The notes under the pieces were generated by a model, which worked only from the letters and a program-made list of their open reading frames with translations, ran no database searches and was not told the origin of the DNA. From a virus (taxonomy: Duplodnaviria; Caudoviricetes), in the IMG/VR virus record IMGVR_UViG_3300002835_000169, positions 1,061-65,060 of that record: a stretch of 64,000 nt of DNA. The stretch is one strand, 5' to 3'. Below are positions 1 to 64,000 of the stretch, one piece after another (the first letter of the stretch is position 1; each line of letters opens with the position of its first letter). A program made the position numbers and the translations under genes.

Positions 1-2
1 TG

Positions 3-137
3 TTAGGCGCAAGTATTCGTGGTGTATTAGAAAACAAAATGAACTCAACAAATGAAGCAACAGAATTATTTATTGCTGACTTTATGGAAACTTATTTAGC
101 AGGTACAACGGAAGAACAACTATGGGATACGGAATAG
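3..137 (+). CDS. 3' end of hypothetical protein (partial)
   Basis: Open frame from the window edge, ending ...TEEQLWDTE-TAG(135-137). Confidence 0.7.
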   Translation, partial: LGASIRGVLENKMNSTNEATELFIADFMETYLAGTTEEQLWDTE

Positions 138-142
138 GAACA

Positions 143-469
143 ATGAGAACAGTAAAAGAAATTATCCACATTCTCTCTGCGCTTAACCAAGACGATAAGA
201 TTTGGGCAATTTGGGTTGATAAGAATGAGTTAATAGACATCATTCAAGATACCGACTACACAGATAGTGACGGCAACCCTATTGAACTAAATAAAGAACT
301 TATTAACAATGAGTTTCTTGATGATGTTATGTCTAGCGTTGATAGTGCTGACTATGTATGGGATAGGTTCAATGATGAACTAAGAGATGAAACAAGAACC
401 AAGTACGAACACATAATCAACAAAGTTGTTGAAGCAAAAGAAGATACAGACCTATGGGATAAGGAATAA
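143..469 (+). CDS. acidic hypothetical protein
   Basis: ORF 122..469; ATG143 preferred because it follows an AGGA SD; ends DTDLWDKE. Confidence 0.75.
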   Translation: MRTVKEIIHILSALNQDDKIWAIWVDKNELIDIIQDTDYTDSDGNPIELNKELINNEFLDDVMSSVDSADYVWDRFNDELRDETRTKYEHIINKVVEAKEDTDLWDKE

Positions 470-473
470 ATAA

Positions 474-911
474 ATGACAACACAACTAGAGATACAAAAA
501 GAAACAAGTATAAATGTAAGTGGCAATCTTTCTTTTTATTGTTATGTGACACTAAAAGATAGTGAGCAGATAATCATTGACATTGAAGAAACAGAATGGA
601 GAAACGGAAGTTACCAATCAACAGGTGTGATAAAGAAGTTTAGATTAGAGAAAATCTGTTATCAAAACTATGCTCGCCCCGAACACGATTGGGTCAATCT
701 TTATTCAATAGAGGTTCGTGGCTTTAGGAAAGATAAAGGTTTGCGATACAGAACAGACACCTTTCACAACCTAAGTCAATTAGTAATTGACCAAATCCCT
801 GACCACTATCACAACTACGCAAGGGAAGCGTTTGCTGAACAAGTAGTGAAACTACAAGAACGACTAACAACAATGACTAACAAAGGAGTATGCGTTGAAC
901 CTAGAAACTAA
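474..911 (+). CDS. hypothetical protein
   Basis: 145-aa ORF, AAGGA SD, tightly packed. Confidence 0.75.
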   Translation: MTTQLEIQKETSINVSGNLSFYCYVTLKDSEQIIIDIEETEWRNGSYQSTGVIKKFRLEKICYQNYARPEHDWVNLYSIEVRGFRKDKGLRYRTDTFHNLSQLVIDQIPDHYHNYAREAFAEQVVKLQERLTTMTNKGVCVEPRN

Positions 912-948
912 TTCCGCAGGGACAAAATCTAAGCGACTAACTAAAGGA

Positions 949-1551
949 ATGAAACAAGAGAAAGAACAAATCTTGGTTGGTACTAGAGTGCCTAAATCAG
1001 ATTTAACTTTGCCAAAAGAAGTTTCAGACATTCTTATTGGCTTGCCACTAGATGAACGCAGAGCGTATGTGTTTGAGTTACGCAAAGCAGGTTGGACACT
1101 TCAATCTTTGGCAACACCACTACACATAACAAGAGAGTCCGTTCGTCTTTACGGACTAAAAGAACCTACTGGTGAATTATTAGCAAAGGTGAAGCACTTA
1201 CCTATTGTTACACCGCCTGTAATAGAACTCTTTGTTGAAAGAGTAAAGCGTGTAAAGCCTGACCCACAGGTGATAGCGCAACTAAAAGAACTTCAACCTA
1301 AAGCGTTTATGGTTAGAGGCAAAGGTAAATCTAATCGTGAAGAAGCAGAACTTTATACACGACTTATCTATGAACTAATGGAGAGTGGCGTATCGGGTTA
1401 TCGCATAGCAAAAGAACTTGGGGTTACTCATAGTGCGCTGGCGTTTCGTTTAGTGCGTTACGGATACACAACAAGCAACGGAACTTCGCGTTCATACAGA
1501 AAACTAACTAACCGAAAGATAGAAGGAGAAGGAAATGCCGAACTGGTGTAG
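949..1551 (+). CDS. double helix-turn-helix DNA-binding protein
   Basis: Two HTH-like segments (GWTLQSLATPLHITRESVR; GVSGYRIAKELGVTHSAL); start uncertain (895 or 949). Confidence 0.7.
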   Translation: MKQEKEQILVGTRVPKSDLTLPKEVSDILIGLPLDERRAYVFELRKAGWTLQSLATPLHITRESVRLYGLKEPTGELLAKVKHLPIVTPPVIELFVERVKRVKPDPQVIAQLKELQPKAFMVRGKGKSNREEAELYTRLIYELMESGVSGYRIAKELGVTHSALAFRLVRYGYTTSNGTSRSYRKLTNRKIEGEGNAELV

Positions 1552-2152
1552 TAACGAATTAACAATAGAAGGTAGTCCTAAAGAACTTTCTAAACTAATA
1601 AAGAAAGTTGAGATTACTAAGTCAGAAGCAACAGAAACTCATTCTGAGTCAATCTTCTCTTGCCACAGAGTTATCCCAAGACCTATTGACCAAGAAGCAA
1701 ATTGGTACGAATGGAATGTCGCTAACTGGGGAAGCAAGTGGGACTTGAATGAGGTTCGCTTTGATGGGTCAGTAGAAGACAAAGTAATTGTTTATTCTTT
1801 TGAGAGTGCTTGGTCACCTGTTGTACCTGTGGTTGAAGCACTCGCAAAAGAGTTTAAGAAACTTTCTTTTACTTATACTTTCTATGAAACTGGTAGCGAC
1901 TACTGGGGCGAACAATCGTATAAAAAAGGAGAACTTATTAGTGACGAAAGCGGTGATACAAGTAGCGCAGGTTGCGAAAGACTTGAATACTTAATGGGTA
2001 GTCACCACTACTGCGCTGAGTGTTATGACCAAGTGGAGTGCTACGGAGATAAAACACCGAACCTTTGCGAAGATTGTTTAGCAAAAGATGATGAACAAGA
2101 AGTTTCTTTATGGGAAGGAGAAACAAATGTTAAAGATGTATCAGGTTTCTAG
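1535..2152 (+). CDS. DUF1281/YubB-like ferredoxin-like domain protein
   Basis: MPNWCSNEL N-terminus, WYEWNVANWGSKWD, FESAWSP motifs; C-terminal CxxC pairs. Confidence 0.75.
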   Translation: MPNWCSNELTIEGSPKELSKLIKKVEITKSEATETHSESIFSCHRVIPRPIDQEANWYEWNVANWGSKWDLNEVRFDGSVEDKVIVYSFESAWSPVVPVVEALAKEFKKLSFTYTFYETGSDYWGEQSYKKGELISDESGDTSSAGCERLEYLMGSHHYCAECYDQVECYGDKTPNLCEDCLAKDDEQEVSLWEGETNVKDVSGF

Positions 2153-2348
2153 TGGTGTCTATCAAACAAAAGACGACCTGTTTCGGATAAAGAAGATAGA
2201 CAACAACAAATGGAGTTGGTTCGTAAGAAGTGGCTCTGGTTGGATAGCAAAAGATAAAAGACAATACAAAACTAAAACTTGGTGCGAAAGATGTATTGAG
2301 GTTGAAAGTGGTTTTGTTTATGATGATGAAACACTATGGGAAGGGTAA
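2127..2348 (+). CDS. hypothetical protein
   Basis: ATG2127 after GAAGGAG; ends DETLWEG. Confidence 0.7.
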   Translation: MLKMYQVSSGVYQTKDDLFRIKKIDNNKWSWFVRSGSGWIAKDKRQYKTKTWCERCIEVESGFVYDDETLWEG

Positions 2349-2355
2349 AAGAAGA

Positions 2356-2544
2356 ATGGCAATTAAGTCGTACAAAGTAGAACTAACTACCGCGATTGCG
2401 GTAACGATAGACAATGACGAACACACCGCTAACAACTTGTGGGAAGTTATTGTGGGTAAAGCAAAGACACAGATGATAGACCAAGACCTCAACGATAAAA
2501 CTTATGTGTTGAAGGTTGTATCCGAAGTTACAGAAAGGGAATAA
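2356..2544 (+). CDS. hypothetical protein
   Basis: ATG2356 (MAIKSYKV) after GAAGGG. Confidence 0.65.
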   Translation: MAIKSYKVELTTAIAVTIDNDEHTANNLWEVIVGKAKTQMIDQDLNDKTYVLKVVSEVTERE

Positions 2545-2547
2545 AAA

Positions 2548-2700
2548 ATGGTACTAGACACAGGAACAATGATAGGAATGATTATCGCTCTCGTTGGCTC
2601 TCTCTCAGTAATGGGATTGTTTTGGAAAGAGAACATTCAGTTACAAAAGAAGGTTCGTATCCTTCAAGTAGCACTAAGAGATGAAAGGAGAAAGAAGTAA
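2548..2700 (+). CDS. 50-aa membrane-anchored coiled-coil protein
   Basis: Translated manually: MVLDTGTMIGMIIALVGSLSVMGLFWKENIQLQKKVRILQVALRDERRKK; AAGGGA SD. Confidence 0.7.
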   Translation: MVLDTGTMIGMIIALVGSLSVMGLFWKENIQLQKKVRILQVALRDERRKK

Positions 2701-2864
2701 TGGGAACACTATTCGTTCGTAAGATTACAGAAGCAGATGAACTATGGGTCTGCGATAACTGTAACCAACAAGGTGTCCGAGCAAATGGCAAAGACATTAT
2801 GGGTGCTAAAGAAGTTGTGATGTGGTTCTGTTACAACTGCGTAAGAAAAGTAACTGGGGTATGA
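2700..2864 (+). CDS. 54-aa zinc-ribbon protein
   Basis: TAATG overlap with the previous gene; CDNC...CYNC. Confidence 0.7.
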   Translation: MGTLFVRKITEADELWVCDNCNQQGVRANGKDIMGAKEVVMWFCYNCVRKVTGV

Positions 2865-3052
2865 AGTGCCAAGAGAAAACTGCTTACCCAACTAAATACA
2901 AAGCAGAAAAGGCTATGTCTTTGATTTGGAAAAATCATTGGCTAAATAACAATAGAAAGAAACCTTGTGCTACTTACAAATGCGAAATCTGCGGTAAGTG
3001 GCACTTAACAAGCCAAGCCCGAAGGGACAAAACAAATAGCACAAAGAACTAA
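2861..3052 (+). CDS. small Zn-finger protein
   Basis: ATGA overlap; C...YKCEICGKWHLTS. Confidence 0.7.
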   Translation: MKCQEKTAYPTKYKAEKAMSLIWKNHWLNNNRKKPCATYKCEICGKWHLTSQARRDKTNSTKN

Positions 3053-3629
3053 GACCTGTATTGGTTGTTACGAGGCACTACCACTAGCAAGGTTTAACAA
3101 GTTTCCGCAAGGTTCATACGGCAGACGAGCAAGGTGTAAGTCGTGCCAAGCAATTCAACGCAAAGGTTCTGCTGATAGAACGGCAAAACGATTAGCGTTG
3201 GAGTCACAAGGCAAAAGACAATGTAGCAAGTGCGGTAAGAAGAAAGCCTTATCTTCTTTCCAACTTGCTAAAAGACAAAACCGCCAAGCAACACGAAGCG
3301 GAGTATGTAAGCCTTGTGTAAGTGAAAGACAAAAGAACAATCATTTAACTAAGAACCAAGAGATAAGGTTGTTCGTCTATAACTACAAGAAGAAACACCC
3401 TTGTAAAGTATGCGGTGAAACTGATGTAGAGATGTTGGAGTTTGACCACATACACTCAAAGAAGTTTGACATTAGCAACGGAATAGCCAAAGGTGTAAGT
3501 ATGAACTTGCTAAAGAAGGAACTTGCTAAGTGTGTAGTGTTATGTTCCAATCACCACCGCAAGAAAACACACGCTGAACGCAACACTTGGATACACAGGC
3601 TCGCAAAAGAAGATACAAAAAGAAAATAA
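3036..3629 (+). CDS. HNH endonuclease with N-terminal Zn fingers
   Basis: CKVCG...LEFDHIH...KCVVLCSNHHR; frame open from 3009; proposed ATA start at 3036 (ORF track starts at TTG3198). Confidence 0.8.
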   Translation: MAQRTKTCIGCYEALPLARFNKFPQGSYGRRARCKSCQAIQRKGSADRTAKRLALESQGKRQCSKCGKKKALSSFQLAKRQNRQATRSGVCKPCVSERQKNNHLTKNQEIRLFVYNYKKKHPCKVCGETDVEMLEFDHIHSKKFDISNGIAKGVSMNLLKKELAKCVVLCSNHHRKKTHAERNTWIHRLAKEDTKRK

Positions 3630-3632
3630 ACT

Positions 3633-3676
3633 AAAGGGGGATAGATTGCCAACTGGCAACCTATCCCCCTTTTTTT
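3633..3676 (+). terminator. intrinsic terminator
   Basis: AAAGGGGGATAG...CTATCCCCCTTT stem followed by a T run. Confidence 0.85.
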
Positions 3677-3697
3677 GCGCCATAAGTTACTCGCTGG

Positions 3698-3709
3698 TAG
3701 GGTGTCCTT
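3698..3709 (+). promoter_or_regulatory. putative -10 for leaderless recombinase mRNA
   Basis: TAGGGT-N6-ATG, no SD. Confidence 0.5.
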
Positions 3710-5077
3710 ATGGCTTACGCAATCAAACGCAAAGGGCGATTTACCGCCTATTACCGCCAAGACGGAAAAGTCAAATCCGTAGGCACTTACTCATCTAGGG
3801 CTAAAGCACTTAACGCTGGATTACTTGCCGAAGAAGGCGAGTTTAATCTAATGCCCGAAAACCAAAAGACATTCAACACTTACTTAGAGCAATTAGCACT
3901 TTCACCCGACATCAGAGTAATCACCCGTAAGAACTACATCACCCTGCTAAAGAAGTATGCCCAACCTTCTTTAGGTTCTAAGCGCATCTCCGCAATTACC
4001 AAGAAAGACATTAAGGCATTGTTGGATAACCTCGCAAGCAAAGGGGTTAGCCCAAGCACACTCTCACACCTAAAGACTTCTTTAGGTTCTTTATTCAGGC
4101 TCGCCGTTGATGATGACGCAATAGCCACAAACCCAACCCACCGCATAAGACTAAGCACGCCCAAGCCTGACCCCACCTACACCCTAGAGCCTAAAGACTT
4201 TCAGGCTATCTTAAAGAACTTACCCACAGACGGAAGCGTTCTTTTAGCCCAGTTTCTCATAGCCTCTGGCTGCCGTTATGGGGAAGCCACAGAACTCAGA
4301 GTCAAAGACTTTAACTTCCAATCCAAAGAAGTCTATGTCAGGCGCACAGTTTCAGATGTTGGCTACGCATACCAGCCCGCAGGGACAAAGTCCGAGGGGA
4401 CAAGATTTCTTGTTGTTCCAGCAACAAAAAACGGCAACAAACGAACTGTTGTTCTGAGCTCAGCTCTAGTAGCAGAGATAAAGAAGTTTGTAAAGGCAAA
4501 AGCCTTAGCAAAAGAAGACCTGCTCTTCTCAAAGCACCTGGTTGAGAAGAGGAGTAAAATAGAAAGCCCTACCACAAGCGTAGTAGGGAAGCCTTACACC
4601 ATTGGAAGCAGGACATTCCAACACGCAACAGCGTATTCGTACAATGTGGGCGGTTGTAGGTGTCAGGTATGTAAGGAAGCGGTCAGGGAGTACCGCAATC
4701 ACTATAGAAAGGACAAGGGAAAGGGCAAGGTAGAAAGCCTTAGCAAAAGCGAAAGCCATAGCAAAAGCCATAGCAAAAGCGAAAGCCTTAGCAAAAGCCA
4801 TAGCAAAAGCCTTAGCAAAAGCGACGGACACCTACCTCGTGACAAGTGGCGAGCCATTTGGAACGAAGCCATCAACAAGTCAGGGATTGGTTGGTATCCA
4901 ACCACTCACGACCTACGGCACGCTAACGCTACCCAGTTGTTAAAGAACGGGGTAGATGTGCACGAGGTCAAAGAGCGGTTAGGTCACCAGTCAATCGTAA
5001 CTACGGAGAGATACCTGCATCGTATCCGCCACCAGCAGTCAAACGCAGCCGAGGTTGTGAATGACTATTTGGAGTGA
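3710..5077 (+). CDS. tyrosine recombinase/integrase with Zn-knuckle and Ser/Lys-repeat insertion
   Basis: Intact catalytic set: GCRYGE (R), TKNG (K), HDLRH, LGH, TERY. Confidence 0.92.
   Translation: MAYAIKRKGRFTAYYRQDGKVKSVGTYSSRAKALNAGLLAEEGEFNLMPENQKTFNTYLEQLALSPDIRVITRKNYITLLKKYAQPSLGSKRISAITKKDIKALLDNLASKGVSPSTLSHLKTSLGSLFRLAVDDDAIATNPTHRIRLSTPKPDPTYTLEPKDFQAILKNLPTDGSVLLAQFLIASGCRYGEATELRVKDFNFQSKEVYVRRTVSDVGYAYQPAGTKSEGTRFLVVPATKNGNKRTVVLSSALVAEIKKFVKAKALAKEDLLFSKHLVEKRSKIESPTTSVVGKPYTIGSRTFQHATAYSYNVGGCRCQVCKEAVREYRNHYRKDKGKGKVESLSKSESHSKSHSKSESLSKSHSKSLSKSDGHLPRDKWRAIWNEAINKSGIGWYPTTHDLRHANATQLLKNGVDVHEVKERLGHQSIVTTERYLHRIRHQQSNAAEVVNDYLE
4733..4822 (+). repeat. tandem array of six TAGCAAAAGC units
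   Basis: Copies at 4741, 4759, 4771, 4789, 4801, 4813 (spacing 18/12). Confidence 0.95.
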
Positions 5078-5079
5078 TT

Positions 5080-5604
5080 ATGAAACTAACAACAAAAGGA
5101 AAGATTGTGTTTGGGTCGTTGTTTACAGCGATGTTTTTGGCTTTAGGAATGGTGGTTTTACCACCAGCCCTTAGTCCAGAAAAAGCCGAAGCACAAGCAG
5201 TAGAGCAAGAAACGCAAGAAGATGTACTTTCCAAGTATGTCAATGCAGATGATTTAACTGACCCTCAGTTAGTTGAGTTACTGCAAGCCGTAGGCTTCAA
5301 AGGTCAAGACCTTAAAGAAGCGTGGGCTATTGCGATGAAAGAATCACACGGTAGCCCTCTATCTCACAACGGTAATCGTAAGACAGGAGACAACTCCTAC
5401 GGTCTATTCCAAATCAATATGATTGGTTCATTGGGAGATGCAAGAAGGGATAAGTTCAATTTGGCTTCAAATGCTGAACTGTTCAACCCTGTGGTAAATG
5501 CCCAAATCGCTTATTTTATGAGCGGTGGAGGTAAAGACTGGAGCGCGTGGAAAGGAACAGAGACTGACGTTGTAAAGCGTTGGTTAAAGAAGTTCCCTTC
5601 TTAA
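5080..5604 (+). CDS. exported lysozyme-like/transglycosylase (SLT-like) protein
   Basis: N-terminal hydrophobic segment; AWAIAMKES catalytic Glu, SYGLFQIN, LFNPVVNA, DWSAW. Confidence 0.85.
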   Translation: MKLTTKGKIVFGSLFTAMFLALGMVVLPPALSPEKAEAQAVEQETQEDVLSKYVNADDLTDPQLVELLQAVGFKGQDLKEAWAIAMKESHGSPLSHNGNRKTGDNSYGLFQINMIGSLGDARRDKFNLASNAELFNPVVNAQIAYFMSGGGKDWSAWKGTETDVVKRWLKKFPS

Positions 5605-5621
5605 GCATAAGTCGTAGCCAA

Positions 5622-5650
5622 AGCAAAAAGCAAAAGCCATAGCAAAAGCA
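5622..5650 (+). repeat. non-coding copy of the AGCAAAAGC motif
   Basis: AGCAAAAGCCATAGCAAAAGC (5629-5649) is identical to 4760-4780 and 4790-4810. Confidence 0.85.
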
Positions 5651-5661
5651 GGCGCATAATG

Positions 5662-5695
5662 GAAGCCCCCTCAGAAATGAGGGGGTTTTCTTTTT
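5662..5695 (+). terminator. intrinsic terminator
   Basis: AAGCCCCCTCA-GAAA-TGAGGGGGTTT plus T run. Confidence 0.9.
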
Positions 5696-5728
5696 GTGTT
5701 ACACTCAGAGAAGGAAAGGGGGTAGTAA

Positions 5729-5887
5729 ATGGCAAAGCATCACGACAAGGTTGCAGCAGCATTAGCAACCAGAATTGCAAATATGCCTAAAGGCGAAGGT
5801 TATAAGAAGCCTGGAAGTATGAATCCAAGAAAGACTGGATTTATGAGCATTAAGGCTAATGAAGCCAAACGGATTTTAAGTAAGTAA
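5729..5887 (+). CDS. 52-aa basic protein
   Basis: MAKHHDKVAAALATRIANMPKGEGYKKPGSMNPRKTG...; strong SD, upstream TGTTACACT extended -10. Confidence 0.75.
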   Translation: MAKHHDKVAAALATRIANMPKGEGYKKPGSMNPRKTGFMSIKANEAKRILSK

Positions 5888-5891
5888 GAAT

Positions 5892-5920
5892 AAGCCCTGA
5901 GAAATCAGGGCTTTTTCTTT
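5892..5920 (+). terminator. intrinsic terminator
   Basis: AAGCCCTGA-GAAA-TCAGGGCTT plus T run. Confidence 0.9.
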
Positions 5921-5932
5921 ATCCTTGTACTT

Positions 5933-6322
5933 ATGTCACTTCCATTAGCCACTTCATACCACGCAGGAGACCGTTCTTTTGAACGAGATGTAGACTATCG
6001 CCTTGCTTCAAATGTAGTAAAGAGTGGTCGTCAAACAACACAAGAAAATGGAAATATCCTTCACGAAGACCGTGACCCAGACAATATTGACCACGTAATT
6101 AAAGTGATTACCACTCCTCACCCAAAGAAGATTATTACAGTCATTAGAGATAAGACTCGCCCTTTTGCAGAAGAGAAAGCAAGAGCAAAAGCAGACAAAG
6201 CTGCAAAAGGAGAAGCAAAAGCAAAAGAAGATACAACCGCTGCTCGTAAAGCAGCACAGAAAGCAAGGAAACAAGCACGTTCTGCAGCGGCTAGTAACAA
6301 ACAGCCTAAAGGCAAGAAGTAA
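5933..6322 (+). CDS. DUF4258-like (putative RNase fold) protein with Lys/Ala tail
   Basis: HAxxRxxER...G...KIITVI pattern; leaderless TATCCT-N7-ATG. Confidence 0.55.
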   Translation: MSLPLATSYHAGDRSFERDVDYRLASNVVKSGRQTTQENGNILHEDRDPDNIDHVIKVITTPHPKKIITVIRDKTRPFAEEKARAKADKAAKGEAKAKEDTTAARKAAQKARKQARSAAASNKQPKGKK

Positions 6323-6358
6323 AAGAAGAAGCCCCCCAAATAACTGGGGGGCTTTTCT
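6321..6358. terminator. bidirectional terminator at the convergence of the two arms
   Basis: AAGCCCCCCA-AATAAC-TGGGGGGCTT with A-rich left and T-rich right flanks. Confidence 0.85.
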
Positions 6359-6443
6359 TAGTCTCTACACGAGTAACAAATACCGTCAGAAGATTCTTTT
6401 GGTAGTTCTTCAAACTCTTCAAAACATTGTAAGCACTTTGTTT

Positions 6444-8480
6444 TCATTTACTGTCCTTGATTAATTTGACCTCACAAGCGTCTGTTGTACAGTAAGCCTC
6501 TCCGATAGCATCGGCTGCCATACCTGCGTAGACACCTGATAAGTCAATTGGCATTAGATTCATACGACCTTCTTCATACTCTTCAGATGTAATCTGTGTG
6601 TAAGGCATCTGAGGATAGACCATATTACCCATTGGTAAGAAACTAATCGTCTTTAGCTGACCATCGTGCATATGCAAAATAGAAGCAATAGAGTCTGCTT
6701 CCTTCTCAGGGTCAAATGTGACGGTTACAGAAACAGAGTTATCTGACCAGTAACGCTGTACAACTACAGCAAGTGCAACCTTCTCGTGAACTGAAACTTC
6801 TTTTTCGGCTCTCTTTGCGTCCGTTTCAATTGGGAAGAAGACAACGCTTGTTGTTTCTGGAGATTCAGAGGCTGGTTCAACTCTGTAGTTAGCCATCTTA
6901 AATAGCGGAAGCATTGGGTCAGAGTTTGCAAAGCGGATTGCTCTGTTAAAGAACTTACCGCCTGATGCCCAGTGAACCCCAGGAGACTCACCAGCAAGGA
7001 TAGACACAGTTCCTGATGGCTTTACCGTAGTCATCTTGATTGACTGACGGATTCCAAGCCACTCGGAGTAAGACTCGTCATACTTCTTTACGACTTCGTA
7101 GCCAGTGTTTAGCCAGTCACGCAATACAGTCCAACCGTTGTTATCTGCAAAGTTAGCAATACCAGAGATTGATGTTCCGATACGGCGGTTGCGTTGCATA
7201 ATTGCGTTCGTCTCTTCCCAGTGAGTTGGAAGAAGAGTTACGGTCTTGGCGTAAAGGTACGCAAACTTCAATGTTCTTTTGAAGTCCTCTAAATCAGTGT
7301 GACGATTTAAGTAAGTCTCAACAAGTGTGCAACACTCATAAGATTCAAGAGACTGTTCAGCACAAGGGTTGTAGCCAGCAATTCGCCAGTCCTTGTTGTT
7401 AGGTGGGTCAATGAGACGACCGTACTTGCGTGATACATCCATCCACACAACTCCAGGCTCACCGTTACGGACAATGCCGTCAATAATCTTAGAGAAGTCT
7501 GAACCAACCTTTGCTTCTACAGAGTTGTTAGACATCCAAGCCCAACCTGGGTTAGCAGGGTCGTACGAGTTGCGTTCAGGAAAGACCTCTGGGTTCTTAA
7601 GGTTTAAGAAGGTATCATCATCAATCTGACCAATGAGAAGCTCAGCACTACGGCGCACATTGCCTGAGACAACGCACACACCAATCATATTTCCAATGTC
7701 AGCAATATCTGTCTTAGATAACTTCCCACCAGCACGACCAGTAAACATCTTGCTGATGTGGGTGTGCAGTCTTAAGAGAGGTTCGTGTCCTGCGGCTGTT
7801 CCACCAAAGGTTTTGATTGGTGCACCTGCTGGGCGGATTTCTTCGTAATCAAATACTGGAGTCTTCGTATCTGGCTTGAGGTAGGAATTGATGAGGGCGG
7901 CTGTAGATTCAACCCATCCTTCTCTGGTGTCAGGGATTTTATACTCGTAAGTTTCTTTTGGTTCATAGATTGTGAAGTCCTTATCTGCTCCCTTATCATC
8001 AAAGCCAACGCCCACTCCGAGCATTGAGGCTTCCATAAGGAAAGCGAATGGTTTGGCTGGGTCGGTCTTTACCATTGACCCAGTAGATACAAACGCACAG
8101 TTCTGCAAAGCAGCAGAGTTGCGTTGCTCATTAACGAGTGGGGTACCCATTACCCATAGTCCACGTCCAGGTGGAGTCCACTTCAGGTTGAAGAGACGGT
8201 CAAATGCTTCTTTAGCCGAGGCTGCTGCCTTAGCGTCTGACCAAGGAAGACGCTGACGCTTAGCGTGGTCTTTCTGCAGTGAGTACATACCGTTGATGAC
8301 ACGCTCACATACATCTACCCAAGTCTCCTTAGTACCATCTGCCTTTAGGCGTGAATAGGTACGAAGAAAAGTGATTTCTCCAACCGAGTTTCCAGCGGCA
8401 TCCCTATACCCAAAAGGAGCCTTCTTGTCCTTGTACGAAGCGACGAAGTCAGTTGTTAGTTCAAAAGAAAACAGACCCAA
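6444..8480 (-). CDS. nrdJ: class II (adenosylcobalamin-dependent) ribonucleotide reductase
   Basis: PPGRG, LQNC, GNVRRSA, NPCAEQ, TVKPSGT, C-terminal CTTDAC; start uncertain (TTG8480 proposed, frame open to 8561). Confidence 0.93.
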   Translation of the reverse strand: MGLFSFELTTDFVASYKDKKAPFGYRDAAGNSVGEITFLRTYSRLKADGTKETWVDVCERVINGMYSLQKDHAKRQRLPWSDAKAAASAKEAFDRLFNLKWTPPGRGLWVMGTPLVNEQRNSAALQNCAFVSTGSMVKTDPAKPFAFLMEASMLGVGVGFDDKGADKDFTIYEPKETYEYKIPDTREGWVESTAALINSYLKPDTKTPVFDYEEIRPAGAPIKTFGGTAAGHEPLLRLHTHISKMFTGRAGGKLSKTDIADIGNMIGVCVVSGNVRRSAELLIGQIDDDTFLNLKNPEVFPERNSYDPANPGWAWMSNNSVEAKVGSDFSKIIDGIVRNGEPGVVWMDVSRKYGRLIDPPNNKDWRIAGYNPCAEQSLESYECCTLVETYLNRHTDLEDFKRTLKFAYLYAKTVTLLPTHWEETNAIMQRNRRIGTSISGIANFADNNGWTVLRDWLNTGYEVVKKYDESYSEWLGIRQSIKMTTVKPSGTVSILAGESPGVHWASGGKFFNRAIRFANSDPMLPLFKMANYRVEPASESPETTSVVFFPIETDAKRAEKEVSVHEKVALAVVVQRYWSDNSVSVTVTFDPEKEADSIASILHMHDGQLKTISFLPMGNMVYPQMPYTQITSEEYEEGRMNLMPIDLSGVYAGMAADAIGEAYCTTDACEVKLIKDSK

Positions 8481-8642
8481 TTCCTTACCACCATTTCTAT
8501 GTTTGTGTAAATACCCCTCAACAGGGAGACCTATTGTGCCGTGGCGAAACCTACCACGCACTTGCTAACTTTGTTTACTTCAAAATCTATCTGCGCAGGG
8601 TGAACCGTAGTTCAAGTTACAGTAGGTACTGTTATCAGATAG

Positions 8643-10151
8643 TTAATCTTCTATTGAAGACTGGATAATCTTAGTGACTGTATCTTCTTTTAAGGTCTGA
8701 GGTAACTCTCTCAGAGCTTGAGCTTTGTCTCCAAAGATGGCAGAGAGAACTCCACCAGCACCTTGACGCTGTGCTGTAATCTGAATGAACTCTTTGTCTG
8801 AGGCCATGTCGTTAACTTCTTTAACCATTTTAATTAAGCGGTCAACTTCTTGAGACACGTTTGGGTCTGCGTATCCACCATTCATTTCTTCAGCAAAACG
8901 CATAAAAGCGACTCTTTGACCCTGCATTTCAATCATTGAGGTCATCAAAGCCTTGAGTTGGTCTTTGGTCTTGACTTCAATCGGCAGGTTAAAAGCACAG
9001 GTGTTTTGTGGTTTAAAGGCTGGACAGTTAGCAGCCACAAAGCAAGTGTCACATTGCCTTAAAGATGTTTGCTGGGTCTGTACTACTGGGATGTCCATAA
9101 GAACATCTTTACCGTCTTCATCTGTTTCAACCACGGTCTTCATTTTGTACCCAAAAACAGGTAGGTTCTGAACCTCTGAAGGGTCTCTTTGGACTACTTC
9201 TGGGCGTTCAAGTTTCCGCATCTCAGAAGCACTGTTATCAGAAAGTACCCCCCCTAGTTCCATCAAACCACTCATAAGTGGGGTGTCGCTGTTATCAGAT
9301 ACTTCCTTGTTTTTGCCACCATCAATGATGTGCAAATCAGGGGTTTTCTTGTCCATTGATGCCTCTAACTGTAGGTATGACCAGACCGCAACTCTAGTCG
9401 CTTCAAGGGTGTTATCTTGGCTAAACCCTAAATAGTCTAGCCCTGCCTTCTCTACAATGCGTTTGTAGCGAGGGCGTGCCTGGTCTTTCATACGCTTTGG
9501 GTAACGCTTAATTTGAGCGCCATCCCAGACGATTGTTTCACCTCTGCGCATTGGACTAAGCCACGACAATGTGCTGGCAGTGCTAAATGGTACCTGTCGG
9601 ATGTTGTCTGGCTTGGCACAGGCAAGGGCGTGATACTGAGTTCCAAACTGCCTCTGGTAGCCCCGTGTGAGGGCGGCTAGGCTGGTTACAGCCTCAATCT
9701 CATCATTGGGTATGACTACGTTCTGGTAGGTCTGAGACATTAGTTTAAGGGAAGGAAGCCCATACTCTTCGTGCCAGACTACCCAAAACTTAGGGTCGTG
9801 TTCGTAGAAGTGTCGCTGTGCTTCTACCCATTCTTTACCCAAAACAATGGAGTCAAACTCCATAAAAGCTGATGCTCTCTCAGAGTTATCCACAAGGAAC
9901 TCTTGGTAATCAGCGGCTAAAGAAGTTAATTCTTCTTTTGAGAGCCCTGCTTTGTCAGCTTGAGCTGCACCAGACTCAATGAACACCTGGGTGTCAGCGT
10001 CAAAATGCTCGCTAATCAACCATCTTTTGGTAGTAGGCAACCCTCTTTTGCGAAGAGTCCAAAAGTTGAGTCCCATTGACTCAACCTTTGAGCCGAAAAG
10101 AAGATTGCGATTGGAGCCTACTTCAGCCCCGCTAAAGATGATACGCATCAA
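8643..10151 (-). CDS. TGT/DpdA-like TIM-barrel protein (degenerate) fused to a 4-Cys domain
   Basis: FIESGA ~ FxDSGA, WVVWH, YHAL, PFSTASTLSW ~ SxDSxSW; C-terminal CDTC-x5-C-x8-C. Confidence 0.55.
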   Translation of the reverse strand: MMRIIFSGAEVGSNRNLLFGSKVESMGLNFWTLRKRGLPTTKRWLISEHFDADTQVFIESGAAQADKAGLSKEELTSLAADYQEFLVDNSERASAFMEFDSIVLGKEWVEAQRHFYEHDPKFWVVWHEEYGLPSLKLMSQTYQNVVIPNDEIEAVTSLAALTRGYQRQFGTQYHALACAKPDNIRQVPFSTASTLSWLSPMRRGETIVWDGAQIKRYPKRMKDQARPRYKRIVEKAGLDYLGFSQDNTLEATRVAVWSYLQLEASMDKKTPDLHIIDGGKNKEVSDNSDTPLMSGLMELGGVLSDNSASEMRKLERPEVVQRDPSEVQNLPVFGYKMKTVVETDEDGKDVLMDIPVVQTQQTSLRQCDTCFVAANCPAFKPQNTCAFNLPIEVKTKDQLKALMTSMIEMQGQRVAFMRFAEEMNGGYADPNVSQEVDRLIKMVKEVNDMASDKEFIQITAQRQGAGGVLSAIFGDKAQALRELPQTLKEDTVTKIIQSSIED

Positions 10152-10642
10152 TCAGACCAGAGTTCAGCCACTGTATCTTTTGGTCTTTGAGCTTGTTCTG
10201 AACGTGCGATGTTGACTTTGTTAATAGCCTCTTCAATATCTGACCAGCGTCGTACCTTCTTTGGAGCATCTGGTCGGTTCTCAACGGCTGCAAAATTAGG
10301 GTGGCTAAAGAGGATTGCTGGAACTCGTTGTTCTTCAAACACCCAAGCACACATAGTTGGGTCAGCATCTACATACATCTCAATCGGAGCTCTGGAACGA
10401 GAGATAACGAACTGTCTCTTCTTTAGGTCCTCACCTGCCAGCTCAAAAGAAGAGTCAATCAAGTCGTCGTAGTTAATGATTCCGTGCGACTGTAACCATT
10501 GCTTAGCATCTGCTTCTTTGCGAGAAGTCATAATGGCAACACGGTTGTTGATGTTTAGGGCGTAGTAAAGCGCCACTCCTGCACGGATTGGTTCCCCAGA
10601 GTCCGAACTTAGTACGCCGTCTAGTGATACGAGTATGTTAAT
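10148..10642 (-). CDS. HAD-fold protein (degenerate motif I)
   Basis: ILVSLDGVL, IMTSR, MYVDAD; frame extends to ATT10642 directly after the upstream TAG. Confidence 0.65.
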   Translation of the reverse strand: MNILVSLDGVLSSDSGEPIRAGVALYYALNINNRVAIMTSRKEADAKQWLQSHGIINYDDLIDSSFELAGEDLKKRQFVISRSRAPIEMYVDADPTMCAWVFEEQRVPAILFSHPNFAAVENRPDAPKKVRRWSDIEEAINKVNIARSEQAQRPKDTVAELWSD

Positions 10643-10645
10643 GGT

Positions 10646-11578
10646 CTATCCCTTTGCTCGGTAGGTTGCCGCTCTTCTAATTAGGGTCTGAGTATCGGGC
10701 AGTTCAACGCCGTAGGTATCGTCTGCTTGTTGCGCTTTGTATGCTGACCAGTACTCAGACATCTTTCGTAGGGCAGGTACGGTTCCGTACTTCTTACCAG
10801 CCTGCCATCTATAGTTGTAAAAATCTGCATAACCTTCACCCTCTGGACGGAAAGCAAACTTCCGTGCTCCGTGGATGTCTTCATACATTGCAGAGCCCTG
10901 TATTAGGGCTGCGTGTAGTTGTGCCTCTGCATTACGGCGTGCTGGGTCGTTCTGGGCTCCCTGCACATCAGTCAGAGCCTTGGTATAGCGTGTGACAATC
11001 TCTGTTGCCTTTACTAGGTCACGCTTTGCAAACTCGTCCCATACACGGTTCTCTGGCGCAGAGGTTTGCTCAGGGTGTACTGTCCACTCGTTGTGGGTTA
11101 AGTCGTAGGCTGCGTAAGGGTTGATAGTGCGAATGTCAGTAGCACCTGGGTTTACGTAAAAAGTAACCTCGTACCCATTCCAATTCTGTGTCTCTGGCTG
11201 TAAGTGATTGCGGAAGTCTTCATTCAACATACGGCTAATCTCTACATCACCAAGACCCTTAAACTCTGGGTGTGCTCTGCGGAATTGGATGTAGTTCACT
11301 CCAATAAGAACATCTAAATCTCCAGGTTGACGTGCTGCTGACCACTGGTATGAGACACCAGAGCCTGCAATCCATACGTGTGCCCATAGGTTTGGGTTAC
11401 GGTACTTCTCGTTTAGAAACCCAAATAGAAGTTGCAGGATTCCATTACGAACCCATCCCTTTAAAGTCTTTTCTGAGAATAACTTAGGGTCTAACTCTGT
11501 TTCGGGGGCGGAAAAATAGGAGGTAGCAGTTCCCTGAATGTGTACAGGGTTTGAGTTACTTCCTAAGTTCTTAAACAT
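10646..11578 (-). CDS. Pol-beta-superfamily nucleotidyltransferase
   Basis: IAGSGVSYQW...GDLDVLI...YEVTFYV. Confidence 0.8.
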   Translation of the reverse strand: MFKNLGSNSNPVHIQGTATSYFSAPETELDPKLFSEKTLKGWVRNGILQLLFGFLNEKYRNPNLWAHVWIAGSGVSYQWSAARQPGDLDVLIGVNYIQFRRAHPEFKGLGDVEISRMLNEDFRNHLQPETQNWNGYEVTFYVNPGATDIRTINPYAAYDLTHNEWTVHPEQTSAPENRVWDEFAKRDLVKATEIVTRYTKALTDVQGAQNDPARRNAEAQLHAALIQGSAMYEDIHGARKFAFRPEGEGYADFYNYRWQAGKKYGTVPALRKMSEYWSAYKAQQADDTYGVELPDTQTLIRRAATYRAKG

Positions 11579-11597
11579 AGCCTTAGTTTAGAGCGTA

Positions 11598-11885
11598 TTA
11601 AGCTTTTGTTGGGTCTATCCCACGTTCAGATAATGCTTCAGCAATCTTTGCACGCTGCTGCTCACCAGGAGACACAGGCTGTAAAGCATCAACTACGGCT
11701 TTAGCAACACGTTCAGCCAGTAGGAAGTCATCTATCTCTGATACTAACTGCTTGCTAGTCTGATAGATGTCGTAGGTACTAGCAATACGCATCACGTTCT
11801 CAGTAACAGGAATTGTTTCTAGCGTTCCATCTGCCTTAATTACGACGGAATATGCTGCTTGAATCTGGGGTGTCTCTTCAGTCAT
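11598..11885 (-). CDS. hypothetical protein
   Basis: 95-aa ORF, TAATG coupling. Confidence 0.7.
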   Translation of the reverse strand: MTEETPQIQAAYSVVIKADGTLETIPVTENVMRIASTYDIYQTSKQLVSEIDDFLLAERVAKAVVDALQPVSPGEQQRAKIAEALSERGIDPTKA

Positions 11886-12433
11886 TAGTTTAGTCCTAAC
11901 AGTTTTTGTTTGCGTTGGTTTACTGCGATAGATACTGGGCAGAAATTACAGAGGTAGGTCTTTGGACCTGCTTCATCCTGGTAGCGACCCATACCCTCTG
12001 CTTTACGTTCTTTTGCAGTATTAGGGATGAGTAATTTTTCTTTAATTTGCCAATCGCTGCAGCCGTCTTTTGGCTTGTTATGTTGTTGGTAGCATTTCAT
12101 TGCGTCTTCAAGGAACATAGAGCGGGAGTCGTAGAAAGTATCATCAACTTCGGCTAAACCTTTAGAGCCTCCGCCTTTAATCTGACGAACAATTTCTTTT
12201 TTAGACTCTGTCTTTGCCCAAGCACGTAATGGGAGAACAAACAACTTACCTTTATGTGGCTCACCTGATGGGAATACGTGTGCTTCACAGGCGATTGCTA
12301 ACAGGTGGTCTTGTTCTGGGTCACCATCGTATGGGGGAAGTTCGTCTAAAGATTGACAGACAAGACAGTACAACAACCGAAACATCGGTTCATTGTCCAT
12401 CTTCTTTTCGCCAAGAATAGGTACGTTACTCAT
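11885..12433 (-). CDS. Cys-containing hypothetical protein
   Basis: CLVC, CNFC; AAGGAG SD. Confidence 0.75.
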   Translation of the reverse strand: MSNVPILGEKKMDNEPMFRLLYCLVCQSLDELPPYDGDPEQDHLLAIACEAHVFPSGEPHKGKLFVLPLRAWAKTESKKEIVRQIKGGGSKGLAEVDDTFYDSRSMFLEDAMKCYQQHNKPKDGCSDWQIKEKLLIPNTAKERKAEGMGRYQDEAGPKTYLCNFCPVSIAVNQRKQKLLGLN

Positions 12434-12468
12434 TGTGCTCCTTGTATTAGTCCGAATATCCTAACAGA

Positions 12469-12681
12469 TTATTTATTTTTACCTTTATATTTTTGATATT
12501 GGTCGTTTGGTCCCTTTGGTGGAACTTGACCTCCAGAAGCCTTCTTTACTGGTTTAGCGTGGTAAGTCTCAAGAGAAGCACGGTTCTTTGCTTTTCCTCC
12601 AACACGTCGGTCGTTAAACAAGTTATGGGGTTGTCTACGCTCAAACTCACCAGGGTCTGGTGCTCCAACTGCCGTTCTCAT
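12469..12681 (-). CDS. basic hypothetical protein
   Basis: 70 aa, operon packing. Confidence 0.65.
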   Translation of the reverse strand: MRTAVGAPDPGEFERRQPHNLFNDRRVGGKAKNRASLETYHAKPVKKASGGQVPPKGPNDQYQKYKGKNK

Positions 12682-13065
12682 TTACTTGTTCCAGAGCTCG
12701 TGGTCTGTTGCTTCTTGCTTTGCTTTACGCTTGGCTGCACGCTCTTCCATCTTTGTTTCACGAGCACTCTTTACGCCAATTGCACGGCGAGTAACCGCTT
12801 GCTTTTGTGCAGTAGTTGAACTGTGGTAAACATCTGGGTAGTGCCATCCACCTTCGTGGTGTACAGCCAAAGGCGTGTTAGAACGTGGGTCGTTAACTGT
12901 GTAGTCAATGTTCTTTAGGCCCTTTAGAGATTCTGAAAACTGAGTGCCAGATAACCAGCCGTGTGAACGTGGTGCTCCTGGGTGACCTTCAAAGTTATTT
13001 CCTTTAAAAGGTTCACGAGCTGCAATAAGCGGTCCCGCGTTACGGTTAGAAGTTCTTTTAGCCAT
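12682..13065 (-). CDS. hypothetical protein
   Basis: 127 aa, ends HELWNK. Confidence 0.7.
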   Translation of the reverse strand: MAKRTSNRNAGPLIAAREPFKGNNFEGHPGAPRSHGWLSGTQFSESLKGLKNIDYTVNDPRSNTPLAVHHEGGWHYPDVYHSSTTAQKQAVTRRAIGVKSARETKMEERAAKRKAKQEATDHELWNK

Positions 13066-13067
13066 GA

Positions 13068-13274
13068 TTACTTACCTGGGTTTACCTTGTTTGGGAACTC
13101 AGATGTGATGAAACCATAACCATAAAAAGGATGCAGTGATTGACGGTTGTCTAGCGTTGCTTCGTCACCGTTACCAGGAATTACCTCTGTATCTGGACGA
13201 GCTTTGCGATACTTGCCGTCTGTTGCGCCTGCATCTAGTGAGGCGTTCATTGAGCGTGATGAGTTAACTGTCAT
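13068..13274 (-). CDS. hypothetical protein
   Basis: ATG13274 (MTVNSSRS) after AAGGA. Confidence 0.65.
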   Translation of the reverse strand: MTVNSSRSMNASLDAGATDGKYRKARPDTEVIPGNGDEATLDNRQSLHPFYGYGFITSEFPNKVNPGK

Positions 13275-13284
13275 GTGAGTTCCT

Positions 13285-13476
13285 TTACCAATCCAATTCT
13301 CTTGCTGCTTGGCTCTCTGCCTGTGAAGAATGCTTAGGACGGTTCCAGTTACTATCTTGTGCCCGAAACGCGCCAGTCTCGTGGAGTGCTCTACCTTTGT
13401 TTTGCTTCCATTCCTCAACTAATTTAGCGCCTGTTTTAGCAGCTTTTCTAGCCTTACGACGGTCGTTCCACTCCAT
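13285..13476 (-). CDS. hypothetical protein
   Basis: 63 aa, TAATG coupling. Confidence 0.65.
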   Translation of the reverse strand: MEWNDRRKARKAAKTGAKLVEEWKQNKGRALHETGAFRAQDSNWNRPKHSSQAESQAARELDW

Positions 13477-13775
13477 TAGATTTTACCTTTCGCTTTAAGC
13501 TTATCCATTTTAGCTTTAGACTTTGCAGCAGATTTCTTTTCGTACGCGTCAGCCCATTCCGATTTAGCTTTAAGTTTTGCTTCTTTTTTAGAACCAGGCT
13601 CAACCATCTTTGGCTTTCCTCGTCCTTTCAAAGTTGCGACACCAAAAAATTTAGTTGCAGGCTTTGAAATGTTTTCTACTGGAACTTTCTTAATTGGTTC
13701 TTTCTTTGGCATTGCTTTAATTGAGCCAGCTTTTGCCGCTGCTGCAACTGCAGGATTTTTAATACTCTTCGCCAT
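13476..13775 (-). CDS. Lys/Ala-rich basic protein
   Basis: 99 aa, histone-H1-like composition. Confidence 0.7.
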   Translation of the reverse strand: MAKSIKNPAVAAAAKAGSIKAMPKKEPIKKVPVENISKPATKFFGVATLKGRGKPKMVEPGSKKEAKLKAKSEWADAYEKKSAAKSKAKMDKLKAKGKI

Positions 13776-14746
13776 TATCTTCTTCCTTGTCTCTGGGCTC
13801 GCTGGGTTTCCATCTTTTTACCCTCAGATAGTCTATCGGCAATACCAGACTTAATTATGGTTATAACGCTAGAAGAATTATCCTTTGGGTGCATTACGTG
13901 GTTATGCATAACCCCTAATGCGTGGTGGATAGTGGCGTCCATACCTAAAATCGTAGGGTGAATAGCGTTAAATGCCTGTGCGTGACTGTGGTGCTCAGTG
14001 GTGCCTTTAGTTGCTGCCATATCGTCTAAATGTTTAAGAGCTTGGTTTACTGCTGGAGCAATGACTTTGTGAGGAACTGCTAATCCCTTTAACTTACGGC
14101 TTGCTTGGTTACCCGCAGGTGCAGTTACATCAATATGGACAGGTTCACGTTGTGGTCCTGCTCCTGGAGCAAGGGTAGGACGAGTGCGCTCAGGTTTTGG
14201 AGCTACTGGCTCTACTTCTGTTCTTGTAAACTCTTCTGGACGTCGCTGACGTGCACGACCAGTATCTGCGTCTCGCACAACTGTCTTTGAGCGTGTTTTC
14301 TTTTTTCTTTTTGGACCTGGGTCAACAATAGTGATGCCGCGAGCAAGTTCGCCGCGCTTAGGGGCTCTAATACCTTTTTGCGCTAATTTTTTTCCAGTAC
14401 TGATAACAGGTCCTGGAAGTTGAATTTTAGGAGCAGCAGAGGGACCCTGGTCTTCTTGCCCTACAGTTGGTCGGGCTTCAACGTCTGCTACTTTTGCACG
14501 GCCAGTTTTTGTGTCACGAGTAAGTTTCTTTTTAAACTTTACTCCTGGGTTAGCGTCAACACTTACCGCTGTACGTTCTGTTGTGCCCTTTACACCAGTT
14601 GCGCCGACACGTGCAATGCGCTTTGACTCAGATTCGCGGGCAGCAGCTAACGATGCTTCAGTTTCTTTAGCAATTTCGGCTTCACGCTCAGGTGTCATAC
14701 CTACTTTATCTGAAGGTTTTGCTGCTGCTTTTTTCTTTTTAGCCAT
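13775..14746 (-). CDS. basic, largely disordered protein with His-rich C-terminal domain
   Basis: 323-aa ORF. Confidence 0.75.
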   Translation of the reverse strand: MAKKKKAAAKPSDKVGMTPEREAEIAKETEASLAAARESESKRIARVGATGVKGTTERTAVSVDANPGVKFKKKLTRDTKTGRAKVADVEARPTVGQEDQGPSAAPKIQLPGPVISTGKKLAQKGIRAPKRGELARGITIVDPGPKRKKKTRSKTVVRDADTGRARQRRPEEFTRTEVEPVAPKPERTRPTLAPGAGPQREPVHIDVTAPAGNQASRKLKGLAVPHKVIAPAVNQALKHLDDMAATKGTTEHHSHAQAFNAIHPTILGMDATIHHALGVMHNHVMHPKDNSSSVITIIKSGIADRLSEGKKMETQRAQRQGRR

Positions 14747-14748
14747 GA

Positions 14749-14949
14749 TTAAACCATCTTCCGCTTTATACGGTCAGACATCTTTTGAGAGTAACAAGAT
14801 GCACACATGCCTTTGCTGTGTAAAACCTGTACTGGATTCATAATAATTCCGCAGGTTGAGCATGGGTGTGAACCCTTGTAACGGGTTGCATTCTCAGCAA
14901 TTTGACGTGCCTGAATCTCCACCATAAATGAGCCATCGCCATCGTCCAT
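14749..14949 (-). CDS. small Zn-finger protein
   Basis: CSTC...CASC. Confidence 0.7.
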   Translation of the reverse strand: MDDGDGSFMVEIQARQIAENATRYKGSHPCSTCGIIMNPVQVLHSKGMCASCYSQKMSDRIKRKMV

Positions 14950-14951
14950 GA

Positions 14952-15533
14952 TTAGCCCCTCTTCTTTCGCGTATTTTTCGTTCCAAAACGTTTTGCTGCG
15001 TCCATACCTGTGTCGTAATCAGATGTTACTGGAGTGCTATCTGGTTTATATGCTGTACCTGTGTTTGCTTCTTTTGCCACACTTCTGTCAGCGCCAAGGA
15101 ATGCAACACTTGGTCGTCCTTGACGACGAGTACTCCAACCTTTTGGTTTGTAATCTTCGTTCCATTGGACGTGGGATAAAGGTCGCATTCCACCTTTTGC
15201 ATACATCTCTGGGAGTTTAGGGTCAAAAGCTGAGGCATGAGTTGCTCCACCAATTAGCACAGCGTGCTCTGCTGCGTGACGGGCTACATCTTTGTACGGA
15301 GCATCTGGGTGCTTAAATACTGAGTTCAATTCACCGCTTGGATGAACTGCAAAACCAGCCAACCCATCAGGAGTACTAAACATCCGCATACCTTTATAGT
15401 CACTAACTTTGTGCACGTCTACTGCAGCACCCATTGGGCTTGCTTTCTTTGCACGCTGAATAAAGGCTTTAAAGTGCCCAGCTTCTTTTGGTGAATACTC
15501 TACGAAATGTGGAAAGTTATCTTCTTTAGACAT
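14952..15533 (-). CDS. GNAT-like protein resembling domains of phage polyvalent proteins
   Basis: AGFAVHPSGELNSVF...AFDPKLPEMYAKGG...WNEDYKPKGW. Confidence 0.5.
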   Translation of the reverse strand: MSKEDNFPHFVEYSPKEAGHFKAFIQRAKKASPMGAAVDVHKVSDYKGMRMFSTPDGLAGFAVHPSGELNSVFKHPDAPYKDVARHAAEHAVLIGGATHASAFDPKLPEMYAKGGMRPLSHVQWNEDYKPKGWSTRRQGRPSVAFLGADRSVAKEANTGTAYKPDSTPVTSDYDTGMDAAKRFGTKNTRKKRG

Positions 15534-15895
15534 TAGATGCCACCCAACTCATTACGAGATGCAGCTTGGAATCCTGCTGGTCCACCTGAGAACCAAGAAA
15601 CACGTGGCTCTGAATAGACGCGGTCTATAGTTACGACATCGTCAATCCCTGGTTGTCCACGGAATCCGTAACCAAAACGGTCAGGGAATAAACGAATCTG
15701 TGGAAGTGGTGGACGAACCATTGCTTGAATATCTTTACCAGGAACGTTCATAATCATCAGTGCTTGAGTTGTTAACCGCTCCATATTGGATGTAAAAGGT
15801 CCGTTGTACTGCCAGCGCTTTGCTACCTGGTCAGGCTGAATTGGTGCACGCCATGGCTTTGTGTAGTCGTAATTACCATCAAATTTTTGCGTCAT
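15533..15895 (-). CDS. hypothetical protein
   Basis: ORF 15533..15904; likely start MTQKFD. Confidence 0.7.
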   Translation of the reverse strand: MTQKFDGNYDYTKPWRAPIQPDQVAKRWQYNGPFTSNMERLTTQALMIMNVPGKDIQAMVRPPLPQIRLFPDRFGYGFRGQPGIDDVVTIDRVYSEPRVSWFSGGPAGFQAASRNELGGI

Positions 15896-16428
15896 TATCG
15901 CCACGCTGGTTTCAAGTATGCAAGCATTGCTTGACGACGCTCATTGATTTCTGCAGGTGATGTAGCAACAGTATTTGCTTTACCGTCGTTAACAAGGTGA
16001 GGCGCTGGAAGTAACGCTACTTGTGGTGTACTGCGTAATGATTGATAAACATTTACGCCGTTTACATTTACGTAATTAGCTTTCATCTGACGTTCAATAC
16101 CAGACATAGGATTGATTCCATCAGGCCAGAAGTACATAGATGGCTCAATGCGCTCACCTTTGTGCACACCACGTTGATAGGCTTTTTGGTTGACGCGAGA
16201 CTTGATACTATCCAGCAAACGGTCATCACGACGTGAGCGGATAGTGCCAAGGTATCCATCAGGATACTCGGCAGATGGAACACGCCCCACACCAATGCGT
16301 GACGCATCCATAGGGTCACGGGCTACAGAAGTTCCTGAACCACCCTGATTGTTATAACCATAAACACCACCAGCACCTAGTGATTGCCAGTTTTGAGAAG
16401 GAGAAAAGTTGTTTGTACCGCCTGGCAT
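15895..16428 (-). CDS. hypothetical protein
   Basis: 177 aa, GAGGTG SD. Confidence 0.75.
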   Translation of the reverse strand: MPGGTNNFSPSQNWQSLGAGGVYGYNNQGGSGTSVARDPMDASRIGVGRVPSAEYPDGYLGTIRSRRDDRLLDSIKSRVNQKAYQRGVHKGERIEPSMYFWPDGINPMSGIERQMKANYVNVNGVNVYQSLRSTPQVALLPAPHLVNDGKANTVATSPAEINERRQAMLAYLKPAWR

Positions 16429-16486
16429 TTAATCACCTCAATCGTCTTAAAAAATAATGTGCCCTCCATGGGCTTGTTCTTACGAA

Positions 16487-16744
16487 CTAACCTTTTAAGA
16501 AGTTTGCTCCAGCGTCTGACTTTGGAAGCGGTGCTGAACCTGCATCATCAAAGTTCAACGTGCTACCAGATGTCTGACGAGACAACGATGCCCCTCTTTT
16601 TGGACGCCAAGCAGTTTGTTGACCAACACTTGTGTTGGTTGACTTGCTTAGTGACAGAGGAGCTTCAGTCTCTTCGTGGTATTGCGCTGCTCTACCAGTT
16701 TGACTTGTAGAACCGAACTCTGCAGAAGAAATAATGTCTGGCAT
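16487..16744 (-). CDS. hypothetical protein
   Basis: 85 aa. Confidence 0.65.
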   Translation of the reverse strand: MPDIISSAEFGSTSQTGRAAQYHEETEAPLSLSKSTNTSVGQQTAWRPKRGASLSRQTSGSTLNFDDAGSAPLPKSDAGANFLKG

Positions 16745-16745
16745 A

Positions 16746-17207
16746 TTAGTATGAAGCGCTGTTTCCGTCGTTAAAGTTTGGTGCTTGACGACCAGCTACT
16801 GAACGAACAGCTCTGCCACTTGACATTGTTGCTGATGCTGCTGGGTCGTGTCCTGCAGGAAACTTCACTGAGATGCGGTGACGAGCACCTGAACGCTCTG
16901 ACTGCGCTGCATTACCTGCAGAAACATTTGAGCGGTTTGCTTTTCCACCAGATGTTGGGTCTCCAGCTTGTGTGTTCTTCTTTGGCATTTGCTTACCAAC
17001 GGTTGGAGTTCCGCTTACATTGTTAAACTTTGCAGCGTCCATGCCCATATAACGACGTGGTGAAGCTGCGTGTTCTGCAGAAGCTAAAATTTCTTCTGTT
17101 GTTGGAATGTTTTTGCTCATATTCTTACCTGCTGATTCTAAGTGGTGGTTGGAAGGTGCGCCCATGCGACGTCGCATTGCGTGACCCATGTCTGTCCAAT
17201 TTGCCAT
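16746..17207 (-). CDS. disordered hypothetical protein
   Basis: 153 aa, AAGGAG SD, upstream TATCCT. Confidence 0.7.
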   Translation of the reverse strand: MANWTDMGHAMRRRMGAPSNHHLESAGKNMSKNIPTTEEILASAEHAASPRRYMGMDAAKFNNVSGTPTVGKQMPKKNTQAGDPTSGGKANRSNVSAGNAAQSERSGARHRISVKFPAGHDPAASATMSSGRAVRSVAGRQAPNFNDGNSASY

Positions 17208-17243
17208 GATTACTCCTTGCTTTGGTATAAGGATACGACGGTT

Positions 17244-17534
17244 TTAGCTTGCTGTAATGTGAAAGACGATTGCAGAAATTTCGCCGTCTCGTGACTCAAT
17301 AGTTGTAAACCCTGGCTTATCCGTTAAATCCATACCACGAGGGGCTACATACCCACGAGCAATGGCAATTGCTTTAACTGCTTGGTTTACTGCTCCTGCA
17401 CCAACAGCACGGAGTTTTACCTCACGCTTGTCGTAAATTGCATGGGCAATGGCTGAGGCTACGCTTTGCGGATTGGAGCTTGCGCTTACTCGCAAAAACG
17501 GCTCTTCTTGTGATGCTTCTGGTGTGTTACTCAA
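17244..17534 (-). CDS. spoVS: SpoVS-family protein
   Basis: LRVSASSNPQSVASAIA...AVGAGAVNQAVKAIAIARG...PGF...ISAIVF. Confidence 0.92.
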   Translation of the reverse strand: MSNTPEASQEEPFLRVSASSNPQSVASAIAHAIYDKREVKLRAVGAGAVNQAVKAIAIARGYVAPRGMDLTDKPGFTTIESRDGEISAIVFHITAS

Positions 17535-17587
17535 TTGTTAGTCCTTTGGTTCGGTTTCGTGTGCCACTCCCGAACTAAAGGATAGGT

Positions 17588-18175
17588 CTAAAACCGCGCT
17601 TGGTCTCGGTATTTAGGGTCTGACATTTGCTCAGCTACTGCCTTTTCAACTTCGTTAATTGAAAATTTTCCTACAAGGCGTGCTAAAGCGTAGGAATCGG
17701 CAGCATTGTCATCGTTGAACTCAACGCCCCATCGCTTGTATATCTGTAACAGCATCTCTTGCTTCTTGGCGTTCCCTTTACCTGATGCATACTTCTTCAA
17801 TGTCATTGGGGGAACTTTAAGGGGGAATCTACGTGGGTCATCTTCACCGTACATATCGTAGATAGCTAACCGTACCGTTGCTGAAAGTTCTCCAAGAACT
17901 AACGCTGCTTGGCTTGCAAGAACTGTCCCTTCCATTGCTAAATCTACAACATCTAAATCATGTTCTTCTAGGTACATTAAATGGTCTGTTAACCATTGAC
18001 GAATATCTACAAGACGTTCAATTCCAAAGTAAGGAGATTTGTACACCCAAGTGATGTGTTTCTTCGGGTCATCTAATGAGAGCGCAGTTAGCGCAAATCC
18101 TGTAAGGGATTGGTCAATGCCGATTGTTACATTACCTGCAGTGTTTAATCCGCCGTCTATTACCTTAGTTGTCAT
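17588..18175 (-). CDS. RuvC-like Holliday junction resolvase
   Basis: IGIDQSLTGFA, AMEG, PPMTLKKYASGKGNAKK, DNAADS. Confidence 0.88.
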   Translation of the reverse strand: MTTKVIDGGLNTAGNVTIGIDQSLTGFALTALSLDDPKKHITWVYKSPYFGIERLVDIRQWLTDHLMYLEEHDLDVVDLAMEGTVLASQAALVLGELSATVRLAIYDMYGEDDPRRFPLKVPPMTLKKYASGKGNAKKQEMLLQIYKRWGVEFNDDNAADSYALARLVGKFSINEVEKAVAEQMSDPKYRDQARF

Positions 18176-18704
18176 GAGGGTAGGAGTCCATTCTTGTGTG
18201 AACTAGTGACTCTAGTTCCTCAAGCGTTCCCCCGTTGTGTAAAATCTTATCTACTTTATACCCATCTAAATCGGATTCAGAAACGTGGGCATTAATTGCC
18301 GCAACTCCTGGACGTTTAACTCTCCAAAGTTGCCCATTACGTTGCTTAATACATTCAGCTTCGTTTACAAATCTAACATCAGAAATAACAATATTGTCTT
18401 TAGAGTTTAGGTCTTTCAAGGCTTGATGAATCCAAAAATCATCTCCAAAAGTTTTACGAGCACCTACACCTAAACTTTGAAGCAAATGCCTTATTTCAGG
18501 AAACAGAATCTTTGCTTGGTCCCAACCATAGGCACTAACAACGCCTTCAACTCTAAACCCGTCTCTAATAAAAGGATTTGTTTCAATTAACAACTCTCTA
18601 ATCTTGTCTGCAAATGCAACACGGGTATACCCATAATTTTGAACAAGACTATTTGCAACACTGTCCTTACCTGATTGTGCGTAACCTGTTAGGCCGATAA
18701 TCAT
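18165..18704 (-). CDS. deoxynucleoside monophosphate kinase
   Basis: IIGLTGYAQSGKD, FADKIR, ISDVRFVNE, HVSE. Confidence 0.9.
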   Translation of the reverse strand: MIIGLTGYAQSGKDSVANSLVQNYGYTRVAFADKIRELLIETNPFIRDGFRVEGVVSAYGWDQAKILFPEIRHLLQSLGVGARKTFGDDFWIHQALKDLNSKDNIVISDVRFVNEAECIKQRNGQLWRVKRPGVAAINAHVSESDLDGYKVDKILHNGGTLEELESLVHTRMDSYPHDN

Positions 18705-19189
18705 GCGGAGAACTTATCCTTTCGTGTTGAACGGAAATCATTTGTACGACGAGTAATCTCACGAGAAACCAACGCCACATCTCTTTCAAAGTTGTTGGCT
18801 ACAACCTCTACCATCTTGCGGTATGCGTAAGCGTGAGTAAGTTGGTCTTCTAAATCCATAATCTTTGGGTCAGCAGCAACTTGAGCTTTGATGAGAGTTA
18901 CTCTCTCACCTTTAACTTTTGAATTGTCTTTAGCTAAAAACAATTGAGCCTCTAAAGAGTCTTTCTTTTTATTTAGAACATGCTCATCTACTTGACAGGC
19001 AGCTAATTGACCCGCAACAAAATTAGACCAAGCAGTTAACTGAGTAAAGAGGGCACTAAGTTCGTCACTATCTAAGACAGAGATGTCTCGTGGCATTTTT
19101 GGTTGCTCTGATTGGTCAGGCCACATATTAATGTTTTGTTCTGTCATACGCTTTACTGCTAAAGACGACATTGGACCTAAATTAAGCAC
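18701..19189 (-). CDS. coiled-coil protein (possible recombination mediator)
   Basis: Helical 162-aa ORF in the recombination cluster. Confidence 0.6.
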   Translation of the reverse strand: MLNLGPMSSLAVKRMTEQNINMWPDQSEQPKMPRDISVLDSDELSALFTQLTAWSNFVAGQLAACQVDEHVLNKKKDSLEAQLFLAKDNSKVKGERVTLIKAQVAADPKIMDLEDQLTHAYAYRKMVEVVANNFERDVALVSREITRRTNDFRSTRKDKFSA

Positions 19190-20039
19190 CCCACTCCTCC
19201 AAATCCACTAAAGAGTTACAAGACTTGCAACCATCAGAACTAACGTTGCACTCAGGCATCTTCTTTGCTTTTACAGCAGCAATTACCTTTGATGCGCTAA
19301 AGAAAATACGTTCAACAATCTCATAGTCTGCTTTAACAGTGAACTCTTTAGTTGCTTGGTCTGCCTTATTCTCGTACAAGAAAACAATCTCTTTTGGCGC
19401 TTCATCACCATACATACGGTGCGCTAATTCTAAATACATCTGACCTTGCAGTAAGTGGCTGCGGAATGGACGGCGAATGTTGTTGAATGCTTTGGTCATA
19501 TCTCCGCCAGCATCTGCAAGGATATCGGGGGCTTCAAAGCGTAGGGTTCCTGCGCCAATAGACTTGATTTCAATTAAGCAATCATCTCCGATGTCTTTAA
19601 TCCAACCATCTGTATGACCTGCAATCCGTAGGTTGTCATCTACAAGGGTGACTTCTCGGTACTCCATAACATCTTTACGCCCACAATCTTTGCAGGCTGG
19701 AGAAATACCTATGGTCATTACCTGGCAAGCTAAACACTCAAACTTTCCATAAAGAACATTCATTGCCTGAAAACGAGACTGCCATTTAGCGTGAATGTAG
19801 TGTCCTTCGTCAAATATGTTTTGCAATCTAAGATTTGGTTTGGTTCTATTCGCTTCTCCACCCGTTAGTAAATGGTACGAATAACGGTGACACCAGTCAG
19901 GTTTGATTATTTCTGACGGGTGGAGTACGTCTTGGCGGCGGTCGTCTAACGGACGGCGCATAAGGTACCGTTCAACATCACCCAATAAGCGTGTTGTCGT
20001 CTTCTTTGCATCTAAGAACTTCTTTAGTTCTGTAGCCAT
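19182..20039 (-). CDS. Cas4-like PD-(D/E)XK exonuclease
   Basis: HPSE...C, GHTDG, IEIKS, QGQMY, terminal C...CKSC. Confidence 0.85.
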   Translation of the reverse strand: MATELKKFLDAKKTTTRLLGDVERYLMRRPLDDRRQDVLHPSEIIKPDWCHRYSYHLLTGGEANRTKPNLRLQNIFDEGHYIHAKWQSRFQAMNVLYGKFECLACQVMTIGISPACKDCGRKDVMEYREVTLVDDNLRIAGHTDGWIKDIGDDCLIEIKSIGAGTLRFEAPDILADAGGDMTKAFNNIRRPFRSHLLQGQMYLELAHRMYGDEAPKEIVFLYENKADQATKEFTVKADYEIVERIFFSASKVIAAVKAKKMPECNVSSDGCKSCNSLVDLEEWGA

Positions 20040-20040
20040 G

Positions 20041-20373
20041 TTAGTCCTTACTGAAAATAAACTCCTTAAGAGTCATTTTCTTAGCGAATGATTTTTTCCA
20101 CTTACGTATTAAAGCATTTCTTTCTCTGTGGCTCAATCCTCCCCAGATTCCGTGTGGTTCGTCACGAGTGACTGCATCCCACAAACAATCTTTTAGTACA
20201 GGGCACGGATTCTTACCATTTTCACCAAGGCAATAAACCTTGGCTTTATCGGCAATTAATTTATATCGGTCCTTATCTCTTGGAGGATAGAAAATATCTT
20301 CTTCCTCTTGGCTTTTAGGTGCGGCTCCAAAGCAACGTGCTTTAGACCACCACGGTGATTCATTTTCGTACAT
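20041..20373 (-). CDS. whiB: WhiB-family transcription factor
   Basis: Four Cys plus GIWGGLSHRER. Confidence 0.92.
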   Translation of the reverse strand: MYENESPWWSKARCFGAAPKSQEEEDIFYPPRDKDRYKLIADKAKVYCLGENGKNPCPVLKDCLWDAVTRDEPHGIWGGLSHRERNALIRKWKKSFAKKMTLKEFIFSKD

Positions 20374-20376
20374 ATA

Positions 20377-20694
20377 TTAAGCATCCTTTAGACGGTCCCT
20401 CATCTCTAGAAAGTCGTCTTCAAGAAGAATTACGTAATTCTCCCCATCTAAATGGACGCCCAATACTGGCATACGTCCATCAAGGATGGCCTCTGTCGTT
20501 ATTTTCTTCAACACCTCTGCCTTTACAGAAAAAGATTTCTTCCCTGTAAACTTATGCTCAATCAAGAGGTCGCTTGACCGAACATCTCCCTTATGGGACC
20601 AAAAGGCTCCAGATGCAGCCATAGTTTTACCGCCAATTTTCTTAGCTAGTCTTTTTTCGTGCTTCTGGGATTGCTTTTGGCCTTCAGTCTTCAT
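20377..20694 (-). CDS. Hjc-like PD-(D/E)XK endonuclease
   Basis: HEKRLAK...SGA...KGDV...IEHK; start MKTEG at 20694. Confidence 0.75.
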   Translation of the reverse strand: MKTEGQKQSQKHEKRLAKKIGGKTMAASGAFWSHKGDVRSSDLLIEHKFTGKKSFSVKAEVLKKITTEAILDGRMPVLGVHLDGENYVILLEDDFLEMRDRLKDA

Positions 20695-21730
20695 CAATTG
20701 CCAATGGTGCTGCATCTGATGAGAGTACTGCAGTTTGTATTGCTTCTTTAAGGTCAACTTCTTCACGGATACTTGCAATGACAGACTCAATGCCCTGCCA
20801 CTTACGCTCACCGTGATAGAACCAACCACCTTTGCGTTCAATAACGCCCATGATTACACCAAGAGAGGCGATTTCTTTAGCAAAATCAAACTCCCCAGGT
20901 TCACAGGCGCCACCTGGCGCAAAGTAGAAATCAAAGTATGCAACACGCTGTGGTGGTGCAGTCTTGTTCTTTAATGTGCGAACAACAATCTGTTGTCCAA
21001 CTCTAACCTTGTTTGTGCCTGAACCAATTTCAATCCATTCCTTACGGCGTACTTCACAGCGGGTAAAGAACGCATAGTTCTTTCCTTCTCCGCCAGGGGT
21101 TGTGCGAGGGTCACCGTGCATTACACCGATTTTCATTCGGTACTGGTTGATAATCAACCCAAGAACAGGACGCTCATCCTCAGTTAGAGAACGTTTCATT
21201 GCTGTGCCAACTACACGGAAAAACTTATTTGTAAGAAGTGCTCCACGACCAACGGTTGCCTCGCTCATATCTTTTTCCATCTCTGGCATTGGGGAGAGGG
21301 CTGGTAATGAATCAATAACAATTGCGTCTACAGATTTGGACTCAGCAAACTCAATGACTGCTTGGTATGCCTCCTCCATAACAGACGTTTCAATAACAAT
21401 AACGCGAGACGTATCTACGCCACACATTTCGGCGTACTCTGGCACCCATTGTTCGGCAGCTACCCACACAGTTGTGTAGTCAGCGTTTAATGCTTGATTC
21501 GCTGCAATAGTTTTAAGAGCGAGAGCTGTCTTGCCGTGCGACGGTTCCCCAATGAGTTCATTCCATTGGTTACCAGGGAAACCCCCACCCAATACAAAGT
21601 CAAGGGTAGTAGAGCCACTAGTGATACGAGGAATAATGTCGCTCCGAATATCGGACGCCATAACGACAACATCGCCTTTAAACTTCTTGTTAAGTTGTGC
21701 AATAAGTTTGCGTGCATCAGCATTTATCAA
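20684..21730 (-). CDS. recA: RecA-like recombinase
   Basis: GEPSHGKT, IVIDS, INQYRMKIGVMHGDPRTTPGG; TTG21730 after GGAGAG. Confidence 0.95.
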   Translation of the reverse strand: MINADARKLIAQLNKKFKGDVVVMASDIRSDIIPRITSGSTTLDFVLGGGFPGNQWNELIGEPSHGKTALALKTIAANQALNADYTTVWVAAEQWVPEYAEMCGVDTSRVIVIETSVMEEAYQAVIEFAESKSVDAIVIDSLPALSPMPEMEKDMSEATVGRGALLTNKFFRVVGTAMKRSLTEDERPVLGLIINQYRMKIGVMHGDPRTTPGGEGKNYAFFTRCEVRRKEWIEIGSGTNKVRVGQQIVVRTLKNKTAPPQRVAYFDFYFAPGGACEPGEFDFAKEIASLGVIMGVIERKGGWFYHGERKWQGIESVIASIREEVDLKEAIQTAVLSSDAAPLAIDED

Positions 21731-22101
21731 TTTACTCTCCCAATAATCCCTTGTGGATTCCAATTACTTTGAACGTCATTTCCTTGCGCAGACTTTGCAC
21801 TGCCTTCTACTGTGGCTCCAGTCAATGAACCGTAACGACTTCCTGCTTGTGTTATTGGGTACCCACAGTCATAACATCTGGCTGCAGCGTTCTGGACTGC
21901 CATGTAGTTGTTACCGCCGCACTCAGGGCAGGAATCAGTTTGACTTGCACTTTGTGCTTTAGAAAGTGGTTGCGTGTATGCAGGCTGTGGCATTGCAGCC
22001 AATGGCTGCTGTGAAGGTGGCATTGGCACATCTGCGGGACGTGCAGCAGGTTGCGCAGGTTGCGCTCCAAGTTGTTTAGCCCACCAGTCTGCAGTACTCA
22101 T
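21727..22101 (-). CDS. Pro/Gln-rich Zn-ribbon protein
   Basis: CPEC...CYDC. Confidence 0.7.
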   Translation of the reverse strand: MSTADWWAKQLGAQPAQPAARPADVPMPPSQQPLAAMPQPAYTQPLSKAQSASQTDSCPECGGNNYMAVQNAAARCYDCGYPITQAGSRYGSLTGATVEGSAKSAQGNDVQSNWNPQGIIGRVN

Positions 22102-24098
22102 TTTGCTTCTCCCCACTTGTCTACAATTTTTACATCAGCAATAAGAGGAACAGTCATCTCTGGTAGGTGGATACCTTCCATAGATAACCGAATTGCTTCG
22201 GCTGTCTCTTCTGCTAAATCTTCACGTGCAACTGTAACGAGTTCATCGTGTACCGTCAACACCACATTAACATCTGGCTCATCTATAAAACAAGAATGTG
22301 CTCTAACAATGGCGAGTTTCATCAAATCTGCTGCAGAACCTTGGATAACGGTGTTAAATGCTTGTCGGTCTGCTCTGCTCCGAAGTCCTTTATCTGTGGA
22401 CTTTAGGTCAGGGATGTAACGACGGCGACCAAAAACAGTCTCTACAAAAGGAGTTGGAGATTGTTGGCTAGCTAATCGCGTGACCTTTGCTTTGTATTTA
22501 GCAATCGCATTAAACCTGTCGGTAAAGTCATTCAAAAGTTTTCTTGCTGCGTCCACAGTTAATCCAAGAGACGAAGCAATTTTGTCAGGCCCCACACCGT
22601 AGGTCATAGCTAAAACCAGTACTTTACCTGCTTTACGGTCAAGGCCAACGGTGTCGCCAATAGTTGTGTAGATGTCTTTACCATTTAAATAGTTGTCCAT
22701 CATAATTGGGTCGTTAGAAAATGAAGCAACAATTCGTGGCTCAATCTGAGAGTAATCAGCGACTACTAACTTGTAACCATCAGGTGCTACAAAGAGATTA
22801 CGAATCAATTTTCCATACTGACCACTGCTTGGAATGTTCTGTAAGTTTGGGTCACTACTGGAAAAACGCCCTGTCTCTGCTCCGTGCGACTTAAAGCTTG
22901 TGTGTACTTTTCCGTTAATTAAAAGAGATTTCTTTTCAATAATGCGTGACTTACCTGCATTAGTACGGACAATGTCTCCGCCTAGATAAGGCATTACATA
23001 TGTAGTCATAAGTTTGTTTAAGTCTTGATACTCAAGAATGGCATCAACAAGCTCATCTTTAGAGCGATAAAACTCTAACGCTTCTGATGAAACAGAGTAC
23101 TGGTTAATAGTCAAAGGTAACCTTGCGGCTAACATATCTTGACCCTTAGTAGTCAAAGCAATCTTAACCTTGAGATTAGGTTTAATACCACGACCACCTT
23201 CTTCTTTAGGTGAAAATAACAGTTTCTGTTTTTCTTGCACAGAGTTCATAGGAAATGGCTTACCTGCAAGTCGGTATGCACGAGCAACTGCAGCATCAAT
23301 GTCTATCTCAAGGCGTTTTTTTAAATTAGTTAACTCTTCCACATCAACAGTTGCTCCAGCTAACTCCATGTCACAAAGTGCGCCAACAATATCCATCTCT
23401 AAACCCCACACACGAGCAAGACTTCCAGTTAACTTAGGCGCCAACTCTTTGTACAACTTCCAAGTAACCTCAGAGTCAAACCCTGAGTAATGTGCTACCT
23501 CTGAAAAGGAGTGGACCTCAACCATTGCTCCAATACCTTTTTCAACTTTAATCTTCAGATACTTTTCAGCACAGTCTTTTAGGCCAAGCTTTCCACGATT
23601 ACGGTTGTCAATAACAAAAGCAGCCATCAAAGTGTCAAAGAAAGGCTTCTTGGGTACTACGCCTCTGTAATACTTAGCAATTGATTTGAGGTCAAACTTA
23701 ATGTTATGACCAACCTTTAACTGGTCACTAAAAAACAATGGCTTTAATGCTTTAAACACATCGCCTGGCAACAACTGCTCTGGTGGCGCATCAAACACTG
23801 GAGTCCACTTGGCTTGGTTCTTTGAGTAGTCAGTTTCTTTTAGCTCTTTACCTGCAGCAAGTTTCTTTTGACCACTTAACAATAGTTCTTTATCCCACTT
23901 TAAAAAGTCACCATTAGGATGACCCATAGGAATTACATCTGTACGACCCTCAGTAGCTAATGACAGCCACAACACATCATTTACAACAGGTTGGATTCTA
24001 TTTTCTCCAACTGTTTCTACGTCAAATGCAAAACCATCTACCTTGGAGTAAAACTCAACAAGTTCTTCAAGTTGTTTCTTAGTTGTAATTATGTTCAT
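22098..24098 (-). CDS. polA: family A DNA polymerase (3'-5' exo + pol)
   Basis: FDVET, GHNIKFD, TGRFSSSDPNLQN, ADYSQIE, motif B K..LAMTYG, VHDE. Confidence 0.96.
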   Translation of the reverse strand: MNIITTKKQLEELVEFYSKVDGFAFDVETVGENRIQPVVNDVLWLSLATEGRTDVIPMGHPNGDFLKWDKELLLSGQKKLAAGKELKETDYSKNQAKWTPVFDAPPEQLLPGDVFKALKPLFFSDQLKVGHNIKFDLKSIAKYYRGVVPKKPFFDTLMAAFVIDNRNRGKLGLKDCAEKYLKIKVEKGIGAMVEVHSFSEVAHYSGFDSEVTWKLYKELAPKLTGSLARVWGLEMDIVGALCDMELAGATVDVEELTNLKKRLEIDIDAAVARAYRLAGKPFPMNSVQEKQKLLFSPKEEGGRGIKPNLKVKIALTTKGQDMLAARLPLTINQYSVSSEALEFYRSKDELVDAILEYQDLNKLMTTYVMPYLGGDIVRTNAGKSRIIEKKSLLINGKVHTSFKSHGAETGRFSSSDPNLQNIPSSGQYGKLIRNLFVAPDGYKLVVADYSQIEPRIVASFSNDPIMMDNYLNGKDIYTTIGDTVGLDRKAGKVLVLAMTYGVGPDKIASSLGLTVDAARKLLNDFTDRFNAIAKYKAKVTRLASQQSPTPFVETVFGRRRYIPDLKSTDKGLRSRADRQAFNTVIQGSAADLMKLAIVRAHSCFIDEPDVNVVLTVHDELVTVAREDLAEETAEAIRLSMEGIHLPEMTVPLIADVKIVDKWGEAK

Positions 24099-24120
24099 TT
24101 AATACCCCTCAAGTTAGTGT

Positions 24121-24159
24121 GTAGTAGGGGCCTGGAAACGGAAGACAGGCCCCTACTAC
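24121..24159 (-). terminator. 14-bp hairpin between SSB and polA (terminator or processing site)
   Basis: GTAGTAGGGGCCTG-N11-CAGGCCCCTACTAC, no U tract. Confidence 0.55.
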
Positions 24160-24169
24160 TGTGGAAGTT

Positions 24170-24820
24170 TTACGCTATTGAACGTGCGATTTCAAGAAGT
24201 TCAGAGCGAGGGGTCTCTCGGACTACTTCGTCTGCCGTAAATGACTCAGCAGATGCAATCTGTTCATTAACGTTTTCAAGGTCTAACTTCCACTCCTCGG
24301 CAAGGTCACGTCCACGTACATAGTTGAGGGTGTACTGTGTCGTTGGACCTGTTCCCATGCGAGAAATTTCCCAGAACTCACGGTCAAGTGGTCCCTTACG
24401 CTCATCGTCATGAGCCTTCTTAATCTGACGAGCCAATGATGGTGGAGCAGTTAGAACCTGCACACCTGTAGTCTCGCCAACAAGAACGAGAATGTTAAAA
24501 GCAAATTTGCCACGAGGCTTATCACCAAGGATGTCGCAAAGTGGGCATGTGTCTCCGATACATACAAAGGACTTCTTGCCCTTTGGACGTTCAATCCAGT
24601 GCTGCTCGTAAGTAGCAAACGGACGGTCTTGGAGGAACTTGATGAGCTGTGGCTCATCTGAGAAACGGAAATCAGTTGGGAACTCTGAGTTGTCTGTCTT
24701 TAACAGAGCATCTACTGCATCCCAACCTTCTTGTACGGTTGTTCCAACCTTTGGCTGGATTGTTTCGCTGTCTTCAGCGAGGTATGTGTCAGCATCAACT
24801 GACGGTTTTGCAATCGGCAT
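24170..24820 (-). CDS. gp32-like single-stranded DNA-binding protein
   Basis: QHW...FVC...CPLC Zn site, OB-like strands, position beside the polymerase. Confidence 0.7.
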   Translation of the reverse strand: MPIAKPSVDADTYLAEDSETIQPKVGTTVQEGWDAVDALLKTDNSEFPTDFRFSDEPQLIKFLQDRPFATYEQHWIERPKGKKSFVCIGDTCPLCDILGDKPRGKFAFNILVLVGETTGVQVLTAPPSLARQIKKAHDDERKGPLDREFWEISRMGTGPTTQYTLNYVRGRDLAEEWKLDLENVNEQIASAESFTADEVVRETPRSELLEIARSIA

Positions 24821-24842
24821 TTGGTTCCTTTGGTAATGAGGC

Positions 24843-25319
24843 CTAACGGCTCTCGGTGGATGTGATGTCCTTCCAGCGGCTAATTAGTGCCTCTGTAAGG
24901 TCTTCGTGCTGGCCCCACTCTACGCGAGCAGTGCCTATCAAGCCTCTCTTGGCGAACTCGTCAACAGTGGCTTCAATCAGCGCTCTAGTGTATACCCGAT
25001 TGCCTCCAGTTTTCTTGCCACCAAGTGTCTTGGCACGAAGTCTGTATGGCGCTCTTGGTATGTAACCTTTGCGCTCCCATAAACGGATAGTCACAATCTG
25101 TTTTTCCAACGCTAGTGCTAATGCACCGATTGTAAATACTTCTGTGTCTTCTCCGCCTAATCGCTTAATGATTGGGTTTGCATCCCAACCGTTTGTTTCT
25201 CCCGCCTTACGACGAGAAACCTTTGGGTCTGCCTCACGGCGTTTCTTCTTTGAGCCAGGTATGTATTCTAAATCGGCAAATGCCTTTTCAATTTCATCCT
25301 GCCCTCTTAATCCAGCCAT
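24843..25319 (-). CDS. MerR-like HTH protein
   Basis: FTIGALA...TIRLWERKGYIP...RVYT. Confidence 0.75.
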   Translation of the reverse strand: MAGLRGQDEIEKAFADLEYIPGSKKKRREADPKVSRRKAGETNGWDANPIIKRLGGEDTEVFTIGALALALEKQIVTIRLWERKGYIPRAPYRLRAKTLGGKKTGGNRVYTRALIEATVDEFAKRGLIGTARVEWGQHEDLTEALISRWKDITSTESR

Positions 25320-25320
25320 G

Positions 25321-25758
25321 TTACTTCTTTAGCACCAATGCCCAAGTAATTGACTGTGGATACATCTCGTCTACTTCTTCTTCCGTAAGAACGTCTTCGT
25401 ATAGAGCGGCCATTAATGCGTCTTCATCTACAACACGAATTGTCTTATACAAAACATCTTCAAGCTCGTGTTCAGTAATGATTTCTTCTGCTCGCGCTTC
25501 GTCAATCTTGCGAGATACACGGCGTTGTTTAACTACTGCGGAGTAACCCTCTACTTCTTCTGGAAGTTCAATAACAACATTGCCTTTGTCATCTTCTTCG
25601 CCAATTTCATCAAGGTTCTCAAACAACAATGCACGGAGTGCTTTCTGTTCCTTCTCAAGAAAATCTAACTGTGACTTTAAAAAAGCGTACTTCTTAGTGC
25701 GAGCAATTAAATCATTCTCGTCTGAGAAACGCGGTTCATCATTTTTTACTCTTGCCAT
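25321..25758 (-). CDS. hypothetical acidic coiled-coil protein
   Basis: 145 aa. Confidence 0.7.
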   Translation of the reverse strand: MARVKNDEPRFSDENDLIARTKKYAFLKSQLDFLEKEQKALRALLFENLDEIGEEDDKGNVVIELPEEVEGYSAVVKQRRVSRKIDEARAEEIITEHELEDVLYKTIRVVDEDALMAALYEDVLTEEEVDEMYPQSITWALVLKK

Positions 25759-27377
25759 TATTCCCCCTTTAAGAAACTCAAGAGACTTCCTACTGTTAAG
25801 TCTACGCCACCTTTTACGTTGATGCCTGTTCCATCCATAACAGCGTCTGCTACAGCGTTTTTTTGCATTAACATTTGGTGTTGTCTTTCCTCAATGGAGT
25901 TTAGCACGAGGAAGTCTTGTATGACAACATGGGACCAAGTACTGGAGGCGCGTCGGATGCGAGAGTTGCGTTGGACTGCGGTGCCAGAAGACCAGGGCAA
26001 GTCAAAGTTAACTAGCAAGTTTGCTTGAGGCAGGTCTACACCATAGCCTCCTGCATCGGAAGAAACAAGTACCCTAACTTCTTTAGAGGTTTGAAAAGAA
26101 GTTTTAGACTCTTCTTTTTCTTTTGCATTTAGCAGTCCTGAGTAGAGAGTGCTAACTATCTTTTTTGCAGTAAGTGCTTCTTGGATAAGGGGGAGCATAC
26201 CCAGGTAGCAAGTAAAGATGACCACCTTGTGGTCTTCATTTGCCTCTATGTGTTCTACTACATAGTTTATTACAGCGTCTAGCTTCGGAGATTTCGTCGC
26301 CTTTGCAAGAGCTCCAGAAGCTTCAAGACCAGCCACGTAAACACTGCCGCCTTTAGACCCTTCAAGGTTGACTTTTTCACCATCAATCTCCTGCCATCCA
26401 TTATGAAACTTAGTTGAACTTTCAACTAAAAGCTGTGGGGAATCACATAACATCCTTAAAGAAGTTATCTTAGACATTATGGAACCACGTAGCTTATCAG
26501 CTGGTCCTCCTGCTTTGTGGCCTTGTCCGTAGTGGGCGTCTAAAGAAAAAGAACCCCCTAGTAACTCTTGTGCGTCCATAAGCTCTTGTATCAAGTCTGA
26601 AGAAATCTTGGCATAAAGTTCTGCGCCAGCTTTGTCTAGGGGGATTAGGTAAGGCTCTAAATGGATTGTCTCTGGTAGGTGTGGAGCAACATCTGGGTCT
26701 TTCTGGGTTTTGCGTACCGCAACCTGCTTCATTTTTTCGTGGAAGATAGGTAGGTTGCGGTAACGTTGAACTCCACCAAAATGATTTCTTACAATAAAAG
26801 TTTGGTCAAATAAATCAAAGCGCCCTAAAACTGTTGGGTCAACAAACTGCATAATGCTATAGAGTTCTTCTGGGCGTCCGTTCTCAATAGGTGTACCTGT
26901 TAAGGCAAAACGAATTGGGACTTTACGTGCAAGTTCTTTTACTCGTTTTGACCGTTGAGAACGGAACCCTTTAATTGCAGTTGCCTCGTCGCAAACTACT
27001 GCGCCCCACTCATAGTCTTTGATAATATCCCAATCAGCCACGATAGTTTCATAGTTAGCAATTATGTACCCAGTGTGGTCTTCCCACGTCATATCTCTTT
27101 CCCAACGAATGAAACGAGTACCTTTGGAACCGTCAATTACGGAAGAGTAATCATCTGAAAACTTATTAATTTCTTTTTGCCACTGGTACTTCAAGCTAGA
27201 TAAAGCAATAACAAGTGTTGGCTTTGTTAACTCACCGTCTTCTTTTAGTTTCTCTAGTGCAGCAATAGTCATACAGGTTTTTCCTAAACCCATTTCATAG
27301 GCAACAAGCATCTTTTGACGAGACGCCATTTTCTTAACGTCTTCTACTTGATATGGTTTTAGCTCACCTTTGAACAT
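25758..27377 (-). CDS. SNF2-family helicase
   Basis: EMGLGKT, DEAT, LTGTPIEN, GVDL...QRNSRIRR. Confidence 0.92.
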   Translation of the reverse strand: MFKGELKPYQVEDVKKMASRQKMLVAYEMGLGKTCMTIAALEKLKEDGELTKPTLVIALSSLKYQWQKEINKFSDDYSSVIDGSKGTRFIRWERDMTWEDHTGYIIANYETIVADWDIIKDYEWGAVVCDEATAIKGFRSQRSKRVKELARKVPIRFALTGTPIENGRPEELYSIMQFVDPTVLGRFDLFDQTFIVRNHFGGVQRYRNLPIFHEKMKQVAVRKTQKDPDVAPHLPETIHLEPYLIPLDKAGAELYAKISSDLIQELMDAQELLGGSFSLDAHYGQGHKAGGPADKLRGSIMSKITSLRMLCDSPQLLVESSTKFHNGWQEIDGEKVNLEGSKGGSVYVAGLEASGALAKATKSPKLDAVINYVVEHIEANEDHKVVIFTCYLGMLPLIQEALTAKKIVSTLYSGLLNAKEKEESKTSFQTSKEVRVLVSSDAGGYGVDLPQANLLVNFDLPWSSGTAVQRNSRIRRASSTWSHVVIQDFLVLNSIEERQHQMLMQKNAVADAVMDGTGINVKGGVDLTVGSLLSFLKGE

Positions 27378-27549
27378 CTGGGTCATCCACAGGAGTAGGA
27401 GCTGTAAGCAAAGTTCCACAGTCACTGCACTCAGCGTCAGTAAACCACAATGCAATATCGTAATCCTCAAACATTGCTTTAATTTTTAACACTAGACACC
27501 CACAGTTAGGACAGGCGTGCGTTGGTACTCCACGAGCATCTAACGCCAT
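27364..27549 (-). CDS. small Zn-ribbon protein
   Basis: CPNC...CSDC. Confidence 0.7.
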   Translation of the reverse strand: MALDARGVPTHACPNCGCLVLKIKAMFEDYDIALWFTDAECSDCGTLLTAPTPVDDPDVQR

Positions 27550-28478
27550 ACGTAGGCTGCTTTGCCATAAATCATGTCACGAGCTGTATCAAGCCCTTGC
27601 CTTATCTCTGCTTCAGTCATATCTCCTGGGTCCTTTACATCAATACCTGTGTAGTTGAAGTAGGCCAATTCAATACCATACTTGCGAGCAAAACCACGCA
27701 TAAGTTCATTTGCGTGTATTCCAGCATCATCCTTATCAAAGGCTGCAATAACGCGGTCTGCTCTACGCATAATTTTTGCTTGCTCTTCACTGATGATTGC
27801 ACCATAGGTAGATATTGCTCCTGCAACCCCTGCGGAAGCAAGCCTTGCAACGTCTAGCGGAGACTCAACAACAACTAGTGTCTCCGTAGACATAACCTCT
27901 ACACCAAAGACGGTTCTTGATTTTTTAACACCTTGCGGCTGGTTACGGAAGAAACGACCACGTGCACCTTTTTCTTGCCATCCCCATAAAGAGTAATCGT
28001 TAGGCTCACGTATTGGGACAATCCAGGCTTCGTTAGCAGCATCCCATAGGACGCCGTGATGTCTTGCTGCTTCTGCACTGATATACCTCTTTCGTAGTTC
28101 TTTCTCTGGTGGCTCTGTGTACACCGCAAGACGAGCCTCTGACATCGCTATAGGTTCTTCAGTGGTGACATACTGTGGCAATTCACGGATACGCTTTAAC
28201 AGTACATCCACATCAAGCTCTGCACTAGAAGTTACATAATCTTTTGCATCAAAATAATCAATGCCTTTGATATCTGCAACCAACGTATACACGTTGCCTT
28301 TGTAACCACAGGAGAAGCAGATGTGTGCTCCAGTTACGGAGTTAATCCACCACGACGGATTGTGGTCTTCTTTTCCAGTGCGAGCTTTGTGCATTGGACA
28401 TAGCCCTTGTACCTCTTCACCTCTCTGAGAAACAAGGGGTATATCTAATGAAAGTAAAACTTTTTCTACATCAACCAT
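27540..28478 (-). CDS. DNA primase (CHC2 Zn finger + TOPRIM)
   Basis: CPMH...CFSC, VVESPLD, FDKDDAG, KDPGD. Confidence 0.92.
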   Translation of the reverse strand: MVDVEKVLLSLDIPLVSQRGEEVQGLCPMHKARTGKEDHNPSWWINSVTGAHICFSCGYKGNVYTLVADIKGIDYFDAKDYVTSSAELDVDVLLKRIRELPQYVTTEEPIAMSEARLAVYTEPPEKELRKRYISAEAARHHGVLWDAANEAWIVPIREPNDYSLWGWQEKGARGRFFRNQPQGVKKSRTVFGVEVMSTETLVVVESPLDVARLASAGVAGAISTYGAIISEEQAKIMRRADRVIAAFDKDDAGIHANELMRGFARKYGIELAYFNYTGIDVKDPGDMTEAEIRQGLDTARDMIYGKAAYVWR

Positions 28479-29724
28479 TGTTATCCCAGTTAGAACAGAA
28501 CTCACAACTCATCATTGCTGACTCATCGTGGAAGCATCCTGTCTCCCACTTCCAAGTTAGTGAGGTCTCTTTAGGAGGGCAGTTACGAGAAGCAACAACC
28601 TTTAATAGACGAATGGAATCATCTTCTTCTACTGGCTCTAAACCTAGAATTACATCTGAGTCTTGGAAGAAAGAAGATGAGTAACCGATGGAGTCTGCGG
28701 TAACTTTTCCAGCACGCATCTTCCACAGCAAAGTCTGGGTGGTAATAACAATTGGCTTGTCAATCTTTTGCGCTAAACGCTTGAGGGCACGGGTAATGTT
28801 TGTAATTGCTTGTGGTGTGTTCATCTCACCAGTCAAATCATCAAGCATCAAATACACACCGTCTACAAAAACAATGTCTGGCTTTAACTGCTCAATCTTT
28901 GCTGACAAAGCAGAGACAGTAATACCGTTTACTGCATCTACTAAATGAAAAGGATGTTCGGTTTCCATAGCATTCAACATATCAATGTATCTGGACTCTT
29001 CTTTCGGCAATAGCTTTCCGCGACGTAATCGTCCGTGGTCAATGTGAGAACGCATCGCGTCGTGGCGCTGTTGTTGCTCGTGATTGTTCATCTCAAATGA
29101 TTGGAACATAGGTGTCTTACCAAGTTTGTGAATATTTATAGCAACTTGTAATGCCACTTGAGACTTACCTGTCTTAGGTGGAGCAATGATGGTAACTAAC
29201 TGACCACCCTGTAGCCCTGCGGTTGCTTCGTCAATATCTTTAAACCCTGTAGGTATACCTAAGAACTCTTGATTCTGAATTGCTTGATATTCCTTGTAAC
29301 GCTCTTCTGTGTTCTTTGTTAAATCAATCTCGTGAGTACCAAGTACTCCTTGCTCATTAACTTTGGAAACAGTTTGTTCCATCGCAAGGATTGCAGCGTT
29401 GTGGTTGTTATCCTGCAACTGCTCAACCGCGTTTTCCAACCCCTGTCGTGTGAGCATACGACGGCGGAAGTCCACCATTGTGTCCAACAAGTAATCCATA
29501 CTGTCTTCAACATTGAGAACTTTGTAGTTTGGATAATGGTCAAGAACAGTTGTTGCCGTAGGAACTTCACTGTATTCACTGTAATGTTTACGGACAAACG
29601 TCCAAACTTTTCGGTTGTCGTCGTCTAAGAACCAAACATCCGTTATTCCACGTTGAAGTACAGGAGTAATCTCACGGTCTTTGATTACCTTGCTAACTAA
29701 CCTATGTTCGTTATCTGCTGCCAA
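28471..29724 (-). CDS. dnaB: DnaB-like replicative helicase
   Basis: IPTGF, APPKTGKS, SFEM, VFVDG, QDSD. Confidence 0.93.
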   Translation of the reverse strand: MAADNEHRLVSKVIKDREITPVLQRGITDVWFLDDDNRKVWTFVRKHYSEYSEVPTATTVLDHYPNYKVLNVEDSMDYLLDTMVDFRRRMLTRQGLENAVEQLQDNNHNAAILAMEQTVSKVNEQGVLGTHEIDLTKNTEERYKEYQAIQNQEFLGIPTGFKDIDEATAGLQGGQLVTIIAPPKTGKSQVALQVAINIHKLGKTPMFQSFEMNNHEQQQRHDAMRSHIDHGRLRRGKLLPKEESRYIDMLNAMETEHPFHLVDAVNGITVSALSAKIEQLKPDIVFVDGVYLMLDDLTGEMNTPQAITNITRALKRLAQKIDKPIVITTQTLLWKMRAGKVTADSIGYSSSFFQDSDVILGLEPVEEDDSIRLLKVVASRNCPPKETSLTWKWETGCFHDESAMMSCEFCSNWDNNG

Positions 29725-29841
29725 TTACTTCCACCGCTCCCCGCATGTTTGACATTGTAAATACGAATTTCCATGCACCCAAATACGTGCAATGTCATTT
29801 GAACGACACATTTTACAATTTGTGTTTGCAATACTGAACAT
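29725..29841 (-). CDS. 38-aa Zn-ribbon peptide
   Basis: MFSIANTNCKMC...CQTCGERWK; GGAGG SD. Confidence 0.65.
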   Translation of the reverse strand: MFSIANTNCKMCRSNDIARIWVHGNSYLQCQTCGERWK

Positions 29842-29859
29842 AGCGCCCTCCCTCAAGGA

Positions 29860-30276
29860 CTAGATGTTGTCTAACTGTACTCCTGCCGAGCCATACATAG
29901 CGACTCGGCTTGGAACATCTATTACAGCCTTAAGATTAGCACGATATGGCAGAGCACCTACCAACTCGTGTGGGTCCTCGTAAAGTTGCCAATAGTTAAA
30001 GGGATTAACAACCCTGCGCTCAAGTTTCTCAAAGGCTTTATCAAGGAGCTCTTCTGTCCAGCCTTCGCTCTCAAAGCCAGCTAGCTCTAAAGAAAATGCA
30101 TAGTTGTTTGACAGGTGCCACAGCTTGTTAGCTGCAAGTAAATCAATATCTCCTACCGCAAAAGAAGTCTTCTTCACCAAAAGACGTTTAGAGACTTCTT
30201 CTTTTAGTTTGAGAGCTACGTCTGTTACACAGACTACCTGCGGAGAGGAGACGTTGGAAATGTCTCCGTTTTTCAT
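29860..30276 (-). CDS. hypothetical protein
   Basis: 138 aa. Confidence 0.7.
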   Translation of the reverse strand: MKNGDISNVSSPQVVCVTDVALKLKEEVSKRLLVKKTSFAVGDIDLLAANKLWHLSNNYAFSLELAGFESEGWTEELLDKAFEKLERRVVNPFNYWQLYEDPHELVGALPYRANLKAVIDVPSRVAMYGSAGVQLDNI

Positions 30277-30563
30277 ATAACTTCTATCGTCGCGTAGTTA
30301 ACTACGAACTCACGGAACTTCTTAGGGTCTTCGCTAGCCTCGTATGCCCACTCTTCTGGCACTGAGTTAGGGACATTGATTGAGTAATGACCTGTGCTTT
30401 TAATCTTATTGTTTACAAAGGAGGTGTGTTTGCAAGTGCTCTTCTTAGTCCACACTGGGCAGTTGCAACGGGTTTGCTTGGACTTAGTCTCTAACTCAAC
30501 CTCAAATACGCCCACGCCTTGGGCAGAGATGAACTGCTGAACAGTCATCCACTCTGCTTTCAT
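30273..30563 (-). CDS. SWIM Zn-finger protein
   Basis: CNC...CKH. Confidence 0.75.
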   Translation of the reverse strand: MKAEWMTVQQFISAQGVGVFEVELETKSKQTRCNCPVWTKKSTCKHTSFVNNKIKSTGHYSINVPNSVPEEWAYEASEDPKKFREFVVNYATIEVI

Positions 30564-30574
30564 GCTTGGTCCTT

Positions 30575-31297
30575 TCATTGGGCACCTCTTAGGTCTGAAC
30601 CTAGTATAGGCACTCTTATAAACGCTTCGTTAGCAAAACTCGCCATTGCTTCGCTGTACTGCGATTCCCAATTTTCTAAACGAACATTGGTAGTAACAAT
30701 TGTAGGTAATCCCTTGTCGTAGCGCAGTCTTAGAATCTCATCAAATGATGTGTCGTCATACTTAGACCCGTATTCTTTACCTAAATCATCAAGTATTAAT
30801 ACTCTGACGTTTAACCAGTCAAAACGGCAACGACCGTGAAACCCATCTAACTCATAGCTCATCTCTCTTTTATCTTCGCCATCCATATCAAAAGTTGACT
30901 TCTTACGAGATAAGAACTCTGGATAAGTCATATAGTAAACAGGGCGAAACTTTAACCCGTACTCAGTTGAGTTTAACCCCAATAGTTTGCTTGCTAAAGC
31001 ATCGTCGTCTGGAAGGTTACGGACAATCTCCATCGCTGCAACAACAGCGTGAGTTGTTTTACCAAGACCAGGACCGCCGTCAAAGACAAGACCTACGCCG
31101 TTTACACCGATGTTCCCAATACTTTTAATGACCTGACCTGAAGTCACATCATCAACCCACGAAGATACCTCTCCTGGGAATGACCCTACTTTCTCAGTAA
31201 TGTCACTTGGTTCTAGCCCTATAAATCTGCGTGGAATGTTTGAAGTCCGCAGTAGCCAGTGCTTTTTTAATGGAGACAAAGTGTTGATGTCATACAT
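30575..31297 (-). CDS. DnaC/IstB-like ATPase (helicase loader)
   Basis: GGPGLGKT, LILDDLGKE, PTIVTTN. Confidence 0.9.
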   Translation of the reverse strand: MYDINTLSPLKKHWLLRTSNIPRRFIGLEPSDITEKVGSFPGEVSSWVDDVTSGQVIKSIGNIGVNGVGLVFDGGPGLGKTTHAVVAAMEIVRNLPDDDALASKLLGLNSTEYGLKFRPVYYMTYPEFLSRKKSTFDMDGEDKREMSYELDGFHGRCRFDWLNVRVLILDDLGKEYGSKYDDTSFDEILRLRYDKGLPTIVTTNVRLENWESQYSEAMASFANEAFIRVPILGSDLRGAQ

Positions 31298-31445
31298 CTG
31301 TGTTACCCCCCAATTCTTTTTCTAACTTTATTCGGCCAGCATCCGTTATGGCAAACCGAGGATTTAAGTCTTCATCGTAGTCAACTGAAACAAGCCCTAA
31401 TGCAAATAAATTCATTAGGGCTTGCTCTAGTTCGTCTTCTTCCAA
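31290..31445 (-). CDS. 51-aa hypothetical protein
   Basis: Translated manually: (M)EEDELEQALMNLFALGLVSVDYDE...; fills the gap. Confidence 0.55.
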   Translation of the reverse strand: MEEDELEQALMNLFALGLVSVDYDEDLNPRFAITDAGRIKLEKELGGNTDV

Positions 31446-31589
31446 TTACTTGTCTTCGTTTTCCTTAAGCCAAGCAGCAAAAGCAATTTGCGTTTCTGCT
31501 TCTGGAACTGAGTGTTCTTCAAGGTATTCCAAGAAGTCTGCGTCCTTTGTAAGGTCAGCAAGTGGTTCTGAATAAGCTAGTGGATTCAT
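31446..31589 (-). CDS. 47-aa acidic protein
   Basis: MNPLAYSEPLADL...WLKENEDK; TAATG coupling. Confidence 0.6.
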   Translation of the reverse strand: MNPLAYSEPLADLTKDADFLEYLEEHSVPEAETQIAFAAWLKENEDK

Positions 31590-31897
31590 TATGCTTTAAA
31601 CTCCAGTACTCCAACGAAAGCCGTTGGCTTGTCAGTTGTTTTATCAACTTTAGTTGCTTCTAACTTTACGCTTTTGCGAGGTGTCATTGCTAACACCTGT
31701 GATTTAATCCAACGCTTACCTGCTGATGCATTTTTCCAAGCTGCTTCTGCACTTACAGCCTCTGCTGGTTGCATTGAGTTGGGATTGTCATCATCAATCA
31801 TTGGAGTAAGAAGGCTGACGTTAGCCAACCATGCGCCACCTTGTTCGGTGTTTAGTGTAAGTGTTGCTGTAAACTTTTTAGTAATCTTTTTTGCCAC
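31589..31897 (-). CDS. hypothetical protein
   Basis: 102 aa, AAGGAG SD. Confidence 0.7.
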   Translation of the reverse strand: MAKKITKKFTATLTLNTEQGGAWLANVSLLTPMIDDDNPNSMQPAEAVSAEAAWKNASAGKRWIKSQVLAMTPRKSVKLEATKVDKTTDKPTAFVGVLEFKA

Positions 31898-31899
31898 GT

Positions 31900-32865
31900 T
31901 TAGTTCTCCTTGCCTTTCAATCGTTTTTCATGTCGCTCTAGTTGTGCACGTCCACTCAAAGAGTTCTGGAACACACGACCGTCACTGGAGCTGAGAGTAC
32001 CAGATGCTGGGGTGGTCTCAACTTTAGCAGTAACTTTGTTTAGTCCAAGGTTCTCTCTTGCTTGGTTCATCTTCGTGCCGAAGGAGGCAAGGTACTTCTT
32101 GTAAAGGTGAGGAGCCTCATCCCCAATATCTTTAAAGTTACGCTCATCCTGCAGGAACAGCCTAAGCAGTTCAAGCTCTATGAGCGGGGTTGTTCCGTAC
32201 TGCGTTCTGAACTTTCTGAGCGCACCAGATAGTTGTTTGACGGAAACAGTTCCTGGAAGTAGCGGGTATTTGCGGCCCACTTGGTAACTAAACTCTGCAG
32301 CAACATCCATCGCTGTCCACTCGTGCTCTGGTCGCTTACCTCTGGTCTTAGGGTCGCTCTTTCGTATCTTCGGCTGCGGGGCGTCTTTTGGTTCAACGAG
32401 TCCAAAACCTGCAAGAGAGTCTCCATCATCTTCCCATCTTCTCATAGGAACCCTTATCTCCTTTGTGAAACCTACGGTTTCAGATTCTTTTAATTTATAA
32501 CTAGATTGGCTATTAGGTACTAATAGCTTATTAGCTATACTGCTATGTGACTTATAGTCATGTGAGGTGCGGTAATTTTCTACCAACTCCTGCTTTTCTT
32601 CTTGGTAATTTTTTACCATAATTTTCTTCCGTCCCTGGTAACCGTTAGCACGCTTAGTCTGGGAAGTCTCAATAAGCCCCGATGCCTCTAGGCCTTGCAA
32701 GGCGCTACGGATGGTCTTGTCGCTTGATTTGCCAGTCTCTACACAGAGCTGGGCTACTGTGGTCTCTACGAGCCCGCCAGGGCCTGCAGAACGGCACAAT
32801 ATGGCGAAGAGACGGAACTGGAAATCCGTTATCTTGGCTGAATAGGCTTCTGACGGGATGTACAC
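31900..32865 (-). CDS. replication initiator-like winged-HTH protein
   Basis: N-terminal wHTH (TVAQLCVETG..DKTIRSALQGLEASGLI), upstream of the DnaC-like loader. Confidence 0.7.
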   Translation of the reverse strand: MYIPSEAYSAKITDFQFRLFAILCRSAGPGGLVETTVAQLCVETGKSSDKTIRSALQGLEASGLIETSQTKRANGYQGRKKIMVKNYQEEKQELVENYRTSHDYKSHSSIANKLLVPNSQSSYKLKESETVGFTKEIRVPMRRWEDDGDSLAGFGLVEPKDAPQPKIRKSDPKTRGKRPEHEWTAMDVAAEFSYQVGRKYPLLPGTVSVKQLSGALRKFRTQYGTTPLIELELLRLFLQDERNFKDIGDEAPHLYKKYLASFGTKMNQARENLGLNKVTAKVETTPASGTLSSSDGRVFQNSLSGRAQLERHEKRLKGKEN

Positions 32866-32874
32866 AGGCTTTGC

Positions 32875-33468
32875 CTACTCCTCATCATCAAAGGGTGAAA
32901 TGTCTTTTTTGTCTATCTGCTCATTTAGGTGCTGCACAACTGCTTGACCTAACGATTCCATAACTGTGCTGGCTATGAAGGCTGCCATCATATCTACAAA
33001 AACTCCTAGAGCCTTGTGCATACCATCGTGGAGGTCATCTGGGTCCATACCTAAGAACGGGTTCTCGTCCATTTCAATCGGGTCCATCCCATCAGTTATA
33101 TCCCAAGTGTCTAAAGCCAAATCTTCAACCGTATGGATGATGAGGTGGTCAGTGAGGCTATCTGTCCAAACAATCCCTACTGCATCCCCAATAGATAGCT
33201 GTCGTAACAGGTCGTTCACTGGGTCTTCACAAACTACAAAAGAGTCAACTTGTTTAATGATGTGGCCTACATCTGTAGCATCGCTTAGGAAAGCAGTTAC
33301 TTTAACCTGGTTCTCTAAACACTTTCGTATAATGCTTTGAGAAAAGTCATCATAGTCTGTCTTTACTGGAAAAAGTACTTCGGGCGATTGTTCAGAGTAC
33401 TTCGTGAGAAGTTGGTCAATGCCAAGTGCGACGTCCAAATCATCGTCTGAAAAGATAGCTATTTTCAT
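32875..33468 (-). CDS. acidic hypothetical protein
   Basis: 197 aa. Confidence 0.7.
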   Translation of the reverse strand: MKIAIFSDDDLDVALGIDQLLTKYSEQSPEVLFPVKTDYDDFSQSIIRKCLENQVKVTAFLSDATDVGHIIKQVDSFVVCEDPVNDLLRQLSIGDAVGIVWTDSLTDHLIIHTVEDLALDTWDITDGMDPIEMDENPFLGMDPDDLHDGMHKALGVFVDMMAAFIASTVMESLGQAVVQHLNEQIDKKDISPFDDEE

Positions 33469-33475
33469 TATGCTC

Positions 33476-33751
33476 CTAGAGAGGTGGTAGTCGTCTTGGT
33501 GATTGAATTGTTATCGGTTTATTAATGTACTTATTGATGAGTAAAGCTATAAAAGACACTGCTGGAACAGAGACAGCAAACTTTAAGTTAACTTCATAAA
33601 AGCACAGTAGCGCACCAAAGCTTAATGGCAATGAAAGAAATGCATATAGTTTCTCTTTGCTTATTAACCGCCCTAAGCCAAGAGATATAAGTTCAATAGT
33701 GAAAGTTACTGCTAACCCCGATAGGAGTACTGCTATAAGTAGGTTGACCAT
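33476..33751 (-). CDS. small multi-pass membrane protein (holin-like)
   Basis: Three hydrophobic segments, 91 aa, end of tail module. Confidence 0.55.
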   Translation of the reverse strand: MVNLLIAVLLSGLAVTFTIELISLGLGRLISKEKLYAFLSLPLSFGALLCFYEVNLKFAVSVPAVSFIALLINKYINKPITIQSPRRLPPL

Positions 33752-33760
33752 AGGCGCATA

Positions 33761-35977
33761 CTACACCGCTGTTAGGTTTGTATACTCCAAGCCTTCGTAG
33801 GTTCTAATTCTCCAAAATAGGTTTTGAGGAATCCAATCCTTAAGGGTGTAACCAAGGCGAGGCAACTTAAGTGGCTTGCTATTGTATACTGAAGAGTAAG
33901 AGTCACCAACAGCACCCTGCCAGACGGCACCAAATGGGTTACCGCTAATTGAAGATAGACTTCCATCAAAGTAGTCAGTTGCTTTAGGAGACTTCTCTGC
34001 TTGAATTGAGTCTAAGAAGACAGTGTTTGCACCCGTTCCAGAGAAAACCATCTCTAAAGTAGAGATACCTGTATTGCTTCCTACGAGGACTGTGTAGGAA
34101 TCACGCACCCAACTTGTAGACAAACCAACTGTGTAAGGAGGAGGGGCATTTACTGTTACCACTGCCCCTAAGTCATCTTTAGCAACAATAGAAAGAGTTA
34201 AATTAGCTGTTGCTTTTTTGTAGAACGAGAAGGTATAAAACTGACCTTCTTCAACAGGAAAAGAATTAGAAGTAAACGACCATGCACCACTTGTATTTAC
34301 TAACTTAGCGCTGTGTTCACCAGAGTAAGAGCCTGTTGGTTCATCAGTGTCTTTAGTTACAGTTAGATTAGCCCCAACTTTTGTCCAACTGTTTGTTACG
34401 TTTGTTTCAAAAGTTGGATTATTAATAAAGTTTGTTTTGTTTGGATTTAAAAAGATATCAAGTGCACGAGCTTCGTCGTATGCAATAGTTTGCCCACTTT
34501 GAACACAGACCATATCTACAAAGTAAGTTCCAGCAGCAGACCACGCTAGCTCTATACCTGCATATACAGAATCTGTTCCAGAGTTAGTAACTAAAGCTGT
34601 TGTAGTGGTTGTACCTGTCACAGCAGCCGTTACTGTAAAAGTATTAGTTGTAGGTACTGTTGCTATTGTAGCTCCCGTTAAGTTAAACGCCGTATCTGGA
34701 GCAATAAATCCAGCAATTGTGACTACTTCTCCAGCAATAAGATTGTGCGGTTCTGATGTTGTGTAAGTTATTGTTCCAGAAGCTCCTGTAGCAAAGTCCA
34801 CAGACACAGACACGTTCTTAGTGGCTCTAGCGCTTACAGATGCTTGCGCGTAAGTGTTTGTTGCGTTAGTTGCTGAGCCAGAAACAGTGCTTCCTATTTG
34901 AGTTCCGTTACCATCATAGTATGTAATCTTTGGGGTTATAGTTCCAGCACTTGCAGGTGACTTTACTTGCGCAGATAAAGAGTAATAAGTTGCAGTAGAT
35001 ACAGGTATGCCTTTACGTACAGGGTCTACATCTCCTAGCTTCATTGACCCAGCACCTGTAGCAACAATTTTGCACGAGTAGGTTAAATCAATGTTGTTTG
35101 AGTTAGTTGGTGGGGTTTGTTCTGTGCTTGAGGATATCGTGGCACCTGTTGCAACCCAATTACCTGTTGATTTGTAGAAAGTTGAGTCTTGAGGAGTTAG
35201 CATTAAGTTTTTAGACATCGTCAAAGTTGGTGCGTAACCCGTTAGGGACTCAACATAAGTTCCTAGCCCATTTAGAGTTCCTTTATTGTTATACATATAT
35301 ACAGACTCACGAATTAACTGTTTTTGATTTTTTACTGGTAAACCAGGTTCGTTTAAAAGCCCAAAGTTAGCTACTTCTAATGGAAGCATTGAAGCAACAG
35401 TTGCTACACGTGTGTGGTCAGGAAGTAGCAGGTCTAAATAGGTTATTGCTTCATCTAAATCAAAACCGTACGCGTCAAGAAACGTAGCTAAAGCTGAGGT
35501 ATAATCAATAGGAGAAAGAGGGCTCTGCTCTTTACTAGTGAAAACTCTAGGCAAAAGTTCTAAGAGTTTTTCTGCGGTTTTATGGTCTGTAGGAACTATA
35601 CCTTCAATAGAGCCAGCGTCTACCCAGGATTTTCCAGGGTCTGTAAACAAAAACAGTTTATAGTAAAGAGGTTTTCCAGGAACAAGGGCTGGAGTTGACG
35701 CTAAGTCTTCTACTCCACCTCCGTCGTTAAACATGGTTTTAGTAAGCGTTGTTGTACTAGCCTCATAAACAATGATTCCGTCTTCCGCTGTTTCTGGGTA
35801 GCTACTTTGGTTACGTACCAGTCTTACTGCGGAGTATGTTCCTGTTGGAGTTTGCCAGTACACGTAAGACTCGTGAAAGTCCGTGACAAGTAACGTCATC
35901 GGCTCAACAGAATACGCAAGTAGAGGGCTAATGCCGTACTTAGATATTCCATAGATTGCATTACCGTAATTAGCCAT
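33761..35977 (-). CDS. baseplate wedge/tail protein with carbohydrate-binding-like domains
   Basis: YNNKGTLNGL (P2 gpI-like), NPTFE...W beta-sandwich repeats. Confidence 0.75.
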   Translation of the reverse strand: MANYGNAIYGISKYGISPLLAYSVEPMTLLVTDFHESYVYWQTPTGTYSAVRLVRNQSSYPETAEDGIIVYEASTTTLTKTMFNDGGGVEDLASTPALVPGKPLYYKLFLFTDPGKSWVDAGSIEGIVPTDHKTAEKLLELLPRVFTSKEQSPLSPIDYTSALATFLDAYGFDLDEAITYLDLLLPDHTRVATVASMLPLEVANFGLLNEPGLPVKNQKQLIRESVYMYNNKGTLNGLGTYVESLTGYAPTLTMSKNLMLTPQDSTFYKSTGNWVATGATISSSTEQTPPTNSNNIDLTYSCKIVATGAGSMKLGDVDPVRKGIPVSTATYYSLSAQVKSPASAGTITPKITYYDGNGTQIGSTVSGSATNATNTYAQASVSARATKNVSVSVDFATGASGTITYTTSEPHNLIAGEVVTIAGFIAPDTAFNLTGATIATVPTTNTFTVTAAVTGTTTTTALVTNSGTDSVYAGIELAWSAAGTYFVDMVCVQSGQTIAYDEARALDIFLNPNKTNFINNPTFETNVTNSWTKVGANLTVTKDTDEPTGSYSGEHSAKLVNTSGAWSFTSNSFPVEEGQFYTFSFYKKATANLTLSIVAKDDLGAVVTVNAPPPYTVGLSTSWVRDSYTVLVGSNTGISTLEMVFSGTGANTVFLDSIQAEKSPKATDYFDGSLSSISGNPFGAVWQGAVGDSYSSVYNSKPLKLPRLGYTLKDWIPQNLFWRIRTYEGLEYTNLTAV

Positions 35978-35985
35978 TTAAAATC

Positions 35986-36669
35986 CTATCGGATATCGCC
36001 AAGGACAAACCAGCTATTGGTTCCTACTTTAATGCATGTTGCAGAAGCATACTGAACACGAGTAAATGGTGCAGCAGGCGCTGTTCCAGCTGAAACTACT
36101 GTTGTTGTGCCAGGTGTTGCTGCAGAGATAGTTGTTGTTCCTGCCCCAAATTGAGCAACGTGAATTTTAGTCCCAACTGGGAATGGGACGGTTGCGTCTG
36201 TTGGGATTGAAAACACGTTTGCTGTAGCAACAGTCATAGTCACAAGTTTGTCTGCATCTGCAAGAACAGCTGTGTAAGAAGCAGTTCTATTATTTATGCT
36301 CATATAAATCTTTGGGTCGTTTAATACTGGAGAAGCACCAAAAGAGACTAAGGAAGAACTAGTGATTGTACTTTTTAAAGTTGTTCCTGCCAATGTTTCT
36401 GCGGTTATAGCTGCTACTTGGGCACGGGTATTTGCAATGCCAATTTCAATATTGTTAAGGCGGTCTTTAACGGTTGACCAAACTGTTGTTGTAGTGTCAA
36501 AGCCAGATGTTCCCCAACCAGAACTTGTTAACGGAAAAGTGCCTAGCGTTGTTTCAATAGCTGTTACTTCACCTTGTAAGTCGTTAATATGGGAGGCAAT
36601 AACTGTGTCTGTGAAGTCAACTTTAGAGCTAAAGTCATTCTTAATATTTCCTGGATAATAGACTGCCAT
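35986..36669 (-). CDS. tail/fibre-associated structural protein
   Basis: HINDLQGEV..IE coiled coil; C-terminal SYTAVLAD...WFVLGD domain. Confidence 0.7.
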   Translation of the reverse strand: MAVYYPGNIKNDFSSKVDFTDTVIASHINDLQGEVTAIETTLGTFPLTSSGWGTSGFDTTTTVWSTVKDRLNNIEIGIANTRAQVAAITAETLAGTTLKSTITSSSLVSFGASPVLNDPKIYMSINNRTASYTAVLADADKLVTMTVATANVFSIPTDATVPFPVGTKIHVAQFGAGTTTISAATPGTTTVVSAGTAPAAPFTRVQYASATCIKVGTNSWFVLGDIR

Positions 36670-36725
36670 TTGTTACCTTTCCATCGTAATGTTGTATTTT
36701 CTCTGGTTTACAGGTTAATTACTGG

Positions 36726-37205
36726 TTAAACTGAGTGTTCATGACCAATGTCTGCTTTATTAGGCATTTGTCCTTCTAGAGCTAGAATTCGTTGTTCATG
36801 GTTTAGAAGAGTTTTCGCCATTGCTAGCAAAGTTTTTGTAAGCTCTATTACTTGAGTTCCGTCTGGCTCAGACTCCACTATTAAATAAGGTGTTAATCCA
36901 GAAAGGGATACAGTATTTAGTAAAGGCTTTACTAAGTATGGTTTGCTTGCTTCTTGATGCTTTCCAAAAGACCCAATCCAAACAGGGTACTCGGAATCCC
37001 CAGAAACGTAAGAAACCCAAACACCTTGACCTATTTTAGGAGGAGACGTGTGTACACCGTGTGGCTCAACAGGCCAAATCCAGTCAGTAACTTCAGACCC
37101 AGTAGCTTGAGGCACTAAGACTTGAAGTCGTCGTTGATTTAGAGGGTCTCTATTGTTTTGTACAACTCCCCTAAAAAATCCAGTAAGACTGTTTTTGTCA
37201 GCCAT
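36726..37205 (-). CDS. baseplate central spike (Gp5/gpV OB-fold)
   Basis: FRGVV.NNRDP...RLQVLVP...PKIGQGVWV...PVWIG; terminal HEH. Confidence 0.85.
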   Translation of the reverse strand: MADKNSLTGFFRGVVQNNRDPLNQRRLQVLVPQATGSEVTDWIWPVEPHGVHTSPPKIGQGVWVSYVSGDSEYPVWIGSFGKHQEASKPYLVKPLLNTVSLSGLTPYLIVESEPDGTQVIELTKTLLAMAKTLLNHEQRILALEGQMPNKADIGHEHSV

Positions 37206-39216
37206 TGTATGCCGCAATGTTCATATTACTTTCTTTAAATCTAAAGATTTCATTTGCAAAACCAGTTAGAGGAGCAAGTCCAGTAACAATGCCTGTTCCA
37301 GAAGCAGTTCCAGTAGTAGCGTTGGCAACAACGATTCGGTAATCATCTACAGCTACGATGGAAGCGTTAGAAACATTAAACCCAGCTGCAGACAACCCTG
37401 AAATACTTACAGTTCCGCCTGCTTTCATTGCATGGCGCTGGGTTACAGTGTAGGTAACGTATCCTGAAGCAACAGTGTCTAAGTTGTATCCGACCTTAAC
37501 GTTAGTTGCATTTCCAGTAATAGTTGACCCATTTTTGTATAGAGAAATTAATTTTGCTGTTTTAACTCCCTCTGTTTGATTTAAAATGTACTCAATGTCT
37601 TGAGGATAAATGGTGTCTTGAAAGTTCATTCCCGTGTAGCCATAAACAATCAGAAGTGCTTTTTTTATATTTATGTCTGCCTCTGCTTGTGTGTACTGAG
37701 GTACCTTTACATATTGAACTGTGATAACTAAGTCAGAGTAGGTAGGGGGCTGAATTGTTACTGAGCTTCCAATTAAAAGTTTATCTGACAAATACTCCGT
37801 AGCAGCAGTTGCCAACTCTGTGTATTCAGTAGAGACTGCTCCAGTTTCTGTAAGACCTGGTTGTATGTCAGTGTCGTTTAAGTTTCTGCTTGGAGCAATG
37901 TATACAGTGACTGATGTCCATGTTGACCCGTAAGCTTTTGCTTTCCCAATACCTGTTACAGTTACTGCTAAATCTTCATAATCTTGCAGGGTAATAGCAC
38001 GGTTAGAAGAGCGCAAAGAAAGAGGAGCAGAAGCTCTGATTTCGTCATTGCTTTCTGGGTCTGAACCACCTGTTGCTGCAGTTCCATTTATAACCGTTAT
38101 AGCAGAAGCCAAAGCGCTTGTTTGAGATGAAGTTAAAGAGGGTATGTATACAATTGTGTCAATTGTGTTAGCAGAAACGTTACCGATATTTCCTCCACCA
38201 ACAACATACATTGCACGAATTACAGAGCTGTTTACTGGAATTGCGCCTGAAACTCCGTCTCCAAAGAAAATAGAGACAACGTTATTTTCATCGGATTTGA
38301 CTGTGTACACCAAATCGTTTGGGCCATAATCTAATAAGTGTTGTACTTGAGTCCACTTAGCATAAATGGTTCCGTATTGAACGTAGACAGAGATAGACCC
38401 TTCTACCACAGGTGTGTTTGGTAACTCAAAAGTCATGTTAGGTGTTTGGTCAGAGACCCCAATTTGCTGTCCGTAAGTAAAGTCTGCAGCTGAATCAATG
38501 ACGTTTATGTAACGTCCTTCTTCGGCGTATACGACGTCTGTATCAGAAGAAAACACTACAGAGTCGCTAGTAGTAGTAAAGTACACTGGAGTAACCACGT
38601 CTGCTGTAACAACATCGGTACTTACAACTGTTCCTGCAGGGATTGTGATTGCTGGGTATGTCATGGTTGAAGCACCTGTACCAGAAGCAGTTCCACTAAC
38701 TCCCGATACAGCCACGGTAAACTGGGTTGATGAAGCAGAGGTAATCGTTGCGGCTGTTACGTTAAACGAAGTTGTGCTAAACCCAGTTACCGTAACAAGT
38801 CCGTTTACAACAAAAGGATTGCTTCCTATATAGGTTATGGTAGTGCCATTTCCAGTTGCTGTTAAGGTACCTGACACAGCAGAAGTGTTGTTATTAAAAA
38901 AAGTCAATTCAACCGTAGCACTACGATGGCCAGCTGGAATATACCCGTAAGTTTGAGCAATATTTAGCAAGCTGTTACGTTGAGTAGCTGTTGCAAGAGA
39001 GAACTCATTAGCTGTTCTATCAATGTAGTAAGAGATTAAGTCTCCCATATATGCAAACGCTTCTACCAGAGCTACACCAAAATCTGCTGGGTCTGAAGCT
39101 GTCCACTCTGGTATACGTTCTTGAATTCTAGCAATAAGTTGCTCACGAATTGAGTAGTAATCTCTTCCCGTATAGTCAACGGAAATTGGGATAGTAGATA
39201 CTTGTGTGATACTCAT
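37198..39216 (-). CDS. baseplate J-like wedge protein
   Basis: DYTGRDY, DFGVALVE, FGDGVSG, GGSDPES, RAITLQDYE. Confidence 0.9.
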   Translation of the reverse strand: MSITQVSTIPISVDYTGRDYYSIREQLIARIQERIPEWTASDPADFGVALVEAFAYMGDLISYYIDRTANEFSLATATQRNSLLNIAQTYGYIPAGHRSATVELTFFNNNTSAVSGTLTATGNGTTITYIGSNPFVVNGLVTVTGFSTTSFNVTAATITSASSTQFTVAVSGVSGTASGTGASTMTYPAITIPAGTVVSTDVVTADVVTPVYFTTTSDSVVFSSDTDVVYAEEGRYINVIDSAADFTYGQQIGVSDQTPNMTFELPNTPVVEGSISVYVQYGTIYAKWTQVQHLLDYGPNDLVYTVKSDENNVVSIFFGDGVSGAIPVNSSVIRAMYVVGGGNIGNVSANTIDTIVYIPSLTSSQTSALASAITVINGTAATGGSDPESNDEIRASAPLSLRSSNRAITLQDYEDLAVTVTGIGKAKAYGSTWTSVTVYIAPSRNLNDTDIQPGLTETGAVSTEYTELATAATEYLSDKLLIGSSVTIQPPTYSDLVITVQYVKVPQYTQAEADINIKKALLIVYGYTGMNFQDTIYPQDIEYILNQTEGVKTAKLISLYKNGSTITGNATNVKVGYNLDTVASGYVTYTVTQRHAMKAGGTVSISGLSAAGFNVSNASIVAVDDYRIVVANATTGTASGTGIVTGLAPLTGFANEIFRFKESNMNIAAYNG

Positions 39217-39617
39217 AGTTTCTCCTCATACGGTGGAAAGATTCCTTTAATGTCAATAAATCCTATTGAAGTTTTTTGAACTTCCTCGTTAGGTAAGCTG
39301 TATGTAACAGTTACATTGAAAGTACCTGGCGCAGTTCCTGGTTCAGACTCTACGTCTATTAATGTTAGTAAGTTTAATCGTTTTGCAAATGCACTGGTGA
39401 CTTCATCTTGTACTTCCAGTGCAGCATTTTCTTCACCATCAAAAAGTGCAAAAGGAATTAAAGTACCAAATGTAGGTCTCATAACTCTTTCACGAACTGA
39501 AGTGCCAATTACAGAACGAACTTTATCAGCCCAAATTTTAGTTTGCTGGGTTGTAGTTCCTACCATTCCAAATGTGTCAATTGAAAAAGGAAGGGATATT
39601 GTTTTTTCATAAGCCAT
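39213..39617 (-). CDS. gp25-like baseplate protein
   Basis: ERVMRPTFG. Confidence 0.85.
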   Translation of the reverse strand: MAYEKTISLPFSIDTFGMVGTTTQQTKIWADKVRSVIGTSVRERVMRPTFGTLIPFALFDGEENAALEVQDEVTSAFAKRLNLLTLIDVESEPGTAPGTFNVTVTYSLPNEEVQKTSIGFIDIKGIFPPYEEKL

Positions 39618-40855
39618 TATACTGTTACCCACCTTCTTGGAACAACATTATATCCAGTCACAGCTTGATTAGTCATAGGTGCTGAGTTACTTAGTTTATA
39701 CCTGGTAGGTCTATTTGCACCTGTTGTAAGGGCGTCATTTAGGTCTACTGTAGGAGCACCTGGAATAATAGAGCTAGTGTTATCTCCAGTACCGTCAGTT
39801 ACACACTCAAATTCTATGGTGTATTTACCATCTGTAACTATAGTGTGTACCGCTTTTGATGTTACCCAAAAACCATTGCTTCCTGTTGCACTGCCCTCTA
39901 TTTGAATGGTTCTCCAAGGAGCAATTCTAGGGTCTCCTTGACCAAAACCATACCCAGGGATAGATAACTTAGCAAGTTTTGCTTTTGCGTCAGATAGACT
40001 TTGTGCACTTAATTTGTCTATTACTACAATGGTTGTATCAACGTCACTGAATAGAGGGTCTCTATTCTTTACTCTCATGTTTTTTCCAACAGAGGTTGGT
40101 GAAGAGGTAGCTCTGTACACTTTCCCTGTTAATGGGTCAACTCCTCCTACAATTTTTGTAGATTTTGAATTACCACAAAAGTTCCCAAAATCACCTTGTG
40201 TGCTTTCAAAGTGGTCTAGTGTCTGTGACATAGGTTGAGATGTAGAGGGGATATCTCGTTCTAAAAATGCCATTACAGGTATTGTAGTTAACGACCTTTG
40301 TAGCATTACATCTACAGGATGAAAATGAAGCTCTACTCCTACAACTTGACATGCGTAACCAATTGAGCGAGCTAATTCTTGCACTTTTTGCCATTGAGAC
40401 TGTCCAGAAAAGGATATTTGAGGAAAACGAATATCTGATTTTGTAACTACTGGTTTTAAGTTGTTGAACGTAGCGATGTCTGTTACTACTTCACTTGCAG
40501 TTGCGTTTTTCCAAATTTTTTGACGGGTTTCCTTTAAGGGATAAGAAGCTGCTAAACAAGTAATCTTTAACGGTTTTTCAATGCTAGTAGAGGTTGGGTA
40601 CTCTAAATCAGATACATACCCAATAAAAGTACCTGAAGTAAGGTCATTAGACCAAGTAACAGTTACAGCTACACCTGTAGATAAAGCTTTTACGTAGTAA
40701 ACATTGAGAGAGGTGTAATGCATCTCTAATACATCGTGACTACCTATTTTTTGAGTTAAGGTGAGTGAGTATGGAAGCTGAGTAAACCCAGGAAAATCTG
40801 GGAATGAAACAGTGAACGAGCTTCCATATCTATTTTGACGCTGTGGGTCACGCAT
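39617..40855 (-). CDS. baseplate hub protein (gpD/gp27-like)
   Basis: Synteny; GDPRI...GFWV..AVH. Confidence 0.7.
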   Translation of the reverse strand: MRDPQRQNRYGSSFTVSFPDFPGFTQLPYSLTLTQKIGSHDVLEMHYTSLNVYYVKALSTGVAVTVTWSNDLTSGTFIGYVSDLEYPTSTSIEKPLKITCLAASYPLKETRQKIWKNATASEVVTDIATFNNLKPVVTKSDIRFPQISFSGQSQWQKVQELARSIGYACQVVGVELHFHPVDVMLQRSLTTIPVMAFLERDIPSTSQPMSQTLDHFESTQGDFGNFCGNSKSTKIVGGVDPLTGKVYRATSSPTSVGKNMRVKNRDPLFSDVDTTIVVIDKLSAQSLSDAKAKLAKLSIPGYGFGQGDPRIAPWRTIQIEGSATGSNGFWVTSKAVHTIVTDGKYTIEFECVTDGTGDNTSSIIPGAPTVDLNDALTTGANRPTRYKLSNSAPMTNQAVTGYNVVPRRWVTV

Positions 40856-41123
40856 TAGGTATCCGCAATAAAGTTCCAGGAGCAATTTCATTCGGGTTAA
40901 TAATCTCAGGATTTATATCTAAAATCTCATACCACAAACCAGGATTATTTAAAAACTTTTGAGCTAATGTGTCTAGACGGTCTTTTTCTACATACTCGTA
41001 CATAAAAAAATTTCGTCTGTAACTTGGGAAGTTTCTAAAGCAAGTTAAGTTGTATTGGGATTTTCTAGAGTCCCAAGCTTTAAACACTGTAGAGTCAGCG
41101 TATCTACTGTCTAAATATATCAT
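40848..41123 (-). CDS. LysM/tail-X-like baseplate protein
   Basis: DRLDTLA..FL..P.LW..I.DINP...GTLLRIP. Confidence 0.85.
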   Translation of the reverse strand: MIYLDSRYADSTVFKAWDSRKSQYNLTCFRNFPSYRRNFFMYEYVEKDRLDTLAQKFLNNPGLWYEILDINPEIINPNEIAPGTLLRIPNA

Positions 41124-42496
41124 GATGTGGCGGTACTCCCTGGACTCTCTGGGTTATAAACTGACCTGTCAAACTCACCGTTTTGGTCAAGACCAGTTGC
41201 TGTGTCGTAGTATCTTGTACATACAATGTTTACGGTAGTAAGTATAGGAACCATTCGCTCATTAAACATCATGTGTTTTAAGTCTAAGCTACTTACACGT
41301 ACCAAGTATCTTAATCCAGCACCTAAATGCAATTCCATAGGAATTGGTTGTAACCAACCTTTATCAGCAGTAATACCGTTCAATCCAGATTGATAATCTG
41401 CATAAAAGCCATTCATTGCTCTGAATAAGTATTCTATGTCATACATTGTGCCTTTTTTGTAAATCATTTTAGTTTCAGTTATGTCTGGGTCTGTAGGCCA
41501 CCCACCATCCAGTAGTTGTGCGTAAGAGCCGTCTGGGTAAATTATTCCCATGTCTTCAATTCGGTTTAGTATTAGGGTAAAAGCAATCGTTCCTTTCATA
41601 AGGCCCGCTGCAACTCCCGTCATACCATTAGCACCACTTGCTGCGTATTGAGGAGAAAAGGCGTCCACAATACCCCAAGCCATTGACACGTCAGTTGGGT
41701 TGTACAAGAACCTGAAACCATATGGAGTGTCGTTAAACTTTATGCCTGCTTTTTTAGCTGCATCTTTTTCAGCTTGAGTAGTGATTGCATTTTCTGCAAA
41801 CATTTTGCTCATTTGAATGGTGCCTCTAGAAGGGACAATTCCTTGCCATTCCTGTGCGCCACCGACGTAGTCTTTAGTTGTTAATCCTTTAAATGCTTGT
41901 CTTCCATTTGTGTAAGTTGGGCCGCCAAGTGAGCTGGGGTCTAAAACCGACCTGGATTGCACACCAAAAGGATTGTGCATAGCACTTTTCATCATAGGTA
42001 TATTGTATTTATACTTTACTCCGTCATAGCTTGAGGGTGGAGCAGGAACAGGGGGTTTTTCATCCTTTGGCTTTACTGGAAAAATGTATTTAGGTTTAAA
42101 GACATAACCCGCTTTTCTAGAAGCTAAAAGTTCTTTAATTCTAGCATTGATGTCATCTAATTCTTTTTTCTTTTTTTTAGCTAACTCTTCGTATGAGTTT
42201 GAGTTTTTTTGTAGTGCAAGAATATTTTTAGCTACTTGAACGCTGTAAGGAGGTGTATTGGCTGCATAAATAGCTTCTAAAGCTTTTTTAATAGCAGCTT
42301 TACCGTCTGCATAAGATTTTAGTAGGAGATTAGCTCTGTCTCTCTTTTTTTGTAGCTCTTTAACCTCTTTTGTAATTAATGCTTGTCTTTTTTTCTCTGC
42401 AGCAGCTGCTTCTGCTTTTTTTATGGCATCTTTAGCGCGTGCTGCAGCAGCAGCATCTCGTTGAGCGTCAGTAGGTGTTGGAGATGTGTATGCCAT
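41120..42496 (-). CDS. tail tube initiator-like protein with N-terminal coiled coil
   Basis: FRFLYNPT, FNERMVP; follows the tape measure. Confidence 0.65.
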   Translation of the reverse strand: MAYTSPTPTDAQRDAAAAARAKDAIKKAEAAAAEKKRQALITKEVKELQKKRDRANLLLKSYADGKAAIKKALEAIYAANTPPYSVQVAKNILALQKNSNSYEELAKKKKKELDDINARIKELLASRKAGYVFKPKYIFPVKPKDEKPPVPAPPSSYDGVKYKYNIPMMKSAMHNPFGVQSRSVLDPSSLGGPTYTNGRQAFKGLTTKDYVGGAQEWQGIVPSRGTIQMSKMFAENAITTQAEKDAAKKAGIKFNDTPYGFRFLYNPTDVSMAWGIVDAFSPQYAASGANGMTGVAAGLMKGTIAFTLILNRIEDMGIIYPDGSYAQLLDGGWPTDPDITETKMIYKKGTMYDIEYLFRAMNGFYADYQSGLNGITADKGWLQPIPMELHLGAGLRYLVRVSSLDLKHMMFNERMVPILTTVNIVCTRYYDTATGLDQNGEFDRSVYNPESPGSTATS

Positions 42497-45402
42497 TAGT
42501 TGCTTCCTATCTTCTCAAGTTTATTGTCTTTTTCAAGATACTTTTTCAAAGTTTTTGCAAAAGCTTCTGCTTCATGCTGATTAGCCTGCTGTATCTGTAA
42601 GGTAACGTAGATGTTATTTGTGTCACCCTGTGAAGTTCCTTTACCTCTTGCGGTGGGAAGGGACATCTCATACGGCTTTGCATTAATAACATTTGTGTTA
42701 AACCCATCTGTTGGACCACCTTGCATTGCGCCAATTCCAAGGCTTGCTCGTGTAGAAGCAGCTTTATCACTTTGGTCTTTTGGTCGCTCAAAATCTGTCA
42801 TAAAGACTCTTGCAGCATCCATAATTGAGACATTAGGGTCTTTTAACTTTTTCATCATTGAACCGTACGTTTTCATTTCTTTTAACAAAAACATTTTTTG
42901 AAGTTCAATATCTAGGTAACTCATGCCTTTAGAGACAGCAAATTTCTTTAGCGCATCTCCACGGCCCTTATGCCATTGAGCAATTCCAAAAGAAGTTCCG
43001 CCATCTCCAACCGCTCCAGTACGCAGACCAGATTCTTGGATTAAGTTACCGACCACGCCAGTGGCTCCATTGTGGCTTAGGCCTTGAGCCATAAGCCAAG
43101 CGTGTATCTCTTTAGCATTTGCTCTAACACCTTCCCCAACAGCAGCAGCCGTAGGTGATGCAGACGCAGTAGGAGACCCACCCGCTGCGCTAGAAGCTGT
43201 GTTTTTCTTTCCATCGCCGCCTGGAGTAGCTGGGTAGTAACCGTTAGGGTCAGTAGGTACTTTTCCTTTGCGTAATTCAAAGTGTAAGTGAGGACCGCGA
43301 ACGTTGCCTGTGGAACCAGATTTACCAATTAAATCTCCAACTTTAATTTCTTGACCAGAACGAACTGACTTTAAGTTTAAGTGACCGTAAATAGATGAGT
43401 ATCCATCTCCATGGTCTACTTCTACTGCAATACCTAAATCTCTACTTAAGTTTCTAGTTACTACTTTTCCAGGAAAACGAGCATAGACAGGCGTACCAGT
43501 TGGCATAGGGGTGTCTTGACCTGTGTGATAGTTCAGAGCTCCAACCATGGTTAATGACGAGTCTTTTGCGCCAAACCCAGCTCCCATTTGTTTAGAGAGA
43601 GAAGTTGAACCCATTGAAGCAGCTAAAGCACCATAAGCCATAGGTTGAGAGCCAGAATTAAATGTAAATGCGTTTACTTGGGAACCCGCTGAAGAAGAGA
43701 ACCCAGTTGTTGGTCCACCCATTATAAATCCTGCACCTGCAGCTAACGCTGTAATCGCTGCAGAACTGACATTGCCAATACCAGGTATAGCATTTATCAG
43801 CGCTGTTGCACCGAACGCAGTTGCTCCCCATTTGGCTGCATTTCCAGCACGACTTCTTAAGCTACCTTTTTCTGAATCTCCTTTTATTTTGTCACCAGCA
43901 TAGCCTCCCGCCATCGCAACAACTCCTGCAACAGTTGCACCTTTAGCAACTTTAGCTAACGTAGCTAATCTAGCTGCTCTAGCTGTTGCTGCTGCAGTTG
44001 CAGCAGATGCAGCAGTAGCTGCTGTAGTAGCAGTAGCAGCAGTTCCTGTAGCGGCAGCTGCTGTAGTGGCTGCTGTAGTAGCGGTAGCAGCAGTAGCCGC
44101 TGAAGTAGTTGCGGCTGCACCACCAGCTTTTGCAGCAGTAAGGGCAGCCTTAGCTGCAGATGCTGCCTTCCATGCTCCAAGTCCTGTGAGTACGCTTGTA
44201 ACCGTACCCGTTAAGCCACTGCCTGATTTTGTTCCATTGAAGGTTTGCAGTGCGCCCTTCATTTGCAAGATTAATTCAGGTGTCTGTTCTAAAGCTTTAT
44301 TTAGTTTCTCTAAAGCCCCTGCTGCAGTTTCCGCTCCTTTTAACAGGCCTTTTTCGGAATCTTGAGTAAGACTTTCTTCTGAGTCATTAATCCTGTAGAA
44401 AGGATTAAGAGGATTATCAGATGTTTTCATATCTTTTAATTCGCCACTTTTTCCTGAAGCGATTTGTCCCATTGAAGCTTTTATTAAAGTTGCTGTTTCA
44501 CCTGTAATACCCATAGTAGATAGTTGGTAATCAAGGTTCATACCCATAGAGTCTCTTGCAAATTGTTCTGCACCAATTTTAGTTACATCTTTTCCAGCAT
44601 AAAAGACGTTTTTCATAAGGTCTTTTGCTATAGCGCCAGGTGTGCGCAAGTTACCTTTTGTGTCGTACTGGTTAATACCGTACTGGTAGAGCTGAGCTCC
44701 CATACTTCCTGTAGACAACGCTCCAATTGCAGATGAAGCAGCTGCGTTGTCCATATTCAATGCTTTTGCTGCTGCGCTGGTTTGTTCCAAGCCCATCTTC
44801 ATGTTTGAACTACCAGGCATAAAGCTGTAGTTAGTAAATGTACCAAAAGCTTCGGCAGTACCCATAGGGCCTGTGATGCCGCCCTTCATGGCTGCCATTG
44901 TGCTTAATTGGTTTTGAGTTCTATTACTTCCACCAAACATAGCTGAAGAACCGTAAAAAGAACCAGCTCGTTGTGCTACTGCTCCAACGTCTGGAAGCAT
45001 ACTTGAGAACCCACCAACAATAGCCGTTGCTATCTGAGCTCCTGCAGCCATCTTACCGAATGAGGCTTGTCGTATACCGACGTCTAGGTACGCACTGTTT
45101 ATTCTTTCGGAAGTGCTTTCGTAGTTTGCTTGCTGCGCATTTGACGCAGGCTTAGCTGCTGCCATCGGTGTTTGGTTTGAAAACTTTGGCGCACCATTTA
45201 TAGCTGTTTTTCCAAATACAGGCGTTCCTTGCCCATTACCAAACTGACCGCTTTTGGAAAGAACCGCATTGACGTCCCCAAATGCTGATGGTCCAAGTCC
45301 TTTAATCTTTTTTAAGACGTCATAGACACCAGAGAGCTCTTTTTTAAGGGAGGTGACAGAGGAGGTAAGCGTTTTCACATTACCCATAAAGTTAAATGCC
45401 AC
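42496..45402 (-). CDS. tape measure protein with M23 peptidase and tail lysozyme domains
   Basis: HTGQD...YGHL...GPHLHFE (M23); GNLIQESG...GIAQW...FERP (lysozyme). Confidence 0.9.
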   Translation of the reverse strand: MAFNFMGNVKTLTSSVTSLKKELSGVYDVLKKIKGLGPSAFGDVNAVLSKSGQFGNGQGTPVFGKTAINGAPKFSNQTPMAAAKPASNAQQANYESTSERINSAYLDVGIRQASFGKMAAGAQIATAIVGGFSSMLPDVGAVAQRAGSFYGSSAMFGGSNRTQNQLSTMAAMKGGITGPMGTAEAFGTFTNYSFMPGSSNMKMGLEQTSAAAKALNMDNAAASSAIGALSTGSMGAQLYQYGINQYDTKGNLRTPGAIAKDLMKNVFYAGKDVTKIGAEQFARDSMGMNLDYQLSTMGITGETATLIKASMGQIASGKSGELKDMKTSDNPLNPFYRINDSEESLTQDSEKGLLKGAETAAGALEKLNKALEQTPELILQMKGALQTFNGTKSGSGLTGTVTSVLTGLGAWKAASAAKAALTAAKAGGAAATTSAATAATATTAATTAAAATGTAATATTAATAASAATAAATARAARLATLAKVAKGATVAGVVAMAGGYAGDKIKGDSEKGSLRSRAGNAAKWGATAFGATALINAIPGIGNVSSAAITALAAGAGFIMGGPTTGFSSSAGSQVNAFTFNSGSQPMAYGALAASMGSTSLSKQMGAGFGAKDSSLTMVGALNYHTGQDTPMPTGTPVYARFPGKVVTRNLSRDLGIAVEVDHGDGYSSIYGHLNLKSVRSGQEIKVGDLIGKSGSTGNVRGPHLHFELRKGKVPTDPNGYYPATPGGDGKKNTASSAAGGSPTASASPTAAAVGEGVRANAKEIHAWLMAQGLSHNGATGVVGNLIQESGLRTGAVGDGGTSFGIAQWHKGRGDALKKFAVSKGMSYLDIELQKMFLLKEMKTYGSMMKKLKDPNVSIMDAARVFMTDFERPKDQSDKAASTRASLGIGAMQGGPTDGFNTNVINAKPYEMSLPTARGKGTSQGDTNNIYVTLQIQQANQHEAEAFAKTLKKYLEKDNKLEKIGSN

Positions 45403-45562
45403 TACTTGTCCTTTCTGCCTTTGCCTTGGCTAGTTCTAGCCAATTTTTTCTCTCTCTTACTGACATATCTTTTATATCAGATAGTGTCCATCCTTCATGA
45501 TTTGCACTTATTGCTGCCCACTGTGAGAACAGTTCTAAGTACGAGGTATAACTACAAGCGAA
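45392..45562 (-). CDS. start-less ORF, probable frameshift extension of the tail assembly chaperone
   Basis: YLELFSQW...GWTLSDIKDMSVRERKNWLE in +1 frame. Confidence 0.6.
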   Translation of the reverse strand, partial: FACSYTSYLELFSQWAAISANHEGWTLSDIKDMSVRERKNWLELAKAKAERTSSGI

Positions 45563-46367
45563 ACAAGGTTCCCAAATTAATGGATACCGTTACCTCGCCT
45601 TCACACTCAGGGCACGTAACTTGTAGGTCAGTAAACTGAGGTCCAGGTACTCGCTTATTAATCTCTTTAACGATGTTCTTTCTGTCTACCATTCCAAGGT
45701 TTTGCACTTGTAATGGGCTATAGACAGGGTTGTCGTTAATCTTTAGTACGCAGTGTTCAAGCAAAACGGTTGTTTGTTCTGCCTCTGTTTTTTCAGCGTT
45801 TTTAATTAAAGCCTTTTGTGTAGCACCATCAGGTAGAGAGATTGTAAAAACATCTTTCTTTCCTTTTACAGTAAAAACACGGTCATTAATTGGGTCTGTT
45901 AAAATTTTAACTTTTACATCTTCGTTCAAATCTACAGTAACAATCTTGTAGTCTTCGCACTTATCGCAGTAAGAAGGTATTTCAATATCTACTCCAAAAG
46001 TTGCTTTGATAATTCCAAGTAGAAGAGCATCTAAGTCTCCTGCTAGCAATTGGTCTAAAACAGCTTCTTCGGCTTTGATACTTCCAACAGAAACCGTTCC
46101 ACGTTGAATTATTGCTGATAGAGCTTTTCCTACAGTTGTTGCTTTAGCAATTGCCTCTTCATCGCGTCCGTTTAGCTCTCGCACCTCTGCGGTACGGAGG
46201 AGCTCCCCAGCGGATGTTATGTATCCGCCAGGAAGTTCCACCGTAGTATCCACAGGAGATTTAATTTGCGGATTGAAACTGTCTTCAATCTGCTCATTCA
46301 TGACTTGGTTTATGAGATTGTTAGCCATTGCGGGATTAGCCGCTGCATTGATTGTTTTCGTTGTCAT
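45552..46367 (-). CDS. tail/baseplate-hub assembly chaperone (T4 gp26-like)
   Basis: LPGG, RELNGRDE, CDKC...CPEC; lies between tube and tape measure. Confidence 0.8.
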   Translation of the reverse strand: MTTKTINAAANPAMANNLINQVMNEQIEDSFNPQIKSPVDTTVELPGGYITSAGELLRTAEVRELNGRDEEAIAKATTVGKALSAIIQRGTVSVGSIKAEEAVLDQLLAGDLDALLLGIIKATFGVDIEIPSYCDKCEDYKIVTVDLNEDVKVKILTDPINDRVFTVKGKKDVFTISLPDGATQKALIKNAEKTEAEQTTVLLEHCVLKINDNPVYSPLQVQNLGMVDRKNIVKEINKRVPGPQFTDLQVTCPECEGEVTVSINLGTLFRL

Positions 46368-46393
46368 TTTATTCCTTTGTTAGATTGTTGTAA

Positions 46394-47080
46394 TTAATTG
46401 ACGAGCTGTACTCTTCCGCCACCGCCACCGACAAGCTGGGAAGTAGCTGGTGTTCCAGCCAAACCAAAATCAGTTGGTGCACTGCTTTCAAGGTCAGTTG
46501 CAAAGTTAACGTCAAAACCTTCGTGTACGAGTGTCATCTGTTCTACGAACAGAGCGTTATCTCCTGCATTTAGGTCTGAGTAAGCAACTGAGGTAGGCCA
46601 GCAGTTATACACCTTAAAGCGCATAGCTACGTGGTCTGTTGGTAGGGTGGTATCGCCACTTCCTTCGGTTCCAACGCCTGGGATTGGGTGAGACAGAACT
46701 GCGATTTCTAGGTCGCAACGGAAGTTTTCTTTAACTCCACGTGAACCTGCACCACCTTGAACTGTGGCAAACAGCTCTCGCATCCAATTCCAGTTTTTGG
46801 CAGTTCCAAGAATCATTCCACGCTGTAGAGTGATAGGAGCAAAGGTTGTTTGCCCTGGAATTTGGTGAACAGTAGTGTTGTAACCGCCTTCACGGTAAGG
46901 AATAGAGTCTGTTGTTACAGCCATTCCCGATACAGATGTAAAACCCATAACAGCAGTGGTTTCAGCTAACGCTTTAGTTGCGGCGCTTGCGCCAGTCTGT
47001 TGTTTAAACGTAACCAAAAACCTAAAGTTACGTAATGGGTCTGTCAATAGGCTTGAGCGATTGTTAGTTATGGTAGCCAT
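46394..47080 (-). CDS. tail tube protein (T4 gp19-like)
   Basis: DPLRNFRF, YREGG, ITLQRG, WP...SDLNA...LVHEG. Confidence 0.92.
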   Translation of the reverse strand: MATITNNRSSLLTDPLRNFRFLVTFKQQTGASAATKALAETTAVMGFTSVSGMAVTTDSIPYREGGYNTTVHQIPGQTTFAPITLQRGMILGTAKNWNWMRELFATVQGGAGSRGVKENFRCDLEIAVLSHPIPGVGTEGSGDTTLPTDHVAMRFKVYNCWPTSVAYSDLNAGDNALFVEQMTLVHEGFDVNFATDLESSAPTDFGLAGTPATSQLVGGGGGRVQLVN

Positions 47081-47098
47081 AATTTATTATCTCCTTGG

Positions 47099-48655
47099 TT
47101 AGTTCAGCGTCTTTTGGCTGAGGTCAATGACGATGAACTCTGCAGGGTACTGCAGTGCAACGCCAACTTCAATGTGGACTTCACCTTGAGCGATTAGGTT
47201 TGCAGGGTTGTTTTCTGCGTCGCACTTGATGAAGTAAGCTTGTGCAGGTCCTCCACGAAGACCTCCTTGATTGCGGTACTCATTAAGGAATGAATCAATG
47301 ACACCGTTGATTTGTGACCATAGGCGCTCATCATTGTTTTCAAAGATTGCAAACTCAGTTAGAGCCTTTAGACGTGCTTTGATGTAAATCAAAGAACGAC
47401 GCATATTTACATAACGGTTTGCAGTTCCATCTTGTAGCAGAGTGCGAGCACCCATAACTACAATTCCTGCGCCAGGAATCTGACGCAGAGGATTAATTGG
47501 TGCAACTGAGCCTGTTCCTGTTGCTGGCAAGCCAACGTTCATTCGGTCTAGCTCAGCTGTTGTGAATACGCGCTCAAGAGCAACCATTCCAGCAACTGGG
47601 CTTCGTAGACCAGCAGGTGCTTTAAACACGCCGATGCTTGCATCTGTTGCTAGGTATCTTCCTACAACTGCTCCTGAAGGACCTACCAAACGAAGTGCGC
47701 CGTTTCCACGACCAACTGGGTCTGCGATGTAAGCGTGTGGGTAGTACATAGCAGTTGAGCTCTTGCCACTGAGTGCTTGAGCTACAGCGATTGCAGCATC
47801 CACAGTTAGGCCAGCAGCTGTTTCTGCAACGTAAAAGCCGTTGTTAGCTTCAGCCCATGCTGATGCTGCGGCTGTAACTGTTGCGGTAGAGGTTGGAACT
47901 ACATCGTAGATGTTTGGTGTAAAGATAACTAGAGGACGATTTACGAAGTTGAACTCGTTCCAAACGGCAGTTGATGTTGCAGCATAAGAGGTGTAGTCAG
48001 ATGCAACCACTGTTGCACCATCTCCACCATTTACTGGTGAGCCGCCAACTGTAAGTGGGTAGATACCTGAAGCAGGTACACCAGCAGCATTGTTGGCAAT
48101 AGTGATGTACGCAGAAGTATTGTTAATTACATTGTTTGCGTAATCTGAGCTGGTTGAAAATGATGGGTCAAAAATAACGTTCTCATAACGCTCAAGAAGA
48201 ATATCGTTAGCAGTGTTTGAAGCAGTTCCTGACACAGTCTCTCTAGTAAGAGTTAGCGTGTAAGTACCAGCAACAGTTCCAGCTTCAACTTGTATACGAA
48301 GGTTAGTTCCGTCTGAGCCACGGTTCCTAGCTGTAGCAGTAAAAACAGCTACTGAACCAGCAGTAGATACTGTCACTGCAGCGCTAGATGCGTTTGATGA
48401 GAGAATACGCTTTACGTATAACTCACGACCACCATTGGCGAAGAATTGAGCAACTCCAAAAGTAGATGGGTATGCGTTGTTGTATCCTCCAAAATACTTG
48501 GTAAATTCATACCAAGAATTAACAAGAGTTACAATTTCTGGACCTTGAGCAAATGGTGCAGCAATTGCACCTGCAGCGTTAGCTTCAGCTCCAGTTCCAA
48601 TTGGTGCGGGTAGTAGGCGCTCACTAATGTAAACACCTGGACGGCTATAAGCCAT
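47099..48655 (-). CDS. tail sheath protein
   Basis: PGVYI, KAPAG, GARTL, YVNMRR, FENND, PAEFI. Confidence 0.95.
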   Translation of the reverse strand: MAYSRPGVYISERLLPAPIGTGAEANAAGAIAAPFAQGPEIVTLVNSWYEFTKYFGGYNNAYPSTFGVAQFFANGGRELYVKRILSSNASSAAVTVSTAGSVAVFTATARNRGSDGTNLRIQVEAGTVAGTYTLTLTRETVSGTASNTANDILLERYENVIFDPSFSTSSDYANNVINNTSAYITIANNAAGVPASGIYPLTVGGSPVNGGDGATVVASDYTSYAATSTAVWNEFNFVNRPLVIFTPNIYDVVPTSTATVTAAASAWAEANNGFYVAETAAGLTVDAAIAVAQALSGKSSTAMYYPHAYIADPVGRGNGALRLVGPSGAVVGRYLATDASIGVFKAPAGLRSPVAGMVALERVFTTAELDRMNVGLPATGTGSVAPINPLRQIPGAGIVVMGARTLLQDGTANRYVNMRRSLIYIKARLKALTEFAIFENNDERLWSQINGVIDSFLNEYRNQGGLRGGPAQAYFIKCDAENNPANLIAQGEVHIEVGVALQYPAEFIVIDLSQKTLN

Positions 48656-48693
48656 TGTTTTCTCCTAACTAGTTGGGTAGGGGTTCCGTGTTA

Positions 48694-49359
48694 TTACGAA
48701 TTAGTCCATGGATAAGCGGCATCAAACGGAGATGTAGTTTGTCCTTGAACAAACTCTCCAGTTGTGCCAGTGCCGATAACCTGCAACGTTTTATACACTT
48801 TTGTATAGGTTTGTGAGGCAATCTCGGATGAGACTCTCACTGTAAAAGCGTTCATAAATAAACGCTTTCCTTGCTCTGTAACGTCTCGCTTTGAGACATC
48901 CAGAAGGTCTAGACGACGGACTGTTCCATCATCTGGCTCCAATACAGCAAACCGCATTGGAATTTTATTTGTGAGCATTTGCGCCAAGATTTGACGGTCG
49001 TGTCGCGGTTGACGAGAGTAGGTAGTCACTTGGTAATCAATATTTACAGGAATAGGGTAGTGAATGTACCAATCGTTCTCGTCCGCATCGTACGTTCCAG
49101 TTCCTGACGGAGAACTCGTTGGGTTTGGCAAGTAGTCTGGTTTTACTAGTCCACGATGAGCACGTGCAGGGTCTTCTGCGATGTCAATCATGTCAATTGT
49201 GACATAAGGATATGATTGCTCACGGATTTCTTGGTCAGGTTGCCCAAAATAAACTTTTACACTGCGGGAGGTATTGTCATTAGTTGACTTTTGGTCAACT
49301 ACGGTCATACCCAAAAGAAGATTACGCAAAGCTTCGTCTTCTGAAAGAAGAAAGGTCAT
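48694..49359 (-). CDS. tail terminator/completion protein
   Basis: Position before the sheath; YPYVTID, PVNIDYQV. Confidence 0.7.
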   Translation of the reverse strand: MTFLLSEDEALRNLLLGMTVVDQKSTNDNTSRSVKVYFGQPDQEIREQSYPYVTIDMIDIAEDPARAHRGLVKPDYLPNPTSSPSGTGTYDADENDWYIHYPIPVNIDYQVTTYSRQPRHDRQILAQMLTNKIPMRFAVLEPDDGTVRRLDLLDVSKRDVTEQGKRLFMNAFTVRVSSEIASQTYTKVYKTLQVIGTGTTGEFVQGQTTSPFDAAYPWTNS

Positions 49360-49673
49360 AGTTCGCCTCCCATGTGCTTTAGCATTCTACCTACAAGGAA
49401 CTCTTCAGCTTCAGAGGTGTTGTTAGAAAAACGTCGCATAGCTGCGGTAGGACGGCTATTTTGGGTGCCGTATTCCAAGTCATTAATCTGCTTGGTGTGC
49501 TTTTTATTAGCGGAAATTTTAAATTCACCTTCGTGGTAATGGACCTTCATACCCTTAACGATATGGTCAGGCCAGCCAGCTGCGGTAGCTTCATTACGGA
49601 GGTGTGAGGAGAGATACTTAGCAGTTTCGTGACTGCTCTTATCTAGCGATGTATGAGCGTGGGTGTCAGCCAT
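49356..49673 (-). CDS. neck/tail completion-like protein
   Basis: LEYGT..RP motif. Confidence 0.6.
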   Translation of the reverse strand: MADTHAHTSLDKSSHETAKYLSSHLRNEATAAGWPDHIVKGMKVHYHEGEFKISANKKHTKQINDLEYGTQNSRPTAAMRRFSNNTSEAEEFLVGRMLKHMGGEL

Positions 49674-49780
49674 TGTGTACCTTTTTTTTGGTAAGGCAAA
49701 GCAACATGGATAAACCCCTTATACAACGCAAGCAGTTGGGACTGCACAGGCCCGCAGCGGGTTACTGATAAACCTATGAT

Positions 49781-49807
49781 AAAGAAGAAAGGCCCCTTTC
49801 GGGGCCT
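49781..49807 (-). terminator. intrinsic terminator
   Basis: AGGCCCC-GAAA-GGGGCCT-TTCTTCTTT on the - strand. Confidence 0.85.
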
Positions 49808-49813
49808 AACTAC

Positions 49814-49990
49814 TTACTTCTTTTTAATCTTTTTAACTAGGGCCTTATCCATCTTTGTATCGTCTTCTTGAGACTTAGGTTTACGATGTTTCTTGTCCAT
49901 TTTTTCAAACTTGGCTTTTTCCTCTTTACTAAGACCTTTAGTGGTCTTAGCGTCCTGCTTTTTGTCAGAGGCTTTTGTGTACTTTGACAT
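49814..49990 (-). CDS. 58-aa Lys-rich peptide
   Basis: MSKYTKASDKKQDAK...KKIKKK; TAATG coupling. Confidence 0.7.
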   Translation of the reverse strand: MSKYTKASDKKQDAKTTKGLSKEEKAKFEKMDKKHRKPKSQEDDTKMDKALVKKIKKK

Positions 49991-50118
49991 TACTTCCCCT
50001 TTGGCTTTGGTTTGGACTTTTTGCTGCTATCTTTTTTAGCAAACTTCTTGTTTGCTGCAGCAAGGGTCTTCATGCCGTGCTTATCTTTTGGCTTAGCGCA
50101 GCCACAGGTGGCGCACAT
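49990..50118 (-). CDS. 42-aa Lys-rich MCxxCGC peptide
   Basis: MCATCGCAKPKDKHG... Confidence 0.7.
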   Translation of the reverse strand: MCATCGCAKPKDKHGMKTLAAANKKFAKKDSSKKSKPKPKGK

Positions 50119-50303
50119 TACTTCTTCTTCTTCTTGCGAAGGGCAGCGAAGTCAGAGCCTTCTAGCTTGCCGTCTTTGTCTGCATCAAGCTTCTTCTGCT
50201 TTGGTGACATCCCTTTAGAAGCCGCTTTCTTAGCAGTCTTCTTTGGGCCTTTGCCAAAACCTGGCTCGCCCTTTTTCTTACCACATCCACATGCTGCACA
50301 CAT
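50118..50303 (-). CDS. 61-aa Lys-rich MCxxCGC peptide with EF-hand-like loop
   Basis: MCAACGC...LDADKDGKLEGSDF. Confidence 0.75.
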   Translation of the reverse strand: MCAACGCGKKKGEPGFGKGPKKTAKKAASKGMSPKQKKLDADKDGKLEGSDFAALRKKKKK

Positions 50304-50441
50304 TTACTTGCTCACTTTCTTTTTAGGTTTAGCGATTTTTTTCTTACCAGAACCTTCAGGAACACAGTTTGGCACTTTCTTACCGTTCTTCATCTTCATG
50401 CCTACTTGAACATAGCCATCCCAACAAGGTCCTTTAGCCAT
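50304..50441 (-). CDS. 45-aa basic peptide
   Basis: MAKGPCWDGYVQVGMKMKNGKKVPNCVP... Confidence 0.7.
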   Translation of the reverse strand: MAKGPCWDGYVQVGMKMKNGKKVPNCVPEGSGKKKIAKPKKKVSK

Positions 50442-50688
50442 TTGTCTTATGCCAATCTTTAGTTGCTTTAACGCCTTGCTTAATTGTTTTAGCGCCAGCC
50501 TTCTTTGTCAGGTTAATCTTGTCGTAAGTGCCTTTGTCACGGTTGGTATGGTCAACAATGACCTCACCTTTTTTGTTCTTAGAAATCTTATGCGTTTCCC
50601 GTGCAGGCTTGCCTGGGACCTTGATAGCCAAAGTTACTGGCTTTTCAACCTTAGCTTGGGTCTTTTTTGCCGCAGCCACAGTTGCCAC
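50434..50688 (-). CDS. basic hypothetical protein
   Basis: 84 aa. Confidence 0.7.
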   Translation of the reverse strand: MATVAAAKKTQAKVEKPVTLAIKVPGKPARETHKISKNKKGEVIVDHTNRDKGTYDKINLTKKAGAKTIKQGVKATKDWHKTNG

Positions 50689-50703
50689 ATTTACATTCTG
50701 GTC

Positions 50704-50829
50704 TCATTCGTCTTCCTCTTCTTCGTCGTCTTCAAAGTCAAAGTCCTCATCAAACAGGTCTTCATCTAGCTCAGGCTCAAAATCTTCAAAGTCAACATCC
50801 TCAATGATGTCATCTTCAAACTCTGACAT
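50704..50829 (-). CDS. 41-aa extremely acidic peptide
   Basis: [41 protein letters not shown]; TAATG coupling. Confidence 0.7.
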   Translation of the reverse strand: MSEFEDDIIEDVDFEDFEPELDEDLFDEDFDFEDDEEEEDE

Positions 50830-51080
50830 TATGCTGGTCCAATCGTTGTAATCGTTCCTGAAGAGCCTCTGTACTTCAGAGCTCCAGCTTCTACATACAA
50901 AATTCCTCCACCTGTCATATTGGCAGTAGGTGCAGTCGTATTAGTAAGGTTTACTTTTCCAGTAAAGGTTGGAGATGCAATAGGTGCTTTTAAAATAGTT
51001 TGCGCATCTAAATAATCAAGTGCAGTATTTAGTTTTACATCCCAGTTAAGCTCTCCATCAACAGGTTTATTTAACGGCAT
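50829..51080 (-). CDS. small structural protein
   Basis: [34 protein letters not shown]. Confidence 0.7.
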
Positions 51081-51085
51081 AATTA

Positions 51086-51691
51086 TTACCTTCCATATCC
51101 ATAGCTACCATAAAGTCCAACACCATAACCGAGTACACCATTTCCAGAACCAACGCTTGGTGAGGCGTAGCTTTGGAACTGTGGGTCATTGACAAGCTCT
51201 TCGGCGTTAACCTGGTTGCAGTCAATGGTGACTACAGAATAGCGCTCTTTATACCGTCCACGTGGCATAACCCGTGTAGGAACAAATACTTTTTGTTGGA
51301 ATGCAATTCTATCTTTAATGTGGGTCGTTGGGTTTGTAATCATATCTGGAAGAAGTATGTTTACATCAGAAACCGACACAACAAGGCGCAGAGTATCTGT
51401 GACGTAGAAGCCTCGTTCGTTCATAACGTTTGTAGAGCGCATCTGTTGAGCCATAATTACAGGCAGTTCAAATGGGTTCTTCCAACGACGTCCTTCTCCA
51501 GGAGTGGTACTTGAGACATCGTAGATGTCATCAACAACTAGGTTTGGATTTGCATCTAAGTAGTCTTGGTCCCATACCCACCAGGATACGGTGGTACCAA
51601 CAGGGTCACGAAGGTCATCAACCATGCCCTCATCCATTGACTTACTTTCAAAGTCAATTTTAAAACGCCCCTGTACTTTGTTACCACGCAT
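51086..51691 (-). CDS. head-closure/neck protein
   Basis: Synteny; beta-rich; GY-rich C-terminus. Confidence 0.6.
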
Positions 51692-51727
51692 ACGAGGATT
51701 ATCTCTTAAAGAAGAGTAGAAAGTGGG

Positions 51728-51928
51728 CTAAGCTTCTGGGGTCTCAAAAGGGTAATGAGTGCCAGGAACAACGCTCTCTGGTTCGTTTGTTACATCTATA
51801 GTCAATGGCTCACTTAACAAGATTGCAGCTAAGCGCTCATCTGTGTGAAGGATGTCTTGAATAACTCCGTCAATAACAAAAGCAACTTTTTTTGGGGGAA
51901 GTGGACGGTTTGGGTCAAATGGTTCCAT
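51728..51928 (-). CDS. small fibre-associated protein
   Basis: VAFVIDG...AAILLSEP. Confidence 0.65.
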   Translation of the reverse strand: MEPFDPNRPLPPKKVAFVIDGVIQDILHTDERLAAILLSEPLTIDVTNEPESVVPGTHYPFETPEA

Positions 51929-52188
51929 TACTTTGTTTCCTCTTCTGATTGGTCTTCTGTGTAGCTAATCTCTACAGCGGCCCACTTGTCTAGTGGACAA
52001 AATGCATTTGGAAGTTTTACTTTTGACTGCATAAAGCAGCCACATTCTTTACACTGACCTGTTAGTTTTATTAACTTAGGGCAAGCAGAACAGATTTCGT
52101 ACCGTTCTTCTGCAACAGTTGTTTGAACTCTTCCAAGGTTTTTATTGAATAAATCCCAAGGACGTGCATTACGTGGTTTGTTGCTCAT
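51928..52188 (-). CDS. DUF6171-like Cys-rich small protein
   Basis: RYEICSAC...QCKECGCFM..K...CPLDKW. Confidence 0.75.
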   Translation of the reverse strand: MSNKPRNARPWDLFNKNLGRVQTTVAEERYEICSACPKLIKLTGQCKECGCFMQSKVKLPNAFCPLDKWAAVEISYTEDQSEEETK

Positions 52189-52198
52189 TGTGCTCCTA

Positions 52199-55075
52199 TT
52201 ATGATACCGAGAAGTTGTCTACCCCTGCTCCAAGGGCTAGTGTGCTAGTGCCTAAAAATACACCGTAATTTCCAACAGGAGTACCTGTACCTGTTGTGGT
52301 GTAAATCTGAGTACCGCTTGAGTTGTAAGCATATACTGTCCAAGAACCAGCCGCACTTACTACCGCTGTAATCTTTGTAGGGGTAGACCCAAGTAGCCCA
52401 CCTGTTGTTCCACCAGTAATAATTCTGTCACCAGTAGCGGTAGCTGTTGGTGTAACTGGTTGTCCTCCTCCAAGAGTAGTTCTGTCGGAGGTATTTCCAA
52501 GGCAACCGCATGTTGGGTAAGAGTTTACAGCCGCACCAGTTGAATCGTAGGATGCCGAACCATAAGTACAGTTTGGGTATGTTCCGTTGTTTGTGCTAGA
52601 GGTTGCAGTCGCTTGACCTTGATATGTAGCACTAATTGCAGTAGTTCCGTAATTACAGTTTGGGTATGTGCCAGAGGCTGGGGTTACCTTAGAGCTTACA
52701 GTTGCGTTTGTGTAGGAATAAACAGGCATTGTGCCTTCGGCGTAGCAAGAAGCGTAGGACCCAGAACCAGTTGTTGGGTTTGGTCCATTCACAGTACCGC
52801 TACCGCACAAGTAGCATGTGCTGGAAGTTGGCGTAAGCTGATAGCCACCTTGTAAACAATCTCTTAAACAAATAGAGCCGCTTCCTTCAGGAAGGCATTC
52901 TCCAATGTAAAAACATGGGTTGGAATAGCTTTGAACATCTATTGATGTACAGCTTCGTGCAGATGGAGTTGCGCTGTAAGTAGTAGCACCGCCAACGTAT
53001 GAGTAAATACCATTACCAGTAGTTCCAGCATAAACCTGACACTGAGTATTGTTGTAGAGAGTTCCACTACTACAGCTGTAACAGCTTCCGTTGTACTCTG
53101 TAGTTCCAGAAGGACAAACGGCTGAACCTTGAGCACAACTAAGGCAATTAGGAAAGGAAAAAGTTCCAGAACTACAGGTGTAACACTGCCCGTTAAATTG
53201 GTTTTGACCACCTGGGCAAGAATAAAATGTCGTTCCAGTACAATAATAGTTTCTATAACTACAGTCAGTACAGTAGTTGTTACCTGTTGAATACGTGTAG
53301 GTGTACTGTTGGTAATACGAACTATAGTAAGACCCGCTACCCGTTACCCACCACGCAACTCCGTAACCGTTACTTACATCGGCTGTTACCGTTGCAGTTC
53401 CATTACCAAACGATACAGAGGCAACACCAGACGAAGATGAAACGCCACGACTTCCGTTGGTAGACCAGGAACCAGAGTGAGAGGTCCAAGGACTACCAGA
53501 AGAGGTTGTTCCTAAAGTAGAACCAGAACGGTTAAAGTTGTCTGTAATAGAAGGCAGTGGAAGAACACTGTTTGAGGTTATTCCTCCTCCTACACCAGCT
53601 CCGTTTCTTGCTTTTAGAGTAAATGTGTATGACTGAGTTGCCGCAAATGTTCCTGAAACGCTTACAACGCCACCTGCAGCGCTAGGTGTTCCAGAGTAAG
53701 TCAAAGCAATCGCAGGGCTAGAGACAATATCTCCAGTACTTGTCCCACTTCCTTGCCACGCAGTAAGTGCGGACCCGTTTTGTACAATGGCTCCGTACGT
53801 TAGGTTTACAGATGTAGTGGTTGCAACAGCAGCGCTTAAACTTGCTGGAGTACCAGGAGTTGCTGGTGCAAACGGCGTAATAGATTGAGAGGAAGCAGTT
53901 GCAGTGCCCATAGGGTTAGTAACGCTAAAGGACACAGTGTATTGAGTTCCCTGCACATAACTAGCTGTGTAAGTTAAAGCGCCTGACGTGTTTCCTACAG
54001 GACTTGTCCCTGCGGTAGTTGGTGAGATTCCAGAGACTTCTGAAACATATGAAGTAACAGCTTGTCCACCAGTGCTATAGGAGTACGTTCCAGTAATGTT
54101 GGTGTTGCCAGTACTAGACAGGGTAAATGTAGGAGTGCTTGGGATAGTTGCAGCAACCCGTGAGTTACTTGATGCAGATGCTGGAGAATCTCCATTTGCA
54201 TTTACTGCTTTAAGGATTACAGAGTAAGAAGTTCCCGCTACAAATGCTGGAGTTCCAGAGGTGCTTTGCGTAGTTAAAGTCATTGGGCTTGTATTGCTTG
54301 GCGCTGTTATGTAAGTAGTTCCACCATCTGTTGAGTACTTGTACGAGGTTATTGCTGAGCCACCTGTGCTTGTTGGTGCTGTAAAGGTCAAAGTAAACTG
54401 TGGGTTAGAACCAAAAGCAATACCAGTAACATTTGAAAGAGTTCCGATAGTAGGAGCAGATTCAGGAATAGAAGACGGAGTAATGAAGGTACTTGCAGAA
54501 GAAGCTAAGCTTGTTCCATTATCGTTAGTTGCGGTAACTGTGTAGTTTCTAGAGATACCCACAGTTTCAGATATAGTAATTGGAGAAGTTGCTCCAGAAA
54601 CAACTGTAGTGCTAGAAGAGGTTGCTGTAAAAGTTGTGATTGATTTTCCACCAGTTGCGCCAGCGGTAAAGACAACCCCAATGTTTGCAGAACCAGTGTA
54701 TGGCTGACCACTAGCAAGAGTGGGAGTTCCGATAGTTGGAGCCTGTGGAACGGTAGTTGCAGTAATACTATCTGATGCAGCAGAGGCAAGACCTGTTCCT
54801 ACAAAGTTTGTTGCTGTTGCTGTAAAAGTATAAGCGGTATTAGATTGCAACCCAGTTACAGTTAAAGGAGAAGAGGTACCAGAGGCTGTGAATCCTCCAG
54901 GGCTAGAGGTTACTGTGTAAGAGGTTGCTTCAAAGCCAATTGGACTTGGGGTAAAGGTAACTACTGCTGCGCCATTATTGAACGCTCTATCTGTTCCTAC
55001 ATCTGTAGCTGTGCCAATTGTTGGAGCGTTAGGTACTTGCCTACGGCTAGAAGCCGTTACTCCAACAATTGACAT
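52199..55075 (-). CDS. fibronectin-III repeat fibre/receptor-binding protein with Cys-rich insertion
   Basis: Repeated P.APTIGT...YTFT.TATN..G.S FN3 units; 24 Cys in the distal part. Confidence 0.85.
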   Translation of the reverse strand: MSIVGVTASSRRQVPNAPTIGTATDVGTDRAFNNGAAVVTFTPSPIGFEATSYTVTSSPGGFTASGTSSPLTVTGLQSNTAYTFTATATNFVGTGLASAASDSITATTVPQAPTIGTPTLASGQPYTGSANIGVVFTAGATGGKSITTFTATSSSTTVVSGATSPITISETVGISRNYTVTATNDNGTSLASSASTFITPSSIPESAPTIGTLSNVTGIAFGSNPQFTLTFTAPTSTGGSAITSYKYSTDGGTTYITAPSNTSPMTLTTQSTSGTPAFVAGTSYSVILKAVNANGDSPASASSNSRVAATIPSTPTFTLSSTGNTNITGTYSYSTGGQAVTSYVSEVSGISPTTAGTSPVGNTSGALTYTASYVQGTQYTVSFSVTNPMGTATASSQSITPFAPATPGTPASLSAAVATTTSVNLTYGAIVQNGSALTAWQGSGTSTGDIVSSPAIALTYSGTPSAAGGVVSVSGTFAATQSYTFTLKARNGAGVGGGITSNSVLPLPSITDNFNRSGSTLGTTSSGSPWTSHSGSWSTNGSRGVSSSSGVASVSFGNGTATVTADVSNGYGVAWWVTGSGSYYSSYYQQYTYTYSTGNNYCTDCSYRNYYCTGTTFYSCPGGQNQFNGQCYTCSSGTFSFPNCLSCAQGSAVCPSGTTEYNGSCYSCSSGTLYNNTQCQVYAGTTGNGIYSYVGGATTYSATPSARSCTSIDVQSYSNPCFYIGECLPEGSGSICLRDCLQGGYQLTPTSSTCYLCGSGTVNGPNPTTGSGSYASCYAEGTMPVYSYTNATVSSKVTPASGTYPNCNYGTTAISATYQGQATATSSTNNGTYPNCTYGSASYDSTGAAVNSYPTCGCLGNTSDRTTLGGGQPVTPTATATGDRIITGGTTGGLLGSTPTKITAVVSAAGSWTVYAYNSSGTQIYTTTGTGTPVGNYGVFLGTSTLALGAGVDNFSVS

Positions 55076-55153
55076 TAGTTAATTCCTATCACAAAACAAG
55101 GAGAATACTCTGAGATATTACTCATTCCTATATTGTAGAGCGGGCTGCTTCTT

Positions 55154-55804
55154 TTAGCGGGGCAAGTCACGGATTAATTGCTTGTAGGCTATATGCTTCC
55201 CGTAATAGTTTACCTCAAAAGTATCGTCAAAAGCTGACTTAAACCCCTCTGAATGAAGGGCACCGTAAAAGTCTTTACAGGCAGTATCACTTATGGAAGC
55301 TTGTACACAAAAACGCGTTAAGGGGCAAGCCCACTTGTTTAACTTATCAGTTAAATAGTATTCATCTTTCATACTTTTTATAATTATTTCAAGATTTTTT
55401 GAGTTTTTTCCAACAACATAATTACAATTATTATAGTCAAGCGGGGGCATACCTGATTGGCTAGTTGCTAAAAGGTCATGCTCACACTGCAAGGTTTCAA
55501 GCATGTAGTCTAGAGGAACTGTACATACCGAATCCATATCTGCATACGCCCCACCATATTTATAGGTTACTAGGTATCTCCATATATCACCTTGAGTTAT
55601 AGGAGCTAATTTTTCATAGTGAGTATAGAGCACGGGGTCTTCTGTCTTTACGAATTCTGCCCTATCCACATGATTAACGTACCTATACTCCCAGGTTGGA
55701 TTTAAATTTATCCAAGTCTGGGTTACTTGCTTTAAATGTTCTGGCAAATCTTCATATAGGTAGTTATGTGTTTGCCAAATTATCTTAGGAACATCTTTAG
55801 GCAT
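55154..55804 (-). CDS. GT32/DXD glycosyltransferase
   Basis: PKIIWQT, DIWRYLV.YKYGGAYADMD. Confidence 0.9.
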   Translation of the reverse strand: MPKDVPKIIWQTHNYLYEDLPEHLKQVTQTWINLNPTWEYRYVNHVDRAEFVKTEDPVLYTHYEKLAPITQGDIWRYLVTYKYGGAYADMDSVCTVPLDYMLETLQCEHDLLATSQSGMPPLDYNNCNYVVGKNSKNLEIIIKSMKDEYYLTDKLNKWACPLTRFCVQASISDTACKDFYGALHSEGFKSAFDDTFEVNYYGKHIAYKQLIRDLPR

Positions 55805-55810
55805 ACAAGG

Positions 55811-56476
55811 CTAGTACTTACTACTGTTAATATGGCAAATTTCAATCTCATTTATATTAACGTGACTTGGTAGCGACCCTACCCAGTAAATAGCTTCTGC
55901 TAAATCCTCTGCAGTTAAGGCTTGGTCTCGTTTTTGCTCTTGGGTATCAATAGTTGCTGGACAAATTTCTGTAATTTTAATGCCAAATTGTGGGAACTCA
56001 AGTCTCATTGTGTCAATTAAACCGCGTTCACCCCTCTTGGCATTTGTGTAATTTCCTCCACCGCGATACGGCACCTTACCTCCAAAAGAGGTGATAAATA
56101 CAATTGTTGGGGAATCTGACTTTTCCATACACGGCACAAATAATTGAGAAAGGTACATAGGCCCAGATACGTTTATATCGTAGGCTCGTCTAAAGTTATC
56201 CATAGTCTCATTAATAATGTTAGTTGGGCTAGAACCACCACCAGCATTATTAACTAGAAGGTCTAAAGTAATATCCTTATACTTTTCAAAGAAGCCCTCT
56301 ATTGCTTTAGAGTCTGTTACATCTAGGCTGTATACTTCAACGTTGTCAGATACAAGCTCAGATACTTTAGACAGGTTTCTTGAAACAGCAATAACCTTGT
56401 ACCCATTTTCAGATAGACGCTTGACTGTTGCTAGGCCTACGCCCTTACTTGCTCCAGTAACAATTGCTGTTTTCAA
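55811..56476 (-). CDS. short-chain dehydrogenase/reductase
   Basis: TGASKGVG, NNAG, YTNAK. Confidence 0.92.
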   Translation of the reverse strand: MKTAIVTGASKGVGLATVKRLSENGYKVIAVSRNLSKVSELVSDNVEVYSLDVTDSKAIEGFFEKYKDITLDLLVNNAGGGSSPTNIINETMDNFRRAYDINVSGPMYLSQLFVPCMEKSDSPTIVFITSFGGKVPYRGGGNYTNAKRGERGLIDTMRLEFPQFGIKITEICPATIDTQEQKRDQALTAEDLAEAIYWVGSLPSHVNINEIEICHINSSKY

Positions 56477-57232
56477 TTACATACCCTGGTTCTTATTAAG
56501 CTCCATATTGTTATGAATCCAGTGACCAGGAATCATGTATTTAAAACCAGACTTTACAACGTGTGCGGTATGAAAGTATGGGGGAAAGGCTGGGAATATG
56601 ACAACGCTATTTTCTTTTGGCTTTAGTCCAAAATCAATTGCTTTATTTGCAACAGATACGTCGTAGTCCAAGTCTACGGCTGGAGCTGACCCCTTAGAAA
56701 AACCATCAGCGCTAGTCCATCCTCCATCATAATCTTTTAACTGAAAAGAGATTTCGCCGCCTTCACAGTCGTCGTTTAAGTACATTACTAATGAATATCT
56801 TAAGGTCTTATCGCCATCTAGCTGGTCAAAATGTGCGCCCATGCCCATTCCAGTATTGTACTTTTTTATATTAAACGTTGGAAAAAGTCTTGGCTCATCA
56901 AAGTCCCCTAAAGAAGAAGCATAGTCTTTGCAAACGTTATACATTGCAGTCATAACCGCGTCGTATATATACTTACTTTTTTCCGCTACTTTTCCGCTAT
57001 CTGAATCGTAAATGACGCTAAGCCTATTAATTGCATTAATATCAAATGTTTTTGTTTCTCCATAAATAAAGTTTTTATCATTAGAAGCGGTCCAGGTGTC
57101 CCAAACGTTTACGCCTAAGTCTGTGTATTGCTCAAGAGTGTCTAACTCTTTCCAAACCTTTTTAAAGGTATCAAAGTCCTCAATAGCATCTGTATAGTAG
57201 TACGCTTTTGGGTCCAGTATTTCTCTGTTCAT
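56477..57232 (-). CDS. 2OG-Fe(II) oxygenase (P4H-like)
   Basis: HFD...YLNDDCEGGE...H...KY. Confidence 0.9.
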   Translation of the reverse strand: MNREILDPKAYYYTDAIEDFDTFKKVWKELDTLEQYTDLGVNVWDTWTASNDKNFIYGETKTFDINAINRLSVIYDSDSGKVAEKSKYIYDAVMTAMYNVCKDYASSLGDFDEPRLFPTFNIKKYNTGMGMGAHFDQLDGDKTLRYSLVMYLNDDCEGGEISFQLKDYDGGWTSADGFSKGSAPAVDLDYDVSVANKAIDFGLKPKENSVVIFPAFPPYFHTAHVVKSGFKYMIPGHWIHNNMELNKNQGM

Positions 57233-57243
57233 CTGTTTCTCCC

Positions 57244-57903
57244 TTAGTACTTATTTTTTGCGTAATGGTCTTTTTCTTTAATGAACCCAACAAGAACATA
57301 TCGTATTGGTCCATCTCCTACATGCTTGACTCCGTGCTCATACTCTTCGTTTCCTGGAAAAAATAACATAGTTCCTGGCTTAGGTTTTAACTGGATATCA
57401 AGGTTTGGAAAAAATAACTCACCATCTACGTAGTCGTCATTGATGTATACGATGGTGGCATACTTTATAGATGGGTCTGTTTTTTGGTCAGTGTGCGCTT
57501 TTAACTCTACCCCTGCTTGCATTCGTTGAATTGTTGCAAATCCACTTAAAATTAATTCTGGGTCAGCTTTGACCACCATAGAGTTTACAACATCGTATAA
57601 AGGCCTTTGGATTTCATGATGTAGTATGTTAAAGTTTTTATCTTTCCAATTTTGGGTAATCTCAAACTTACCTTCAGCAACCAGATTATCTACATCATCT
57701 CTACCAAATTTTTCCAAACAAAAATACTTTAAGTTTGCGTGGTACTCTACTTCCCAGTCTTCTTGTGACGTACTGTGGATAATCTCCCAAAAAGTGTTTA
57801 TTTGGTCTTGGGATAAAAAGTTCTCAACAGAGAATAGCTCTGGGGTAATATCTGTAACTACGTATCCGCTGTCTATCAACTGTTGTTTAAAAGACTCAAT
57901 CAT
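57244..57903 (-). CDS. 2OG-Fe(II) oxygenase (P4H-like)
   Basis: HTD...YINDDYVDGE...HGV...RY. Confidence 0.9.
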   Translation of the reverse strand: MIESFKQQLIDSGYVVTDITPELFSVENFLSQDQINTFWEIIHSTSQEDWEVEYHANLKYFCLEKFGRDDVDNLVAEGKFEITQNWKDKNFNILHHEIQRPLYDVVNSMVVKADPELILSGFATIQRMQAGVELKAHTDQKTDPSIKYATIVYINDDYVDGELFFPNLDIQLKPKPGTMLFFPGNEEYEHGVKHVGDGPIRYVLVGFIKEKDHYAKNKY

Positions 57904-58651
57904 TTGCAACATCTTCTAGTTTGTACTTATTTCCTGCTGCGTCTAACTTCCAGCCTTGCTTAAGAAGCTCTTGCCACTCTGCTCGTTCAATCTCTTGTTG
58001 CGCTCTAGTAGCCTTCATCTCTTCAGCCCATGCATCTCGCACCTCTTGTGGGTACGCTGACTCTTCTCGGTCATCCCAGAAAGAACCAATGGTGTATCTG
58101 ACACCACCTGTAATAAGAGATACTTCGTGCATATTGTTAAACCCGCCGTCAAATACAGCAAGCAGCCCAACTTCTGGTTTAATCTCTAAGTTTTGTGCTG
58201 GGAACCGTAAAAGCCCACCTTCAAAATCATCGTTTAAGTATAGAAACCCTGCGTAGCGGCTTCTTGTAAACGCACCTGAGTTTCCCTCAGCATCTGTGTT
58301 GTCAGAGTGAATTCTTGCATATGCTCCTGGCTCCCACTTCTGTGTGTGGTACCCAATTTTACAGATTGTTTTTGGGTCAAGGTCGTGGACTGAAGCAATT
58401 GCTTCAGGCATTGCCTTTTCAATATCTGAAAATATAGTTGGAGATAGACCAGCGTCAATAACCTCTTGGTCGTTGTCTTGTGGCAAAACTGAGGAATAGG
58501 ACTCGTAAAATGAAATTGGCATCCAAGAAATTGCCCCATTCTCTGCCTGAGCATCTAGGGCTTGAATCATCTTTTTGCAATCTTCTTTGCTTATGAAGTT
58601 CTCATAAACAACGATGTCTTTTGTTAGTCGTTTTTTGTTTGCTAGGTTCAT
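57896..58651 (-). CDS. 2OG-Fe(II) oxygenase (P4H-like)
   Basis: HSD...YLNDDFEGG...HEV...RY. Confidence 0.9.
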   Translation of the reverse strand: MNLANKKRLTKDIVVYENFISKEDCKKMIQALDAQAENGAISWMPISFYESYSSVLPQDNDQEVIDAGLSPTIFSDIEKAMPEAIASVHDLDPKTICKIGYHTQKWEPGAYARIHSDNTDAEGNSGAFTRSRYAGFLYLNDDFEGGLLRFPAQNLEIKPEVGLLAVFDGGFNNMHEVSLITGGVRYTIGSFWDDREESAYPQEVRDAWAEEMKATRAQQEIERAEWQELLKQGWKLDAAGNKYKLEDVAND

Positions 58652-58667
58652 TGTACTTTTACTCCGT

Positions 58668-59441
58668 TTAGTTATTTAATAGGGATTTATCTCCAGCAAT
58701 TAACTTTTCTATCTCTTGTTGAACAAGGGCATACTCTTCTTCAAATACTTCTGGGGTTCTGCCTTCTCCCATACCCGCAGGGTTTCCCGCAGCTATTAGG
58801 GCTTCTTTTAGTGTCTTTTCAATATCGTAATTTAGTACTGTGCATTGAAACCAGTTAGCTACATACCCATCTCTATCAATAAGGTACTTCTCAAAGTTAC
58901 CGCCCTGCATTGCGCCGTTGCCAAAAGGTTGATTTAACCAAGGTGACAAATAGCCATCTCTGTCTGGAATGCCAAGTTCTCTTTGTTTTTCAGCAAACGC
59001 AAGCATTTGCTCAGCTATTTCTTTGTATAGCTCATGAGTTTCTTTTCTTGGTTGACCTAGTCCGTTTACAGAGTTATCGCCCTTGTAAGGGCTAAGCTCA
59101 GTAGCACTCTCATTTGGGTTTGACGACACCATCTCTGAGAACTTAAACGTGGTTCCGTAGACTTCTTGACCATACTCTTGTGAATCTAAGCCACAGGTAA
59201 TGCCTTCAGACCACTTGCCCTTAGTTACTCCTGGGCCACAATAGTCATTAGTAGGAATTGCAATAACTTGGAAATCATCTCCACCGTACTTATCTTGAAG
59301 CCATTGGAGAACTTCCATTTGATTAGCGTTGCCGCAGCCGACGGTTGTATTCGTCAACAAGGTTACTTTGCCTTTAAATTGACTTAAGAAGTCAGGAGAG
59401 CCCTCAGCTGAGTTAAGAGGGATGTCGTAAATTGATTTCAT
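58668..59441 (-). CDS. glutathione peroxidase-family protein
   Basis: FKGKV.L..N...CG..NQ, IAIPTND, NFEKYLIDRDG. Confidence 0.88.
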   Translation of the reverse strand: MKSIYDIPLNSAEGSPDFLSQFKGKVTLLTNTTVGCGNANQMEVLQWLQDKYGGDDFQVIAIPTNDYCGPGVTKGKWSEGITCGLDSQEYGQEVYGTTFKFSEMVSSNPNESATELSPYKGDNSVNGLGQPRKETHELYKEIAEQMLAFAEKQRELGIPDRDGYLSPWLNQPFGNGAMQGGNFEKYLIDRDGYVANWFQCTVLNYDIEKTLKEALIAAGNPAGMGEGRTPEVFEEEYALVQQEIEKLIAGDKSLLNN

Positions 59442-59462
59442 AGGGTTGATTGTACCTCGTCG

Positions 59463-60143
59463 TTATGGTTGTCTAGGTCCTGTATGCTTTGTTATTTCCC
59501 AAAAGAAAGGGCATGTAAAACGTAAGCCGCTTTTTACCTCAGTAACCCCATGGATGTAGTTTTTGTCACCTGGGAAGAAGTAAGCAGCGCCTTTTTTAGG
59601 CTTAAACTGCACACCCTGTAGTGGGAAATACAGCTCTCCGCCCTCATAGTCATCATTTAAATAAAACAAACTTGATAGGTCATAGTTTGGAAAGTCGTTA
59701 GGTGTTCCAGCGTCGGGGCCCTCGTGGAGCTCTTTATCAGCGTGTGGTTTTTGAAACTGCCCAGGAAGCCATTTAACAATAGTTGTCCCAGTTGGTATAA
59801 CTTCTACCTGGTAGAACTCTTCAATAATTGGTCGTAGTCTTTGAAATAGCCCAGCAATTACTGGAGATATCTTTGGGTCATTTTTATCTAAAGTTGGCTG
59901 AGTTGCGACTCGGTCTTTCCAATAATCTGAGTCGTAGGTAACGGTCCCATTCTCATTTGTATGGCTTTCCGTAACATCCCAAATTGTTAAAGACTTAGCA
60001 GCTTTTTCTAAGAACTCTATCTCTTCTTGGGTCATGAAGTTTTCTAGCTCAACAATCATGTCTTTGCTATCCCCAAACCAGCCTGATGGAGTTATAGATG
60101 GGGTTCTTTTTACTACGGTATACGAATCTTTGTTTTGTTCCAT
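59463..60143 (-). CDS. 2OG-Fe(II) oxygenase (P4H-like)
   Basis: HAD...YLNDDYEGGE...HGV...RF; start 60143 or 60149. Confidence 0.9.
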   Translation of the reverse strand: MEQNKDSYTVVKRTPSITPSGWFGDSKDMIVELENFMTQEEIEFLEKAAKSLTIWDVTESHTNENGTVTYDSDYWKDRVATQPTLDKNDPKISPVIAGLFQRLRPIIEEFYQVEVIPTGTTIVKWLPGQFQKPHADKELHEGPDAGTPNDFPNYDLSSLFYLNDDYEGGELYFPLQGVQFKPKKGAAYFFPGDKNYIHGVTEVKSGLRFTCPFFWEITKHTGPRQP

Positions 60144-60145
60144 GC

Positions 60146-60862
60146 TCATAGTGTATCCCTTTTCGTTTTATCTATTACCCCTAATTTTAGGGTCTTTACT
60201 TCATGAGAGCCTAGGCTTTCTTCTCTTTCGTTTACAGCGTCTCTGTACCAATCTGTCCATTTTCCAGAAGAGTTTACTTTTTGTGCAGCCTCTCCGTAAG
60301 AAATGTTTGCATTTAATCGTTTGCTACCTGGGTCTTGGTACTCAACAACCTCAATGTTTGTTCCATTTAACTTTGACAAAGATATTGGGATAATTGTGGC
60401 AACTGGGGTTCCAGCCTTAATAACTACCCTTTTATTTGCAATCTTTGCCTTGATAGCTAAAGGCAAAGGGTTGTCGTAAAAAGATGTGCTGATTAGGGAC
60501 GACATAGTTTCAAACTCATCACTAAAATAATTTACTGGGTTAATAGTAAAGATACTGACATCTTCATCTGTCCTAAAAACCAGTCCCGTGTTTAAGCTTA
60601 TAGAGGATTGACCTCTACCAGAGTAAGCCCCTTCTGGACTAAACACTTGGACACGGTCTGGTGTTTGGTCGTTTATTCCATCCCAAATAAACTCAATGTC
60701 CTGTAAGCACGATAAACTCCAGCCAATTACATTTGACTGGGTTACTGGAAAACACCTGTAAGCGTGATTCTCTGACGTTGCATCCATCCAGTCTCTTTTA
60801 ATGGGCATAGGTTGGACATCAAAGAGAGCCCCGTGTGTTTTTTCAACTGAGATGTTGAACAT
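60146..60862 (-). CDS. DUF6065-like protein
   Basis: RDWMD...HAYRCFPV..SN..GW...GTPVATIIP. Confidence 0.7.
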   Translation of the reverse strand: MFNISVEKTHGALFDVQPMPIKRDWMDATSENHAYRCFPVTQSNVIGWSLSCLQDIEFIWDGINDQTPDRVQVFSPEGAYSGRGQSSISLNTGLVFRTDEDVSIFTINPVNYFSDEFETMSSLISTSFYDNPLPLAIKAKIANKRVVIKAGTPVATIIPISLSKLNGTNIEVVEYQDPGSKRLNANISYGEAAQKVNSSGKWTDWYRDAVNEREESLGSHEVKTLKLGVIDKTKRDTL

Positions 60863-61518
60863 TAATCTGATTCTGCGCTATACATCTCTGGAGTATGAAA
60901 CTTTTTGCTGTAGTCAAGCATTGTCACAATAGAGTATTTGACGCCAGAAGTCACTGGCATTGCTTGATGTGGGTACATAAAATTTGATGGAAAAATAAAC
61001 AGGTCCCCAGCATCTGCTTTAACCTTTAAGTTCTGTAACCTAAAGTAAAGCTCGCCACCTTCGTAATCATCGTTTGGATACCCAACTAAAGAAACTGTAC
61101 AGTTGTAAGAAAATCCATGGTCATGGTGCTCCATAAAGTGTTGTCCTGGACCATACTTAATGAAGTTGAATGCTTCCCAATACTTTAAATTGTTAATGTT
61201 GTACATTCTGCAGTAGTCTTCAACCGCAGGTAACTTAACGTCATACAAATCTTGCCACAAAGCTTGAAGATTTAAGCTGACCTGACTCTTGTCATTTTCT
61301 ATATCAGTCTTCTTAAATTTAAAGTCGTTGCAGTCTCTGTACTCTGGCATAAGCTGCCTATACCCAACGTACGCTGGTTGCCAAGCATACCCAGTCATAT
61401 CTCCTTCTGGCTTAAGGTTTGCTTCAATTCTACCTATAACATCAATGTCTTTATTGATGACGCCCTTATAGCAAAAGATGCCACTACCTAAATCAACTTT
61501 TTCTGTCCATGTTTGCAT
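60862..61518 (-). CDS. 2OG-Fe(II) oxygenase (P4H-like)
   Basis: HHD...NDDYEGGE...FPSNFMYPH...KY. Confidence 0.9.
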   Translation of the reverse strand: MQTWTEKVDLGSGIFCYKGVINKDIDVIGRIEANLKPEGDMTGYAWQPAYVGYRQLMPEYRDCNDFKFKKTDIENDKSQVSLNLQALWQDLYDVKLPAVEDYCRMYNINNLKYWEAFNFIKYGPGQHFMEHHDHGFSYNCTVSLVGYPNDDYEGGELYFRLQNLKVKADAGDLFIFPSNFMYPHQAMPVTSGVKYSIVTMLDYSKKFHTPEMYSAESD

Positions 61519-61527
61519 TGCATTCTC

Positions 61528-62295
61528 CTATTTGTAGTCTCGTTTTGACCAAACTTTGGTTTGGTATACGCCGCCATCAGGCTGACGGTAAAATTGCATG
61601 TTCTTTACTAATTTATCATACATTGTAGATTGGTCTGGAATGTCTATTTTGTGTTCCCAGTTTTCTCGTTTAAACGGGAGAACCTGCATATACGGAGTTC
61701 CTTCTGGGATGGTACCTTCCCAACCTTCTGGAAGAAAGAATGGAAAAGTTCCAAGTAAGTGAAGCTTGTCTGAGTCTACAACGCCAGTAGTGTTTAGGAA
61801 CGGTAAGTCAAACCTATTCATTGGTGTCATAAACAGTGCGCTGTATCCCTCTGGAAGTTCTAGTCCCCAAGGAGAGCTCCAAGCAAAATGAGTTTGATAG
61901 TATCCTTTTGGATGCTCAAACTGTGGCATTGGGGGCCTTTGGGTACAGAAGTCTTGGTACTTAGGGTTATTGATTTTTACATCTATGATTCCTTGAGTAT
62001 TTTTATAGAAAGTTAAATCGCACGGTGTTTTAAAGATGTACCCAGTTGTAAAGGCGTCCATAATAGCTGGGCACGCTTTCCATGTAGGAATTTTTCCATA
62101 ATCATCTGTTGTACCCTCTTTAGGAAATGGGCAAATTTCTTTTGGAGCTTTGTAATATTCTCCGTTTGGCATTTTTGCAAATCTGTCTGCATTTTTATAC
62201 CAGGCAGGCATTTGCGTCTGTGTCGGTACTGGAACAGAGATATGCTTTTTATCTATCCACGGCCTAAATGACCTAAATATGGCTACTAAAGCCAT
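61528..62295 (-). CDS. DUF6065-related protein
   Basis: TWKACPAIMDAFTTGY...GVVDSD...GTPYMQVLPFKRE. Confidence 0.6.
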   Translation of the reverse strand: MALVAIFRSFRPWIDKKHISVPVPTQTQMPAWYKNADRFAKMPNGEYYKAPKEICPFPKEGTTDDYGKIPTWKACPAIMDAFTTGYIFKTPCDLTFYKNTQGIIDVKINNPKYQDFCTQRPPMPQFEHPKGYYQTHFAWSSPWGLELPEGYSALFMTPMNRFDLPFLNTTGVVDSDKLHLLGTFPFFLPEGWEGTIPEGTPYMQVLPFKRENWEHKIDIPDQSTMYDKLVKNMQFYRQPDGGVYQTKVWSKRDYK

Positions 62296-63002
62296 TACTT
62301 GTGCCCTAACTCGTTAATGTCTGTCATCACAACAACGCAATATTTTGTACCTGAAACCATCGGCAGAGAAGCGTGCTCATAAATATAGTTTGATGGGAAT
62401 ACTGCAATGTCCCCTACTTTTGGCTTATAAACTAAGTTATCAAGTCTTGGGAACTTAAGGTCTCCACCTTCATAATCATCATTAATATAAATAACCGCAG
62501 ATACTGTGCAGTTGTATGCAGGACCGTGGTCTGCGTGAATGTTGAAGTGAGTCCCTGCCCCCTCATACTTTACAAAGTTAAAAGCTTCGTAATATACGAC
62601 GTTAATACCCCAATACCTAGCATAGTCGTCTATACAGTACTTAAGCTTTTGGTATATCTCCTCATGCAAGTCTATAAGTTCAGCGTTTGACTCATCTCTT
62701 GGCCCAAGGTTCTCCTGCTTATACTTAAAATCTACACAGTCTCTTGCCCGCTTAACTGGGACAGCAGATTGTGTAACTTGCGCCTCTGACCACTTATATT
62801 TGTTGCCTGATGATAGATTGGACTCAAGAGTGTTAATGTATCTTGCGGCATCTTCACGTGAGAAAGTGTTTTGGTAGAGGTGTAGTCCCAAACCTAAATT
62901 TTTAACACTTACTTTATCGTCTAGAGCTCTTTCAGGAACTCTATTTGATGCAGTCTCTGACCTATCTTTTGTAAACCAGATATTTTCATTTTCATTGTGC
63001 AT
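62295..63002 (-). CDS. 2OG-Fe(II) oxygenase (P4H-like)
   Basis: HAD...YINDDYEGG...FPSNYIYEH...KY. Confidence 0.9.
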   Translation of the reverse strand: MHNENENIWFTKDRSETASNRVPERALDDKVSVKNLGLGLHLYQNTFSREDAARYINTLESNLSSGNKYKWSEAQVTQSAVPVKRARDCVDFKYKQENLGPRDESNAELIDLHEEIYQKLKYCIDDYARYWGINVVYYEAFNFVKYEGAGTHFNIHADHGPAYNCTVSAVIYINDDYEGGDLKFPRLDNLVYKPKVGDIAVFPSNYIYEHASLPMVSGTKYCVVVMTDINELGHK

Positions 63003-63020
63003 TTTTTGCCTTCCTATAAT

Positions 63021-63266
63021 CTAATTAAGTGACTGTCTTTTCCATTTTCCAATAGGGCATTCTGCATCTGCAAGCGTTGTTTTTAACGGCATAATGCACC
63101 CGCATAGTTTACAGCTTTTTGTAATTTTAATGAGGTTTTCACAAGACATGCATTCATCAAGTCTTTTTTTAATAATCTCCTGGTCATCAAGCTTTTTACC
63201 AGAATCAATTAAGTGCCAAGGCCTTGAGTCTCCAAGAGCCTCTTTCCATTCACTCCATTTAGACAT
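63021..63266 (-). CDS. DUF6171-like Cys-rich small protein (paralogue of 51928..52188)
   Basis: RPW...RLDECMSC...CKLCGCIM..K...CPIGKW. Confidence 0.75.
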   Translation of the reverse strand: MSKWSEWKEALGDSRPWHLIDSGKKLDDQEIIKKRLDECMSCENLIKITKSCKLCGCIMPLKTTLADAECPIGKWKRQSLN

Positions 63267-63269
63267 AGG

Positions 63270-63704
63270 TTACTCTGGAGACGTAAAGGTTGTGCCGTCC
63301 CAGATAGAACCGCGATTAACGGTTTGGCCCTCTGGTACTCTAAGAAGAATAACTTCTTGTGCAAAAGCAGCGGCATTCATCAAATCTGTGTGACCACCTT
63401 TTGGGGATACTGTTGTTAAGAACATGGTGTTATCTACTAGGAAAGAGTACTTTCCCCAGTCAGGGGTATCGTTGTACCTTTCAGGCCTCTCTCCTCCCAC
63501 AAAAGCTTCACCATCCCAAACTGCCCCAGGGTATACATTTTCAATGTCTGTAGTAACCATTGTTGTTATTGGAAGACCGCTATCTAGCGCATTCTCAATG
63601 CGCTGAATTAGAGGGTCCGCATTAGGACTCTCAAGATGCAGCATATTAAAGACTTCGTACGAGTCTTCAGATATTTTTGTTGCAAATACATATGTGTTCA
63701 TCAA
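63270..63704 (-). CDS. fibre-associated protein with internal duplication
   Basis: Two halves ending PGAVWDGEAF / RGSIWDGTTF. Confidence 0.65.
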   Translation of the reverse strand: MMNTYVFATKISEDSYEVFNMLHLESPNADPLIQRIENALDSGLPITTMVTTDIENVYPGAVWDGEAFVGGERPERYNDTPDWGKYSFLVDNTMFLTTVSPKGGHTDLMNAAAFAQEVILLRVPEGQTVNRGSIWDGTTFTSPE

Positions 63705-63742
63705 GTGCTCCTTTTGTAGTTACTTAATAAATATACCATATC

Positions 63743-64000
63743 TTAGAAAGCGCACGAACAACCGCACCCTGCACCGAAGTCATACAGACAGTAGAAACAG
63801 TCTGACCCACAGCCACCAAATGATGGGAAGGATGGTGGGAAGAATGGTGGGAAGAATGGTGGGAAGAATGGGAAGAATGGTGGGAAGAATGGTGGGAAGA
63901 ATGGTGGGAAGAATGGGAAGAATGGTGGGAAGAATGGTGGGAAGAATGGTGGGAAGAATGGGAAGAATGGGAAGAATGGGAAGAATGGTGGGAAGAATGG
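63743..64000 (-). CDS. C-terminus of Pro/Phe-repeat, Cys-tailed protein (partial)
   Basis: 56 consecutive P/F codons then SFPSFGGCGSDCFYCLYDFGAGCGCSCAF-TAA. Confidence 0.8.
   Translation of the reverse strand, partial: PFFPPFFPFFPFFPFFPPFFPPFFPPFFPFFPPFFPPFFPPFFPFFPPFFPPFFPPSFPSFGGCGSDCFYCLYDFGAGCGCSCAF
63823..64000. repeat. mixed 9/12-bp tandem repeat (GGGAAGAAT / GGTGGGAAGAAT)
   Basis: Runs to the window edge; encodes PFF/PPFF on the - strand. Confidence 0.97.

What the first reader, a model, noticed from the sequence alone, without database searches (positions are those of the whole stretch)
55154..64000. Candidate phage-encoded virion-protein maturation system: PFFP-repeat substrate, six P4H-like oxygenases, peroxidase, SDR and glycosyltransferase
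Seen: one co-oriented, tightly packed cluster follows a gene ending in at least 56 pure Pro/Phe residues and a 6-Cys tail. It holds six 2OG-Fe(II) oxygenases, each with an intact HxD...H triad, two DUF6065-like genes, a GPx, an SDR and a GT32 DXD glycosyltransferase. It ends at a second Cys-rich FN3 fibre gene. Known: P4H-type enzymes hydroxylate prolines in PPII-like peptides, and hydroxyproline is a glycosylation acceptor (e.g. plant extensins). Inference: the phage hydroxylates, and possibly oxidises or glycosylates, its own Pro-rich fibre, much like an extensin/collagen pathway. Six divergent paralogues suggest position-specific or sequential chemistry on Pro and/or Phe.
Basis: partly seen in the sequence, partly recalled or inferred. 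Interest (0 to 1): 0.9.

Follow-up and report, generated by a model that had tools for sequence, protein, structure and literature searches.

The report
Phage Pro-Phe fibre with hydroxylase battery
An uncultured lake phage has, among its tail-fibre genes, a protein ending in a long stretch of only proline and phenylalanine, followed directly by six proline-hydroxylase-like enzymes; this pairing recurs in nearly all related phage fragments examined, so the stretch is the likeliest, still untested, target of these enzymes.

Summary
The window ends where its 65-kb viral contig ends, inside a gene whose last 85 codons give 56 pure Pro/Phe residues and a 6-Cys tail. Relatives show the whole gene: two FN3 domains, the Pro/Phe repeat, then the Cys tail.

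Downstream on the same strand lie six PF13640 oxygenases with an intact HxD...H triad. With them are one DUF6065 protein and a distant paralogue (dUTPase-like fold), a divergent GPx-like protein, an SDR and a DXD glycosyltransferase.

- Forward: of 66 repeat-bearing loci with downstream DNA, 57 have the oxygenases next door. Eight of the other nine are explained.
- Reverse: 56 of 56 close and 50 of 50 distant clusters have an aromatic-proline repeat gene just upstream. Controls gave 0 of 5,853 other ORFs.
- The module is 87-98% identical between phages whose sheath and polymerase are 41-55% identical.

The closest solved relatives are protein prolyl hydroxylases. No chemistry, virion location or binding is shown. 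GPx and glycosyltransferase are occasional extras, so a conserved extensin-like glycosylation route is not supported.

This scan has already noted the same system on other DNA (92 findings, at least 70 genomes). My searches of the held library found no paper describing it.

The parts
63743..64000 (-). 3' end of the repeat gene (85 codons): 56 residues of only Pro/Phe, then a 29-residue tail with 6 Cys. The 5' part lies beyond the contig end.
   Evidence: whole gene seen in relatives
63270..63704 (-). 144-aa protein of no known family ('p144'). With the next gene it accompanies Cys-tailed repeat proteins.
   Evidence: no Pfam or PHROG hit; lies between repeat gene and first oxygenase in 28 of 29 Cys-tail loci and 0 of 36 others
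63021..63266 (-). 81-aa Cys-rich DUF6171-like protein
   Evidence: PF19668 23.9 bits (below cut-off 27), phrog_13558 E 2.3e-15
62295..63002 (-). Oxygenase 1, prolyl-hydroxylase-like 2OG-Fe(II) oxygenase
   Evidence: PF13640 42 bits; triad; AF2 pLDDT 84, top Foldseek hits all protein prolyl hydroxylases; profile hit to B. anthracis P4H E 3e-5
61528..62295 (-). Distant DUF6065 paralogue (D65a), start overlaps the stop of oxygenase 1
   Evidence: phrog_7084 E 2e-34; hhalign to the DUF6065 profile 74.8%; nearest Atlas clusters carry DUF6065
60862..61518 (-). Oxygenase 2
   Evidence: PF13640 47.5 bits; triad
60146..60862 (-). DUF6065 protein (D65b), dUTPase-like fold
   Evidence: PF19541 91 bits; AF2 pLDDT 84; dUTPases on top in Foldseek (E 3e-5) and VIA-align (Z up to 11.3)
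59463..60149 (-). Oxygenase 3
   Evidence: PF13640 39.4 bits; best natural profile hits P3H1 (E 1e-5) and B. anthracis P4H
58668..59441 (-). Divergent GPx-like thioredoxin-fold protein (accessory)
   Evidence: PF00255 34.3 bits; NCBIfam far below cut-off; present in 2 of 80 and 6 of 25 loci
57896..58651 (-). Oxygenase 4
   Evidence: PF13640 32.1 bits; profile hits P3H1 (E 5e-6) and B. anthracis P4H (E 9e-6)
57244..57912 (-). Oxygenase 5
   Evidence: PF13640 41.6 bits; triad
56477..57232 (-). Oxygenase 6, with a long insert in the barrel
   Evidence: PF13640 35.1 bits; triad; replaced by another paralogue (42% identity) in L010-L014
55811..56476 (-). Short-chain dehydrogenase/reductase (frequent accessory)
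   Evidence: adh_short E 3e-40; in 18 of 25 long reverse loci
55154..55804 (-). DXD glycosyltransferase (rare accessory)
   Evidence: PF04488 E 2.8e-13; in 1 of 80 and 2 of 25 loci; absent from L010-L016
52199..55075 (-). 958-aa FN3 fibre-like protein with 24 Cys in residues 602-858. It bounds the cluster and has no Pro/Phe repeat.
51928..52188 (-). Second DUF6171 protein, right after the Cys-rich FN3 gene
   Evidence: PF19668 30.9 bits

Best explanation
The cluster is a phage-borne maturation module for the aromatic-proline repeat protein encoded just upstream.

The substrate. That protein belongs to the tail-fibre gene block. It has a conserved N-terminus, two FN3 domains, a Pro/Phe shaft of variable length and an exchangeable C-terminal cap. 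Here the cap is a 6-Cys tail.

The chemistry (inferred). In the infected cell's cytoplasm, the six P4H-like 2OG/Fe(II) oxygenases hydroxylate the repeat. Most likely they act on its prolines. Different paralogues may serve different positions or carbons.

The helpers. The two dUTPase-fold DUF6065 proteins are translationally coupled to the oxygenases and always present. I read them as non-catalytic helpers (scaffold or substrate holder). The SDR, the GPx-like protein and the glycosyltransferase are optional add-ons. The 144-aa protein and the DUF6171 protein serve the Cys tail, not the repeat.

Shown: the gene content, the fold-level kinship to protein prolyl hydroxylases and the genomic coupling. 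Inferred: that the repeat is the substrate, that the reaction is prolyl hydroxylation, that the protein is in the virion, and what the helpers do.
For: (1) Forward test. I examined 80.
- Of 66 loci with at least 1.5 kb downstream of the repeat ORF, 57 have oxygenases on the same strand. In 55 they lie within 1.8 kb.
- The median is 6 oxygenases in the 27 loci with at least 8 kb downstream.
- Eight of the 9 exceptions are explained. Four records hold 6-7 PF13640 genes elsewhere. One shares a contig with a cluster. Two are the upstream second-copy site. One is the second repeat gene that follows the cluster.

(2) Reverse test.
- Starting from DUF6065 relatives at 73-96% identity, 42 of 42 loci with at least 4.5 kb upstream and 14 of 14 with 3-4.5 kb upstream have the repeat ORF upstream.
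- Starting from distant DUF6065 relatives (43-55% to a type II member), 50 of 50 have an aromatic-proline tract ORF upstream. In 44 it lies within 140 bp.
- Controls: such a tract is in 0 of 5,233 opposite-strand ORFs of the same loci and in 0 of 620 other window ORFs.

(3) The pairing survives change.
- Repeat units differ: PFFP, PYFP, PHFP and FF[AS]PPG.
- N-terminal domains differ: FN3 or PASTA.
- Caps differ: Cys tail, Hint-like or other.
- There are three gene orders of the five core genes.
- The 60 Ox1 orthologues fall into 13 clusters at 70% identity.

(4) The module moves between backbones. Cluster proteins are 87-98% identical to those of two complete 101-kb phages, except Ox6 in one of them (42%, a different paralogue). 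The sheath of those phages is 41% identical and the DNA polymerase 55%.

(5) The enzyme family fits.
- All six pass PF13640 and keep the triad.
- Profiles of three orthogroups hit P4H, P3H1 and LH3 best among natural proteins.
- Every listed top Foldseek hit of the Ox1 model is a protein prolyl hydroxylase: PHD2, algal P4H, PBCV-1 vCPH, B. anthracis P4H, Pseudomonas PPHD.

(6) Position. The genes upstream of the repeat gene in L010 are tail-fibre-like. From general knowledge, genes right after a fibre gene are often its assembly factors.

(7) Selection acts on the protein. 70 of 73 repeat stretches mix synonymous Pro codons while staying Pro/aromatic.
Against: - No chemistry has been shown anywhere.
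- The repeat is unlike proven P4H substrates, except the FF[AS]PPG variant with its X-Pro-Gly.
- Six to ten enzymes for a two-letter polymer are more than simple prolyl 4-hydroxylation needs.
- The dUTPase fold of the obligatory DUF6065 partners is unexplained and could point to nucleotides.
- A distantly related array in cyanophage Syn9 has ten dioxygenases plus a dUTPase-fold protein. Its gp43 matches my D65a profile at 28.6 bits. It also follows tail-fibre genes, but Syn9 has no aromatic-proline repeat. There was no match to the DNA pattern in 177 kb, and no Pro/aromatic-rich tract in the 24 of gp32-gp61 that I scanned.
- For PBCV-1, whose P4H works on peptides in vitro, a review states that hydroxyproline could not be detected in virion proteins (PMC7019647, passages).
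- Virion membership is not shown. The repeat protein has no PHROG match.
- One record (38 kb, 26% complete) has a repeat-containing ORF and no PF13640 gene.
- Many loci are related or incomplete fragments, so the counts are not independent events.
Confidence: 0.55

Rival explanations
1. The oxygenases hydroxylate other proteins. Candidates are other virion parts such as the Cys-rich FN3 fibre, or host proteins such as EF-Tu or ribosomal proteins. The repeat gene is then only a neighbour in the same exchangeable fibre module.
For: The best structural matches include PHD2 and the Pseudomonas and B. anthracis enzymes solved with, or described as acting on, EF-Tu. Six divergent paralogues (20-41% identity to Ox1) could mean several targets. 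A second fibre-like gene bounds the cluster in the window.
Against: The FN3 fibre is not conserved next to the cluster; it is absent from L010-L016. The repeat gene was upstream wherever upstream DNA was available (106 of 106). The pairing survives gene-order changes and transfer between backbones. In one lineage two repeat genes bracket the cluster.
Confidence: 0.17
2. The array makes or alters a small molecule or a nucleotide. It could be a secondary metabolite, as proposed for the Syn9 array, or a nucleotide or DNA modification, as the dUTPase fold might suggest. The product could also be attached to the fibre.
For: Iyer et al. 2010 (PMC2938197, passages) read the Syn9 tandem dioxygenases, halogenases and dUTPase-fold protein as secondary-metabolite genes. 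DUF6065 has a dUTPase-like fold. Oxygenase 3 has a weak Tet_JBP match, 21.4 bits against a cut-off of 34.9. An SDR is frequent.
Against: No peptide synthetase, halogenase or nucleotide-metabolism gene lies in the cluster. No AlkB, TET or JBP structure appears among the profile hits or the listed fold hits. DUF6065 has no significant sequence match to any dUTPase: the best is E 0.6, and the D65a profile has none. PF00692 finds nothing in the record. This reading does not explain the strict adjacency to the repeat gene.
Confidence: 0.13
3. The genes are auxiliary metabolic genes of the kind discussed for cyanophages. They would draw down 2-oxoglutarate or repair DNA, with no dedicated phage substrate.
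For: Sullivan et al. 2010 (PMC3037559, passages) proposed such roles for cyanophage 2OG-Fe(II) oxygenases. Oxygenase 2 is about 30% identical to those enzymes.
Against: The cluster lies inside the late fibre module and travels with the repeat gene. The fold neighbours are protein hydroxylases.
Confidence: 0.03

Closest known systems
Chlorovirus PBCV-1 prolyl 4-hydroxylase (vCPH, PDB 5c5t) and Pro-rich repeat peptides
   Same: [quoted passage not shown] 1999, which I did not read). 5c5t is among the fold and profile hits.
   Different: It is a single enzyme in a eukaryotic virus, with no linked substrate gene and no dUTPase-fold partners. Hydroxyproline was not detected in PBCV-1 virions (same passage). 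Here there are six to ten paralogues, always beside one kind of repeat gene, in bacteriophages.
Tandem dioxygenase array of Synechococcus phage Syn9 (gp41-gp54; Iyer, Abhiman, de Souza, Aravind 2010, PMC2938197)
   Same: [quoted passage not shown] It lies directly after tail-fibre and fibre-assembly genes. gp43 matches my D65a profile at 28.6 bits.
   Different: It contains tryptophan halogenases and a JmjC-type member. Its oxygenases barely match the window's: the best is 15 bits with filters off. PF19541 gives no match. The genome has no aromatic-proline repeat. The authors proposed secondary metabolites, not a protein substrate.
Collagen and extensin prolyl hydroxylation (collagen P4H/P3H/LH3, algal P4H, B. 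anthracis P4H)
   Same: Same enzyme family and triad. The substrates are Pro-rich, polyproline-II-type repeats. These are the best solved relatives. One phage lineage has FF[AS]PPG units containing X-Pro-Gly.
   Different: There is no Gly-X-Y or Ser-Pro4 pattern in the window's repeat, and no secretory pathway. The glycosyltransferase step is not conserved. The aromatic residues have no counterpart.
Collagen-like repeats in phage and prophage tail fibres
   Same: These are repetitive Pro-rich shafts of variable length in phage fibre proteins. I saw only the search listing and abstract of PMC3368898; the rest is recalled.
   Different: Those are Gly-X-Y triple helices. As far as I recall they have no dedicated hydroxylases. 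Here the shaft is Pro plus Phe/Tyr, with a dedicated enzyme battery.

Membership tests
P4H-like 2OG-Fe(II) oxygenases (Pfam PF13640) | Score above the family's curated cut-off | tested here: met
   All six score 32.1-47.5 bits against a cut-off of 27. They are the only six matches in the whole record.
P4H-like 2OG-Fe(II) oxygenases (Pfam PF13640) | Fe(II) triad H-x-D...H, and a basic residue for the 2OG C5 carboxylate about 10 residues after the distal His (the position rule is recalled) | tested here: met
   H156, D158 and H210 (Ox1 numbering) are invariant in the six plus a seventh from L010. K or R lies at the +10 position in all.
P4H-like 2OG-Fe(II) oxygenases (Pfam PF13640) | Double-stranded beta-helix fold closest to protein prolyl hydroxylases | tested here: met
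   Ox1 model: pLDDT 84, pTM 0.84. All listed Foldseek hits are protein prolyl hydroxylases, E down to 6e-10, TM 0.5-0.73. Only Ox1 was modelled.
P4H-like 2OG-Fe(II) oxygenases (Pfam PF13640) | Peptidyl-proline hydroxylase activity on a defined substrate | not testable with these tools
   Needs enzyme assays or mass spectrometry.
Extensin/collagen-type hydroxylation-then-glycosylation pathway | A glycosyltransferase that is a conserved partner of the hydroxylases | tested here: not met
   A GT32-like gene is present in the window. It is in only 1 of 80 forward loci and 2 of 25 long reverse loci, and absent from L010-L016.
DUF6065 (Pfam PF19541) | Score above the curated cut-off | tested here: met
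   60146-60862 scores 91.3 bits against 26.6. 61528-62295 has no Pfam hit but is a distant paralogue (hhalign 74.8%, E 2.6e-5; shared phrog_7084).
Trimeric dUTPases (Pfam PF00692) | dUTPase-like beta-barrel fold | tested here: met
   Foldseek top hits are all dUTPases, E 3e-5, TM to target 0.6-0.7. VIA-align gives Z up to 11.3, and 15 chains at Z 8 or more are dUTPases or herpesvirus dUTPase-like proteins.
Trimeric dUTPases (Pfam PF00692) | Sequence membership and conserved catalytic motifs | tested here: not met
   PF00692 finds nothing in the record. The DUF6065 profile's best PDB hit is a WSSV dUTPase at E 0.6, and the D65a profile has no hit at E 10. Motif-by-motif comparison was not done.
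Glutathione peroxidases | Family score, and equivalog-level match | tested here: inconclusive
   Pfam GSHPx scores 34.3 bits against 27, over profile positions 1-96 of 108. The NCBIfam equivalogs score 45 against 270 and 35 against 207. From the sequence, the CG Cys is kept. Two of the four catalytic residues appear changed, judged against a motif I recalled.
Phage tail-fibre / virion proteins | Presence in the virion | not testable with these tools
   Only context: tail-fibre-like genes lie upstream in L010 and the sheath and baseplate genes lie downstream. The repeat protein has no PHROG hit.

The most novel reading that the evidence does not exclude
A mobile phage cassette runs a multi-step oxidation line on a two-letter Pro/Phe polymer. 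Each of the five to ten oxygenases takes a different position or carbon (Pro C3 or C4, perhaps Phe C-beta). The SDR works the products further. Trimeric dUTPase-fold proteins hold the strands. The result would be a chemically new, hydroxyl-rich and possibly cross-linked or adhesive fibre shaft of tunable length. This would be a protein material with no known counterpart, and the first natural substrate for the abundant aquatic-phage 2OG oxygenases.
Probability: 0.25. Interest if true: 0.9.

Novelty: new variant of a known kind. Interest (0 to 1): 0.75.

Why it matters
Aquatic phages carry very many 2OG-Fe(II) oxygenase genes. Their role has been guessed at since about 2007-2010: DNA repair, 2OG drawdown or secondary metabolites (PMC3037559 and PMC2938197, passages). 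No substrate is named in the passages I read.

Here a large family has one obvious candidate substrate encoded next door. At least 2,096 clusters at 90% identity of the DUF6065 partner alone are on record. That makes the question directly testable with a peptide, six enzymes and a mass spectrometer.

If the repeat is modified, this would be a new kind of virion post-translational chemistry and a new fibre material. It would also be an example of a substrate-plus-enzymes cassette that moves between unrelated phage backbones.

The repeat also breaks assemblies. Many contigs, including this one, end inside it, so such genes are systematically truncated in viromes.

Tried and rejected
Searches and scans that gave nothing useful
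- DNA searches of the cluster against 50,697 phage records gave no match, near or distant.
- tblastn of D65b against the same records gave no match.
- D65a matched only haloarchaeal myoviruses at 25-32% identity. In HF1 the gene stands alone without oxygenases, so it told nothing.
- The promoter and terminator scan was at chance level.
- The profile search with the DUF6065 alignment in the 5.8-billion-protein set listed only close relatives among its best 120 of 2,096. The cellular contexts of DUF6065 were therefore not examined. The family 'rings' in Caulobacter vibrioides among the control genomes.
- My six-sequence oxygenase HMM missed the Syn9 enzymes with default filters and scored 15 bits at most with filters off.

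Jobs without an answer
- Complex prediction of Ox1 with residues 196-262 of the L010 repeat protein and Fe(II) gave no answer: score 0.00, controls not run.
- The look-up of sequencing runs listed no RNA holder. 24 DNA runs hold part of the stretch, and the 9 that hold at least half of the sampled words carry freshwater or lake-water labels. I did not lay reads, so I draw nothing from it.

Ideas considered and dropped
- L034 as a counter-example (repeat gene without cluster). Relatives show it is the second repeat gene, which follows the cluster.
- A conserved role for the GPx-like gene and the glycosyltransferase.

Literature
- No paper holds 'DUF6065'.
- Nothing relevant was among the 20 papers listed (of 330 holding a term) for PFFP, PPFF, FFPP or PFFPP.
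- Nothing relevant came up for phage + proline-rich + phenylalanine + repeat + tail fiber + Hint domain.
- Nothing relevant came up for prolyl 4-hydroxylase + phage + hydroxyproline + virion.
- Subscription journals are not covered.
- Supplementary files were not requested. The supplement of PMC2938197 may list the families of the Syn9 genes.

Full report
WHAT IS THERE

The window is bases 1061-65060 of a 65,060-base linear IMG/VR virus record, estimated 65% complete. The finding therefore runs into the end of the contig. The phage is a myovirus with a tail sheath, tape measure, baseplate, family-A DNA polymerase, helicase, ribonucleotide reductase and a DpdA/TGT-like gene. Its sheath is closest to those of Streptomyces phages, at 42-45% identity over 58% of the protein. 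Nothing in 50,697 phage records matches the cluster at the DNA level.

All genes of the finding are on the minus strand and tightly packed. The last 258 bases are a tandem repeat of period 12 and 45 nt. In one frame it reads as 56 residues of only Pro and Phe, followed by 29 residues with six Cys. Two other frames are also open across the repeat. In all ten close relatives, however, the Pro/Phe frame is continuous with a 293-323-residue ORF. L010 shows the full architecture:
- a conserved N-terminus;
- an FN3 match and a second FN3-like stretch;
- about 100 residues of repeat;
- the Cys tail.

The genes before it in L010 are tail-fibre-like.

THE ENZYMES

- Six genes pass Pfam PF13640. They are the only six matches in the record.
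- They are divergent, at 20-41% identity to the first. All keep H-x-D...H, the YxNDD[YF]xGG stretch and a Lys or Arg ten residues after the distal His.
- Profiles built from orthologues of three of them hit protein hydroxylases best among natural solved proteins. These are B. anthracis P4H, prolyl 3-hydroxylase 1, lysyl hydroxylase LH3, PBCV-1 P4H and PiuC, at E 5e-6 to 1e-2. Two designed chlorophyll-binding proteins on top of one list are spurious.
- An AlphaFold2 model of the first oxygenase has pLDDT 84. Its listed Foldseek neighbours are only protein prolyl hydroxylases.
- The two interleaved genes are a DUF6065 protein and a distant paralogue.
- The DUF6065 model (pLDDT 84) has a dUTPase-like fold: Foldseek E 3e-5 and VIA-align Z up to 11.3. 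It has no significant sequence match to dUTPases.
- The GPx-like gene is a weak, partial match.
- The SDR and the DXD glycosyltransferase are clear matches.

THE CO-OCCURRENCE TEST

Forward. A degenerate DNA pattern for the repeat found at least 120 stretches in IMG/VR. I analysed the 80 listed loci.
- Of 66 with at least 1.5 kb downstream of the repeat ORF, 57 have oxygenases on the same strand. In 55 they lie within 1.8 kb, with two DUF6065-type genes in most.
- The nine exceptions:
  - Four records hold 6-7 PF13640 genes elsewhere.
  - One lies on the same contig as a cluster.
  - Two are an upstream second-copy site whose contig ends before the cluster.
  - One (L034) is the second repeat gene. 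In that lineage it follows the cluster, which is bracketed by two repeat genes in 11 loci.
  - One record (38 kb, 26% complete) has none.

Reverse.
- From a DUF6065 alignment, 581 of 598 candidate stretches were relatives. Among the best 80, all 42 loci with at least 4.5 kb upstream and all 14 with 3-4.5 kb upstream have the repeat ORF upstream.
- From an alignment of distant members, 573 of 598 were relatives. I analysed 79 of the best 80. All 50 loci with at least 2.5 kb upstream of the first oxygenase have an aromatic-proline tract ORF upstream, 44 of them within 140 bp.
- Controls: no such tract occurs in 5,233 opposite-strand ORFs of those loci or in 620 other window ORFs.
- Nine loci from 185,579 species genomes are all short MAG contigs of inconsistent taxa, so probably phage. 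All four with upstream DNA (L212, L215, L217, L219) show the same pairing; the other five begin inside the cluster.

IS THIS MORE THAN FROZEN SYNTENY?

- The five core genes occur in three orders, always behind a repeat gene.
- The repeat unit varies between lineages: PFFP/PFF, PYFP, PHFP and FF[AS]PPG.
- The N-terminal domain is FN3 or PASTA. The cap is a Cys tail, a weakly Hint/intein-like domain, or other short ends.
- The 60 Ox1 orthologues form 43 clusters at 90% identity and 13 at 70%.
- Two complete 101-kb phages share cluster proteins at 87-98% identity with the window, apart from Ox6 in one of them (42%). Their sheath is 41% identical and their polymerase 55%. In seven further cluster-bearing records, neither query found a match where tried. 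All seven are incomplete.
- Synonymous Pro codons are mixed in 70 of 73 repeat stretches, so the protein sequence is what is kept.

WHAT IS NOT SUPPORTED

- The GPx-like gene (2 of 80 and 6 of 25 loci) and the glycosyltransferase (1 of 80 and 2 of 25) are occasional. The SDR is frequent (10 of 80 and 18 of 25). A conserved hydroxylate-then-glycosylate route is therefore not supported.
- The 144-aa gene and the DUF6171 gene lie between the repeat gene and the first oxygenase in 28 of 29 Cys-tailed cases and in none of 36 others. They go with the cap, not with the repeat.

WHAT IS KNOWN

- Iyer et al. 2010 (PMC2938197, passages) described the Syn9 array: ten dioxygenases, two halogenases and a dUTPase-fold protein with a conserved Cys. 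They proposed secondary metabolites.
- I find that this array also follows the tail-fibre genes and that gp43 matches the D65a profile. Syn9 has no aromatic-proline repeat. This is the main caveat.
- Sullivan et al. 2010 (PMC3037559, passages) offered 2OG and nitrogen-stress or DNA-repair roles.
- The PBCV-1 enzyme works on peptides, but hydroxyproline was not found in its virions (PMC7019647, passages).
- My searches found no paper on DUF6065 or on such repeats.
- This scan has noted the same system on other DNA: 92 findings in at least 70 genomes. Those notes gave me the Syn9 lead, which I checked myself.

VERDICT

- The core idea, that the oxygenases go with the repeat protein, is strongly supported by comparative genomics.
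- The chemistry, the virion location and the role of the dUTPase-fold partners remain inference. The co-folding job gave no answer.
- I put 0.55 on the repeat being the substrate. Prolyl hydroxylation is the most likely first step.

Noticed in passing
window 63021-63704 and 51728-52188; loci L017-L096: A roughly 120-165-aa protein and/or a small DUF6171 Cys protein follow Cys-capped fibre-type genes. They lie between the repeat gene and the first oxygenase in 28 of 29 Cys-tail cases, 0 of 9 Hint-type and 0 of 27 other cases. The window's Cys-rich FN3 gene is likewise followed by a DUF6171 gene. They look like helpers for the Cys cap (folding, disulfide or metal).
   Followed up: partly
relatives, e.g. 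P0012, P0045, P0110, L219:4990-6627, L238:2974-4332: In many relatives the repeat ends not in a Cys tail but in a roughly 150-aa domain. It starts with Cys and ends in ...HN(K). It has weak Intein_splicing or PT-HINT matches below cut-off, E 3.5e-4 to 7e-3. This suggests a self-cleaving Hedgehog/intein-type cap that would leave the repeat as the new C-terminus.
   Followed up: partly
window 55811-63704 versus records of L010 and L015: The module is 87-98% identical (one paralogue swapped) between phages whose sheath is 41% and polymerase 55% identical. This points to recent exchange of the whole cassette between different phages.
   Followed up: partly
L223, L225-L229, L231, L232, L235-L237: In one lineage two Hint-capped repeat genes bracket the oxygenase cluster: repeat gene, cluster, repeat gene, then a 616-aa protein.
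   Followed up: yes
window 63819-64000 and many IMG/VR contigs: Contigs often begin or end inside the repeat. Examples are the window's own contig, L024, L032, L034, L044, L047, L053, L057, L077 and L221. The repeat breaks assemblies, so these genes are often truncated in viromes. The repeat ran from 20 to 159 residues in the hits, some of them cut by a contig end.
   Followed up: partly
window 61528-62295: The D65a protein has 25-32% identical homologues in 49 haloarchaeal tailed-virus records (HF1, HRTV and HCTV types). In HF1 the gene stands alone next to the structural genes, without oxygenases.
   Followed up: partly
L238-L244, L288, L296, L299-L302, L305, L306, L310: A distant lineage uses a six-residue unit, FF[AS]PPG. 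It contains the X-Pro-Gly motif of collagen-type P4H substrates (motif recalled).
   Followed up: no
window 8643-10151: A 502-aa protein matches the PHROG for queuine tRNA-ribosyltransferase (DpdA/TGT-like), E 1e-60. This suggests a DNA or tRNA base-modification function elsewhere in this phage. It was not examined.
   Followed up: no
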